A DNA stretch of 64,000 bases from Chiloscyllium plagiosum (Eukaryota). The DNA lies in contig NC_057719.1 of NCBI RefSeq assembly GCF_004010195.1, positions 42,709,024 to 42,773,023 on the forward strand. The letters are read 5' to 3'. The notes beneath the pieces are model-generated. The model searched no databases. It saw only the letters and a program-made list of their open reading frames with translations, and was not told the DNA's origin. Positions 1 to 64,000 of this stretch are shown here, one piece after another. The position numbers and the translations under genes were made by a program. Within the stretch, counting starts at the first letter, position 1, and each line of letters begins with the position of its first letter.

Positions 1-195
1 GGTGCTCCGGTTTCCTCCCACAGTCCAAAGATGTGCAGGCTAGGTGAATTGGCCATGCTAAATTGCCCATTGTGTTAGGTGCATTAGTCAGAGGGGAAAT
101 GGATCTGGGTATGGGTGGGTTACTCTTCGGAGAGTCGGTATGGACTTGTTGGGCCAAAGGGCCTATTTCCACACTGTAGGGAATCTAATCTAATC
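1..195 (+). mobile_element. HE1-like V-SINE, 3' part (cut by window edge)
   Basis: GGTGCTCCGGTTTCCTCCCACAGTCCAAAGATGTGCAGG core and GGGCCTATTTCCACACTGTAGGGAATCTAATCTAATC tail; matches other copies in the window. Confidence 0.85.
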
Positions 196-224
196 ATATT
201 TCAACGCTGATGATTCCAATTGTG

Positions 225-610
225 ATTGGCAATGGGTCATCTGAGCAATGACCATCTTCAACAAGTCACAAACTAATCATTGCATTCAATGGTGTTAACT
301 TCACCGATTGCCTGACTATCAACATCCTGGGGGTAACCATTGACCAGGAGCCAAACTGGATTAGTCATTGAAATATTGTGGCTACAAGAACAGGTTAGAA
401 GCTAGGAATTTTACAGTGAGTAACCTAAGACCTGACTCCCCAAAGTCTGTTCACCATTGACAAAGCACAAGGTAGATATGGTATAAATACTCCCCTCTCA
501 CCTGAGTGCAGCTCCAATAACACTCAAAAAGCTTGATGCCATCCAGGACAAAGCAGCCCACTTGATTGGCAACACATCCACAAGCATCCACTCCCTCCAG
601 CAGCAGCAGT
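225..610 (+). mobile_element. Old CR1/L2-clade LINE fragment (family B)
   Basis: Homologous to 32050-32745 and 53772-54252 (CCTGACTCCCCAAA...CATCCAGGACAAAGCAGCCCACTTGATTGGC). Confidence 0.6.
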
Positions 611-629
611 ATGGACTACCTACAAGATT

Positions 630-1364
630 CAATTCAATGGCAGTACAGAGAGATCTGGGTGTTCTTGTACACCAGTCACTGAAGGTAAGCATGCAGGTAC
701 AGCAGGTAGTGAAGAAGGCTAATAGCATGCTGGCCTTCATAACAAGAGGAATTGAGTATAGAAGCAAAGAGGTGCTTCTGCAGCTGTATAGGGCCCTGGT
801 GAGACAACACCTGGAGTACTGTGTGCAGTTCTGGTCTCCAAATTTGAGGAAAGACATTCTGGCTATTGAGGGAGTGCAGCGTAGGTTCACGAGGTCAATT
901 CCTGGAATGGCGGGATTACCTACATGGAAAGACTGAAGCGACTGGGCTTGTATACCCTTGAGTTTAGAAGACTGAGAGGGGATCTGATTGAGACATTTCA
1001 GATTATGAAAGGATTGGACACTCTGGCAGCAGGAAACATGTTTCCGCTGATGGGTGAGTGCCGAACCAGAGGACACAGCTTAAAAATACGGGGTAGACCA
1101 TTTAGGACAGAGATGAGGAGATACTTCTTCACCCAGAGAGTGGTGGGTGTGTGGAATGCTCTGCCCCAGAGGACAGTGGAGGCCCAGTCTCTGGATTCAT
1201 TTAAGAAAGAGTTGGATAGAGCTCGCAAAGATAGTGGAATCAAGGGTTATGGAGATAAGGCAGGAAGAGGATACTGATTAGGAATGATCAGCCAAGTTCA
1301 TATTGAATGGCGGTGCAGGCTCGAAGGGCAGAATGGCCTACTCCTGCATCTATTGTCTATTGTC
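630..1364 (+). mobile_element. CR1-type LINE 3' fragment (ORF2 C-terminus + 3'UTR)
   Basis: ORFs 562-936 and 924-1277 give QRDLGVLVH..LYRALVR.HLEYCVQFWSP..RRLRGDLIE..FFTQRVV..WN.LP across a frameshift; TATTGTC repeat tail. Confidence 0.9.
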
Positions 1365-1395
1365 AACCGTCATGTTGCTATGGTTTGGCGAGTCC

Positions 1396-1689
1396 AAGCA
1401 CCGCCTTCCTAACCTGCAATCTTCTTCCTGATCTCTCCGCCCCCACCCCACTCCGGCCTATCAACCTCACCTTGACTTCCTTCCACCTATCGCATTTCCA
1501 ATGTCCCTCCCCCAAGTCCCTCCTCCCTACCTTTTATCTTAGTCTGCTGGACACACTTTCCTCATTCTTGAAGAAGGGCTTATGCCCGAAACGTCGATTC
1601 TCCTGTTCCTTGGATGCTGCCTGACCTGCGCTTTTCCAGCAACACAGTTTCAGCTCTGATCTCCAGCATCTGCAGTCCTCGCTTTCTCC
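1396..1689 (+). mobile_element. Penelope-like element 3' terminus with degenerate hammerhead motif
   Basis: C-rich tract, then TTGAAGA-A-GGGC-TTAT-GCCC-GAAA-CGTC (core C mutated) and GATGCTGCCTGACCTGC...CCAGCATCTGCAG tail; same family as 35935 and 50894. Confidence 0.75.
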
Positions 1690-3062
1690 ACTGCTTTTTA
1701 TTGACCAGATTCACCACAGATGTCTGAGAAATATGCACTCTCATAAGAAGAGCTGTTTCAAGCCACAACATTTCTGTAAATGATGCTCTGCTTCAGCCAA
1801 TTAGGTCAGATGATGTTGAGTTAATGAGTTGAAAAGCTATATCTGTCCATCTCTATTGATTGTCACCTCGACAACAGTGCAGTGGCTAATGACTAATTGG
1901 GTATAAGGATGTCAGTGTTAATTAGGTTTAACTATCTGTGTGCAGTTTACCAAAATCAGGTCAGAATTAATTTGGTCTCTTTTTAAATTGCTACCACACA
2001 AGGTGTAGATTTCTGTTTGGGTTGCAAGCTGTGCTGGACCATACTAGTTTTGACAGGATGGAATTATGCTCATGTTCTGTGCAAGATCATGTGCATAAGC
2101 TCAAATCTCATAACTTAGAACAAGTAAACAAAATCAATCCATCTGAACTTTTTCCAGGGAAACAAAGGGGGGGGGGGGGGGAGGTGCAAATTCCACGGCA
2201 ATTAGACATTCTGCAACAGTCTCATTTACTTTTTCATTAACTTCAATTGGCTTTTGGTCATTACAGTCTTCAATGACATAGCTTACTGTACTAAAGTAGA
2301 ATGCACTTGTATGACTTCAGTTGACTGTTGGTCTTGTGTAACAGGGGCAGATCAATCGACAAATTAATTTGATCAACTCAATCTACTCACTACTCTGAAG
2401 TTCAAGTAAAAATGATGGCAAGTTGAATTAGAAATTTGATTCATGGTCTATGGTGCCTGAAGCTTTCTCCATAAAGTCATGATCAACCCTGATTAGGAGA
2501 AACTCCGACTTGAAGACATGATCAGTTTTGTGCATGTTATGAGGGGATTTGCAAAACTTCTTAAAAAGTCACCAGAACTCCAACCTGAAGTGTTTAAACG
2601 AGCAAATCAGAGTATACAATTCAATGAGCTTTTGTACTGGTTAATTTTGTCCTTGCCAGATTCTGGTCCTTTCTGGGCAGAAATCTTGTGGAAGCTCCAT
2701 GTCTATTTTGTAAGGAATGAAGAGAAGAGTAATTCATTGTAAAGGCAGCATTCACAAAAGTGGTAGCAATATTCTTTCAAAGGTTAGTTTCTCATCAACA
2801 TACCAATTTATGTAACCTTTTCATCTTTGGGCTTTCATCTACAGTAAGGTAAATGTGTATGCAGGATTGGTCTTTTTTTTTGCTGTCATGTATTTCTGCA
2901 AGTCATTTTTGTAACTTATGGTTTACTTTATTCAAGATATTTTATCAGATATAACTGATTTATTATGATCTGAGAATCTCCCTTCTGTCATGACAATATT
3001 TGAATCTATTAAAACAGCATTTTATCAACTAGAAGAAAATTATTTTTCTGTATCATTATAAG

Positions 3063-3847
3063 GTTGTAGACATGAAGATGGTACACAGAGTGATTCAGAA
3101 GATCAAGTTGCATCGAAGCAGCAGAAAGAAAAGGACTCTCCTCTGGAATCACAGCCAGAGCAATTCCAAATTTACAGTAAAGAAACCTCTAAGCTATGTC
3201 AGCTCCAGCATGAGGGGCAAGAAATGCCAATTGGTCAACAAGCTTTTGTTATTGAATTCTTTGATGATAATCCTCGCAAACGTAGAGCACATTCTTTCAC
3301 TCAAAATGCAAATGCCATGCAGACTGATTCTTATATTGCTCTTCGCACTAAACTAGAAAAACGCAAAGGTACTTCTGCATGTGAAAAAGGGTCAGTACAA
3401 CAGGCCCAATCTCTGGTCCAATCGACAAAGACTACTGCCAGTCCATCAACTCCCCAGAGGTCTAATTCACTAAAGAGAGAAAAGACAGAAGAGCGATTAA
3501 GTACCTCTGCGACTTCGAGCTCCAAAGGTTTACTTCGAAGTTTTGGGAGTGTGGGCCGAAAGAGTAAGCTTAGCCAAGAGTTTGCTGCAGAGCTGTTGAA
3601 AGAAACTACAAAAGGTTTTACAGTTGTAGACAAATCTCCAGACTGTATCCCTGTGACAATTGCACAAGTGACAGTGGCACCCTCTATACCAGCGACATCA
3701 CTACCACAAGTTTCATCATCGACAACTTCAACAAAACCAGCCTCCAAACAGGGTGACCAAGATAGTCTGAGTGATACAGGTACATACACCATTGAAACAG
3801 AAACGCAGGACAAAGAGGTGGAAGAAGCTCGTAAAATGATAGATCAG
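3063..3847 (+). CDS. CEP170B: CEP170B internal coding exon (785 nt, phase 1 to 0)
   Basis: ag|GT TGT AGA CAT GAA GAT GGT = (G)CRHEDGTQSDSED...QAFVIEFFDDNPRKRRAHSF...DSLSDTGTYTIETE..DKEVEEARKMIDQ|gtaagg; CEP170-family motifs. Confidence 0.95.
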
Positions 3848-4150
3848 GTAAGGAATGTAAATTCCTTTGAACACGTTTAAAGAAAATTTGTGATTTAATG
3901 AAATATTCCAGTGTGAAACACGTTATAGTATCTTTTTGCCAATGTAACGATGTTAGTCATGGTTATCCCGCTTCATGCTTTGGAATTACAAGTGAAAGCA
4001 TTTATATATGAGAATTTGTCATGAATTCTGATGTTTTGAAGCTTGATGTTTCACTTTCGTGACATGATCAATGAGGAATATTACCCAATCTATTTTTTGC
4101 GTGGTGCTGCTGTCTGAGCAATCCCATCAACAGTCATTGTGCTGGTGTTC

Positions 4151-4365
4151 AGTTAGTTCACTTGGCTGGATAGCTGGTTTGTAATACAGAGTGACACTAA
4201 TAGCATGGGTTCAATTCTGGTACTGGCTGAAGTCATCATGACGGTCCCACCTTCTCAATTGTACCCTTCAGATGAGGCATGGTGACCTCCGGTTAAATGC
4301 ACCACCAGTGATCACTGTGTAATGACAGAGCAGCTCTACTGTCCTCTGAGATTATGGTGACTTTG
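4151..4365 (+). mobile_element. tRNA-derived SINE (family C)
   Basis: A/B-box-like head (GTTAGTTCACTTGG...GGTTCAATTC); homologous to 38903-39110 and 43318-43528. Confidence 0.65.
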
Positions 4366-5574
4366 CATTATCCCTATTCAGGAAGTGGATTTAGATTGTT
4401 GCAAACTGAAGGGGACTGGTTAGCATTTGCAGATAACTTTAATAATGTTTTTGCTTGTTTGCTGAATGTGAACAGTGGTAGAAATATCAGAACTATTGTT
4501 TCTGCTCAGTTCCTGGTGGGTTGCGTTCTTGAACTGCTGCAGTCCTCATAGTAATGGTGCTCCCACAATGATTAAATAGGGAAAGCAGCATTTTCTCTGA
4601 GCAATAATAAATTAGATGTTATATTTATTCATTTTAGCATGGTATGCCTCTTGGGTAACAAGTGATGTCTTCCCCTGCTAGCCCTATTTTCCAAATTTGG
4701 TGGCAGAGGTTGTCAAATCCTATTGAAATGCTGTTGCATGTCAAGAGCAGGGCTATGACTACGTAATGAGCTGTGAGTTGTTCTGGCAGATTCGTCAAAT
4801 AGCTTATTTATCAGTAGCTGGTGACTAGCATTTACTTTTCATTTGGAATTGGTCTAAACCAAGATGGATTGAAATGAAAGGATATCTTTTATTTTCTCTG
4901 CCTTTCTCTTTTGCGTTGTCCTGTGCTCTATGCCGTCTTCAAAAAAGAAAGGTCAAATAACTTTCCAAACCTGTCTCTAATCATGCTATATAATGAGCTG
5001 CTAGTTTTTTAAACAAATTTTTCCTACCTTCCCTTTCTCCCTCCCACAGGAGAAGTCATGTGAGCATTGTTCAGAAAACTGGAATGACTAAGATCAGAAA
5101 GTTGAGATTGCAGGTTTCTGCTCCAACCCTCCTGTTTCATAATGCAGTAGTTTCAACAGTCAGCATACTGACACTGTGGACTGACTCATGCAGTTTTTAG
5201 TAACACAAAACTTTCGGGAGGAAAAAAAACTTTTGTTCTGCCGACAATTGCATGTGGCAGTAAGGCGCAAAGGATTCTGAAAGTTATAGGATTTATTGAC
5301 TATACCTATTTATACAGTTATATTTGAGTAACATTGTGAAACTAAGTTAAGCTATCCACTGCCATGCTTCTTGCTGTTTGTTCTTTACCAATACTCCAAT
5401 TCCTTCACTGGCAGTTGATTTCAGAATTTTCTAAATTGGAGAACTGCAAGAGATGTGAATTAACTTTTTAAAAATTCTAATAGAAATGTAATTCCTTAAA
5501 TAATTGGATGATCAAAACTGAATCACCCTATGCACACAAATGGTTAATTAGAACAGTAGGTACAACTATCAACA

Positions 5575-6445
5575 TGGTAAAACCAGATGGCCTCCTTCTT
5601 TAGAGATTGCAATTTCCCTTCCCACGTGGTTAAAGATGCCCTCCAACGCATCTCGTCCATATCCCGCACCTCCGCCCTCAGATCCCACCCCTCCAACCGC
5701 CCATCCTGGCACTTTCCCCTGCCACCGCAGGAACTGCAAAACCTGCGCCCACACCTCCTCCCTCACCTCTATCCAAGGCCCTAAAGGAGCTTTCCACATC
5801 CATCAATGTTTTACCTGCACATCCACCAATATCATTTATTGCATCCGTTGCTCCCGATGCAGTCTCCTCTATATTGGGGAGACTGGATGCCTCCTAGCAG
5901 AGCGCTTTAGGGAACATCTCCGGGACACCCGCACCAATCAACTTCTCCGCCCTGTGGCCCAACATTTCAACTCCCCCTCCCACTCTGCCAAGAACATGGA
6001 GGTCCTGGGCCTCCTTCACTGCCGCTCCCTCACCACCAGACACCTGGAGGAAGAACGCCTCATCTTGCACCTCGGAACACTTCAACTCCAGGGCATCAAT
6101 GTGGACTTCAACGGTTTCCTCATTTCTCCTTCCCCCACTTCACCTTAGTTCCAAAAATCCAGCTCAGCACTGTCCCCATGACTTGTCCTACCTGCCTATC
6201 TTCTTTTCCACCTATCCACTCCACCCCTTCACCCTCCTCCCTGACCTATCACCTTCATCCCCTCCCCCACTCACCTATTGTACTCCATGCTACTTTCTCC
6301 CCACCCCCACCCAGCTCTAGCTTATCTCTCCACGCTTCAGGCTCTCTGCCTTTATTCCTGATGAAGGGCTTTTGCCCGAAACGTCGATTTTGCTGCTCCT
6401 CAGGTGCTGCCTGAACTGCTGTGCTCTTCCAGCACCAATAATCCA
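5575..6445 (+). mobile_element. Penelope-like element, 5'-truncated, with GIY-YIG endonuclease region and HHR-bearing terminus
   Basis: ORF 5636-6148: CxxxxCxxC...IIYCIRCSRCSLLYIGETG...RFREH...VAQHFN...EEERLI..LGTL...GIN; 13-bp TSD ACAACTATCAACA at 5562-5574 and 6446-6458. Confidence 0.9.
6354..6389 (+). ncRNA. Minimal type I hammerhead ribozyme motif (PLE-associated)
   Basis: CTGATGA-A-GGGC-TTTT-GCCC-GAAA-CGTC: intact core boxes, 4-bp stem II, palindromic ACGT in place of stem III, GUC cleavage triplet. Confidence 0.7.
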
Positions 6446-7035
6446 ACAACTATCAACAAGGCAGCAATGTAAGGCGTGTCTTCATACAGCACAGCTAACC
6501 AATGCCTATCTGTCTGTCCTATTTGCTGGCTGAGGTTTGTTCTTGTTTTCTGCTGTGGAATGCATACCCATTGTTTTAATTAACTTCATACTATCCTTCC
6601 ACACACAACATTGTTTGGAAAAGAAAGATAATTAATAAAACACACAGCAAATGCATCTACCAGGCAGTATTAGCAGATTGGTGATGTATAAACAAGCAAG
6701 AATAAGTGAAATGATTTCTATGTTCGGTCACATCTCGCTGCGTAGTAGTGAGAAAATACCTGTTTACATAAAGAGATTATGAAATTTCACATCTCTTCAA
6801 CTTTATGTAAGACTCCAGCTTTAACATTTGTCATGTTTCCCCACCACAAAATTTAATTTCAATTTAATTTTACAGCTGAGTAGCACAATTAAATTAATCA
6901 TTAAGAAAGCACAATTAACTATATAGCAGAGTTGAAAATTTATTCCATTTTTACAGTAACAGTAATCTAAACTTCTATGCACGGCTGTTTACATAACTGA
7001 CATAATGATATTGTAGGTCACTTGAAACAAAGAGG

Positions 7036-7391
7036 CAGTAGCCTAGAGGTATTATTGTTGGATGGTTAATCCAGAGACCTACGTAACGTTCTGGGGTTCA
7101 GGGTTTGAATCCACCCACAACAGATTGTGGAATTTGAATTCAATACAAATCTGAAATTAATATTTAACTTAATCTGGAATTAACTAATGATGACCATGGA
7201 TCCATTGTCAATTATTGGAAAATCCATCTGGTTTACTCGTGAACCTTGGGGTGGGCAACTGCCATGCATATCTGGTCTGGCCTACATATGGTTGCAGTGT
7301 AGTTGACTCTTAATTGCCTTCTGGGCAGTTAGGGATGAGCAATAAATGCTGTCTTAGCCAGTAACACACTGATCCTGTGAATGAATAAAAA
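7036..7391 (+). mobile_element. tRNA-derived SINE sharing its 3' tail with LINE family B
   Basis: GGGTTTGAATCC B-box; GGGCAGTTAGGGATGAGCAATAAATGCT...TGAATGAATAAAAA tail; copies at 9115, 25775, 63318. Confidence 0.7.
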
Positions 7392-8007
7392 TGAAATTTT
7401 GCAAATAAATGCCTTACGTTGTTATGGGCTAGGTGATGCCATTGTTTTATGTTCTTAATGTTACTGTGCTGTAATTCTGCATTATGAAAACTGGGTAGTG
7501 AAGCCTGGGGCTACAATAACATTTTAAGCCAAAATTAGTATTGCAAAGTTTTCCATAACTAGAGGGATGGCAAATGCAATTCTGAGATTTTATGGATAGA
7601 TTGATATTGGGTAGAAAGATGATGAAATAAAATCAGAAGATTATTGAAAATGTTACGATTTAAATCATTGATTTTGTCGATGTTTTGAGATACTTTAAAT
7701 TTAGAGCAGATTCTGAAAAATATTGGCAGTGAGACTGGATGTGTATTTTGTAATCTTTTCAAATCCAAACAGTTGGGTCTGACCAGCAATATTTCAGTTT
7801 AAACATTGGGTATATTTTCATTACAAAGACTAGAAGTATGAATTCAGAATGTTGTACATACTTATTAAAGTGTATTATATTCCTAAAAGAATACAATACT
7901 CTATATATTCTTTCTGATCACTTTATCTCTCAGTCTACAGAGTTATCATTTTGCTTGCTTGAAATGCTCAGTGGCTTACTAAATCTTTCTTAAACATTTC
8001 TAACCAG

Positions 8008-8202
8008 GTATTTGGTGTTTTTGAATCGCCGGACTTTTCTCGTATTAGCACTGAAATTTATAGACCTGTAATAAATGATGAAAGCTATCCTGCTATAAAG
8101 AATGAACATATTGTGTGCAACCAGAATGCTAATACTTACCAGCAAGCTACTTCATTACAAGCATATCCTACAACCATTAGTGGCTCAGATACAGTGACAC
8201 AG
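8008..8202 (+). CDS. CEP170B: CEP170B coding exon (195 nt, phase 0 to 0)
   Basis: ccag|GTA TTT GGT GTT TTT GAA TCG CCG = VFGVFESPDFSR...SDTVTQ|gtaacg; continues the conserved KMIDQ-VFGV junction; not in the ORF track. Confidence 0.9.
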
Positions 8203-9114
8203 GTAACGGATAATAACATTACTAATAATTCATTTCTGGATATGTAGCCATTGACTACCATGACTACCATGTAACAATTGAATACGGAGACATCAAAGAT
8301 TTCAGAGCTAATGCATCAATAATACTGTAAATATTTGATGTATAATACACTTGTCGTCATTACAGGAAAGCCAGACTATGTTGCCTTTATAACAAGGTGT
8401 TATGCCTGGCAACTGAGTTCTCGTGCATTTATTCCTTAATTACGATCATCAAAACAGATCAACAAGACATTATCAGATTAGTTGTTTTAGGATCCATTGC
8501 AAACTTGCCATTCATTTGCTTATAAAATAACAGCAGCCCACTGATGGAAACCTTTAATGTAGGAAAGCACGTGGAGACACTTCATAAAAAGTGCATTTAT
8601 AAAGGAAATAAAAGCTCAAATGGTTTTTAAGGGCTTTTTTGGAGGAAGGCCAGCAATGTTTAGAGAGGGAATTCCAGAGCCTTGGGCCTACACAGCCTTT
8701 AGTAGTGGGAGAAAACTAAAGGAGAAATGCACAGGGACAGGGTATGTTTCTGGGAGAAAAGAAAATAATGTAGATAATTGAAGAGCAGTGATAAGTAAGC
8801 ATGAGTTGCTATGGGATAATATATGGAAGCAGAGCTTAGGATGGTACAGTAATATAGAATCTATGTGGAGAGAGGTTGTCCATGACAGCATTGGAATAAT
8901 CATATCTAGAGATGAACAGAGAGTGGATGAATGTTTCAGCAAGATACGGATTGAGGTAACACAGCCAGTAATGATCTAACAGAGGTGGAAGTAGGTGACA
9001 TTTGCAATGGAGAAGACATGGAACCTCGTAACTGTCTAAAGACAATGCGATTGCAGGCAGTCATGTCCACAGGAGTAAATCTATTTCTGGGGTAAAATTG
9101 AAAGTAGTGGGGTA

Positions 9115-9490
9115 AATAGGGGTGTGGTCACTGGACAAATGCCTCAGAGAAACACGCTATTGCTGAGACATCGATTTGAATTCACCATGGCAGATGGTGA
9201 AATTTGAATTCACTCAGTATATCTGGAATTTTAAAAAAAATGGCTCAACTGCTGTCAATTGTCATCAAAAATAATCTCGTTCACTAATGTCGTAAAGAGG
9301 AGGAAATAATTTATGAGTCCTACCTGGTCTGGCCTCCCTATGTCTACAGTCATGCAGTTATGTGGTTAACTTTTAACTGTCCTCCTGAAGTAACTCAAGC
9401 AAGTCACTCAGTTTGAAGGGAGTTAGGGATAAGTAATGGTATCATTGCACACAATGCTCACATCCCATCAAAGAATGAAGAAAAAGAAAA
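9115..9490 (+). mobile_element. Degenerate SINE of the 7036 family
   Basis: CCATGGCAGATGGTGAAATTTGAATTCA...CCTGGTCTGGCCT...CACATCCCATCAAAGAAT similarity. Confidence 0.55.
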
Positions 9491-10846
9491 TGTTGGTGTA
9501 AAATTGAATTTACCCATGTTCTATTTCCATTTGGATGCATGCACACTACCTTGGGAGGTGCCAAATTCCCCTCCGTAGATCTGCTGTCACCTTCTCTTTG
9601 TGTGCAGCTCACTCCCTCATTTACCTGACCTCCTGCTTCCTCCCCATGTCCTTCCAGGCTAGCTTATTTCTCCCTCTCCTTGACATGCCTTGTTCATCTC
9701 TGCTCTACTCCCACTTCCTCTCCCCCTCAAACCTTTTCACAGCTCATTCACTTTGCTGTCCCCTTTCCTTCTCCTTGTCTGCCTTCTCACCATGCACCAC
9801 CACCTCCAAGACAATCACTTTTCTTTGTCTTCTGGAGTTCAATTTCTTACATTTTAAATTTCTCTTATCTTCTAATTCTGTATTTCTGAGATTATTTTAC
9901 ATCTAATAGGTAGTCAGCGCTAAACCTCATCGTCATCATCTCATGTTTGACTTCCTTTAGCATATTGATGATTGGTTTCTGTCATATCCCTCCCTCAATC
10001 AGTGCTCATTACTTGAAATGTGATCTACCCACTCTCCTATGACCTGACCCTAAAGCACTGACTGTCATTTCTTGTAACTTATTGTTTCAGAGTGCAGACT
10101 CCTCATTCTTACAGGCACCTACTCACTCACTCACTCCAGTGTTTGTGCCTTTTCTGTACTCGTGCCTAATGTCTCTTGTTCATGCCAATTAACCTGCAAC
10201 AATTGCCTTTGCCACTCGATGACGTGGAAACGTGCCATTCATGCAAATCTTTGTCTAGTGCCTGTGTATCAGTTTGCAAAGTGCATAAAGTTGTATTTAA
10301 AAATGTTTGTGCAGTTTATAGCAGTTTTAAAATATATATATATATTTATATGTGCTATTTTTGAGAAAAAAATTCTTCACCTACAATATAGTTTTTGTAC
10401 TTTTGCATGCTTCCTTATGACATCTGATTCATTTGTATTATAAATTGAAAGGTTTGTATAGTTGCATTTTATTAAATATTGGGCATAAGTACTAGCTAAC
10501 TTCAAGTTTTAGTTTTCATGCATGGAGGACTATAATCAGAAACGTGTATCTCTGTGTGTGAGCGTGTGTGTTTCACACTTCTCTGAAGTCCCAATTGTTA
10601 ATGCTAATTTCTATTTGCTTTGCACTGTTTAGTTTTCACGTTGTAGAATATGCTAACTTTCTAAGATATTGTCAAAATGAAGATTGCCATGAACTTTGGT
10701 GATACTTTTCTATTATTCCATTTCAAGAAATTCTTAATCCTGTATGAATGAGAATTTGATGTAATCACAAACCCCTTTTGTCATGCAAAGTTCTACATAG
10801 TAAACTTTAAATAAGTATATTATTTTCTCTTGATGCAAACATCCAG

Positions 10847-10967
10847 ATGCGTCCAGTTGGTCCTATATCCCAAGGGACACAAAAGTGGGTCTCTAGATGG
10901 GCAAGTCTTGCTGATGGCTATAATGGTACTGCGCCAGTTAGCACATTGCATGACCTTCAACAAGGGA
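10847..10967 (+). CDS. CEP170B: CEP170B coding exon (121 nt, phase 0 to 1)
   Basis: ccag|ATG CGT CCA... MRPVGPISQGTQKWVSRWASLADGY...QQG|gtgagt; KWVSRWASLAD is a CEP170B hallmark. Confidence 0.9.
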
Positions 10968-11071
10968 GTGAGTATTAAATTTGGTGCAAAAGTGTTGGTG
11001 ATAAAAGTTGTCAAGTAAAATATTGCCTTGTTCTTCTGACAATCCACCATTTTTTGCTTTTCTCTTAACAG

Positions 11072-12952
11072 CTGGAGCTATCGTTGATATTGGAAATTTT
11101 GTTAAGAATATGGAAACTCTGGATTCAGATGCAGCATCAACAACAAGCCAGTCTTCGCGAAAACGTCGGACACTCCCACAATTGCCAGGAAGTGAAAAGC
11201 TGGATAGCTCAAGATCAAAAGATTTCCATCAGCAACGTGCTTTTTCCAGCAGCGAATCCACAAAGAAGTTGGACCTGGAACTGCACTCTCTTCCACAGAA
11301 TCATGAAAAGTTGCATATACATGAAGAAAAAGACTTGGAGCCCGACAGCTTGAGTGATAAGTCTGATGATTCTTCACATGTTCAAAGAGGGAAGGGGAGA
11401 AAATGTAGAATCTCAAAGGTCACTAGAAGGTTACATCCAGGGCAGATGTGGGATGATCATGACAGATCTGAAGCTCGGCAATGGGTAACAGAGACAAATG
11501 CGCAAAGCGCCAACAAAGAGTTACCAGCCCTGAGCAGTGCTGTATGTGGCACAGAATATGATCTAAAATCTGCTTCCTACAGCACTACAAAAGAATTGGA
11601 AAGCTCCTCAGCACAATTGAGAGCTAAAGAAATGCCAGCAAAGTTTGAGCGAAAGCCAAAGGACCAGGAGTTTGGATCAAAATCAACAATTATTACATCA
11701 TCTGCAAGATGGTCATCTGTCCCTGATACAGTCCAGCCTGCTTTGGGAAACAAAGATATAATCCACTCCATAAGTAAAGTGGGTCAAATAACTCATAGGA
11801 GCCCCTCCCAAGAAAGAAAGAAAACGTTTACAAAAGAGTCTCGATCGCCTGTTATCAGACGAGAGAGTTTTACTAAAGACAGGCCAAGTATTGATAACAT
11901 GATCAATAAAATTCCTAATATTTCAAGCCAGCCACCCTTCAAAGATAATGCACACGGTTCCTACAATATAGATTACACTGAGGATACGCACCTCATTCTT
12001 AAAGACACTGAAGCTGCAGTGGCAGCCTTGGAGGCAAAACTTCAGTCTCAAGATCACCATTTTGGCCAACAAGAAAGTCACCCCTACGCCCAAGGGGAAT
12101 CGCCCTCTGGGGAATCAGATAATGACACCACAAGCTCGGTAAGCTTGAAAAGTAAAAGTGCCACGAGTCCTGCACAGCGACAGAGCAGCAGTAATCGTGT
12201 ACCCAAAGGGAAATCAGCTCCTCCAGTACAAGATCTCTCCCAGCCAGCCAATGCTCTGGAAAGGCTGACAGAGAAACGCAGAGCCCAGCTATCAGACGCG
12301 ACCAGCAAACCGGATTACAGCAGGCGCTTCCAGCTGAAGCGCAGTACAGGTTCTCGTGGCTCCACAGACTTTACAGATGATGAAAGATCCTCCAGCCTTC
12401 CATATTTGCCAACTGCTGATGTAGGCTCTTCTGATCAGGAGCAATGTCAGACCAGTAAATCTCTGCTACGGAAAAAGTTTTCCAGTTCTGTGCGCACAAA
12501 AGAGGATTCAAGCAAAAGCACAAAATCTTCTGTTCAAACAACCTTAACCCGTTCAAACAGCCTGTCAACACCCAGGCCCACCAGAGCATCTTTACTGCGC
12601 CGAGCCCGCCTGGGGGATGCGTCAGATAATGAAAGCGCTGATGTGGATAAAGCCTCGTTAGCTTCAGAAATATCCACCACCAGTTCAACTTCCTCAAAGC
12701 AGCCAGCAGATAAGAAGTTATCGCGGCTTGACCAGCTAGCTTTGCCGCGGAAGCGCGCAGGGTCTCTCACTGTAAATAGTGACACAGAAACCTCTGTGAT
12801 GAGAAGCAATTTCAGTACCCGAAGTATTGATATGACTAATACTAGTCGAAAGTCATCTAGTATTGATGTGAAAGCGTCATCCAAGAAAAGTGCCGGAGGT
12901 TCAGTGAAGCAAACATCTCGAGTCCGTGCTAGTGCTGCAAAATCATCTTCCA
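11072..12952 (+). CDS. CEP170B: CEP170B large coding exon (1881 nt, phase 1 to 1)
   Basis: Within ORF 11008-12993: RKRRTLPQLP, LEPDSLSD, IRRESFTKDRPS, ILKDTEAAVAALEAKL, TRSNSLSTPRPTRASLLRRARLGDASD, KKLSRLDQLALPRKRAGS; acag|CT and A|gtgagt splice sites. Confidence 0.95.
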
Positions 12953-13654
12953 GTGAGTATACATCACAAGGACATCTAATGCATCACTATTGAGACAAAC
13001 TTTTTCAAAAGTGAACACACAATTGTTTCAATGCTTTGTAATGAAAATTTAGGATTTAAAAAATCCTAGTTTAACACAATTAATGTACAGGTTGGTGCAT
13101 TGTCTGTGTCCATTGGTGGTAACTTCTCATTTGGATCTAAATCTATTACTTCTGTCTCCCCTTTTGTTTTTCCAGATCCCCTCATTCCTTTCATCTTCAT
13201 TACAGGCCTTCCTGTCACCAGCCCGCTCTCCCATCATGATACCTTGTTACCTTAATTTATCATTTTTCCAGAAGATTTGAGAATCCTTTTGAGTAAACTT
13301 TGATTTCTTTCTGCCTTACAGTATTTTTCAAAGATATTGGCCACTGTAGCATTCTCCTCTCACATCGACACTTCACTCTTTCAAGATAATCTCAACAACC
13401 TCCCTTCTGCTGTGCTCACTGTCACACTGCTGACCCTTTGCATTTTGCTAGCTGTCAGCAATTGTCCTCTACCTTAGTATTTCCCTCAGGAATGTTCATT
13501 TTACTTTCATGAACACAGCAATTCAGATATGGATGCATACATTAACTCATGGAAGACATTTCCCCCTCAGTGTTTGGCTGTATTTTCTACCACGTGCCCT
13601 GACCAATTCATTCCAACACCAAATGATAGACAGATATTTAAATATGTCATTTGT

Positions 13655-13935
13655 GACTAAATGGCAACACTGTCTTCTCTGAGTCAGAAAGTTGAAATCC
13701 AGTCTCACTTGAAATGTTAGCATGAAGTCTAAACGGACGCTCTGATGAAATACTGAATGAGCTCTGTTTTGTCCTATCTTTTAGATGAAACATTAAACCT
13801 GGGGTCTGTTTCTCCCGAAAGGGAGAAAATATCCCTTTGTTATATTTCAAAGAAAAGCAGAGAAATTGTCTAAATATTCTCCTAGTATTTATCTCATGGT
13901 TGACATCATTAAATGGGTTCCACCTTTTCATCTGT
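13655..13935 (+). mobile_element. Old DeuSINE (SacSINE1-like) fragment
   Basis: CTGAGTCAGAAAGTTG head; GATGAAACATTAAACCTGGGGTCTG...TATTTCAAAGAAAAGCAG resembles the Deu domain. Confidence 0.55.
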
Positions 13936-16900
13936 CTATCAAAATTCTTCTCATCTGCTGTACTCTGAAGTTTTCTCCTTGTCAGATCAGTTAACAAGAC
14001 AAATGTGAAATGTAAAAATAAAACTGGAATTTTTTTGGGTGTAAAAGGGTTAGAATCATGCCAATGTGAAGCTGATGCAAGATGAGAATCAAGTTATTCT
14101 GAAGAATGTCCAGCCCTCTAAAATCTATAGTGACATTTCCATTGTGCACCAATCTACCATACAGTGCTCCAAGGCATGAGGGCTAGTATAGGATGGTAGC
14201 TTAATAATCAAGATCATTTATTTGCAGCAATGTCCAGTAATTATAGAAAACAATGTAAAAGATATTCTGAGGCATCTGCAACTCTAAGAATTGTCATTCA
14301 GCAGATTATTTTTCAATCCTCCTATTGAGTATCTGGATAAGGCTAGTGGAGCCTTGCACTACAAACCAACTGGGGTCTCCAGCATCTTTGCAATTTACTG
14401 CCTGCTGCAAAATACCCCGTTGGTAGGCTTACTTATTCCAGAAATAAAGGGTTTTATGAGCCATCTGGTATGTGGTGTGGAAATGTGTTTCCATCCCAGT
14501 GCCATGAAAAATATGTGAAGGAATGGGAGAAATTAGCTCAAGACAACAAGGAACAAAAAAAACAACAGTGGTTTCAATGAGTAAACATTGGAATATCAAC
14601 CAAAGGCCCTTGGCACCTTTTGATCTTAACCAGCAGCCTCAAAGCGACCCTAATTATCAAAGATGACTTCAAATTTCTTCATAAAACAGAAATCTTTAAC
14701 CCTCCCTCCCCCAGCTTTGGTTTCTATGCTCAAAACTAAATCTGTAATTGTTTGGTGAAACCATATTTGCTTTTCATAACAATTCCCGTCTTTACTACTA
14801 CTACCACCATCACTTTTTGTTGTTATATTGACCCTTTGTTAGTTAACTTGCTTGCTGAAATCCTAATTCAGTACTTCCAATGATTCATGCTCATATGAGG
14901 TTTAGTAATAGATAGGTATGTCAGTTTCACTGAACCTTAGAGCTCTGAGGGGATTCTCGTTTGAGACTTGCTTTCAGTAGCCATTCTCCTGAAGTGGTGC
15001 AAGGTCCTCTATCAATATCTGAAATTTTCTGATGCCTGTGTCAGATGGTGCCTTTGAAAAATAGGCTGAATGCTTTCTCTGAAATGTCTGACCATTCTTT
15101 GGAATATGCTGATGCTGATGATATCATTACAAACAAATTATGTTCTCACTCAGTTTAGAAGTTATGAGGAAGTCTAGTATTCGGGGGAGTTCTTGATTCG
15201 GCATCTCTATTTACACTGACTCTCTTTGAGATATACCTTTTCATGTATTGTTTGGGTGTTCATGGGCTGATAGAGATGATAGCAACTGTCATTTAACTTC
15301 CAGAACCCTTAGTGACCATCCCGTAGAGTTCCCTGTTTTTAGTGCCCATAAGGAAGAAAATGTTACCCGCAATGTCTTCACATTGCTCTCGTTGCCGTCA
15401 TTCCTGGTTTCTTATCAATTGCAGGAAAATTCGGCAAAAGGCCAAAAGTATTAGATAAATAAAACCAAAGTGTGGGAGAAATTCAATAGGTACTGGTGGT
15501 TTTTGTTGAAGAGAGAAAAATAGTTAATGTTTTCAGTTTAACAACACTTCTTTGGAACTGATTTTTGTTTTAGATTTCCAGCATCCGTGATATTTTGCTT
15601 TTAAGAGCGTATTATTTATTCTACTTTTATGAATGCTACACTAAATCTTAACAATGCACTTCTAAGAGGCTCTATCCAGTGCCTCAGTAGAATGCATTTA
15701 CATAGTGGTTCGCCTACCAAGGTGCTGTTGGGAATGTTATCATATATCATAACCATCTCTTTACAGGGTGGGAGATGAATGAGTATTGTCAATTCCAGAA
15801 TATCGTTGGAACAGACTTTTGGAAAGGTTGTTTTAATATGTAGAATGGTGTGTGGAGTAGATGATTGTGAAGAATTAAATAACTAATATTCAACATATAT
15901 TTGTTATTAGATATTCTTGTCTTACCTTGTAATCAATGCCATAAAACTTTATAAATAGGCACAGTAATTGACTCCATCTTTTCATCATCTGTAAAACAAA
16001 ATTGTTGCAAACCAAAAAGATGAATGTTAGCAGTTGTCTTGTTAAAGACTTAGATTTTATTTCACTCCCTTCTAATCTTATTGAGATTTAATCAAACTTG
16101 TGATGTCTGGTACACTAACAAAATCAAATTTGGGTGTGACCAAGTATGTTTACTATTAACTTTTATTTTGGTGGGGAGTTCCTGGAATTCTCTTACTAAG
16201 GAAACTGTGGGGTGTTTAATGAGCTTGATTGAAATGTTATGTTTTGCTTTCTCTGATACCTCCTCTGGCTATTTTATAATCAGGTTACCACAAACTGGAG
16301 ATTAAGTGGAGATTGGTCTTGTGCTTCAAAAACAATGCCCTCTTGTTATCTGGGACTAAATGCAGCTTTACTTCTTCACAGGTTTAAAATGTTGGTCAAA
16401 TGTCTCATTTGTCTGCGGACAAGTGGGAGGGGGAAAGAAGTTGTATCCCTATGAGCAACTTTACAAAGCACTGTTACTAACTAACCCCATGGCTATGAAA
16501 CTCTCAGTTGTTTCAAAGCATTTTTTTTTAAATAATAGAAGTCAAGATTCATACAAATGCAATTTATTTCTTCCTCATTCAATTTTAAAGGGGATGGAAG
16601 ACGAGAGAGATAATTACAAATATTTGTGTACGTATCTTTGAAAACAAGCTAATGAAACATTAAAAAATCAGGTAGGATTCTGGTCTCTTTAGACAGAGGT
16701 GAAATGTATGAAATACAGGAACTGATGCTGAACCTGTATGAAACAGAAGTTCAGTGCCAGCTGGATTATTGTACTCAACTAGATATGACATTTTAGGAAT
16801 GATATGAAAGTTTTAGAGAGGGTACAGAGAAAATCTGACGGAAAGAGGATTACAGTTCAAGAGCTTTATTAGAGAAGCTGTATTATTTTCCTTAAAGTTG

Positions 16901-18377
16901 ATAAAGGCAAAAGAACAAATTTTAAAGAGCACATATTTCAGGTGATTGGTCAAAAGAACCAGACGTAATAAAACGTCATGTTTTGCTTTCCTCAACTAGT
17001 GGTTTGGATTTGAAATGCACTACTGGATAGGTTGCTGAATGCAAATTCAGTCTTAACTTTCAAAGGGAATTGGGAAAAATACTTAAAAGTGAAACATTAC
17101 AAGGATATCAGGGAAGAATAGACAATTGAGGCAAAACTGAAATTGCTGTTTGAAAGAGCTAGTGCAGGAAGAAAGGAACAAATCACTCAAGGCTGTTCCA
17201 CCATTCAGTGAGACCATAGCTGATCTGTGGCCTAATTCCACATACCTGCCTTTGGCTCATACCTCTTGATATCTCCAGATATGTTTTTGTTAAGCAATCT
17301 CAGATTTAACATTAACATCTGATTTTATATCGATTGCTATTTTGTGGAAGAGTTAAAAACATTTACCACACTTCGTGTGTGGAAGTGCTTCCTAACATCT
17401 CTCCTGAACAGTCTGGCCCCAATTCTCCGGCTATGCCAGCAGGTTCTAGAATCCCTAACCAATGGAAATAGTTTAACTTCATCTAGCCTGTTTTTTTCCT
17501 GTTAATATCTTCAGGATTTCAATCAGATCATCCTTAACCCTCTAAACTTTAGAAAAAACACAAAGTTGATGGATTAAATGACCACTTATGTTGTGCTATT
17601 TCATGATGCTGTGAATGACATTGTGTTCTGTGACTTGCATGGCATCTGGCTCGGAGCAATGAAATGCTGAGTTATTGTCAGAACGTAGCAAATGAACTAG
17701 GGCATCCAATCCTTCGAGCCTGCTTTGCCAATCAATTTGATCATGGTTGGTAATCCTAGCTCCAGCCACCTCCTTAGCTCTGTGAGAGTTAATAACCATT
17801 GCAAACAAAAATTTAACTAAGATTTAAAATTATTAATTGAGCTAGCTTCTATCACATCCTGAGGGAGAAAGTTCTACAGTGTGGTCTTACTTTGTATGAA
17901 GAAGTGTTTCATAACTCCTGTCCAGAATGGCATTGATCTAACTTTAAGGCTTTGGTCTTTATTATAGAGCTTCACCACCCCCCACCACTCCCCACCACCA
18001 CAACAACCACTCCTACCCATCTCAGCAGAAACTGCCATCCATTAATTTCAGATTCAGAAAAATAAAACTTCAATCAAATAATTCTTGGCTACAAAATATA
18101 AGCCTAGCTGACCTAATATGCTCATTATCCCACCTTTGGAACCTTGGTAATGTACTGGTGAAGCTGTGTGTACACTTTCCAAATCAACATAGGTACATCC
18201 TTTCTAAGGTGTTCTTCCCAGAACTGTACGCATAATTTAGTTGTGGTGTAGCCAGGGCTGCTGTATAATCTAATGTTCTAGTTGTAAATGCTAAAATTTC
18301 ATTAGTCTTTTTGATTATTTTTGTACATGATTGCTACCTCTTTGTGATTTGTACACAAGAATTTATAAATCTCTTGG

Positions 18378-18717
18378 AAATCATAGAATCCCTACAGTGT
18401 GGAACCAACAAGTCCACACATCCTCTGAAGAATAACCTACCTACCCAGACCCATCCCCTTACCCTATTACTCTACATTTACCCCTGACTAATGCATCTAA
18501 CATACACATCCCTGAGCACTATGAGCAATTTAGCATGGCCAATTCACTTAAACTGCACGTCTATGGACTGTGGGAGAAAACTAGAACACCTGATGGAAAC
18601 CAACACTGACACTGGGAGAATGTGCAAACTCCACACAGATGGTCGCCAAGGCTGGAATCGAACCCGGGTCCCTGGCGCTGAGGCAGCAGTGCTAGTCACT
18701 GAGCCACCATGCTGCCC
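18378..18717 (-). mobile_element. HE1-like V-SINE
   Basis: Reverse complement begins GGGCAGCATGGTGGCTCAGTGAC...GGGTTCGATTCC and ends CCACACTGTAGGGATTCTATGAT. Confidence 0.85.
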
Positions 18718-19210
18718 TAAGATATAAGGGAGTCTTGGTTTATTGGGAGCAGATAAGAAAGTGCAGTTAAGCTCTCAATCAGATCATCCATGATCTTTCT
18801 TTGTGGTGAAGCAGTCAAGAGACATTTTATTACTTATTCCTGCTCCTATTCTTTGGACTAAAGTTGTTCCTAACCTTTAAACATGTAGGAGAAAGTAGCT
18901 GGACCTATCTTTATCAAACTAGCAAAGTGTTGTTTCTCAGCCCAGGAACTTGGGCGTATTGCACAGGTTAAGTCCTATCACATGTTTTCAATGAGGAAAT
19001 TAATTTGTAAACTATTCAGAAAAAAAAATCATTATTTTATTTAAATTCAGAGCTCACCTCTGTTATGTATGCACTGACCTCTGCTCCAGGATTTTGAACA
19101 GTCTCCCTTTGTAGGAATCATGTGCTTTGTCTTAAACCTTGGGTTGTTCTGCCTATTGCTGTTATTCTAGTATTATCTTTCCCTTTATTTGAAACTAATT
19201 CTTTTACAAG

Positions 19211-19427
19211 ACTCAAGATGGAGACAACAAACTTCAGATTACACTTCTACTTCAGAGGAGGAGTATAATTCAAATCACACCTCTCCTAAACACAACCGCT
19301 TACATGCTTCAACAGCCACACACAGCAGTAGAGGCCAGTCTTCCAGTTCAGGAAGAACAAGACAAAACCTGGATGATGAAGAAGATCCGTATGAAAACTG
19401 GACTACACACAGTGCCGAAATTGCAAG
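19211..19427 (+). CDS. CEP170B: CEP170B coding exon (217 nt, phase 1 to 2)
   Basis: caag|AC TCA AGA TGG: SRWRQQTSDYTSTSEEEYNSNHTSPKH...DPYENWTTHSAEIA(R)|gtattg. Confidence 0.95.
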
Positions 19428-19584
19428 GTATTGTAGAACTGTACTTGGGACTGCAGAGCATGTGAATACAGAACAAATGATTGAATGAATTATTGTCATG
19501 TGTATTTTACTGTGAAATGCAACAAAATACAATGAAAAGCTTAAATTTGTCACCATAATCTGGCACCATTTTGATAGTTTAAGA

Positions 19585-19815
19585 ATAAGGGAACTTTTTC
19601 ACGCAGAGAGTGGTGCGTGTATGGAATGAGCTGCCAGAGGAAGTGGTGGAGGCTGGTATAATTACAGCATTTAAAAGGCATCTGGGTAGGTACATGAATG
19701 GGAAGGGTTTAGAGGGATATGGGCCAAGTGCTGGCAAATGGGGCTAGATTAGGTTAGAATATCTGGCATGGGCGAGTTGGACCGAAGAGTCTGTTTCGAT
19801 GCTGTATGACGCTAT
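19585..19815 (+). mobile_element. CR1/HER1 LINE 3' end
   Basis: TTTTTCACGCAGAGAGTGGTGCGTGTATGGAATGAGCTGCCAGAGG...GGACCGAAGAGTCTGTTTC. Confidence 0.85.
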
Positions 19816-20235
19816 AACATGACTCGCTGAAATAAGTTTTTTGAGGAAATGCCAAGCTCATGATATGTTACACTGACCTCTGCTGGAGAATGCCACAGCA
19901 GCAAGGCAGACATCAAGAGCCTGACCTTGTAATTTTCAATAAAAATAGGAGCACACATAGGATACAAGTGTTCTATGCTGACTGCTATATGTTCAAATAG
20001 CTCTTAGCTTTTTCTTCCCTGTGAATTAATTAAGTTAGAGAACTTCTATTTAAATAAATATACTCAATATAATTTTTCAAACAAAAGTTAATAGCTAGGA
20101 TAGAGACCTTTCAGTGCAAGACCTCTAGGCTGGTTTCAGTTACGGAAGAAAACCTGGAACAGGCTTGTTATAAGTGCTTGTAATGGTTGTGAGTTTGAAT
20201 GTGGCTGAACATCACTTTGTCTGTACTACTCAACA

Positions 20236-20559
20236 GGGTGGCATGGTGGCTCAACAGTGTCTCACCCGGGACCCGGGTTCAATTCCACCCTCGGTCTGGA
20301 GTTTATGTTCTCCCCATATCTGCATGGATTTCTACCTGGTGCTCTGATTTCCTTCCACAGCCAAACATGTGCATGCTAGGTGGGTTGGCTGTGCTAGATT
20401 GCCCATGGTGTCCAGGGATGTGTCAGTTAGGTGGATTAGCCATGGTATCCTATGTGAATAGTGTGGGAGCTAGGTCTGGGTGGAACCCTCTTCAGAGGGT
20501 CAGAGCAGACTTGATGGGCTACATGACCTCTTTCTGTACTATAGGGATTCTATGATTCT
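20236..20559 (+). mobile_element. V-SINE (diverged HE1-like)
   Basis: GGGTGGCATGGTGGCTC...GACCCGGGTTCAATTCC head; AGGGATTCTATGATTCT tail. Confidence 0.75.
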
Positions 20560-20953
20560 GAGAATAGTTCTTGGGGATCTCATAGTTTGGGATAATCATT
20601 TGGAGGTGTGACCCCTGCTGTTTCATTGCTAACACTCAGAACAAGAAGTTCTTAGACTCAGTGAATTAAGGTTCTTATTTTATGTAAAGGGAGTACTGGA
20701 ACAAAAATAATTTTAGTTTTGTTATGATTCTCATTAATCCACAGAGTTCAGGATAGATGAGGAAAGCTGTCCACACATACCATCTCTAGTTTTGTCACTA
20801 CTACCTTAACTATGGAATAAATCACTGCTGGTTTCTCTCTAATGGTGTGTTCTCCCACAGATGAAACTTGCCATATAAATAGCTGCAGAACACTTGAACA
20901 CAATTCAACCAATAGTAGAGGAATAAGCCAATGCTATTTTATGGGCCTGTAGA

Positions 20954-23550
20954 TTGAAAGAAGCAAAAATGGCCCTTAGTAGAGTGATATGCTGCTCTTG
21001 TCGGATGTGGGAGTTTGGGGAGAGTTTACGGGTTACTGAGGATTACATCTGCAATAAATGCTGTTGTTTGCGAATCCTATTAGATCGAATGGATCAGTTG
21101 GAGAGGCAGTTAGAGGCAATGAGGAATTTACAAGAGCAAGGGGATGTGATGGATGGCAGTTATAGGAAAAGGGTAAGGTCTCAGATACAGTCACATAGAA
21201 GGTTAACTCCAGGAAAGGTAAGAGAGGGTGGCAGCGAATGCAGGAGTCTTCTGTGGCTATTGCCATTTCAAACAAGTATGCTGGTTTGAAAAATGTACAT
21301 GGCAATGGATTCTAAGGGGAATGTAGCACGATCGGCCAAGGTTCTGGTATTGAGACTGGCTGTAATGTACGTCGGGTTCCATGCAATCGATTGTGTTAGG
21401 GGACTGTCTAGTCTGAGGTACTGACAGCAGCGAAAAATCATAATGGTGTGTTGCTTCCATAGTGCCAGGATCAAGGATGTCTCAGAGAGAGTGCAGAATG
21501 TTCTCACAGGGGAGAGAGGCCAGCAAGAGGTTGTTGTACACATTGGAACCAACGACATTGAATAGGAAAAGGTTGAGATTCTGAAGGTTTAGGCAGGAAT
21601 TTAAAAAGGAGGTCCTTTTTAATTGGAAGGGGACTAATATACTGGCAGGGAGATTTGCTAGAATTGCTCATGAGGATTTAAACTAGTAAGGTGGGGGGTG
21701 GGGTGGAACCCAAGGAGATAGTGATGAAAGATTTCAATCTGAGACTGACACAGTTGAGAACAAAGTCAAACAGTCAGGGCGGGCAGAGGCAAAGCAGAAA
21801 GCAAAGTAGGATAGATAAATTAAACTGCATTTATTTCAATGCAAGGGACCTAACACGGAAGGCAGATGAACTCAGGGCATGGTTAGGAACATGGGACTGG
21901 GATATCATAGCAATTACAGAAACATGGCTCAGGACTGGCAGCTTAATGTTCAAGGATACAAATGCTACAGGAAGGATAGAAAGGGAGGCAAGAGAGGAGG
22001 GGGAGTGGCGTTTTTGATAAAGGATAGCATTACAGCTGTACTGGGGGAGGATATTCACGGAAATACATCCGGGGAAGTTATTTGGGTGGAAATGAGAAAT
22101 TAAAAAGAGATGATCACCTTATTGGGATTGTATTATAGAACCCCTAATAATCAGAGGGAAATTGAGAAACAAATTTGTAAGGAGGTCTGTTATTTGTAAG
22201 AATAATAGAGTGGTTATAATAGGGAATTTTAACTTTCCAAACAAACACTGGGACTGCCATAGTGTTAAGGGTTTAGATAAAGAGGAATTTGTTAAATGTG
22301 TACAAGAAAATTTTCTGATTCAGTATGTGGATGTACCTACTAAAGAAGGTGCAAAACTTTACCTACTCTTGGGAACTAAGGCAGGACAGGTGACTGAGGT
22401 GTCAGTGGGGGAGCGCTTTGGGGCTGTTTTAAAAAATTCTCAAGGTCAGGTTCGTAGGAGAGTAGTCTGACACAGAACAAACGACCAAGAGGCGAGTCTG
22501 CTAGAATATGGGCATTTTATTCCCCGCAGCGTCGCCACAACGGGTCTGGCTTATACTCACTCTACATGTTACCGGAACTGGGAGCCGTCAGTTCTCGTAG
22601 AGCGGTTGCCAACAACCCACGCTCGGCGGTTAAACGTAACCCCGGAGCAGACTCACCAAACTGGAGACTTTTCCAGCTGATATACTCTTTTCCAGATATA
22701 AACATTCATGTGAACAGCAGAGCAAGGCTAAAAAACACATTCCTACAAATACATTAAGTACAAAAGGGTAACTAGGGAGAGAATAGGGCCCCTCAAAGAT
22801 TCGCAAGGCGGCCTTTGTGTGGAGCTGCAGGAGATGGGGCAAATACTAAATGAGTATTTTGCATCAGTATTTACTGTGGAAAAGGACATGGATGACATAG
22901 AATGTAGGGAAATAGATGGTGACATCTTGAAAAATGTCCGTATTACAGAGGAGGCAGTACTGGATGTCTTGAAACACAATGTTGCAGCGTTACAGATCAT
23001 TGGTTAGGCCATTGTTGGAATATTGCATGCAATTCTGGTCTCCTTGCTGTCGGAAAGATGTTGCGAAACTTGAAAGGGTTCAGAAAAGATTTACAAGGAT
23101 GTTGCCAGGATTGGAGGATTTGAGCTATAGGGAGAGGTTGAATAGGCTGGGGCTGTTTTCCCTGGAGCGTCGGAGGCTGAGGGGTGACTTTATAGAGGTT
23201 TATGAAATCATGAGGGGCATGGATAGGATAAATAGATAAAGTCTTTTCCCTGGGGTGGGGGAGTTCAGAACTAGAAGGCATGGGTTTAGGGTGAGAGGAG
23301 AAAGATATAAAAGAGACCTCAGGGGCACCTCTTTCAAGCAGAGGATTGTGCATGTATGGAATGAGCTGCCAGAGGAAGTGTTGGAGGCTGGTACAATTGC
23401 AACATTGAAAAGGCATTTGGATGGGTATATGAATAGGAAGGGTTTGGAGGGATATTGGCAGGTGGGACTAGATTGGGTTGGGATATCTGGTCGGCATGAA
23501 TGAGTTGGACCGAAGGGTCTGTTTCCATACTGTGCACCTCTATGACTCTA
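20954..23550 (+). mobile_element. CR1/HER1 LINE spanning ORF1 to 3'UTR, internally deleted and interrupted by an LTR
   Basis: ORF1 zinc finger/zipper (CCSCRMWE...YICNKC...LERQL) and esterase-like VVVHIGTNDI; ORF2 APE start (CIYFNARDL...DIIAITETWL); RT core missing near 22978; ORF2 C-terminus and TATGACTC tail. Confidence 0.9.
22425..22743 (-). mobile_element. Truncated LTR, same family as the solo LTR at 43529-44008
   Basis: Starts TGTTTTAAAAAATTCTCAAGGTCA like 43529 and aligns through AAAAAACACATTCC; ORF-track peptides 22566 and 43696 share their N-terminus. Confidence 0.85.
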
Positions 23551-24998
23551 GTTCAGATTCTTTTCGTAATTATAGTTGCTTTGAAATTGATACAGACTTT
23601 CTCTACAGGGGGTGAAAAAGTTTATTATTTCACTGCAGTTAAAAACATTTGTATAGTAATAGGAACAAAAAAAAAATCATCATTGGCTTGTTACATCACT
23701 GGTGATTAAGCTTTGTTCTAAAGGTTTTTGGCCACTGGAGATTTGTGTATTTACACAATACTTTTTAATGATTTCAATCATCAAGGATCAAAAGTGATAA
23801 ACACATCATGGTTATATTTTGACATTATTCATTCTTTCAGAAAGAATTCCATGTATTCAACTATCATTTTGATAAAAGTCACCAGACATCCAACCATTAC
23901 AGTTGATATCATCTGTTTCACAGATGATTGTCATTAAGTTTTAACCTCAACAGTTTGGATTTTCAAATATTTTGGAATCTCTCATGGCATTCAAAGAGAC
24001 ACCATGTATATCTGAATGGAATAAACTCACCCCATTAACATTATGTTTGTATGTAGAGATTGCACTAAAAAGACTCCTAATTACTCATTTCAGAAACCTG
24101 CAAGCACCAATATTGCAGGTTAAGGTCAGACCTTCAAACAATATATTTTTTTCTGGGATCCTTTTCTGATGAATTTAAATTTAATTGAAGTTTAATTGTT
24201 ACTAAATAATCCATTGCCTGATATATTTCTAGTATGCTATATATTCATGCATTCTTAAAATTAAATACCAAAATTGTTGCATTAATAAGATGGCCTTTTG
24301 TAAGAAATGAAAAATAATATCGATCATGTTGGCTTAAATTCTGTGATTGGAGTATAATGATTTTCTTTTTCTTGTAATGACCTTGTAATCTAATTTCTGG
24401 TTTCAGACAACAATTATAATTGGTCTGCTGAAGTTAAAATAGTGCAACGTTGACAAATGACTGAACGTTTATCAATATTGTAGCAAACCATGACAAACCT
24501 TAATTTGTTACAATATGACTCCACCCAATCGGTATTAGTGACCATTTTATGAAATAGGGGAAACCAGAGGTTCTAGTACAAGAACAATTACATTTCAAAG
24601 TATTATAGTCTTGACATTGATCCAAAAGTCTAAACAGTTACATGTTGCATCAGACTTAAGACTAGCTCCATGCCTGGTGGCATGATGTCAAAATGGAAAA
24701 GGCTTTAAGCCACCTTATCTCTGTCCGACTCCTCTATATTGTGTGAATACTCTGTTTCTACAATTATGGTTTCTTGTGCACCATTATTCCTTTAAAAGTC
24801 TTTTTTGATCAAAGATGGGGTTGCCTTTCCTCATACTCCATACCTGGCTAAGTATCTGTTTTTCTGTGCATTGAAGCATCTTCTATCTTTGTGCCACTAC
24901 ACAAATGCAGTTGTTGGCTTATTCTGACCAGTTGGAAATAACAGTCAAATGAAATATGGTTTTAGACTTCTGAGCTTGGGCTGTTTAATAATATGGGG

Positions 24999-25153
24999 AG
25001 CATTTGAATATTTGGATGGGTGTATGAATACGAAGGGTTTGGAGGGATATGTGCCGGATGCTGGCAGGTGGGACTAGATTGGGTTGAGATATCTGGTCGG
25101 CATGGACGGGTTGGACCAAAGGGTCTGATTCCATGCTGTACACCTCTATGACT
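24999..25153 (+). mobile_element. CR1/HER1 LINE 3'UTR fragment
   Basis: Nearly the same as the 23415-23550 tail. Confidence 0.8.
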
Positions 25154-25539
25154 GTATTTTGGAGAAGTCCTGGCTGTAGCTTGCTGATGTTTTCAAGCTA
25201 GGGCTATCTTCATTTGGATTCCAGGAGGTTTATATTGTCAGACAGTTCCACCGTTTATAACAATCCATCCAACTCGCTTACACCAGCGTCAGAGTTGTAA
25301 GACAACACTAAACTGATCTTACTGCTGGAAAAATTAATTTGGACTTAAGAATAAACACCGGGAAACAGCTCATGGAAAGTGAACGGTCAAAACCTGATTT
25401 AAACAAATGCTAATTGTAATTTGATTGTAATGATTTACCTTGGAGCTAATGAATACCATGTCAAAATAATACTTATAATTTAACTTTTATTGTAACTTGT
25501 GAAAACTTGAGAGTCTGTTTCCGTGTTTGTTTTTGGTAA

Positions 25540-26900
25540 CTCTTTGATCAAGTGTTTCCCAGGACATTGTGGGAAGTTAGGAAGAAATTGCGGAGCCACT
25601 AGTGGAGAAATATGTATCATGTATAGCCATGGGTGATGTGCCGGAGAACGAGAGGGTGGCTAATTTTGTGCCTTTGTTTAAGTCAGTCTGTAAGGAGATG
25701 CCTAAGAACTATAGACCTGTGAGTTTGACATCAGTAGTGGATACATTATTGGAGGGGACTTTGAGAGAGAGGTGTTTTTTATTATTCATTCACAGAATGA
25801 GGGCGTCGCTGGCCAGGCCAGCATTTATTGCCCATCCCTGATTACCCAGAGGGCAGATAGGAGTCAACCACATTGTGGGTCTGGAGTCACATGTAGGCCA
25901 GACGGGGTAAGGATGGCGGTTTTCATCCCTAAAGACATTCGTGAACGAGGTGGGTTTTTACAACAATTGACAATGGACTCATTGTCATCGTTAGACTCTT
26001 AATTCCAGATTTTATTAAATTAAAACTACACCGTCTGCCATGGCAGAAATCAAACCCAGGACCCCAGAACATTACCTGGGTCTCTGGATTAACAGTTGAG
26101 TGATAATACCTCTCGGACATTGCTTCCCCTTGAATTACATGTATTTAGAGAGGCCAGGACTGATTAGGGATAGTAAGCATGGCTTTGTGAGTGGGAAATC
26201 ATGTCTCTCAAACTTGACTGAATTTTTTGAGGACATAACCAAACATTGATGAGGGCAAAGCAGTAGATGTTAAAGCATCAGATCTTTGAGTCAAGGAGTT
26301 GGGAGATCATGTTGGAATTGTACAGGATATTGGTGAGGCCACTTTTGAAATACTGTGTTCAGTTATGATTGCCTTACTAGAGGAAGGGTATTATTAAGTT
26401 GGACAGGGTTCAGAAAAGATTTACCAGGATGTTGTTGGGAGTGGTTGGGGGGGGGGGGGGGGTGTGCTGAGGAGGTTGAGTTATGAGGATAGGCTGAAAT
26501 TTCCTTCCCTGGAGTTTAGGAGGTTAAGGGGTGACCTGAAGAGGTTTTAAAATCATGAGGGGTATAATTACGTAAATAGCAAAGGTCTTTTATCTAGGGT
26601 GGGGGAGTTCAAGATGTGGGGAGTAATTTTAAGGTGAGAGGAGAAAGATTTAAAAGGGACCTGAGGGGCAATCTTTTCCACATAAGAGGGTGGTTTAAAT
26701 GTGAAATGAACTGTCAGAGGAAGCGGTGGATGCAGGTACAGTTACAGCATTTAAAAGGCATTTGGATAAGTACATGAATAGGAAAGGTTTAGGGGGATAT
26801 GGGCCAAAATGCCCACAAGTGAGACTAGTTCCGTTTGTGAAATTTGGTCAGTATGGATAAGTTGGACCAAAGGGTCTATTTTCGTACTGTATGACTCTAT
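25540..26900 (+). mobile_element. CR1 LINE ORF2 fragments (RT N-terminus and C-terminus) with nested SINE
   Basis: ANFVPLFK...NYRPVSLTSVV; GAGGTTAAGGGGTGACCTG; TATGACTCTAT tail. Confidence 0.85.
25775..26128 (-). mobile_element. SINE of the 7036 family nested in CR1
   Basis: TTTTTATTATTCATTCAC...CCAGCATTTATTGCCCATCCC is the reverse complement of the family tail. Confidence 0.8.
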
Positions 26901-27379
26901 AATCTGGGTCTGTCATTTTATGTCTTCTTTTCCTTTTTGCCTCGCTGATACACCTCACCATACATTATTTTACTTCATCACTGTCTGCTGATGTGTGCCC
27001 CCATTTCCCATCACAAACGTTCAGTAACCTTCGATCTTCCAGCTATGCCTCTCTTAGCTTCCACCAAAGTGTTCTTCGAGGCATTGTCTCCTTTTGATCA
27101 GCAACTTTAATGTTTTCATCTGACCTCTCATCAACACACAATTTCATTCCTGTTTAAGTCAACCCTCTCTAAGCTAACCCTGAGAGTCAATTCACTCCAA
27201 CTAATTGTACGTCTCTCTTCAAAATACACATTCATTTGTGCCCTTGTCGTCCGTGAACCAATTGTGGATGATTGCATTGACATCACAGCCTTAATGTAAA
27301 CATGACTTCATGGTGATGACACCTTTCCCCTTCATGAAATCTCCTCAGTTGCCCTGTTTTCCATCCATTGCCCCATCAA

Positions 27380-30060
27380 GTCTATCAGATAGATGACAGT
27401 GACCTAAGTCCGTCTTCATCTGGCAACTCTCCTCCTGTAAGCAACTCATCTGCTTCACTCACTGATATTTTACCAAGAGGATCTTTACTGCTTTACTCCC
27501 TCAGTCTCTGCATACAATAGCTTCTTATCTTCTGTGATTTCAACCACAATCTCAACTCATGCTCTCTCTCCACTGAGTTCACTGTCCTCTTATCCTCGCT
27601 CAATCTCTACTTTCATTTAAACTGCCCAACTCAGAGCCAACCTCTTGACCTTCCCATCCCATGGTTTTGCTGGTTCTCTCATATTAATCTGATAGATAAG
27701 GCCATCTCTGATTGCTTAGTTTTATCATGTATATTCCCTCCACGTGCCTCTGCATCTTTTTCTACTTTGCCTAAAAAGCTCCTCTTCATTTTGCTTACAA
27801 CTCCAGTGTCAAAACCTCAGCTGTCAAGCTTTTAATCTTCTGTGCAGCACAGCATTTCTGCAGCTAATGATTGTTCAACTGCACCCTCACCTCCACATTT
27901 GATCCCACAGTTCCCAATAAAACCATTGCTTTTTTTCACCCTGGACATTCCCCTGCTATAGATCACATCTGCACTCCTTGAGCAACTAGTGTAGCCATTT
28001 TTTTGCCAGATTTCGCTAGGTCACACATGGCAAAGTTGGTCCTTGTTTTAAGCTGCTCCCTATTTTAGGGTCATTCTGGAATGCAGCAAATAGCCAGTGG
28101 CTTCTTATCTGTACTGCAAACCATCTTTTTAAACTCCTTTCCAATGTTCTTCCTCATCTCTAATAAGCATGAGAGCTTCATGAACTTCTTTGTGAATAAG
28201 ATTATAATCCTATTTGAGCAACTGCCTCTACCTCATCCCTCCATTCCAATGGCCCACCATTGGAATATCCATTAGCCTGCTCTACACTTGCACCTTTGTC
28301 TAGTTTCTGACATGCCCTGCCTGAACTCATCTTGTCTATGCAATATACATTTTGCTCATGCAACCTAATTTCCCCTAAATTGCAGAGTATTCAAGTTTCT
28401 TTTCTGGTACTCATGCTAGCCAATAATCTTGATGTGTCACTTTCTTCAGGTCTTTGTTCCTATCCTATAAATTTGCAGTTATTCCCCCCTTCCCTCAAAA
28501 AATTAATCTTTGGCCCAGTTTCCTTGAAAATTACTGCCCCATTTCCAATCTCTCTTTCATCTTTTAAGTCCTTGAAAACATTGTCACTTTCAAAACCCAT
28601 GCCCATAATTCATGGATTTTCATGTTTGTATCTATCAAATCAGGTTTCCACTCCCGGATCAAATGAAGTCTTAAATCTCAAATGGCATCTTGTGTGCTTA
28701 CAATAAAGGTAAACCTGCCCTTCTTATCAACTTTACCTGTCTGCAATCATTGACACAATTAATCTAATTAACCAACTGCCATCTTCCCATACCTCTGCCA
28801 TTGTCCAGCTTAATGGGGGTTGCTCTCATTTGGTTCTGTCCTTATTTATCTGATCAAAGCCAGATTATCACTTCCAGTAGCTGCTTTTTCCAATCCCACA
28901 GTAATATTTCTGGCATCCCCCGAGGATGTTTCTTTGGCCCTTTTACTATCTCTTGTCTTTCTGCTGCTTGCTGTGGGCAAAGAATTGTGGGGCTTGAGGA
29001 GATTACTGAGACAGGAATGGGTAGGGCCAGAGGAACTTGGAAACAAGGATGAGAATTTTAAGATCAAGTAGGCAATAATTTTCACAATGACACCCACTTC
29101 TAACTTACCACCACCTTTGTGCACTCCTGCAGTGGTTTTTAAATTATCTGATTGCTTATATGAGATGCTGTACTGAATAAGGAGAAATATCCTCCAATTA
29201 AATATTGAGAAATCTGAAGCAGTGTGCATATTAAGAACTGTTACCCATGTTAGATGAGTGACTGCATTTCTGAAATGCTTAATTGCCCAGGGAGCATTTT
29301 AAGATATCCTGTGAAAGCATTGTAAAAATTTCAAGTATTTCATTTTTTCTTTTGTTTCAAATCCCTGCTCCAAGGTCATTTTCTAGCTGCCAACTCTATC
29401 CAAATACCCGACAACAGTCTGAAACTAATTTAGATTGTCCACAACCATTGTATGACCTTTGACATGGAGATAAGCTGTTAATCACGCATTCATGCCATTA
29501 CTAAAATAGGCTATTTCCATCCTCTGTAACATTGTCCAACTTCCCCCTGTCTCATTCATGGCCTCTGTTACCTTTAGCCTTGACCATTCAAATGCATTCT
29601 GCTGGTCTCCCCCTTTCCATCCTCTATAAACCTGCTGCTGTATCTTCACTCTCACCAAATCCCCTTAGACAATCAGCCCCATGCTTCCTGACCAATGTTG
29701 CCTACTTGATCTTAAAATTTTCATCCTTGTTTCCAAGTTCCTCTGGCCCTACTCATTCCTCTGTCTCTGTAATCTCTTCAAGCCCCACAATTCTTTGAGA
29801 TATTTGGTTTCATATACTTATGGTCTCTCGAGCATTCCAAATTTTAATCACTCCAGTATTGGTGCTGCCAAAACTGTTGAACTCCCTTCTTACACTGATA
29901 TTTCCTTCTTTAAGACACTTCTTACAGCCTGCTTCTTTAACAAGGCTTTTGGCTATCTCACCTGATATCTTATGTGGTTTTATAATACTGCTGTGAAGTA
30001 CTTCAGGATACTTTACTTTATAATACTGCTGTGAAGTACTTCAGGATACTTTACAAGTTG
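27380..30060 (+). mobile_element. Highly decayed L2-like LINE
   Basis: Pyrimidine-rich; remnants such as CTCATTTGGTTCTGTCCTTATTTATCTGATC, CTCCAATTAAATATTGAGAAATCTGAAGC and ATTTTCATCCTTGTTTCCAAG typical of L2 ORF2. Confidence 0.5.
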
Positions 30061-30119
30061 CATTACAAGTTCGCGGCTTTCATTACTAGATTATACATAT
30101 CTGGTAATAAATTTATTAA

Positions 30120-30380
<261 letters not shown>

Positions 30381-32049
30381 TGAATATATTAAGATGCCCA
30401 CATTCTATGATTAAAGAATAATTAATATTGACTGGGACAAAAAATTGGAAAGCATGAATGCAAGAGTACTTTGAAAAGGCTTCAGAAACATGATTCAAAG
30501 GGCCAGATTATCGCTGCAGAGACAGTCAGGCAGTTTATCAATTTGGCAAACCTGACTCTGTTTAAAGGGCCCTAAAAGCTCTGTTGTCCTCTCTGGAGAG
30601 GTAGGTGCAGGATAGAAGGCCCATCTCACATCTTTAAGACTACATCCCAGTTGTGATTAAAGCTTTTAGGTCTCTAATCCTCACCGTAATGCCTCAACAC
30701 TCCTGCCCCTCCCAATCATGACTTCTGTGCCAACTCGAATTCCTAGCCATACTCTCTGGCCCCTCATTGTCCATGCCAAATTAAATCCCTCTGTGGTGCC
30801 TGACTCTCCATGCAAACTCGTATCCTTTCCAAAGGCATTCACCTCGCATGCACTGTGTATGTAACCAAATAATACCAGTGACACATGGGACTTGCTGAGA
30901 AAAACGCACCCATTCAGAAATGTTCTTTGCAAAAAATAATTGCTGCTCTTACAACCCTATAAAAAGGTCAATCAAAGTTTATTATTAAAGTATCAATAAT
31001 AGAAGCTTGAAACACTTCACAACACTAAATTTATGGATGCACATATTAAGACATTAAGGAAAGCGATCATAAGAAGATAAACTTGTTATAACCACTTAAG
31101 CATGACAATTGAGCAAAGTTGACAATTTGTTGCACTTGTTGAAACAGAATACCTGCTGACCTGGGATTTATCGGTCTGGCCTCTAGCCAAACATTAATGC
31201 TGTTTGGTTATGTACATTGAGCGATTGAGCATGGAAGTAGGCAGCCATAGGGAAAATGCTAGAATCTATAAAAATGGACATGATAATAGCACACTTGTAG
31301 GATTGAGAAGAATTGACATGGATTTATGAAAGGGGAATCATGTTTGACAACCTGTTGGACTTTTTTTGATGATGCAAATAACAGAGTGGAAGTTGATAGC
31401 ATGGAGAGTATGTGAAGATGTGGGGAGTAGCTAGGGGACATGGGGTAAGATTTTTAGAATTAACTTTCCAAAAGGTCCCTGAATCTAAATTCTGGTTCAC
31501 AGCTCCTGAAGTTGCTGACGTGATTCTATAAAATATACAAGAAGCTAGGAGATGCCTATTCCTGTGAAGGAGCCAGCCAAGTCGGGAGTGCAGATTCTTT
31601 TACCCATATCCTTATCCTGCCCCCAGGAAAGTCGCCAGCCTCAGAAAGGAGGTGAATTTGGGTGCCATCAGCTATTTTTAAGTCACTTCAAAGTCCTCCA
31701 AACTCATTATCCATTAAATTGAAAAGCTTTGAGAGATTTAAATAGCTTTCCATTGTGTGAGTAAGTGAATGTGGGCAAGACGGCAGGGTGGTAGGTGAAC
31801 AGGTCAGGTTAGGTCTAGCCAGGGGTATAGGAGGTCAGGGGGTCACATGGGAATCCAAGGATAAGGTGAATGAGAGAGCTAGGGTGGGGGGATGGGGGAG
31901 AAGTTCGTTGAGGATGTGGAGGTAGATGAAAGAGTTAAGAGGATGGCGAGAAAGTGTTTGTTAGAAGAGTTAATTGTTACCCAGAAGTTAGAACTTTTTT
32001 TATTCATCTAACATTTCTTGGGTAACTATCCAGGTAAACAATGCACGTG

Positions 32050-32745
32050 CCAGACAATGACTATCTCCAACAATCGAGTTTACGACCATCCTAAACCTGG
32101 GCATTCAATCGCAGAACCCCCCACTATCAACATTTTAGGAAGTTACTGTAATCAGAAATTCAGCTGAACCAGACATATAATTCTGTAGCTGGAAAGAGCA
32201 GGTCAGAGACTAGGAATTTTGCAGTGCGTAGCATAACACCTGACTCCACAAAGCCTATCCACCACCTACAAGCTACAAGTCAGGGGTGTGACCATCTTTC
32301 CATACTTCCCGCTTGTTTGGATGAATGCAATTCCAACAACATTCAAGAAGTTTGACACCATCCCAGGACAAAGCAGCCCACTTGATTGGCCCCACCACCT
32401 TCAACATTCACTTCCTTCACCAAAAGCGTACAGTAGCAACAGTGTGTATCATCTGCCAGAAACATTGCCGTAACTCTACAAGGCTCCTCAGGCAGCACCT
32501 TCCAAACCTACCAATTCTATCAAGTCAAAGGGCAAAGGTAGCAGGTTCTTGGGAACCCACTATCTACAAGTTCTCTTCCATGTTGTACATCAAGCTGACT
32601 TGGAAATATTTCACCATACCTTTAGTTGCATGGGATCAAACTCATACTCTCCCCTAGAACTGCAGCAATACAATAAGGCATATCCACCTCTCCAGTGAAG
32701 TTAGGAATGGGCAATAGATGTTAGCCTAGTCAGTGACACCCTCAA
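32050..32745 (+). mobile_element. LINE family B 3' fragment
   Basis: Homologous to 225-610 and 53772-54252; ends TTAGGAATGGGCAATAGATG. Confidence 0.65.
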
Positions 32746-33476
32746 AATATAAAGAGTCCGAACCCTCTGAAGTCTCTGTCTGAATTAGAGACCTTTTTTG
32801 GAACATTTCAGATGTATGGTAACTGTGTGTCTGAAGTGTAAGCTTCTGAGCAATTCCTGTAGAGTTTTTTTTTGCGGGACTTCGCTGGAGTACTGCTGTG
32901 CATTTTCTGGAGTACATTCAGTGTCTGATGATCCAGAAACTGGACACACTGGGCTTTTGCGCTGCTCAGTCATATCCCTAGGAATTAGACAGTTGAAGAT
33001 ACTGGAAGTAAAATCTACATTTTTTTTTTGCCCATTGAGAAAGAATTTCAAAAAGATCATGGCTGATCAAATTGTGGCCTACCTACCTGTTCCCCTTAAT
33101 CACCATCTTTAATGGTACCACAAAATAAGTCTGAAGCAGAAGCAGTTTAATAAACAGTGCTCATTTACAGAGAGATTTTTATAATGTCTTGCAAACATTT
33201 TTGTGTGTGTGGGCTACGTTTTTATAATTCCCAAATAAGAGAAACCAAATGGGCGACTTTTATTTCATAGATAGTTGTCTGTCTTGCTTTATTGTTGAAC
33301 CTCTTCCTGTAAGAAGAGTTAAAGCTTTTTTTATAGTCTGTCTGTGTTTTGCATATATGTTTCAAATTGTGAGGCAATTTGATTTCATTCAAATCTTTTT
33401 ATTGCTAAGTTTTAATAGAACTTCTCATTAAATAATGTGTTGTTATCTCTTGTTTAATTTTGTTTTTTAAACTCAG

Positions 33477-33515
33477 ATTCCAAAATCATCATCACGGACA
33501 TCCCATAACTCTCAG
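33477..33515 (+). CDS. CEP170B: Candidate alternative 39-nt CEP170B cassette exon (IPKSSSRTSHNSQ)
   Basis: T-rich tract, ctcag| acceptor, 13 sense codons, CAG|gtgcat donor; phase 0-0 between AREE and LVQHIPE. Confidence 0.55.
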
Positions 33516-33631
33516 GTGCATCATTCTGTTTCCATCTTTCATTTTAGAACATGTGATTTTATATATGTTTACGCACTTAGAACACACATGGTTAAACTGA
33601 GATTTTAAACATAGTTTACACATTTTTTTAG

Positions 33632-33772
33632 TTGGTGCAGCACATTCCTGAAGCAAGTCTGAACTTTCAGAAGGTTCCCCCAGAATCTTCAGGAATTAAG
33701 AAAGATTTGGATCAAAATATGAATGATAGCAAAGATCCAGATTCAAAAAGAAGAAGCTGGAACAGAGAAGAG
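33632..33772 (+). CDS. CEP170B: CEP170B coding exon (141 nt, phase 0 to 0)
   Basis: ttag|[26 protein letters not shown]...DLDQNMND...RRSWNREE|gttatc (weak donor). Confidence 0.93.
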
Positions 33773-34222
33773 GTTATCTTTGTTTTCTATATATTTGAGC
33801 AATGCCATGAGTTGCCTTTGTTTCTCAGAAGTGTGGGTGCATCATTTTATATTAATGACTATAATGGTGGGCTAAATTTGTAAGGTATTGCGAAGCTAAT
33901 GATAATGTTTGTTAGAAGAGAATGTGTTATATTAAAATGTACATTATGTGAAGTCTTGAATGTTTTAAAAATGATATACACATATAATCCATGTCGCAAT
34001 CTATTGAAACAAATGTAAATCATGAGTTGTTGAAGCAAAGTGGGGAATGAAGTGCACTTATAAATGCAAGTGTGTATAGGTTTCATTCATGTATATAAAT
34101 GACTGATTTACTTTGTGGCATATTGTAGCATCAAATCAAAATAAAATAAAATCATACAATAATACAGCACATAAAGAGGCCCCTCACTTATCAAGATTGC
34201 ACAAGTTCTCTCAAAAACAACC

Positions 34223-34452
34223 TTTGCACATCCTCCCCGTGTCTGCGTGGGTTTCCTCCGGGTGCTCCGGTTTCCTCCCAGTCCAAAAATGTGCAGGTTA
34301 GGTGAATTGGCCATGCTAAATTGCCTGTAGTGTTAGGTGAAGGGGTAAATGTATGGGAATGGGTCTGGGTGGGTTGCGCTTCAGCGGGTCGGTGTGGACT
34401 TGTTGGGCCGAAGGGCCTGTTTCCACACTGTAAGTAATCTAATCTAATCTAA
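34223..34452 (+). mobile_element. HE1-like V-SINE, 5'-truncated, young
   Basis: GTCTGCGTGGGTTTCCTCCGGGTGCTCCGG core with CpGs retained; (AATCT)n tail. Confidence 0.9.
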
Positions 34453-34766
34453 CCATATTAATCCCACTCACTAGCCTCTTCTCCATTTTTCTCTTTCAGC
34501 TATTTGCTTTTGTAAGCTTCTATTGAAACTCATTCCATCATCCTGTCAGCCAGTGTTCAAAATCTTAACCATTCATTGCATCATTGTTTGTTTTTTTTCT
34601 TGTAATCTGATTCTTTTGCTAATCTCTTCAAATCTGTTTAGTTATTGTCCCTTCAGTTGTGTTTTTTTTAAATCTTATTATTTACTTAATCTGAATCTTT
34701 CATGATTTTAAACACTTTATCAAATCTTGTCTGCTTTAAAGAATGCAGCCCCACCACCTTCACAAG

Positions 34767-34931
34767 TAAATTACTGCAGATGCTGGAAATCTGAAATAAA
34801 AACAGGAAATAGCTGGAAATACTCAGCAGGTCAGGCAATATCTGTGGAGAGATATTGCCTGAATTGCCAATTAATGTTTCTCTCTCCACAGATGCTGCCT
34901 GAACTGCGAAGTATTCCAGCACTTCCTGTTT
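34767..34931. mobile_element. Older palindromic element made of two inverted PLE-like termini
   Basis: 34800-34852 is an imperfect inverted repeat of 34881-34931 (GCTGGAAATACTCAGCAGGTCAGGCA / TGCCTGAACTGCGAAGTATTCCAGC). Confidence 0.65.
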
Positions 34932-35920
34932 CTACAGTTGAGCAATGTAACTGTAATCTTTATCCATACATTGTGGTCCTAAATTAATCTCTGTATCCTC
35001 TCCAGTAGGATATCCTCTTCACTAGTTGAACTAGTGGTTTATGTAGGTTGACAATAACATTGCAATGTTGATTTATAAAACCTAGTGTTCTATTCGTCCT
35101 GTTTTTTTTAAAAAAAATCTTTGTTAATATGTCCTGTCACTTGCAAAGATTTGTGCACAACAATTTGTGCATATTCTCTCTTGTTGCCCCCCCCCCCCCC
35201 CCAAAATGATACCATTTAGGTATTTTACCTCATTCTTCTGACCATAATGTATCACCTCACTTTTCTGCTTTGTTTTTCCATCTGTCTTATCTCCTCCTAT
35301 TTCATCACCTGCCTGTAGCCATTTGAAGTCTACTTCTATCTTCATCGTTGCTTACTATACTTCGAAGTTATGTGGTATCTGCAGGTTACAAAATAGTGTC
35401 TTCATACTCGAAAGCTAAGTGTCCAATGCATGTTAAGAACTGTAGTGGTCTGGATACTGAACCCTGGGTAAAATCACAACTTACCACTATCCAGTCTGAA
35501 AAATAGCCTTTCACTATGATATTCTATGTTCATATCTTGGCCAATCTAGTATCCATGCTGCTACTACTTTTGTCTTCAAATTTGTTAATCAGTCTGTTCT
35601 TAGAAAATCCATATCAACAACATTAATTGTACTGCCACTTCATGTTATATTATCGAGGTTATGATATGCAATACATACTGTAAGATCCTAAGCTGTTTAT
35701 AGAGTTAATTTTAACACTGCAAATCAAAAATAGATGCCTATTACAATAAGTAAACTGCTTGCAAGTTTAGTTTTATTAATTCATTACTAACCCAATAGCG
35801 CAAAAGTGAGTGCTGAAGCTTCAACCTAGAGCAAAATTAATTTTCTCTTTTGTTTGGTGAAATGCTGTTATCAGCAGTTGAAATGTTTGTACTGAGGAAC
35901 TTCAGTTGAGATGTTTGTAC

Positions 35921-36025
35921 TGAGCCCTTCTTCATTCCTGAAGAAGGGCTCATGCCTGAAACGTCAATTCTCCTGCTCCTTGAATGCTGCCTGACCTGCT
36001 GCGCTTTTCCAGCAACACATTTTCA
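35921..36025 (+). mobile_element. Fold-back mini-insertion of a PLE terminus with HHR motif
   Basis: 14-bp hairpin 35921-35934/35939-35952; CTGAAGA-A-GGGC-TCAT-GCCT-GAAA-CGTC; flanking TGTACTGAG at 35916-35924 and 36030-36038. Confidence 0.8.
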
Positions 36026-36744
36026 TTTCTGTACTGAGGGACGATCCACTTTGAATTGTAGATGCTAATAGTAGAGTTAGATGCAGATTGAACATTTACT
36101 CTGTATTTCCAATCAGTGTCACTGGGATAAAATCCTGAAACACAGCCCCACCACATGGACCGCAGCAGTTCAAGGAGTCAGCTCATCACTTTTTATGGGC
36201 AATTAGAGATGAAAATAAATGCCGGCCTTGCCAGCCAAATGCAAGATTAGTTTTGTAAAAATGACTTTGCCCAATCTTAGCATGGTGCCAACCATCTAAC
36301 TGATGCCCACCAAAAACCAATCACTGTCAAATTGGAGACAATTTACTGTTATTGGCGCTTCATTGAGTATGTACAGCCAGCTGTCATTTGAGACCTTTAT
36401 AGGTAGTAGACAGAGTATATATCAGTTCTGAAAGTCTAGACTGGAAGTTAACCTCAGTGACAAAATGAAAATGTCAGAAATAACCATTATAGTAATAAAT
36501 CAAACAGTAGATGTATCACTTTAACTCAATATTTTTCATATATCTGGTTGCTTTCTGTCTCCATTCTGCTTTTTATTTTAACTTCTTCATTTCTGTCTAA
36601 TTTATCTTTACTAGCTATTCTAAACCTTGATCCAGATTTATTAGGACATTTTGTGATGTTTCCTGTTGGATAAAAGTTGTGCATTTAGGTTAAATAAAAA
36701 ATGTACATAAAGTCACTGAAATTGAGAGCTAACAATGATGCATT

Positions 36745-37107
36745 ATAGAATCCCTACAGTGTTGGAACAGGCCATTTAGCCCAATAAGTCCACACTGACC
36801 CTCCGAAGAGTAATCCACCCAGACCCATCTCCTACCCTATTACTCTACACTTTACCCCAGACTAATGCACCTAACCTTCACATCCCTTGAATGCTATGGG
36901 CAATTTAGCAAGGGCAATTTAGCAAGGTCAGTTCACCTAACCTACGCGTCTTTGGATTGTGAGAAGAAACTGGAGCACCCAGAGGAAACCAAGGCAAACA
37001 CAGGAAGAATGTCCAAACTGCACACACAGTCATCTGAGGCTGGAATCAAAACCGGGTCCCTGGTGCAGTGAGGTAGCAGTGCTAACCGCTGAACCACCAA
37101 GCTGCCC
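36745..37107 (-). mobile_element. HE1-like V-SINE
   Basis: Same structure as 18378-18717. Confidence 0.85.
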
Positions 37108-37669
37108 ATAATGGCAGCAGACATCTGGAAACTAGATGATAGTAAGACCACTACCTGTCTCCCATCAATCAGTAAAATTAAAGAATTGAGAAATAAACAC
37201 ACAGCACTTTGAAGAAGGACGACTTAGGCTGATTTCCATGTCAAATTCAGTATGGAATGATAAATGAGAATGGGAAGGAACAATTACAAATGAGAAAAAA
37301 AGGACTGATTAAAGACAATAGTTAGAATTTAAATTTCTAATTTTAACTTTTTAAGAAAAAATTACCACTGAAGATTCCACTTTATATACTTTGAGCGAGA
37401 GAGGTTAATGGTGCTCATTAAAAATTATTACATCATTAAAAATCTGCTGATAATTTCTAAACTTAATTTTTCTGGGGCAATTTAATGCATGACCAACACG
37501 TAAATGCAACAATTGTTGAAAATCGTAGGGAGATTAAGCAAAAGGAGGAGTTTTCACCAGCTTAGAAGTAGAGCAGCACAAATCAGCCATCAACTCATTG
37601 TGATTCACAGTGCATGAGGTTTCATAATGTCACAAGTTATTGCTGGATTTTTTGGCATTTGTAATAACT

Positions 37670-38280
37670 TTTTCTAATTCGTTCATGGGATGTGGGCATC
37701 ACGAACTGGGCCACCATTTGTTGCCCATCCTGAGATGCCCTTGAGAAGATAATGGTGGTGGTGGTGAACTGCCTTGTTGAACTGCTATAGTTCATTTGGT
37801 GTAGGTACATTCATAATGCACTTAGTGAGAGAGTTCCAGGATTCTGATCCAGTGACACTGATGGACAATGAGATGTTTCCTAGTCAGGACGGTGATTGAC
37901 TTGGAGGGGAAGTTTATAGACGCTGGTGTTTGCATATAAATCCTGCTTTTGATTTTCTAGATGGTAGAGTCCATGAGTTTGGAAGGTGCTGTTGAAGGAA
38001 CCTTAGTGAATTTCTACAGTGCATCTGTCGCTTGCTTGCGTTTTTCACAGTCCTGCTTTGTAGTTTCACCAGGCTGACACCTCAATTTTAGGGATACCTG
38101 ATCCTGTTCCTGGCATTCCCTCCTGCACTCTCAATTGAACAGGAATTGATCCAAAGACTTGATGGTAATGGTTGAGTGAGGGATATGCAAGGTGGTTGCA
38201 AATTTGTTGACATCCAATGCTGCTGGCCCATAGTCATGAGTTACTAGATCTGTTCAAAATCTATTCCATTTAGTAGAGTT
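37670..38280 (-). mobile_element. LINE family B 3' fragment
   Basis: TTCGTTCATGGGATGTGGGCATC...TTGTTGCCCATCC is the reverse complement of the family B tail. Confidence 0.6.
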
Positions 38281-38902
38281 GTCTGAGGTTTAATCATTTT
38301 TAAAGGGAGAGGATCCAAATATAAGAAGATGACTTAAAAACTGATATCACCATCTATTTTGTCCCAGCAAATTAGGGCTTGGCATTTTAAACTTTGTATT
38401 GGAATGATCAGTTTATTTCTGAATAAGAGTTTTGCAGAGAGTTAGGAATCAATACTATGATTACACCCAGTTTGGAAATTGCACCAAATATTAATCAAAG
38501 TCATATTTATAATCATTAGTTGATGTTGCAGGAGTTCTAAGCCAGAATGGAAAACATTTATAATTAATTTGTTTAAGAACTGTTTTAAAGATTGTCAATG
38601 ACTAATTCTAAGCTTTTGTTTAATATTAGAAATTTGTACATTTATTTAAATTCCCTTTTCACATTCAAACAGAAGAGGTTATGCTTGGAACTTCCACACA
38701 AATAATAGTTATTCATATTAAATTTGTTCAAAATTAACCATGTTCAACTTCAAGTTTGTATTCCCAATTTTGAAATATTCTTCATGACTAAAACTATTTT
38801 AATCACAAAAATTAGAAGAATACAGCAAGTCTCAAATACTTACTTCAGTTATAAGCATTCCTTATTTAGGAGTTTAAAATATATTTTAAATTTTGAAAAT
38901 TG

Positions 38903-39110
38903 AGTTCAGTTGGCTGAACAGCAGCTTTGTGAAGCAGTGGTGCCAACACACATTGGTTCAGTTCCAGTGCTGGCTGTGGTTACCCTGAAGGACTCACTCT
39001 CCATCTCAATCCCTCCCTTCACCTGAGGCGAGGTGTCACTCAGGTTAAGCCACCACCAGTTGTGTTTCTCTGAGTGCAGCTCTATGGTCTGCTAGGGCTA
39101 TGGCAACTTT
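38903..39110 (+). mobile_element. tRNA-derived SINE (family C)
   Basis: CAGTTGGCTG head; CCTGAGGCGAGGTGTCACTCAGGTTAAGCCACCACCAG; CTATGGCAACTTT tail. Confidence 0.65.
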
Positions 39111-39843
39111 ATCCATTTGGTTGCACATTCACTGGAAACTGAATATTTTAAAGGGTATCTATAATTTGAAGATTGCCAGAAATTTAATTGAATCAGGGGA
39201 TATCAAAGATCCTGTATAGCTGCAAGATAGCTATACAGTGTTGCTGTTTATTGGAGTGGTGCAGAGAAGGAATGAATAGTTTGTCATTCCATTCTGTTCT
39301 TATTGTGTAAGTTGTCAGGAAATGGTTACACAGTTTCTAGTATCCTTTTGAGTTCATGGTGACATGCATTCTTGATGGACCTCTATTGACGTAGAGTTCA
39401 CCATCTGACCATTGTGAGTAAAATGTAGTTTGCAGCTTGTGGTTGTGCTAACACTTGGATTACAGAAAGGGTTTGTACCACAGTATTTGCATCTGCAGGC
39501 ATAGGCCTGGATTCTTTTGATTAAAAGAGACTAATAGTAACTGCTTTAGAGAAAACATGAAACCTGCAAAACATTGGTAGAGTACTGTACGCCTGGTGTT
39601 TTATCTTGCGCTAGCCCTCGTGTTCAGTTTCGCATGTTAATTGTGCATTTATGATTGCATCTTCCCTGTAATGTCCTTGTTTTTATTTTTTTTGAAAGCT
39701 ATATGACGTCTGCAGCTATTCTGAAACCTGCATTAAGTTTAAACCTAACCTATAGTTCTCTAACTGCAATTTTATTTTTGAAATATGTGACTGAAACTGA
39801 ATGTTGTTAACCTTACACATACTGAGCATGTGTCACATTTTAG

Positions 39844-39932
39844 GTCATACTAGATAACTTGATGTGGAACTCCGTATCCCAGCTGTCACAGTTCATACGA
39901 GAAAATATGGAGCAAACTGCAACAAAAATAAA
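39844..39932 (+). CDS. CEP170B: CEP170B coding exon (89 nt, phase 0 to 2)
   Basis: ttag|GTC ATA CTA GAT AAC: VILDNLMWNSVSQLSQFIRENMEQTATKI(K)|gtgagt; not in the ORF track. Confidence 0.93.
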
Positions 39933-40317
39933 GTGAGTAAATTGCTGCCATGTTTTCTGATTTAGTACATGTCACTGTAGATAATTATAGCTTGTACTCT
40001 TCCAAAATGTGATGACGAAGCATAACGAAACTTGTAATCTCACCAGCAGTACTCAGATTAGGCTAGATGAAATAATCACTATCCTACTGTCTGATGTTCA
40101 TTAATATAGTCTTAAAAATGTACCTCTAAGTTTAGGTAGCAAATAAGGGGAAAGTTGTTCTACAAGCCATTAACAGGCTGCTCTTCAATTCTCTTTCATA
40201 GCAAAGTTACAATGAAAGTTCCTGAAGCTTACATATTGTGAGAAGAATGCAGATGGTATGGTGTCTGGGTAGTTCAATAATTCACTCAATTCAGTTGTTT
40301 ACTAGCAAAACTGTATT

Positions 40318-41920
40318 ATAGAGTCATACAGCACAGAACTGATTTTTTGGTCCAACCAGTCCATGCTGACCATAGTCCCAGACTAAAGCAATCCCACCTG
40401 TCTGTGCTTGACCCAAATCTCTCCAAATCTTTCTTATTCATATACTTATCTAAATGTCTATTAAACATTGTAAGTGTACCACATCTGCCACTTCCTCTGG
40501 AAGTTCATTCCACACAGAGCAATTCTGAGTTTAAATTAAAAAAAAGTTGTCCCTCATGTCCATTTTAAATTTTCCTCCTCTCGCCTTAAAAATATGATCC
40601 CAAGTCTTGAAATCTTCCACCCTAGGGAAAAGGCAGCTGCCATTCATCTAATTATACCCCTCATGATTTTAAAAACCCCTACAAGGTCACCCCTCAACCT
40701 CCTACTCTTCAGTGAAAAAAGTCCTAATCTGTCCAGCCTCTCCCCATAACTCAAACCTTCCATTCCCAGCAACATCCTGGTAAATCTTTTCTGAACCCTC
40801 TCCAACTTGCTAATACCCTTCCTATAACAGGGCAACTGGAACTGGGTGCATATCCAGAACAGCCCTCACCAACATCATTATAAGCTCAGCATGACTTCCC
40901 AACCCCTGTACTCCGATGTCTGAGTCATGAACATGCTGAACACCTCCTTAACCACCCAATCTACATATGATGCAAACTCCAAAGAATTATGTACCTGAAC
41001 CCAAGGCCTCTCTGTTCTACAACACCATCCAAAGCCCTACTTTTAATTATATAAGTGTAATCCTTATTTGTTTTACCAAAATGCAAGACCTTGCATTTAT
41101 CCAAATTAAACTCCATTTTCCACTCTTTGGCCTATTGGCCCAACTGATCAAGATCTCGTTATAATCTCAGATAACCTTCTTTACTGTCCAATACATCACC
41201 AATCTTTATGACATCTACAAATTTACTATCCATGCTTGTTCATCTAATTCATTTATATAAATGACAAACAAAAGCAGACCCAGCACCGATGCCAACAAAA
41301 ATCAAAATTGCTGGAAAAGCTCAATAGGCCTGGCAGTATCTGTGAAGAGAGATCAGAGTTAACATTTTGGAACTGATCACAAGGGAACATCACCGGTATC
41401 AGGCATGCAGTCCAAGGCAACAAACGTCCACCACCAAGCTCATCCTGAATCCCATGTGATCTAATTTTTCTAATTAGTCTACCATGCAGAACATTTCAAA
41501 GACTTTACTGAAGTCTAATAAAACCACATCCACAGCTCTGCCTTCATCAATCTTTTGGTTACTTCCTCAAAAACTCAATCATGATGGCGAGATATGATTT
41601 CTCTCACACAAAGCCATGCTGATTATCCCGAATTATATCTTGTCTGTCCAAATGCATGTAAATCATATCTTTCAGAATCACATCCAGTGCGATGTCAGAC
41701 TCTCAGATATATAGTTCCCAGGATTCTCTTTACATCTCTTTTCAAACAAAGGCACATCAGCAACTCTCCAGTTATCTGGCATCTTGTCTGTAGTTAGAGA
41801 CAATACCAATATTGAAAGGGCCTCACAATTTCCTCGCTAACTTCCCATAACGTCCTGAGATACACAAGATCAGATCTTGTTGATATATCCACCTTTATGT
41901 TTTCTAAGACTTCCAACAAA
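40318..41920 (-). mobile_element. CR1 LINE fragment (RT to 3'UTR), decayed
   Basis: Minus-strand ORF 40644-40835 LERVQKRFTRML...RRLRGDL; tail at 40318. Confidence 0.85.
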
Positions 41921-42113
41921 TCCTCACTGTCATGTGTTTACACATGGCATTTCCAATCAGGGTTATTGCAGTCTCTTTAAATACTTATATGTGCTAACTT
42001 TACTATTTTCCAAACTTCAGTCATTTCCATGATCTAGGACAGACACTTGATTTCAAGGAAATTGTCCTTCTCTCTCCCAGTTTTTGCTTTTCTTAGACCA
42101 GATTGAAGCTTAC

Positions 42114-42412
42114 AAGGTGGCTAAGTGGTTAGCACTGCTGCCTCACAGCACCAAGGACCCGGGTTCGATTCCTGCCTCGGGGGCCTGTCTGTGTGGAATT
42201 TGCACATTCTCCCCGTGTCAGTGTGGGTTTCCTCCCACAATCCAAGATGTGCAGATTAGGTAAATTGGTCATGCTAAATTACCCAGTGTTAGCTGCATTA
42301 GTCAGGGGTAAAAATAGGGCAGGGGAATGGTTCTGGGTGGGTTACTCATAGGAAGGTCAGGGTGGACATATTGGGCCAAATGGTCTGTTTCCACACTGTA
42401 GATAATCTAATC
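42114..42412 (+). mobile_element. HE1-like V-SINE
   Basis: GGTGGCTAAGTGGTTAGCACTGCTGCCTCACAGC...GGGTTCGATTCC (A/B boxes); CCACACTGTAGATAATCTAATC tail. Confidence 0.88.
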
Positions 42413-42661
42413 AAATTTTCTCCTGTTCTCCTTCCCTATCAGGGCTGTTGGTTCCAAAAAGGACAGGGTTTGAAGGGTGAAATTTGACTTCATTTGTAGC
42501 GCTGCTCAGTTTTCCTTTCCATTCTAATTAATGGAAACAACCCTAGTCTAAAACAGCAGTTTCCTACCCACTCCTTGACCAATTTGTTACATTTTTTTGA
42601 TGTGATATTAAACTACCTTTTACAGTAAGATAAGTTTAGTACTAAGGTGTAGTAATAGTAA

Positions 42662-42913
<252 letters not shown>

Positions 42914-43317
42914 TGAAGCAAGGTATTGGTCTAGGTCAGTGTTGCAAGCCTGTACTCATAATCTGGATTCCAAATTCATTTCTTAATACTGGAATTGATC
43001 ACTGTTTGTTCATGCCTGGACATTCTTGCTCTCGTGAAAGTGTTGACTTCCACTGGCCATCCCTGACGCACCACCCAATTGTTAATTGATCTGTCTGTTT
43101 AGATAACCAGTGTAACTGCTGCAATAGCTGAAAATTCTCTCCCCAGTTGGCATCTACACTTTGTGTTCCATTCACTTAACTAACACCCCTACAATCTCTG
43201 TGTTTGTGATTAGCTAACTAAGCACTGAAAGATATTCAAAACTGTGCCCTCTCTATTTTGTAGGATTAAGTTGCTTACTGTTTTTGTTCAAAAAACTGTT
43301 AAGGATCTCCTAACAGT

Positions 43318-43528
43318 AAGTTAGCTCAGTTGGCTGGACAGCTGGTTTGTAATGCAGAGTGTTGCCAAAAGCATGAGTTCGGTTTCCACACAGGGGCAGA
43401 GGTCACCATGACAGACTCTGCTCCTCAGCCCGTCCCCTTGCCTGAGGCAAGGTGGCCCTTAGGTTAATGCACCACAATCTTCTCTATTTAATGGAAGAGC
43501 AGTCGTATTGTTTAAGACTATGGTGGCA
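43318..43528 (+). mobile_element. tRNA-derived SINE (family C), with the solo LTR inserted in its tail
   Basis: GTTAGCTCAGTTGGCTGGACAGCTGG head; homologous to 4151 and 38903. Confidence 0.7.
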
Positions 43529-44008
43529 TGTTTTAAAAAATTCTCAAGGTCAAGGACCAGGCTCGCAGGAAAGTAGTCTGACACAGAACAAACAGCCAAG
43601 AGGCAAGTCTGCTAGAATATAAGTGTTTTATTCCCCGCAGCGTCGCCACAACCAGGTCTCGTACTTACAACGGGTCTGGTTTATACTCACTCTACGTGTT
43701 ACCGGAACTGGGAGCCGTCAGTTCTCGTAGAGCGGTTGCCAACAACCCACGCTCGGCGGTTAAACGCAACCCCGGAGCAGACTCTACCGAACTGGAGACT
43801 TTTCCAGCTGATATACTCTTTTCCAGATATAAACATTCATGTGAACAGCAGAGCAAGGCTAAAAAACACATTCCATTCTGGTTACATACAGATAAGAAGA
43901 TTCACACGGGAAGGTGTATAATAAGATTCACACGGGACTAAGCGACACCTTCCATTTTCGGTTAGATTCACACATGTATTGGGACACAATTTTAACCCTT
44001 TCACCACA
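43529..44008 (-). mobile_element. Solo LTR (480 bp, TG...CA, 5-bp TSD)
   Basis: TG/CA termini; TSD TGGCA at 43524-43528 and 44009-44013; minus-strand AATAAA at 43627-43632; three AGATTCACAC repeats near the inferred U3 end; CpG-rich. Confidence 0.85.
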
Positions 44009-45439
44009 TGGCATGACCTTTGTTTGTTAAGATTAAATGTTTGCCATGTTTATTAATAATTAATTTGAGTAGATTCCACATTGTGTTAGTATATTGTCTT
44101 GTTATTTATCCAGTTCTCAATGGACATAATGGTCAGGGTATTACTTCCATTAAAATATTTTAATTATTATTGAAGATAGAATAGTGAATAAAAATATTGG
44201 AATGGTCCATCATTACAGACAAAGCTGTCACAGTAAACTGTTTATTAACTGGCACCTATGGGAGCAGGAGCATGCCAGTTGATCAAATATTCTGATTGAT
44301 TCTGTGGACCTCTTTATCAATGTCACACATATATTAAGTAATAAAAAACATAATGTGGGAGGTGTATATATCCCTGTAATACTTTATTTACAATATAAAT
44401 CATTTAAATAATAATGTATCTTCTCCTTAAATAAAATTTATCAGAGAGCCTTCTCATTTGTACCTTCAACTAACTGCTTGAACTTCGCAGAGATTGTGAT
44501 TACACAGTGAACTTCTGGTATTTGAGGTATATGATTTTTGCCAGCTTATCAAGAGTGCAGGTTCATAATGTGTTAAAATGAAGTTTGCTGTACTTTGAAT
44601 TCTGTAAAATCTAAATGCAGAAATTATCTATTCAGCCCAATTAGTCAATGCAGTGTTTCTACTCTAAATGGGATGCTTGTCCCTCTGCTTTATCTTCTTC
44701 AATTTCTTTGATTATCTATGGGTCCCATTCAATCTAGTTAAATGTGAAAACTGTAACATGGCATCTGGACCCGTGGTTTTGTCCTCACAGTTCACTAGTT
44801 TGTCCAGTTTTTGATGAGGGGTACTGGGGTTAATTTGGGTGCATGGATTTCCAAAGTGCATTCATAAAGTGATATCCAATTGGCTCATCTGCAGAGTTGA
44901 CTCATGTTAAAAGGGAAAATGGATGCAAGGAGCTGAAGTTGTTGAATGACAGGAAGCAGAGTGGTGAGCAGCCATTTTTTCAGACTTCCGAAAGTTATGT
45001 TGGTGCTCCCAAGATGGTTTGTGTTTGGACATCTACCTGTGCATGGCATAATTTCAAAATTCACAGATGGCTCAATAACTTGAAAGTATAAGAGGATATG
45101 AGGCAAGTATTAATAGATGTTCAAGAAGGCACGGAGACTACAGAGAGCTATTGATGGGAGTGGGTAACAAGATGGCAGATGGAGTATATTTTGAGATTGT
45201 ATGAGCGTATTCACTTTGACAATAAGAATAGGGTTGAGTGGCCAATAGGGTTGAGCCATTCTGTGATTCTATCTTTTTATCCTGACTTCCCTCTTGACTT
45301 CTGTTGTTGCAATTTTCCCTTTCTTCATTAGGATTATATGGTATTATTTTTAAAAGATCAGGCACACACTTTGGTTAGGATTATTTTAGTTGTTAAATGC
45401 ATCAAAATTACATAGTCGGTACAGAACCAAATATATAGT

Positions 45440-45597
45440 TGACTCACCAACTTTACAGACATTTAAATGGTCATTGGATAAGCATATGGGCGAGAATGGA
45501 ATAGTGTAGGTTAGATGGGCTTCAGATTGGTTTCACAGGTCGGTGTAATATAGAGGGCTGAAGGGCCTGTACTGCACTGTAATGTTCTCTGTATTCT
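45440..45597 (+). mobile_element. CR1-type LINE 3' tail (another subfamily)
   Basis: CATTTAAATGGTCATTGGATAAGCATATG...GGGCTGAAGGGCCTGTACTGCACTGTAATGTTCT. Confidence 0.7.
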
Positions 45598-45759
45598 GAG
45601 TTTGCATGTGTCAGGAACAAGGTTGACATTTTATACCCTATGAAATTGATGTGTAGATTAAAATGAGTAGTTCCCCCTCAAATCCAGATCCAAGTTCCAA
45701 ATTTGTTAAAATGTTTTGATAACTGGTAATGTTCTGACTGTGTTTACTTTCTGTCCCAG

Positions 45760-45811
45760 GAGATATCCTCAATCTTTAAAGACTTGAGAAGAGTTCAAAA
45801 GCAATTAGATG
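45760..45811 (+). CDS. CEP170B: CEP170B coding exon (52 nt, phase 0 to 1)
   Basis: ccag|GAG ATA TCC TCA: EISSIFKDLRRVQKQLD|gttagt. Confidence 0.95.
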
Positions 45812-46062
45812 GTTAGTAAAATTCATTGAAGCTGTTTTTGTAATTGATGGTTTGCTACATTAACCAATTTTCTGCCATCAACCTGCATTCATTAGGAGTT
45901 GTATGGAGAGAAATTACTCGTTTGTTGGAAATCTATCTGAAAAGTACTTCATCTGATGCACAATGTTATGTAATATTTGCTATGTAGTGTTGACTTCCTT
46001 TAGAGACAAATTTGCTATCTTGTAAGAGGTATAGATGAATTAAAGTATTTGCTTTCTCACAG

Positions 46063-46349
46063 CAATCAACACAATCATTGATCCTGATGGATCTCTGGAT
46101 GCCTTGACTGGTAATCAGATCTCGCCAATTTCCACTTCTTCAATGAATATGAAAGAAAGGACTGCTAATACTGTGGACTCAAAAGATTTGCCAAAATCAA
46201 CAGCACAGATACTGAAGGAATGTGCTCAGCAAGGTTCTAAACCATCCCAATTGTCTTCGGATGCTGACAGCATTGACTCTGACTCAGAGTGTAATACTCA
46301 ATATACCATGATTGAGCCAAAAATGGAAGATACAGTCACTATGCTTTGA
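46063..46349 (+). CDS. CEP170B: CEP170B last coding exon to stop codon
   Basis: acag|CA ATC AAC: (A)INTIIDPDGSLDALTGNQ...MEDTVTML TGA(46347-46349). Confidence 0.93.
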
Positions 46350-49300
46350 AAGAGCTATTTATTTTGGGCCATTATTTGACCAATGTGCATTGTCATTGTT
46401 GCTATGTGAGAGTATGATTGTGTAAAAGCTGTATAAAATATTGCTGTTAATGTGACTGATCTATTGCACAAAAAAAGCTTATTGAAAAAATGGAAGTTGA
46501 CAAAAAAACTTATTTTAATTAAGCTGTGGCAACATATATTCAGCATAGAAGCAAAGTAAAATATGATTAAACTGAAAACATTTCAGTTTTAGGCCAAACT
46601 GTGCCATGTGAATACTATATAACATTATCATGCACTGAAGAGTATACTAGTTGCACAGGTTGTACAGTTGTTGCATGCCAGGATTCAGCACAAACCCAAT
46701 TGAACAATGGCTGCATATTTAGTAAGTTGTTGCTTTTTTATATCAATGTTATGACAGGGACAGCCTAATACTTAATTCACATTCGTGGGTTAAATATTGA
46801 GTAAATATTCTGGAAAGGAGAAATTTTCCTCTTACCAAAACTTTATCTAGTTTCTTAAATATTTATGGAATAGGTGATTAGATGTATTCAGATCAAGTAC
46901 GTTGTATTATTTTGTCACATGGTACTATGCATGCTTAAGGTTTTTGTCACCCTTTGAGGGTGAACAGGTTTTTATTTTGAGAAATTAACTCCATCCACAT
47001 CCGTTCACTTGCGTAACAATTCTAAACCTTCTAATGTAAGATAAGTATTTCAAGCAAACATGGCTTCTCTGGTCAGTCATTTCTAAAAGAGAGCAAATTA
47101 GAAATATTCCAATCTGAAATGGTGATTCACAAATATATATCACATCACATTTTGAAATGTCAAGGTGTAACTAGCAAAACACTGCCTTAGGAATTATTTT
47201 AGCTCATGTGTGATCAAAATAAATAATTATTTCTCCCACCAATCTCTTTAGGATTGACCCCCTAATCTCTGTCCTCCAGCTGGAAGACACTATACATTGG
47301 CTAATGAACTTCTGTATTTTCAGTTCACTAGCACTATCTTCTACTTAACTGGAAATTTGCTGTACTGCACAAAGTGGTTTCTCCACTAATTTATCAAGCA
47401 TAAGCTCACAGGATTCTCTCTGATTCTTAGGAATTGGGAAGAGTTTGTCTCAAAGGCATTTGATGTTTAAAATAACTTCACATGGAAATAAAGTGCTGTA
47501 ATGTGAGAGCAAATATAGTGTTGCAATGTTGTATGCTTGCAAAATAATGAAATTGGTATAGATTTGTAAAAACAAAATAAGTTCTAAACATGCCATGGCA
47601 CTAGTTCCTCTAAAGGTGTAAGCGCACAAGTTTACATTTATGCTTCAACATTTGTGATGTCAAACTTGGAAAAGACTTTGCTATCTCTAAGGTTGTTGAA
47701 CTGTACAAAGCAGTTAAAATAACTTTTGGGTTCATTGTCTCAATAAGTGGAAAAAAAAGTGATTTTTTGAAAAGAATGGTATGAATAGTCATAATTGGTT
47801 ACAGATATCTCTCGATGTCCTAATGATTAGTATGGTCAATACATCAGCAAAAAGTGTATAGTTGGATTGATAATTTGTGTATATTGTGATACGTCTTACA
47901 ATGGCACAATTATTTTAAATGCTTTGTCCTTATTATTAGATCGAAACGGTCCACCTTAGACAATACTAGAGCCAAAGATCAAATGACATGCTCTTAGCAT
48001 TGCGTCTGTATTAATTAAATCAGTCTGCTTCTAAAATCAGTTGATTTATCAGAACTTCTAAAGATTTATGGAACAGTTCTGCAGTTAATACACACCTTTA
48101 TGCACTAATTTCTAGATATGGAAACTGAGTAATAATAGCTTGAGATTACCTTTGGACACATTTTGCATCTGTATACTGTACGCATTGCACATCTCTGTCA
48201 GTTTCTATGCTGCATACTTGATGTGTCAAGGCAATTTTGTATACTTATCATAGCACAGGAGCTGGTACATGAGCGTGGTTGCAAGTTATTTTGGTGGTAT
48301 GGAGGACAGCAATTATAGGTGTCTAACATTTTATATGTACAGCAATTATATGTATGATATGGATTCTTCCCCTCCCAGTGTATAGCTCATGTTCTGCATT
48401 TACCAGTGTTACCTTTTGTCTGCTATGTACGGTGGGAATCTGAGGTATGAGTGTACTAATACAAGAATACATTATGTCAAGGGTGTTGCATTAAATTTAT
48501 TGGTGATATTGCCTCGAATCATTCCCATATTCTACTTTAGTCAGGATATTGTTTTAAGTGGAATTTTATTCTTCAAAATTTGGTTGATTTTTGATTTTTA
48601 TGTGCACCAAATATTTTTGATGCTTTCCAGTTAGATTTAACAAAAATGAATTGTTGCCTTTTTGGCTTGAACCTGTTCTGACTGTTTGAAACAGTGACTT
48701 TATTAATAGATCGTCAGCTGCTTTAAATGAGAGGCTAATATTGCTTATTTCAGCAGTTTGGGAACATATTGTATATTGCTAATGAAAAAAAAGTCTCTTG
48801 TATGTTCACAATTTAAATTTTTGAGGACATTGCTATTTAATTGTTCATTATAATTTTGCCAAACAATCTGGAAGAACTTGACAAAAATATATCTGAAATT
48901 GATTAGTTGATATTAAAGTCAGACTGTAGTCTGCGTACGCTAGATTTTCATAATGCAGGCGAATGCAATTATTTCACAATTACTGTACTCTGTTCATATG
49001 TGATGTCCTGTGCTAAATTGTCAAAGCGCTTGTTAGCCTGCTGATGCTGTTTCTTTTCTTTAGTGATTTATTCATTATTCTGTGTGTAATAGTGTATTAT
49101 CATGAGAAATGCAAAACGTACAGCTTTTATTTCCAGCTGGATCATGCCATTTTTGTACTGTTGTATTTCTGTATGCTGTCTAGCTTTCAATTTGGTGTAT
49201 ATTTCACTTTTTTGCACTGTTATATATAGCTGAGTATAATGAGCTTTCTTTAATTTTTGGCTGGAATCAAAGGTGTAATTTATTTTATCGCCTTACAATG

Positions 49301-49432
49301 AATGACATGTAAATTTTGTTAGGATGAAAGTACTTCTGATTCTTAATTGTTTTGCACATCATGGTATAATTTTGAATAACTATTTAATTTTCTGTGCAAG
49401 TTGATTATAATAAACCATTCTTCATAGCAGTG
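46350..49432 (+). other. CEP170B: CEP170B 3'UTR (inferred, ~3.1 kb)
   Basis: AT-rich with no recognisable transposon, unlike its flanks; ends at AATAAA followed by a GT-rich element. Confidence 0.65.
49409..49414 (+). terminator. Polyadenylation signal AATAAA
   Basis: Followed by CA dinucleotides about 10-15 nt downstream and TGTCTGTGTC...GTGTCAGTGTT; repeats resume shortly after. Confidence 0.6.
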
Positions 49433-50030
49433 AAATGTCTGTGTCATAGTGTCAGTGTTAACTATAATACTATACAGACAGTGCCACAATGTCCTGTGGC
49501 GTTCCCAGTACAAACATCGCAATCCTTAATATAAATTGAGAAAAGCTGAGACCTCAACACTGATCCCCATGGCACACCCCGGTACCTCCCTCGTATTGAA
49601 ATGATCTTTTTCTTTTACTGGTCATCCCAACAGGTATTGAAGAACTTTCCTGTATTCTTACTGTTGTTCAATAAGAAATAGTCCCTTTAGTTTACCGATC
49701 ACCTTCACAAAATTGGTATGTTTATGTCAAAAACCAATAATACTGCATCAGTTTGAACATTGTTTCCTCAGCTCTGTGATCCAAATTATAATTGGGGTCA
49801 ATATTGATTGCAAGTCTGTTTTCACTTAACTCCAAGCTCTGTAATGCAATTATATAGCAACATAAACCAAATTAGTTTTGTTTGAAAGTGAACCACTGAA
49901 ACCTCTTGTAACCTGATCTATAGCCTGACAGAGTTCCTGAAATAAAGGAAGTGGAAAATTCACACTGGTTCAGCAGAGACTGTCATCGTCAACTACATAT
50001 AACCAATGTTTGTTTCTTTTTATGCCAACT

Positions 50031-50469
50031 GGGCAGCACAGTGACTCAGTGGTTAGTGCTGCTGCCTCACAGCACCAGTACCCAGGTTCGATTCCACCCT
50101 TGGGTGACTGTGTGGAGTTTGTGCATTCTCCCTCCTTGTGTCTAGGAGGATTTGCTCTGGTTTCTTCTCACAATTCAAAGATGTGCAAGTTACCTGGATC
50201 GGCTATGCTAAATTGCCCACAGTGTCTAGGGATGTGCAGGCTAGGTGGGTTAAAACAATGACTGCAGATGCTGGAAACCAGATTCTGGATTAGTGGTGCT
50301 GGAAGAGCACAGCAGTTCAGGCAGCATCCTAGGAGCTTTGAAATTAGCCACGCAAAATGCAGTTTTAGAGGGATAGGGTGCTGGGTATGAGGGGATGCTG
50401 TTTGGAAGGTCATTGTAGACTAGATGGACTGAATAGCCTCTTTCCACACTGTAGGGATCCTATGACTCT
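50031..50469 (+). mobile_element. V-SINE interrupted by a PLE tail fragment
   Basis: GGGCAGCACAGTGACTCAGTGGTTAG...GGTTCGATTCC head; CCACACTGTAGGGATCCTATGACTCT tail. Confidence 0.8.
50252..50336 (-). mobile_element. PLE extreme 3' tail fragment (family of 5575-6445)
   Basis: Reverse complement GCTCCTAGGATGCTGCCTGAACTGCTGTGCTCTTCCAGCACCACTAATCCA matches 6395-6445 and extends 34 nt further. Confidence 0.8.
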
Positions 50470-50741
50470 AAACGCTGAATACCTGAAAGAGCTTTTCTTT
50501 AACAGATGTTTCTCTCTATAAAGCATGCTGGAAGTTTCTTCAAGTATATTGCAAGTTAAAAGTACATGATATAGAAGTATTGTCCCACCTCAGGGTAGGA
50601 TTTTGGATATCTGTTGAATATATAGGTTCTTGAAGTCATCACAAAAGTTTTTTTTAAAAATTAAAGATAACAAAGTACCCAATTTACCTGTTGTTAGATA
50701 AGCCCAGGTTAACCAAAAACTAGATTTCTGTACTTAACAAG

Positions 50742-52607
50742 AAGAATTAAGGAGAATCCAAAGAGTTTTTACAAATACCTTATGGACAAAAGGGTAACTA
50801 GGGAGAGAATAGGGCCCCTCAAAGATCAGCAGGTCAGGCAGCATCCAGGGAACAGGAGAATCGACGTTTCGGGCATAAGCCCTTCTTCAGGAATCCTGAA
50901 GAAGGGCTTATGCCCGAAACGTCGATTCTCCTGTTCCCTGGCTGCTGCCTGACCTGCTGCGCTTTTCCAGCAACACATTTTCAGCCCCTCAAAGATCAGC
51001 AGGGTGGCCTTTGTGTGGACCCGCAGAAAATGGGGGAGATACTAAATGAGTATTTTGCATTAGTATTTACTGTGGAAAATGATATGGAAGATATAGATTG
51101 TGGGGAAATAGATGGTGACATCTTGCAGAATGTTCATATTACAGAGGAGGAAGTGCTGGATGTCTTGAAATGGGTAAAGGTGGATAAATCCACAGGGCCT
51201 GGTCAGGTGTATCCTAGAACTCTGTGGGAAGCTAGAGAAGTGATTGCTGGGCCTCTTGCTGAGATATTTGTATCATCGATAGTCACAGGTGAGGTGCCGG
51301 AAGACTGGATGTTGACTAACGTGGTACCACTGTTTAAGAAGGGTGGTAAGGACAAGCCATGGAACTATAGACCAGTGAGCCTGACGTCGGTGGTAAGCAA
51401 GTTGTTGGAGGGAATCCTGAGAGACAGGATGTACATGTATTTGGAAAGGCAAGGACTGATTAGGGATAGTCAACATGGCCTTGTGCATGGGAAATCATGT
51501 CTCACAAATTTGATTGAGTTTTTTGAAGAAGTAACAAAGAGGATTGATGAGGGCAAAGTGGTAGATGTGATATATAGATGTCAGTAAGGTGGTCGACAAG
51601 GTTCCCCATGGGAGACTGGTTAGCAAGGTTAGATCTCACGGAATACAAGGAGAACTAGCCATTTGGATACAGAATTGGCTCAAAGGTAGAAAACAGAGGG
51701 TGGTGGTGGAAGGTTTTTCCAGACTGGAGGCCTGCAACCAGTGGAGTGCCACAAGAATGGGTTCTGGGTCCTCTACTTTTTGTCATTTATATAAATGATT
51801 TGGATGCGAGCATAAGAGGTACAGTTGGTAAGTTTGCAGATGATAACAAAATTGGAGATGTAGTGGACAGTGAAGAAGGTTACCTCAGATTACAACAGGA
51901 TCTGGACCAGATGGACCAAATGGCTGAGAAGTGGCAGATGGAGCTTAATTTAGATAAATGCGAGGTGCTGCATTTTGGGAAAGCACCTTTATTGGTCAGA
52001 GTATTGAGTACAGGAGTTGGGAGGTCATGTTGCGGCTGTACAGGACATTGGTTAGGCCACTGTTGGAATATTGCATGCAATTTTGGTCTCCTTCCTATTG
52101 GAAAGATGTTGTGAAAATTGAAAGGGTTCAGAAAAGATTTACAAGAATGTTGCCAGGGTTGAAGGATTGGAACTACAGGGAGATGCTGAACAGGCTGGGG
52201 CTGTTTTCCCTGGAGAGTCGGAGGCTGAGGGGTAACCTTATAGAGGTTTACAAAATTATGAGGGGCATGGATAGGGTAAATAGGGAAACTCTTTTCCCTG
52301 GGGTCGGGGTGTACAGAACTAGAGGGCATAGGTTTTGGGTGAGAGGGTAAAGATATGAGACCTATGGGACAGCGTTTTCACACAGAGGGTGGTACATGTA
52401 TGGAATGAGCTGCCAGAGGAAGTGGTGGAGGCTGATACAATTGCAACACTTAAGAGGCAATTGGATGGGGAAATGAATAGGAAGGGTTTGGAGGGATGTG
52501 GATCCAGTGCTGGCAGGTGGGACTAGATTGGGTTGGGATACCTGGTCGGCATAGATGGGTTGGACCGAAGGGTCTGTTTCCATGCTGTATATCTCTATGA
52601 CTCTATA
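50742..52607 (+). mobile_element. CR1/HER1 LINE 3' half (RT domain) with nested PLE palindrome
   Basis: KSTGPGQVYPRTL...NYRPVSLTSVVSKLLE...QHG...SCLTNLIEFF; GPLLFVIYINDL...KFADD; C-terminus and TATGACTCTA tail; frameshifted. Confidence 0.92.
50827..50983. mobile_element. Palindromic PLE-terminus insertion with two opposed HHR motifs
   Basis: 66-bp inverted arms 50827-50892 / 50894-50959 with 1 mismatch; 20-bp direct repeat 50814-50833 / 50984-51003. Confidence 0.9.
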
Positions 52608-53448
52608 AACTACTATTTATTCAAATAAAATGAACTGTAACTACAGGCAAACAGTTATGAATTGTTGATGTCAAAGTACAGTAGGCGAACTCCCTTCTAA
52701 AACTCCACTTACCCATACACACTCTGATAAAAATAAATTGATGTTATTGAGAGGAGTGAGAAATACAATGGGGCAACAGTTCAAGCGCACCATTTTTCAG
52801 GATTTGATGGAATGTTTCTTTTGTTTCTAAAGTCCTTCAGTTCTCTGATCTTTTGGTTCTCTTAACTATTCATAGGAGGCATGGAATGACTGGTTCCTGA
52901 ATTATAAAGTTAATTATTGATTAGAAGCGATCTCTGACAGTACCTGATGGGAGAAAATAAGTTGGCTTTCTTAAGGCTTTAGGAGAGACAGAGACACACC
53001 AGCAGTCTGAAGGCTTCTGCAGGAATCATTCACATATACAAGCTGTTCACTTACCCAAGAGTCAGTCAGATAGTTGTCAGGCTGATGGCCATTGGCATCT
53101 GCAACTAATCTCAATTCCACAAATGATGCTGATGCCAGCTGAATTTCATGGTATTCATACCCTGGTGGTGATCCATCTCCAAACAAAGCAGTCAGAACTC
53201 AATAAGATGCTTTTCAAAAATGCCATAATTCTTTCCACAATCCTTGGTTTTGAAACAGTACTTTCTCCTATTTTAGTTTACAATAAAAAATTCAGAAATC
53301 TAAAAGAAAGAAACACAATTTGATCAAAAGACGTGATACACAAACAACAAGCCACAACTTGCAGCCATTCATTCTTTGTCTACCCCACTCTCCCATATAA
53401 CTCTATACAAGTTTAGCATTTCCTAACCCTTTAACTTATTCCATAATT

Positions 53449-55440
53449 TTACACTCTCAATGCAATTGTAATTTGATTTACATTATCTTTTCCAGCAATG
53501 TGAATAATCTTAACATTAAATGGATGAAACAAGGCTTTCCATTTGAATAGTCTTGTATTTTGAACTTTAAACTTTTCAACAAATGACAACAGATCATGGT
53601 CAGTGCAGATGTAATGTTCTGTTACTGTGTCAGACATTGACTTCAAATTGTTGAAGAACAACTAATAATCCCAAAGTTTCCTTTTCTACAGTGGGCGACT
53701 CCTGATGTGGGTTCAGTTTCTTAGAGAAGCCAATGGTGTACTTCTCTATTTCCAATTCATCATTCTGTAAAAGGTTAGAGACTAGGAATACTGTGGTGAC
53801 TAACTCACCTGACTCCCCAAAACCTGTCCACCATCTACAAGGCACAAGTCAGGAATATGATGAAATATGTCCCACTGACTAGGACAGGTGCAGCTCTAAT
53901 AACACTCAAGAAGCTTGACACCATCCAGGACAAAGCAGTTGGCTTGATTATGTACTATCTTCCAGGCATGCTGCAGAAATTCACCAAAGACCCTTGCATA
54001 GCACCTTCCAAACCAGTGACCACTTCCATCTAAAAGGACAAGTTCAACAAATACATGGGAACACCTATAAGTTCCCCTTCAAACCATTCAGCATCCTGAC
54101 TTGGAAATATGTCACTGTTCCTTCACTGTCGATGAGTGATATTCCTGAAATTCCCTCAGAAAAAGCATTGTGCATCTATCTGTTCAAGAAGGCAGCTCAT
54201 CAAGGGCAACTAGGGATGGCTAATACATGCTGGCATCCTATGAATGAATGAATCATTAGCATCAATTATCATTTTAAACAATTTGGCATCATCAAAAGCA
54301 GCTGAATTTATTTATAAGGGTGGCAATCAGCTTCTAAAAGGCTGGCTGGCATTCTGCCTACTGTACTACTTTCACTTATCTCTTTAGCAACTTTGTTAAT
54401 AATATAGCTAATGGGATGAAATTATGCACAAATTTCCAGAAAAACACTCATCCCTAAAAATCTCATGCTTTCTCATTAAGTACAAGAAGCAGGGAATTCT
54501 GTTTGCACCTTCATTTTTGTTGTCCTTGATAAATTACCTTTGCTTTCTCAAATTTGGCTAAACGTATTAATAACCTGACCAGCTGTCATTCCTTAAATAG
54601 ATCTCCATATTGGTTCCATGCTTTTCTCAGTTTGTAACTACACAGTTACAGACCTTAGCTATGACTTGATTCATAAATTTCTGAAATATAGCTGGGGCTG
54701 TTTTTAAGGCCCAAAATCAATATTTGTCTAACCATTTGGTGTGACAAAAGCAGATATTTCTTTAGCTGTTGATGAAATGGCTCTTGTCGGTACGTTTCAA
54801 TAGATCAATCCTAAAAGGAATAAAGCATTGCTGACCCTATAAAAACCGTAACCACTCTATAGTCTATGAAGAATCTAGTTAATCTATTTGATTTAAGTAC
54901 TAACACTATCAGTGAATCCCAGCCGTGATTTTCCAGCATAAATTGAATCCCTGTTAATACCTGAGCATGTTTTTTTTCTAGGCTCAATCAATAAGGATAT
55001 TGTTTTATCATTGCCAGATCCACATCATGCCTTGTCAACATAACATATCATGGTATATCTCCACAATATATACTTCCTCAGTGGTCTTATAAGATTGTCT
55101 GGTTGTCCTTTCTCTAGTGTCTAACCATCCTAGTATTTTTGTGTTACCTTGTTAAATTGTAAGAGGTTCACTTTGGGAACTGTTTTACTCTCCTTTGCTA
55201 CTCTTAACACTTGATACGTGTGCTCCACCTTATCCTTTTCCCTGCAATGATCTCTTTTTCACATATTTATGTGACATAACTGATATTTCTTCCTATGATG
55301 AGTATTTATTAGATGGGTCACTTTACTAAGCCTCCTAATTACATTGGATGGATTCAGAGGCAGTAATACCAATATTTCATCTTACATTTGAAAGTTTCTG
55401 TTTGTCTGCCTGTTCTTTAATCATCTTTGAAACACAGATC
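53449..55440 (-). mobile_element. Decayed Gmr1-like Ty3/Gypsy pol (INT C-terminus, RT, RNase H)
   Basis: Minus-strand order: DEILVLLP..RRLSKV..LCHINM (INT C-terminus), HDVD..IKQYPY, W.S.IVLV.K...RFFIDYR, AKEISAFVTPNG, APAIFQKFMNQVI (RT), FSKKLNPHQ..TVEKETL, TDH...HIAGKDNV (RH). Confidence 0.8.
53772..54252 (+). mobile_element. LINE family B 3' fragment nested in the Gmr1-like pol
   Basis: Homologous to 225-610; GGGCAACTAGGGATGG...TGAATGAATGAAT tail. Confidence 0.7.
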
Positions 55441-55629
55441 TACACTCCATCATTCTGACCATTGATTCTCAGCATCAGCAAAAAGGCAACTGGAGGATTT
55501 TGACCTCACTCCCTTTCCCACCAGGAGACAGGATATGATGCCAACAGACATGCAGCCAGAGGAGGAACCACAGACAGGCCCCTCACAAGTCTCCTCTCAG
55601 GACACTCCAGAGGTGACTGGCCCCTCCAC

Positions 55630-56245
55630 GTCCACCCTGCTTGGCACCTGTTATCCCGTGGAAGTTGTAGCAGAGCAGGATGAACCTCCGTCTGGGCAGG
55701 ACACACTCAGGATGTCTCGGTGCTTTAGTCACAAATACCCCAGGGTTGTCCACCAACCCACTCTGGGCCATTTTCTCTTGGAATGAGCAAAAGGAAGGGA
55801 TTGAGTAAGACGAAAAAGGCTGGCACAGATGTGGGAGAGGTGGTGAGGTGAGTGAGTGAGATCGTACATTGTATAGAGTTTATGCAATGATCTTGTATGG
55901 GAGGGTGAGAGTGAGGAAAGCTGTTGCGTGTGATAGTGAAAGTGATGGACTGAGTTTTGGTGGCAGTTGGATGCAGTAGCATCAGTGATTGAGTGAATAT
56001 GAGACTAAGAGAGGGAATGGTGGCACTTACCTATGGAAAGTGCAGAAAGTCATTAATCTCCTTCCTGCACTGCTGGCCGTTCTTCTGGACTGTGGATGCT
56101 GCACTGACCTGGGTACCAACTTTGGATCATGCTGGCAGGGAGTGGTGCCACAGTTTCCCCGGCATTCCTGAGAATAGGAGATATTCCTCCTGTGCACTGC
56201 CTTGCCCATGTTCAGGTCAGCGAAGTGGGCACTAACTTTCCCTTC
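55630..56245 (-). pseudogene. PIF/Harbinger-type Myb/SANT (trihelix) gene remnant with intron
   Basis: Minus strand: PA*SKVGTQVSAASTVQKNGQQCRKEINDFL..|gtaagt (donor at 56030); pyrimidine tract then EKMAQ near 55777. Confidence 0.6.
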
Positions 56246-56562
56246 TCAGTCAGCTTTGGGGCAGTTCTTCACACCTCGAACAATTGAGATTTTCACACAC
56301 AAAAACAGTGAAGGTTTTGCCCACGCAACCTGTGAAGGCAGCTCTTGTCCTGGTACACACCTACATTGTAATTAAGGTACTGGCATCCAGAGTCCTGAGA
56401 TATCCTGGTAGCAGTGAGTCCCTCTGTTACTGGTGAGCACAAGTTGGGCACCATAGAGATGTGGTGCATACATAATATATGAGAAAGTTTGCCAGAGCTC
56501 ACAGAGCAGAACGCTCCCCAAAATCTACACCGCTGACTTTTGGGAAACTTCAATGCAGCAAT

Positions 56563-57352
56563 TTAGAATCATAGAATCCCTACAGTGTGGAAACAGGCTC
56601 TTCGGCCCAACAATTCTGGTCTTCTTCCTATCGGAAGGAAGTTGTGAAACTTGAAAAGGTTCAGAAAAGATTTACAAGGACATTGCCAGGGTTGGAGGAT
56701 TTGAGTGAGAGGGAGAGGATGAATAGGCTAGGGCTGTTTTCCCTGGAGCATCGGAGGCTGAGGGGTGAACTTATTGAGGTTTATAAAATCATGAGGGGCA
56801 CGGATAGGGTAAATAGATGAAGTTTTTTCCCTGGGATGGGGGAGTCCAGAACTAGAGGGCATAGGTTTAGGGAGAGAGGGAAAAGATATAAAAGAGACTT
56901 AAGGGGCAACTTTTTCACTTAGAGGATTGTGCATGTATGGAATGAACTGCCAGAGGAACTGGTGGAGGCTGGTACAATTACAGCATTCAAAAGGCATCTG
57001 GATGGGTATATAAATAGGAAGAGTTTGGAGGGATATGGGCTGGGTGCTGGCAGGTGGGACTAGATTGGTTTGGGATATGTGGTCAGCATGGATGAGTTAG
57101 ACCGAAGGGTCTGTTTCCATGCTGTAAATGTCTATGACTAATGCATCCAACCTACACATCCTTGAGCACTATGGGCAATTTAGCAAGGCCAATTCATCCT
57201 AACCTGCAAATCTTTGGACTGTGGGAGGAAATCCACACAGGCACAGGGAGAATGTGCAAACTTCACACAGACAGGTGCCCAAGGCTGACATCGAACCTGG
57301 GACCCTAGCGCTGTGAGGCAGCCATGCTAACCACTGAGTCACCATGCAACCC
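56563..57352 (-). mobile_element. HE1-like V-SINE split by a CR1 insertion
   Basis: Tail at 56563-56613 and body at 57136-57352. Confidence 0.8.
56612..57139 (+). mobile_element. CR1/HER1 LINE 3' fragment
   Basis: QFWSS.YRKEVVKLEKVQKRFTR..RRLRGELIEVYKIMRG; GACCGAAGGGTCTGTTTCCATGCTGT tail. Confidence 0.9.
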
Positions 57353-57404
57353 TAAATAAAGTCAGAAGGTAAATACGAAAAACTCAGGGGAACACTAGTA
57401 ATAT

Positions 57405-57499
57405 TGTATGAAAACAGAAATAAAGCTCAGTAGGGCTGGTAGCATCTGTAGAGAGAAATCAGCGTTAATGTTTCGTGTCCAGTGACCCTTCCTCAGAAC
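57405..57499 (-). mobile_element. PLE-like terminus (third family) with degenerate HHR motif
   Basis: Reverse complement GTTCTGAGGA-A-GGGTC-ACT-GGACAC-GAAA-CATTAACGCTGATTTCTCTCTACAGATGCTACCAG. Confidence 0.55.
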
Positions 57500-58667
57500 C
57501 TGGAAACAGTAATAGAACCCTAGTACTATGGTGTTATATTAGAGAAGTATTGTAAACTGAAAAGGGAAGTAAGGGAAATTTAAGCGGTAGTTTTATTGAC
57601 AGTTTCATCACATCACAACAGCTGCTTTCGTCTGAACTCAACAGTCATTCTCGGTTACATAGTTACGAGCAAGGCCACTATGCTGTTTTCAGCATCGGTA
57701 AGTTTAAATACCAATTTTTTGTTTTGAAAAGTTTCAATGAGTTGTCCATGTGTTGTTCCATGCATCTTTTTCTTAAAACAATTATTGTATAAATTAATTT
57801 TTTTGTCTTGTGTTTTGATGCTGTTTTGCTTGCCCTTTCTTCAGTCTGCCAGTGGGTCACTAACTTTGTGGAAACCAGATTAACTTTGTGAAGGCAGCCT
57901 CCCAATAATAAGGACAGGGCTTCCAATAATCCAAGCAGGCCCAGTGGCCTCTCCAGTTTACCTGGGTACAACAGCACCTGCACAATGCCTGCAGAAGATA
58001 ACTTTAAAGAGGATGGAAAGGGGACACCTCCCTTTTAAAGCACACTCTTCAGCCATTTGCCTTCCTTTCCACTTGCTGACATCTTCAAAGGAAGAAACAG
58101 CCAAGTAGGATGCTAAATTTTAATATATTAAATGTGCTGTTCCAGCAGAGCCTGAAAATTGTGATTAGTGCCTCTGATGAAAATAATACAAAGAAAAGCA
58201 ATGTAAGCTTAAAGGAAATAATATTGCAACCCAAAGTAACACTTTACCGTCACTATTTTAAGGCACAAAATCCATGTAGTAGACTAACAAATGGTTGATT
58301 AAAACAAGTCCAATGGATCCATCATCTTTTAAGTACATAACATTATAAAATAAACTTCAGTGTTATCTATTAGTTGTGACCAAGAAATTAATTGTGGCTT
58401 TAGCTGTAAAGTAACAACTTGACATGTCTTTCTTGATAATTCATTTTGTAACCAACTCCATTTGTTATCAATCTTGACCAGTGGGTGGGATAATTTAGCA
58501 GTTGTTATTTAGATGCTGATGATCTGGTAATGGGAGAGTACAGGAGCTGTGTTCTGTTCAGCATAACAAAACAGGATTTAATTCTAAAAATAATAAAATG
58601 ATTGAGAAAATCCTTTAGATCTCCAATGGCTTAGATGCTGACTATTTATTACTATTTAGTAACTTTT

Positions 58668-59038
58668 TTACTGTAGCTTGTTTTGAGCTGTGCAAATGAG
58701 ATTTCCAATTCTATCTCTGTGTATCAACATTTGGAGATAATATTGAATGATTTACAACTTTGGGAGAAATTTCTAATCTTTTTAAACACTGACTGTGTGT
58801 GAGCTGCAGAAGTTTGTCACACTAGATTAGATTAGATTAGATTAGATTACAGCGTGGAAACAGGCCCTTCGGCCCATTACTGTAGCTTGTTTTGAGCTGT
58901 GCAAATGAGATTTCCAATTCTATCTCTGTGTATCAACATTTGGAGATAATATTGAATGACTGTGTGTGAGCTGCAGAAGTTTGTCACACTAGATTAGATT
59001 AGATTAGATTACAGCATGGAAACAGGCCCTTCGGCCCA
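58668..59038. repeat. Tandem duplication of flank plus SINE tail (209 bp and 162 bp)
   Basis: 58668-58876 repeated at 58877-59038, with a 42-bp deletion, one fewer TAGAT unit and one substitution. Confidence 0.9.
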
Positions 59039-59297
59039 ACAAGTCCACACCGACCCGCCGAAGCCCAACCCACCCATACCCCTACATTTACCCCTTACCT
59101 AACACTACGGGCAATTTAGCATGGCCAATTCACCTGACCTGCACATCTTTGGACTGTGGGAGGAAACCGGAGCACCCGGAGGAAACCCACGCAGACACGG
59201 GGAGAACGTGCAAACTCCACACAGTCAGTCGCCTGAGGCGGGAATTGAACCCGGGTCTCAGGCGCTGTGAGGCAGCAGTGCTAACCACTGTGCCGCC
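58990..59297 (-). mobile_element. Young, near-complete HE1-like V-SINE
   Basis: Reverse complement GGCGGCACAGTGGTTAGCACTGC...GGGTTCAATTCC (A/B boxes); many CpGs retained; (ATCTA)n tail. Confidence 0.92.
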
Positions 59298-59514
59298 TAC
59301 CTTGTACTAAATGCATTGGGGATTAAATGTAAATGAATTGTATCACAATCCCTCATAAGTGTATCTGCCACTTGTCCCTGTCTCTTTATTCTTCAATCTC
59401 CTGCATTAATAGTGCAGCCTAGACCACCAGGTGACTCACCACTGAAGATGATTCTATCTGAATAATGCACCCATCAGTTTTCCAAATTACTGGGTTTTTT
59501 TAGTTTTTAATTTA

Positions 59515-60050
59515 AATTTGCAGACATCCTCAGAATAACATTCATGATTAGCTTTCGGCATTGCACTTCCTCTTTTCAAACAAAATCACAACAGGGTGAA
59601 AACCATTCTTCATACCATATAGCACCTGCAATTCAAGAAACAGGAAGTGAACCATATTTGGCAAGGTTGCAAAAGATTAACATTCAGACACATCCCAGTC
59701 ACCACTATCAATATTTCTGGGTGGTGTCCTCTCCCACCAGCAGGACAGACCCACCAGACATGTTGGCACAGTGGTATACAGTCAGGATGGAGCTGCCCTT
59801 TGAATTCTCAACATTGACACCGGAACCTTTGAAGCCTCATGTAATCAGATCAAACAGGGGTAAGGAAATCTCCTGCTGATCACACCTACAGTGCTCTATG
59901 AAGAATCAATACACTTTCACGTTGAATACATTTCAGAAGCACTGACAGTGGAAAAGAGAAAGAGTATACTCTGGTTAGGAGACTTCAAACTGCATGACCA
60001 GAGTGACTGAGTGGCATCACTGCTCACTAGGCAAGTCCTGAAGGCCATTG
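59515..60050 (+). mobile_element. Decayed LINE endonuclease (APE) region
   Basis: CAGGACAGACCCACCAGA..GGCACAGTGGTATAC (QDRP..GTVVY) and CTCTGGTTAGGAGACTTCAA (LWLGDF). Confidence 0.55.
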
Positions 60051-60419
60051 TAATAATATCAATGTGTTATCAACATGTAACTCAAATTGGATATGTGGAT
60101 TCCATTTACCTGAAGATCTCTGATGGGTTAAACTAATATATACAGTTCAGAGTAATCTCCAGACACAACCTGTGCAATAGTACAGTGTGCCTGCAATCTT
60201 GTGATAACATTCGGATACTTGGATGACTTGCATATTGATCCCTTGAAGGGGCATTGTTCTATAAGTGATATCATACAATATTGCCTTTGTTTTACAAAAG
60301 TGAGTTCCCATATGTCATAAATAAAATGCCAAAACATTGGGTAATAGTTATTAAATAATTATACAAAGGTAGAGATTGTGAAATTGATAGGTATAGAAGT
60401 CTAGAAGACATCTCGTCAG

Positions 60420-61802
60420 TTTGACATCTCTTGTCATTGTGTAATCTTCTGCAAGTGTAGATTTTACCCTTGGCTATTCTGCGTCTGCAGGCATGTCATC
60501 AGAGTGTTGATTGTTGTCCTGGTCTTCTAATGCACCATCTGGAAGTGTTCTTCCATTCTCATTGTATACAATTAATGTATTGTGCACTTCCCTTAGCTAG
60601 CTTCGGTATCGCCTCAGCATTGCTTTGTTAGGTGTCATGACTCCATCACTGGGCTCATTGTGAACTTTGGAAATCTGTACAAGTTAAACCCTTGTGGGGT
60701 TTGACTCTGTCTTTTCTTCCTACATATAGCCGAAGTAGTTCTGGACCTGCACGCCACTCATGCATCATCTTCATCCTTTGTTGAGAAGTATGTCCCGCAT
60801 CTTGGAGAATTTGACTCGACAATGATTTACCAATGTTATTCGTAGTGCTTTCTGAAAATGAACCCTACTAGCAATGTTAAACCCATATCCAGAAATGGAG
60901 CTCTGAGGTGTAACATGGTAAAAAAAAAAGCCTTTGTTTTGTTTCCCTGCACTTCTGGATAATGATTTCATTCTGTGAATCATCCACTTGATGAGACTGA
61001 TCTGAAGTAATGTAGTGAGAACATCAGCTGTTTCATGCCCCATCTGGCACACGCATCTCTGAAAAGGCTGCCTGTATTCTCCAACCAATTGTGTGAAATG
61101 ATTTCTAAAGGTGTACTGAACAGACTAAAAATGGCACTTGAGTATATCTGCCATGTCCATGGCTGAAGTGTTTCTTATCTGTCTGATAATTAGAAGTTTG
61201 AAGAAATAATCAGTGATTAAGATGGCATTGTCTCTTTATGCACAATAAACAGAACAATGGTGATTTTAGACCCAGGAACTGATAGAATCTCATGAGGGTA
61301 TGGGGCTATCTATGTTATTGTGACTGGCAGCTCTGACATGCCTCACAAATCCTCACTAACCTTTCAATTTTACCATTAATCCCTGGCCAATAGACTGAAT
61401 CAGATGCCAGTCATTTCATCTGTTCGATGCCCATATGTTGTTGGTGTAATTGTGACAATATGTCATGGCAGAGAGCTTCATGCACAAGTACTTGTTTTCC
61501 TGTGAAGCTAATGCCTCTTTAAGATACCAAGCTCACCTCTGTAAGGCCACAAGAATCTGAAGATATCTGGCACATCTTTTTTTAACCAAGTCAAGCTATT
61601 ATGATGATAATTTCCTTTGGCTGCTTCTAATAGAGGTTCAGCATCTTTATGCTGACCAAAATATAACAGATTAATTCTGAGCATATTTTCCTCCTGGATT
61701 TGTGGATCCAGTGGATCCAGTCATATTCCTATGCTTTTATCAGAAATCATCGTAGTCGAAGTGGTTCACTTGTTAGTAGTTTGCTGCAAATAATTTCCAA
61801 TT
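60420..61802 (-). mobile_element. Decayed conventional Ty3/Gypsy pol (RNase H end, then integrase)
   Basis: Minus strand: LEIICSKLLTSEPLRLR..EYD (RH end), HMGIEQMK*LA..SVYWPGINGKIERLVRICEACQ (HHCC zinc finger), ILITDYFFK..IRQIRNTSA (core). Confidence 0.8.
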
Positions 61803-61849
61803 GTCTGTGAATGATTTCTGCAGGGAATTGCTTACAGTACTATCTGAAT

Positions 61850-63012
61850 TGGTTACTATCCAGATGCAGGAGTTTATGACAGTGAGTGAGGCATTAAAAA
61901 GAGACCAGAGGCAGGAGGAGACTCAGACTTTAGAATTGTTCAACAGGTTTGAAGTTCTTTCAACTTGTTGTCTGGATGAGATAGAGGGCTCCAGGGTAAT
62001 GCGCTAACTGATCATGGAAGCTATTGTACAGGAAACCATTCAAGTGGTACTGAAAAAGAATATATTAAAGCAGTATAGTCAGTGGGATTGACACCATTTT
62101 CTGTAACAATTAGTGAGAATCCAGGCAGCGGTGTTGTTTGTCTGGCACCAAGGTTTGGGACATCTGCTCAAGACTGGGAAGAAGTTTTCAATGAGAGAAG
62201 GAGGATTCAGTTGTCATGGTCCATTAATATCTGCATCAGAGGTACACCAAAAATAAGGTTAGCATTGTCAGTATGTGGAACTAGGTGCCAAATTCAAAAC
62301 CAGAACCTGAAAGGTCATAAACTTGGCATTATTACGTAAACTACATGCAAATTGGCATTGGGCAAATCAAATTAGAGAGGTGTATGTATGGATCAAAGAC
62401 TGCTATGGGAGGAATAGGTTCTGTACTTTGGGGCATAGACAGTACTACTTGGAAAAGTGGAATCTGTACCAATACAATGGTCCCAACCTGAACTGGGTGG
62501 GGCTGGTCTTCCAGCCAACTGCATAAATTGGAAGAATGTTGTTAAACCTGACAGATTTCAGAAAACATTTACAAGAATGTCTTTGGAACTGGAAGGTTTG
62601 AGTTATACTGAGAGTTTGAATAAGCTGGCGCTTTTTTCCCTGAAGCATCAGAGGCTGAGGGGTGACCTTTTAGAGGTTTATTGCATCATGAGAGCCATGG
62701 ATAGGGTGAATAGTTAAGTCTTTTTCTAAAACTAGAGGACATCAGTTTAAGGTGAAAGGGGAAATAGTTATAAAGGGCCTGAAGGGTAACTGTCACACAG
62801 AGGGTGGTGCTTGTATAGAACTAACTGCCAGAGGAAGTGGCGGAAACAGGTACAATTACAACATTTCAAAGGCATCTGGATGGATATATGCGATGGAAGG
62901 GTTTAGAGGGATATGGACGAAATGCTGGCAAATGAAACGAGGTCAGATTGGGATATCTGATTGGTGCAGATGAGTCTGTCTGCTTCCGTGTGGTATGGTT
63001 CTATGACTCTAT
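61850..63012 (+). mobile_element. CR1 remnant: decayed ORF1 joined to the ORF2 3' end
   Basis: LELFNRFEVLST and esterase-like remnants, then QKTFTRM...QRLRGDLLEVY and TATGACTCTATG tail. Confidence 0.75.
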
Positions 63013-63317
63013 GCTCTGGAATTGACTATACTAGACCTGCCACTGTGCAACAAGATTACTTAATGATCTCATGGTGAAAGTGCCTGGAGATGGCAGCGAG
63101 CCTAATATGATTGAATTTTACATTCAGGTTGTGGGTGAGAGGAGTGAGTGCAAGACATCTTTTTAACTTTAAGTAAGGGGAATTTTGTGGGCATGAAAGC
63201 AGAGTTGGCTAAAGTGCATTGGCAGCTTAGGTTAAAGGATTGGTCAATGGAGATGCAATGGCAGCCTTTTAAGGAGATATTTCACAAAACACGGAATAGT
63301 TTTGTTTTGATTAGGAT

Positions 63318-63670
63318 GGAATATGGGCATGGCTGGCTGGGCTAGCATTTATTACTTGGCTCTAATTGCCCTAACTGAGTTGTTTGGTAGGCCATTTCAG
63401 GGGGCAGTTAAAAGTCAACAACACTGTTGTTGATCAGGAGTTACAGGCAGATCAGACCAGGTAAGGATGGTAGAATTTCTTCCCTAAACAACATTACTGA
63501 GCAAGTTGAATTTTTACGACCAACAATTATGTCGTGGCCATTAGCTAGCTTTTAATTCTAGAATTTATTGAATTCACATTTCACCATTGGTGGGGTGATG
63601 GGATTCAAATCCACGTCCGCAGAACATTAATCTGGGGGATGCTCTGGATTCTACTCCAGGGATATTCTAA
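63318..63670 (-). mobile_element. SINE of the 7036 family
   Basis: GGCTAGCATTTATT...TTTATTGAATTCACATTTCACCAT...GGGATTCAAATCC. Confidence 0.65.
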
Positions 63671-64000
63671 TGAGAAAGAAAAATTCAAAAGAATGGACAC
63701 ACAATCAGTGACTAACGAGGATGATTAAATATTGTATCAAACTTAAAGAAAAAGCCTATAACTGTGCAAAGACAAGTGACACAAGTCAGAAAATTGGACA
63801 GAATGCAAAAAAAAGGTTTTTAAAAAATGACTAAAAAACTCAAATGAAGAGAAAAATTAGAATATGAAAGAAAACTAACCAGAAATTTATAAACACATAG
63901 TAAGTGTTACTGTAAATATTTTTTTTTAAAGTTGGCAATTATACAGGGTCTTGGTGAGGCCACATCTAGAATATTGTGTACAGTTTTGGTCTCCTTTTCT

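What the first reader, a model, noticed from the sequence alone, without database searches (positions are those of the whole stretch)
50814..51003. Near-perfect palindromic insertion carrying two opposed hammerhead motifs, with the TSD overlapping the inverted arm
Seen: inside a CR1 ORF2 there is a ~157-bp insert with 66-bp inverted arms (50827-50892 / 50894-50959, one mismatch, 1-nt spacer). Each strand carries an intact CTGAAGA-A-GGGC-TTAT-GCCC-GAAA-CGTC motif. A 20-bp direct repeat GCCCCTCAAAGATCAGCAGG flanks it (50814-50833, 50984-51003), and its last 7 nt (CAGCAGG) are also the start of the inverted arm. Known: Penelope-like elements carry minimal type I hammerheads in their pseudo-LTRs and often have inverted 5' segments. 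Inference: this is a non-autonomous, ribozyme-only PLE mini-element. RT would reach the template 5' end just upstream of the HHR core, fold back on its own cDNA, and join the target through microhomology. Transcription from either strand would include an HHR, although the 66-bp hairpin would compete with ribozyme folding.
Basis: partly seen in the sequence, partly recalled or inferred. Interest (0 to 1): 0.7.

Follow-up and report, generated by a model that had tools for sequence, protein, structure and literature searches.

The report
Head-to-head Penelope stub, ribozymes locked
This 150-base mirror-image insertion is real and consists of two back-to-back copies of the hammerhead-bearing end of a very abundant repeat that is most likely a Penelope-like jumping gene, a layout already in print; it was likely built on landing from two DNA copies of the element's RNA, and its two ribozyme motifs are predicted to be locked in a hairpin and inactive.

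Summary
Observation confirmed: 66-bp arms (one mismatch), a minimal hammerhead motif on each strand, a 20-bp direct repeat, and an empty site in a sister CR1 copy. Both arms are the end (pLTR) of a repeat family laid by 53,000-94,000 contigs per DNA run; a sister family in the window follows a GIY-YIG endonuclease frame. Head-to-head pLTRs with a TSD and a one-sided tail are published Penelope-like element (PLE) architecture. A self-copying mini-element is not supported: a second copy has a 16-nt arm and another axis, and the ribozyme fold is predicted to cost over 50 kcal/mol against the hairpin. Fold-back from the long arm is disfavoured: it needs three specific untemplated bases or a later substitution, whereas two cDNAs primed from the two target ends, each running to the RNA's likely capped start, anneal to give this junction exactly. 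The TSD is 18-20 bp, the microhomology 5-7 nt. No read bridging the insertion was seen. The scan noted this structure before on other DNA (156 findings, at least 16 genomes), many proposing two-ended priming. New here: the polarity of the central base as a test between the models.

The parts
50814..50833 (+). Left copy of target-site duplication (18-20 bp; last 5-7 nt shared with the outer end of the inverted arm)
   Evidence: CR1 family sequence at the site table 7
50827..50894 (-). Inverted arm: pLTR from its likely first transcribed base (family position 1564) to about +68
   Evidence: alignment to the native copy 1564-1629 (that copy lacks 3 nt here)
50893..50893 (.). Axis base; top strand reads as cDNA run to the template start, bottom strand as native sense; fits an A.A mismatch resolved one way
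   Evidence: mechanism inferred
50894..50985 (+). Forward arm: pLTR from family position 1566 to 1652-1654, ending at the boundary of the 35-nt tail; last 2 nt (GC) shared with the right TSD
   Evidence: tail boundary tables 5 and 7
50891..50928 (+). Minimal type I hammerhead motif: stem I 50891-50895/50924-50928 (perfect only because the junction supplies the 5' strand), core from 50896, 4-bp stem II, no stem III, predicted cut after 50923
   Evidence: descriptor features from PMC4209133
50858..50895 (-). Minimal type I hammerhead motif with the native stem I (one U.U mismatch), core from 50890, predicted cut after 50863
50984..51003 (+). Right copy of target-site duplication
50740..52350 (+). 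Host: 5'-truncated, frame-broken CR1-type LINE ORF2 (3' end not mapped); its left junction is shared with a related species
1390..1689 (+). Longer, non-inverted copy of the same family: pyrimidine-rich upstream region, initiator-like motif with A at 1564, hammerhead, 35-nt tail 1655-1689 (used as reference)
35916..36038 (+). Second head-to-head copy of the same family: about 16-nt inverted arm, 3-nt overlap at the axis, forward arm also ending at the tail boundary, 9-11-bp TSD sharing 4 nt with the arm end
5562..6461 (+). Sister family (82-84% identical pLTR): 5'-truncated PLE with GIY-YIG frame, pLTR with hammerhead at 6358, 13-16-bp TSD
   Evidence: PF01541 E 1.9e-4, just under the curated cut-off

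Best explanation
The feature is a 150-bp insertion, flanked by a target-site duplication, of two head-to-head copies of a hammerhead-bearing repeat end that is most likely the pLTR of an endonuclease-positive Penelope-like retroelement; it is likely a dead one-off product, likely built at insertion from two cDNAs. Inferred steps: (1) the element's enzyme nicks both target strands about 18-20 bp apart; (2) the bottom-strand end primes on the uncut RNA at the inner start site (tail boundary, about +92 to +94, 2 nt of homology) and the top-strand end primes further in (about +68) where 5-7 nt of target match the RNA; (3) both cDNAs run through the hammerhead to the RNA's 5' end, likely a capped transcription start at the A of family position 1564, and likely gain a C opposite the cap; (4) the two 3' ends are complementary over their last 5 nt apart from a central A.A mismatch, so they anneal, are filled in, and repair of the mismatch leaves the 1-nt spacer. 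Because the arms cover the same bases, this needs two RNAs (dual priming) or one RNA read twice, not classical L1 twin priming. The hammerheads are passengers: the hairpin is predicted to bury them in any transcript. Confidence in the identity (PLE pLTR stub with inverted partner) is about 0.93; the figure below is for the two-cDNA mechanism.
For: Shown: arms, TSD and empty site. Family abundance, 56,115, 52,708 and 93,939 contigs laid in three DNA runs. Depth over the core is 14, 23 and 7.5 times that just upstream in DNA runs and 7 times in raw RNA reads; in raw reads depth rises from 246 at 1560 to 671 at 1568; loose 5' ends cluster at 1564, 1569, 1573 and loose 3' ends at 1689. An initiator-like YYANWYY (consensus recalled) has its A at 1564, and at the same place in the sister family and in copy 2; background 1.3% per base. 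Of 6 opposite-strand joints shown, 5 join a core 5' end to 1648-1656, 4 of them to 1654-1656, i.e. an inverted tail alone, as expected when two start sites are used from two strands (table 5). Plurality letters of loose ends repeat this locus's junction: TTCAGG before 1564 (203 contigs, X11) and AATCC before 1569 (292 and 336 contigs, X2 and X13), at low agreement 0.33. Beyond 50893, 6 of 10 rows shown (5 of 9 distinct junctions) carry a non-native G just 5' of 1564, 1 the native base (table 5c; about p 0.05 by hand at 1/4). Enumeration: fold-back of the long-arm (bottom) cDNA gives the observed axis only with one specific untemplated triplet of 64; fold-back of the top cDNA fits but cannot supply the 24 extra bases of the long arm; two annealed cDNAs give it in 8 ways, including both at 1564 plus C. 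Both arms share variant 1610C, carried by 15% of depth in this species and about 1% in two relatives. Published: a purified PLE protein cuts and extends both strands, starts internally at two sites that bound the tail, uses uncut RNA and is predicted to be a dimer (PMC11167929); microhomology at the outer and inner junctions marks twin/dual priming of L1 (PMC2912911, PMC2837659); a reverse-transcribed cap gives an extra 5' G (PMC2912911).
Against: The discrimination at this locus rests on one base; a single later A/T change at 50893 would make fold-back from the long arm fit exactly, and the arms already differ at 1 of 66 sites. Copy 2 fits fold-back on a native 3-bp/4-nt-loop hairpin as well as two cDNAs. 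The short arm ends at neither of the family's two main 3' ends but at a microhomology, which end-joining after fold-back also predicts, and PMC11167929 reports initiation without homology to the target. The cap signal is weak, from rows picked by depth (56 hidden), and table 5c does not give the kind of joint. The depth step is inflated by sister families that match only the core. The opposite-strand joints are few, low-depth loci (15 of 77 joints shown), and no symmetric-axis joint is among them. The link of this family itself to an endonuclease frame is indirect (upstream similarity to the sister family reached by 5 of 1000 shuffles). The shared variant fits one template, hence fold-back too.
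Confidence: 0.6

Rival explanations
1. Fold-back (self-priming): one cDNA primed on the bottom strand reaches the RNA start, folds on itself, copies back 66 nt and is joined to the top-strand end by microhomology (first reader; self-priming is also the hypothesis of PMC3846280). The element is still a dead one-off insertion.
For: Both arms share the minority variant 1610C; the short arm is nested in the long one except at the axis; copy 2 matches a native fold-back hairpin; 5-7 nt microhomology at a non-standard position; cDNA plus cap C can close a 3-nt loop with one G-C pair.
Against: That fold-back puts the cDNA-type central base on the bottom strand; the window has it on the top strand. 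Without a later substitution it needs one specific untemplated triplet. A 1-bp stem is a poor primer (inference). Inverted-tail-only joints at 1654-1656 are not natural fold-back products.
Confidence: 0.22
2. A standard two-ended insertion whose inverted arm first carried the tail (start at +129) and later lost its outer 61 or so bases by deletion between the CAGCA(GG) of the TSD and the same letters in the arm.
For: Tail on one arm only is the published norm (PMC3846280, PMC8557442) and is seen at 34765-34935; microhomology-mediated deletions are common in PLE copies (PMC3846280).
Against: Needs a second event in a young copy (exact TSD, one arm mismatch); copy 2 shows the same short-arm-plus-microhomology anatomy.
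Confidence: 0.1
3. A non-autonomous palindromic mini-element that is itself transcribed, self-cleaves and is mobilised as a unit.
For: The junction geometry seems to recur (loose-end letters); the plus-strand motif gains a perfect 5-6-bp stem I; non-autonomous PLE derivatives exist (PMC8557442; bioRxiv 10.64898/2026.07.22.740005).
Against: Arm length, axis and ends differ between the window's two palindromic copies; hairpin -141 to -146 kcal/mol against -88 to -90 with the hammerhead stems enforced; recurrence of the axis is explained by a fixed RNA start.
Confidence: 0.05
4. The inverted arm is an assembly or library artefact.
For: No listed contig bridges the junction without differences.
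Against: Exact TSD with the LINE resuming in register, one mismatch between arms, asymmetric arms, a second such copy nearby, published architecture; the left flank up to the LINE is identical in two independent runs (records 1 and 25), where short-word assembly is expected to break.
Confidence: 0.03

Closest known systems
Insertion units of endonuclease-positive Penelope-like elements (Pen2a_Av of Adineta vaga, PMC3846280; general scheme, PMC8557442 Fig. 2 legend)
   Same: Inverted 5'-truncated copy adjacent head-to-head to a pLTR, palindrome at the inverted junction, whole unit flanked by a TSD, optional 30-40-bp tail, hammerhead in the pLTR.
   Different: No ORF at all: only +1 to +94 of the leader; neither arm carries the tail; 1-nt spacer; short arm ends in target microhomology.
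Minimal type I hammerheads of metazoan PLEs (PMC4209133)
   Same: CUGANGA core, extra base before stem II, G10.1-C11.1 pair, palindromic 15.2-16.2 positions, no stem III, short stem I; that paper also notes pairs on opposite strands about 100-700 bp apart.
   Different: Stem II is 4 bp; the two motifs are back-to-back inside one perfect hairpin, predicted unable to fold; activity untested.
PAc (Poseidon of Anolis carolinensis) in vitro, PMC11167929
   Same: Internal start sites bounding the tail; both target strands cut and extended; uncut RNA as template.
   Different: PAc starts without target homology and prefers AT-rich sites; here the junctions show 2 and 5-7 nt of homology in a purine/GC-mixed site; the sister family's CxxxxCxxCxH linker points to the Neptune/Nematis type rather than Poseidon (my reading of PMC8557442).
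L1 twin priming and dual priming (PMC2912911, PMC2837659)
   Same: Inverted piece bounded by TSD, microhomology at the outer junction and short complementarity at the inner one.
   Different: Classical twin priming gives non-overlapping pieces of one RNA; here both arms cover the same bases, as only dual priming (a proposed, unvalidated variant) or re-reading would give.
Non-LTR retrozymes (bioRxiv 10.64898/2026.07.22.740005; PMC7229834 seen as listing only)
   Same: Short, ORF-less, hammerhead-bearing, PLE-derived.
   Different: Retrozymes are head-to-tail tandem units; this is a single head-to-head unit with a TSD.

Membership tests
EN+ Penelope-like element insertion | pLTR bearing a minimal hammerhead motif | tested here: met
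   Descriptor hits on both arms, 0 in 100 shuffles; features from PMC4209133
EN+ Penelope-like element insertion | Inverted 5'-truncated copy adjacent head-to-head, unit flanked by TSD | tested here: met
EN+ Penelope-like element insertion | 30-40-bp optional tail between two RT start sites | tested here: met
   Family 3' end at 1689, joints at 1654-1656; both window palindromes stop at 1652-1654; tail 35 nt
EN+ Penelope-like element insertion | pLTR linked to a GIY-YIG endonuclease / RT frame | tested here: inconclusive
   Met for the sister family (82-84% identical pLTR; PF01541 22.1 bits against cut-off 22.6); for this family no frame lies in the window, upstream similarity weak; PLE RT not seen
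Active hammerhead ribozyme | Core and stems able to fold in the transcript | tested here: not met
   Prediction only: +53 and +56 kcal/mol to enforce the fold; core paired during chain growth
Active hammerhead ribozyme | Self-cleavage at GUC as dimer or with protein | not testable with these tools
   No pile-up of read ends was listed (table 6), uninformative for this library
Rfam hammerhead families | Covariance-model match | tested here: not met
   No hammerhead family at E<=10 on the locus or on the native copy; expected for motifs lacking stem III (inference)
Non-autonomous mini-element / retrozyme | Copies share a fixed unit; tandem head-to-tail repeats | tested here: not met
   2 of 2 palindromic copies of this family in the window differ in arm and axis; no tandem array here. 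Small sample.
MITE | Terminal inverted repeats at both outer ends | tested here: not met
   The right 24 nt lie outside the inverted repeat; arms are a retroelement end
microRNA precursor | Rfam match at gathering score | tested here: not met
   Best 54.6 bits against 99; pairing only, no sequence match

The most novel reading that the evidence does not exclude
PLE palindromes with a 1-nt spacer are captured strong-stop intermediates: a dimeric enzyme primes from both cut target strands near the 5' end of uncut, capped RNA, both cDNAs copy the cap, and their ends anneal over five bases across an A.A mismatch. That would explain the inverted pLTR, the one-sided tail and the excess of leader stubs with one mechanism, and the polarity of the central base across thousands of genomic copies reads it out without any bench work.
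Probability: 0.35. Interest if true: 0.6.

Novelty: new member of a known kind. Interest (0 to 1): 0.3.

Why it matters
The object is one of very many dead stubs and matters little alone. How PLEs make their inverted ends is called undefined in PMC8557442 and was put down to self-priming in PMC3846280; these short, young, high-copy stubs keep the junctions exactly, and the central-base polarity gives a cheap yes/no test between fold-back and two-ended priming. The locus also shows that counting hammerhead motifs overstates working ribozymes: a motif can be intact and still be predicted to lie buried in a hairpin.

Tried and rejected
No whole genome was held, so the genome-wide census could not be run. 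Pattern scans found 0 loci in metagenome contigs, viral contigs (35, 40) and prokaryote genomes (39). Rfam gave only miRNA-type hairpin matches below gathering score and no hammerhead family. Run search: no RNA holder listed. Raw RNA reads of the family lie on both strands with no pile-up of ends at the predicted cut site; the library cannot show this, so it is not used. Laying contigs on the left half of the locus did not show the empty or filled state in other individuals or species: unique contigs stop at 50767-50771 where the LINE begins, one relative's run has no cover of the flank, and the tables were cut. An intronic position was considered and rejected: the last CEP170_C-matching exon ends at 46349, about 4.5 kb upstream, with four AATAAA between; whether transcripts reach the insert is unknown. 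An inverted-tail remnant at the start of the sister-family copy (5575 on) was rejected as too short (patchy alignment, 2 of 2000 shuffles, part of it reads as native frame). Literature searches listed no paper that applies twin or dual priming to PLEs or describes these palindromes in sharks, judged from listings and the papers opened; the library lacks most subscription papers. A look-up of earlier notes for the cap-annealing/mismatch idea found 0 holding all words, which is weak. PMC5785220 was fetched by a wrong id and is irrelevant.

Full report
Observation. The coordinates hold. Arms 50827-50892 and 50894-50959 are reverse complements with one mismatch and a spacer A at 50893. The 20-bp direct repeat is exact, 150 bp lie between its copies, and a sister LINE copy at 22744-22974 holds the site once. 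Chance is negligible. The site lies about 4.5 kb downstream of the stop codon of a CEP170-family gene, not in an intron. That the organism is a shark rests on my recall of such repeats and on earlier notes, not on a test here.

Two refinements of the junctions. The LINE family reads CAGCA-AGG at the site (loose ends behind 50831 in 4 of 4 runs), so the duplication is 18 or 20 bp and the overlap with the arm 5 or 7 nt. The first two bases of the right copy also continue the element.

What the arms are. Both align to a longer copy at 1390-1689: the inverted arm from position 1564 for 68 nt, the forward arm from 1566 to 1652-1654. A sister family, 82-84% identical, follows a GIY-YIG frame at 5552-6148 (PF01541, E 1.9e-4, 22.1 bits against a cut-off of 22.6) inside a 13-16-bp TSD. 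A minimal-hammerhead descriptor hits four places in the window, two of them the arms, and none in 100 shuffles. Rfam gives no hammerhead family. Laying three DNA runs and one RNA run on the longer copy brought 56,115, 52,708 and 93,939 contigs and 2,956 reads (84-87% of the DNA runs and 2% of the RNA run were read). The family's 3' end is at 1689; depth over the core is 7 to 23 times that just upstream, an upper bound because sister families match only the core; loose 5' ends cluster at 1564, 1569 and 1573. The 35 nt from 1655 to 1689 fit the 30-40-bp tail of PLEs. Both arms carry variant 1610C (15% of depth in this species, 0.6% and 1.2% in two relatives), which fits a young, lineage-specific source.

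Not a unit that moves as such. The only other palindromic copy of this family in the window (35916-36038) has an arm of about 16 nt, another axis, a 9-11-bp TSD and 4 nt of arm/TSD overlap; the copy at 1390 has no inverted arm. The sample is two copies. Folding: the plus and minus transcripts give -141 and -146 kcal/mol hairpins, and enforcing stems I and II costs 53 and 56 kcal/mol. The antisense arm comes first in either direction, and the core is paired as it emerges. Minimal motifs of this kind were inactive as monomers and weak as dimers (PMC4209133) or needed protein (PMC11167929), and the second motif here is on the other strand.

Mechanism. Position 1564 is the A of an initiator-like motif (consensus recalled) in three copies from two families. 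I then enumerated routes to the observed axis. Fold-back of the bottom-strand cDNA, the one that holds the long arm, needs one specific untemplated triplet; fold-back of the top-strand cDNA fits with a single added C but cannot supply the long arm's extra 24 bases. Two cDNAs annealed by their 3' ends give the axis in eight ways, the neatest being both ending at 1564 plus C, with a 5-nt overlap and one central mismatch. Of six opposite-strand joints shown (15 of 77 joints shown), four join a core 5' end to 1654-1656, an inverted tail alone; these are low-depth loci. Loose-end plurality letters repeat this locus's junction in three runs at agreement 0.33. Against: one later substitution at 50893 rescues fold-back; copy 2 fits either model; the short arm ends at a microhomology, not at a main start site, unlike the long-tail/short-tail pairing reported in earlier notes, and unlike PAc, which starts without homology. 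I put two cDNAs at 0.6, fold-back at 0.22, later deletion at 0.1, a mobile mini-element at 0.05 and artefact at 0.03.

Assembly check. The unique left flank is identical in contigs of two runs of this species (records 1 and 25) and present with 7 differences and gaps in one relative (record 17), up to the start of the LINE. No listed piece bridges the insertion without differences; 105,023 pieces are not shown. The argument against artefact is therefore indirect.

Comparison with what is known. Head-to-head pLTRs, junction palindromes, TSD and one-sided tail are described in PMC3846280 (passages), which proposes self-priming, and PMC8557442 (passages), which calls the cause undefined. PMC4209133 (parts 1-2 of 4) defines the minimal hammerheads. 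PMC11167929 (parts 1-2 of 4) shows two-strand cutting and extension, two internal starts and uncut template. PMC2837659 and PMC2912911 (passages) describe twin and dual priming and cap copying for L1. bioRxiv 10.64898/2026.07.22.740005 (two passages and the abstract's start) treats retrozymes as PLE derivatives. No supplements were read; those of PMC11167929 (tail and start-site maps) and PMC4209133 may bear on the claims. My searches listed nothing applying dual priming to PLEs, within a library that lacks most subscription papers.

Earlier notes. My reading recorded before the look-up was a truncated pLTR with the usual inverted partner. The scan holds 156 findings with these words in at least 16 genomes, several proposing two-ended priming; they are unchecked and are not counted as support. 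I reuse that reading and the cap idea, each tested only in part.

Verdict. Real; a new member of a known kind; interest 0.3. The useful remainder is the central-base polarity test, which a whole-genome census could settle.

Noticed in passing
window 3062-46349 (+): Coding exons of a CEP170-family gene (CEP170_C profile 9-683 across frames at 11005, 19171, 30120, 33632, 42662, 46044); stop at 46349.
   Followed up: partly
window 5562-6461 (+): 5'-truncated PLE with GIY-YIG frame, a CxxxxCxxCxH motif before it, hammerhead at 6358 and a 13-16-bp TSD; tail absent at its 3' end.
   Followed up: partly
window 34765-34935: Older head-to-head pair of another pLTR family: the minus arm keeps the tail, the plus arm lacks it; hammerhead core decayed; no TSD found.
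   Followed up: partly
window 35886-35924: Left of copy 2 the TSD-containing stretch occurs twice (28 nt apart), so the flank carries an extra duplication.
   Followed up: no
window 50245-50336 (-), 41290-41375 (-), 57405-57515 (-), 15562-15585 (+): Further pLTR fragments of at least three families; the one at 57496 has a variant hammerhead-like core with a different stem II.
   Followed up: no
run X5 record 27, on window 50803-50877: A 74-nt contig crosses from the LINE into the inverted arm with 5 other letters and 1 gap: a divergent allele or an independent insertion at the same LINE position, which would point to a microhomology-driven hot spot.
   Followed up: no
window 1564-1567 and 1597-1600: The two strands of hammerhead stem I are the same four letters; several multi-copy joints link 1595-1607 to 1564 (table 5c), kind of joint not given.
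   Followed up: no
window 29979-30054; 58823-58849: Exact 38-bp tandem duplication; short TAGAT repeat.
   Followed up: no
window 28846-29070 and 29669-29800: Two near-copies of a segment with an open reading stretch on both strands, not identified.
   Followed up: no
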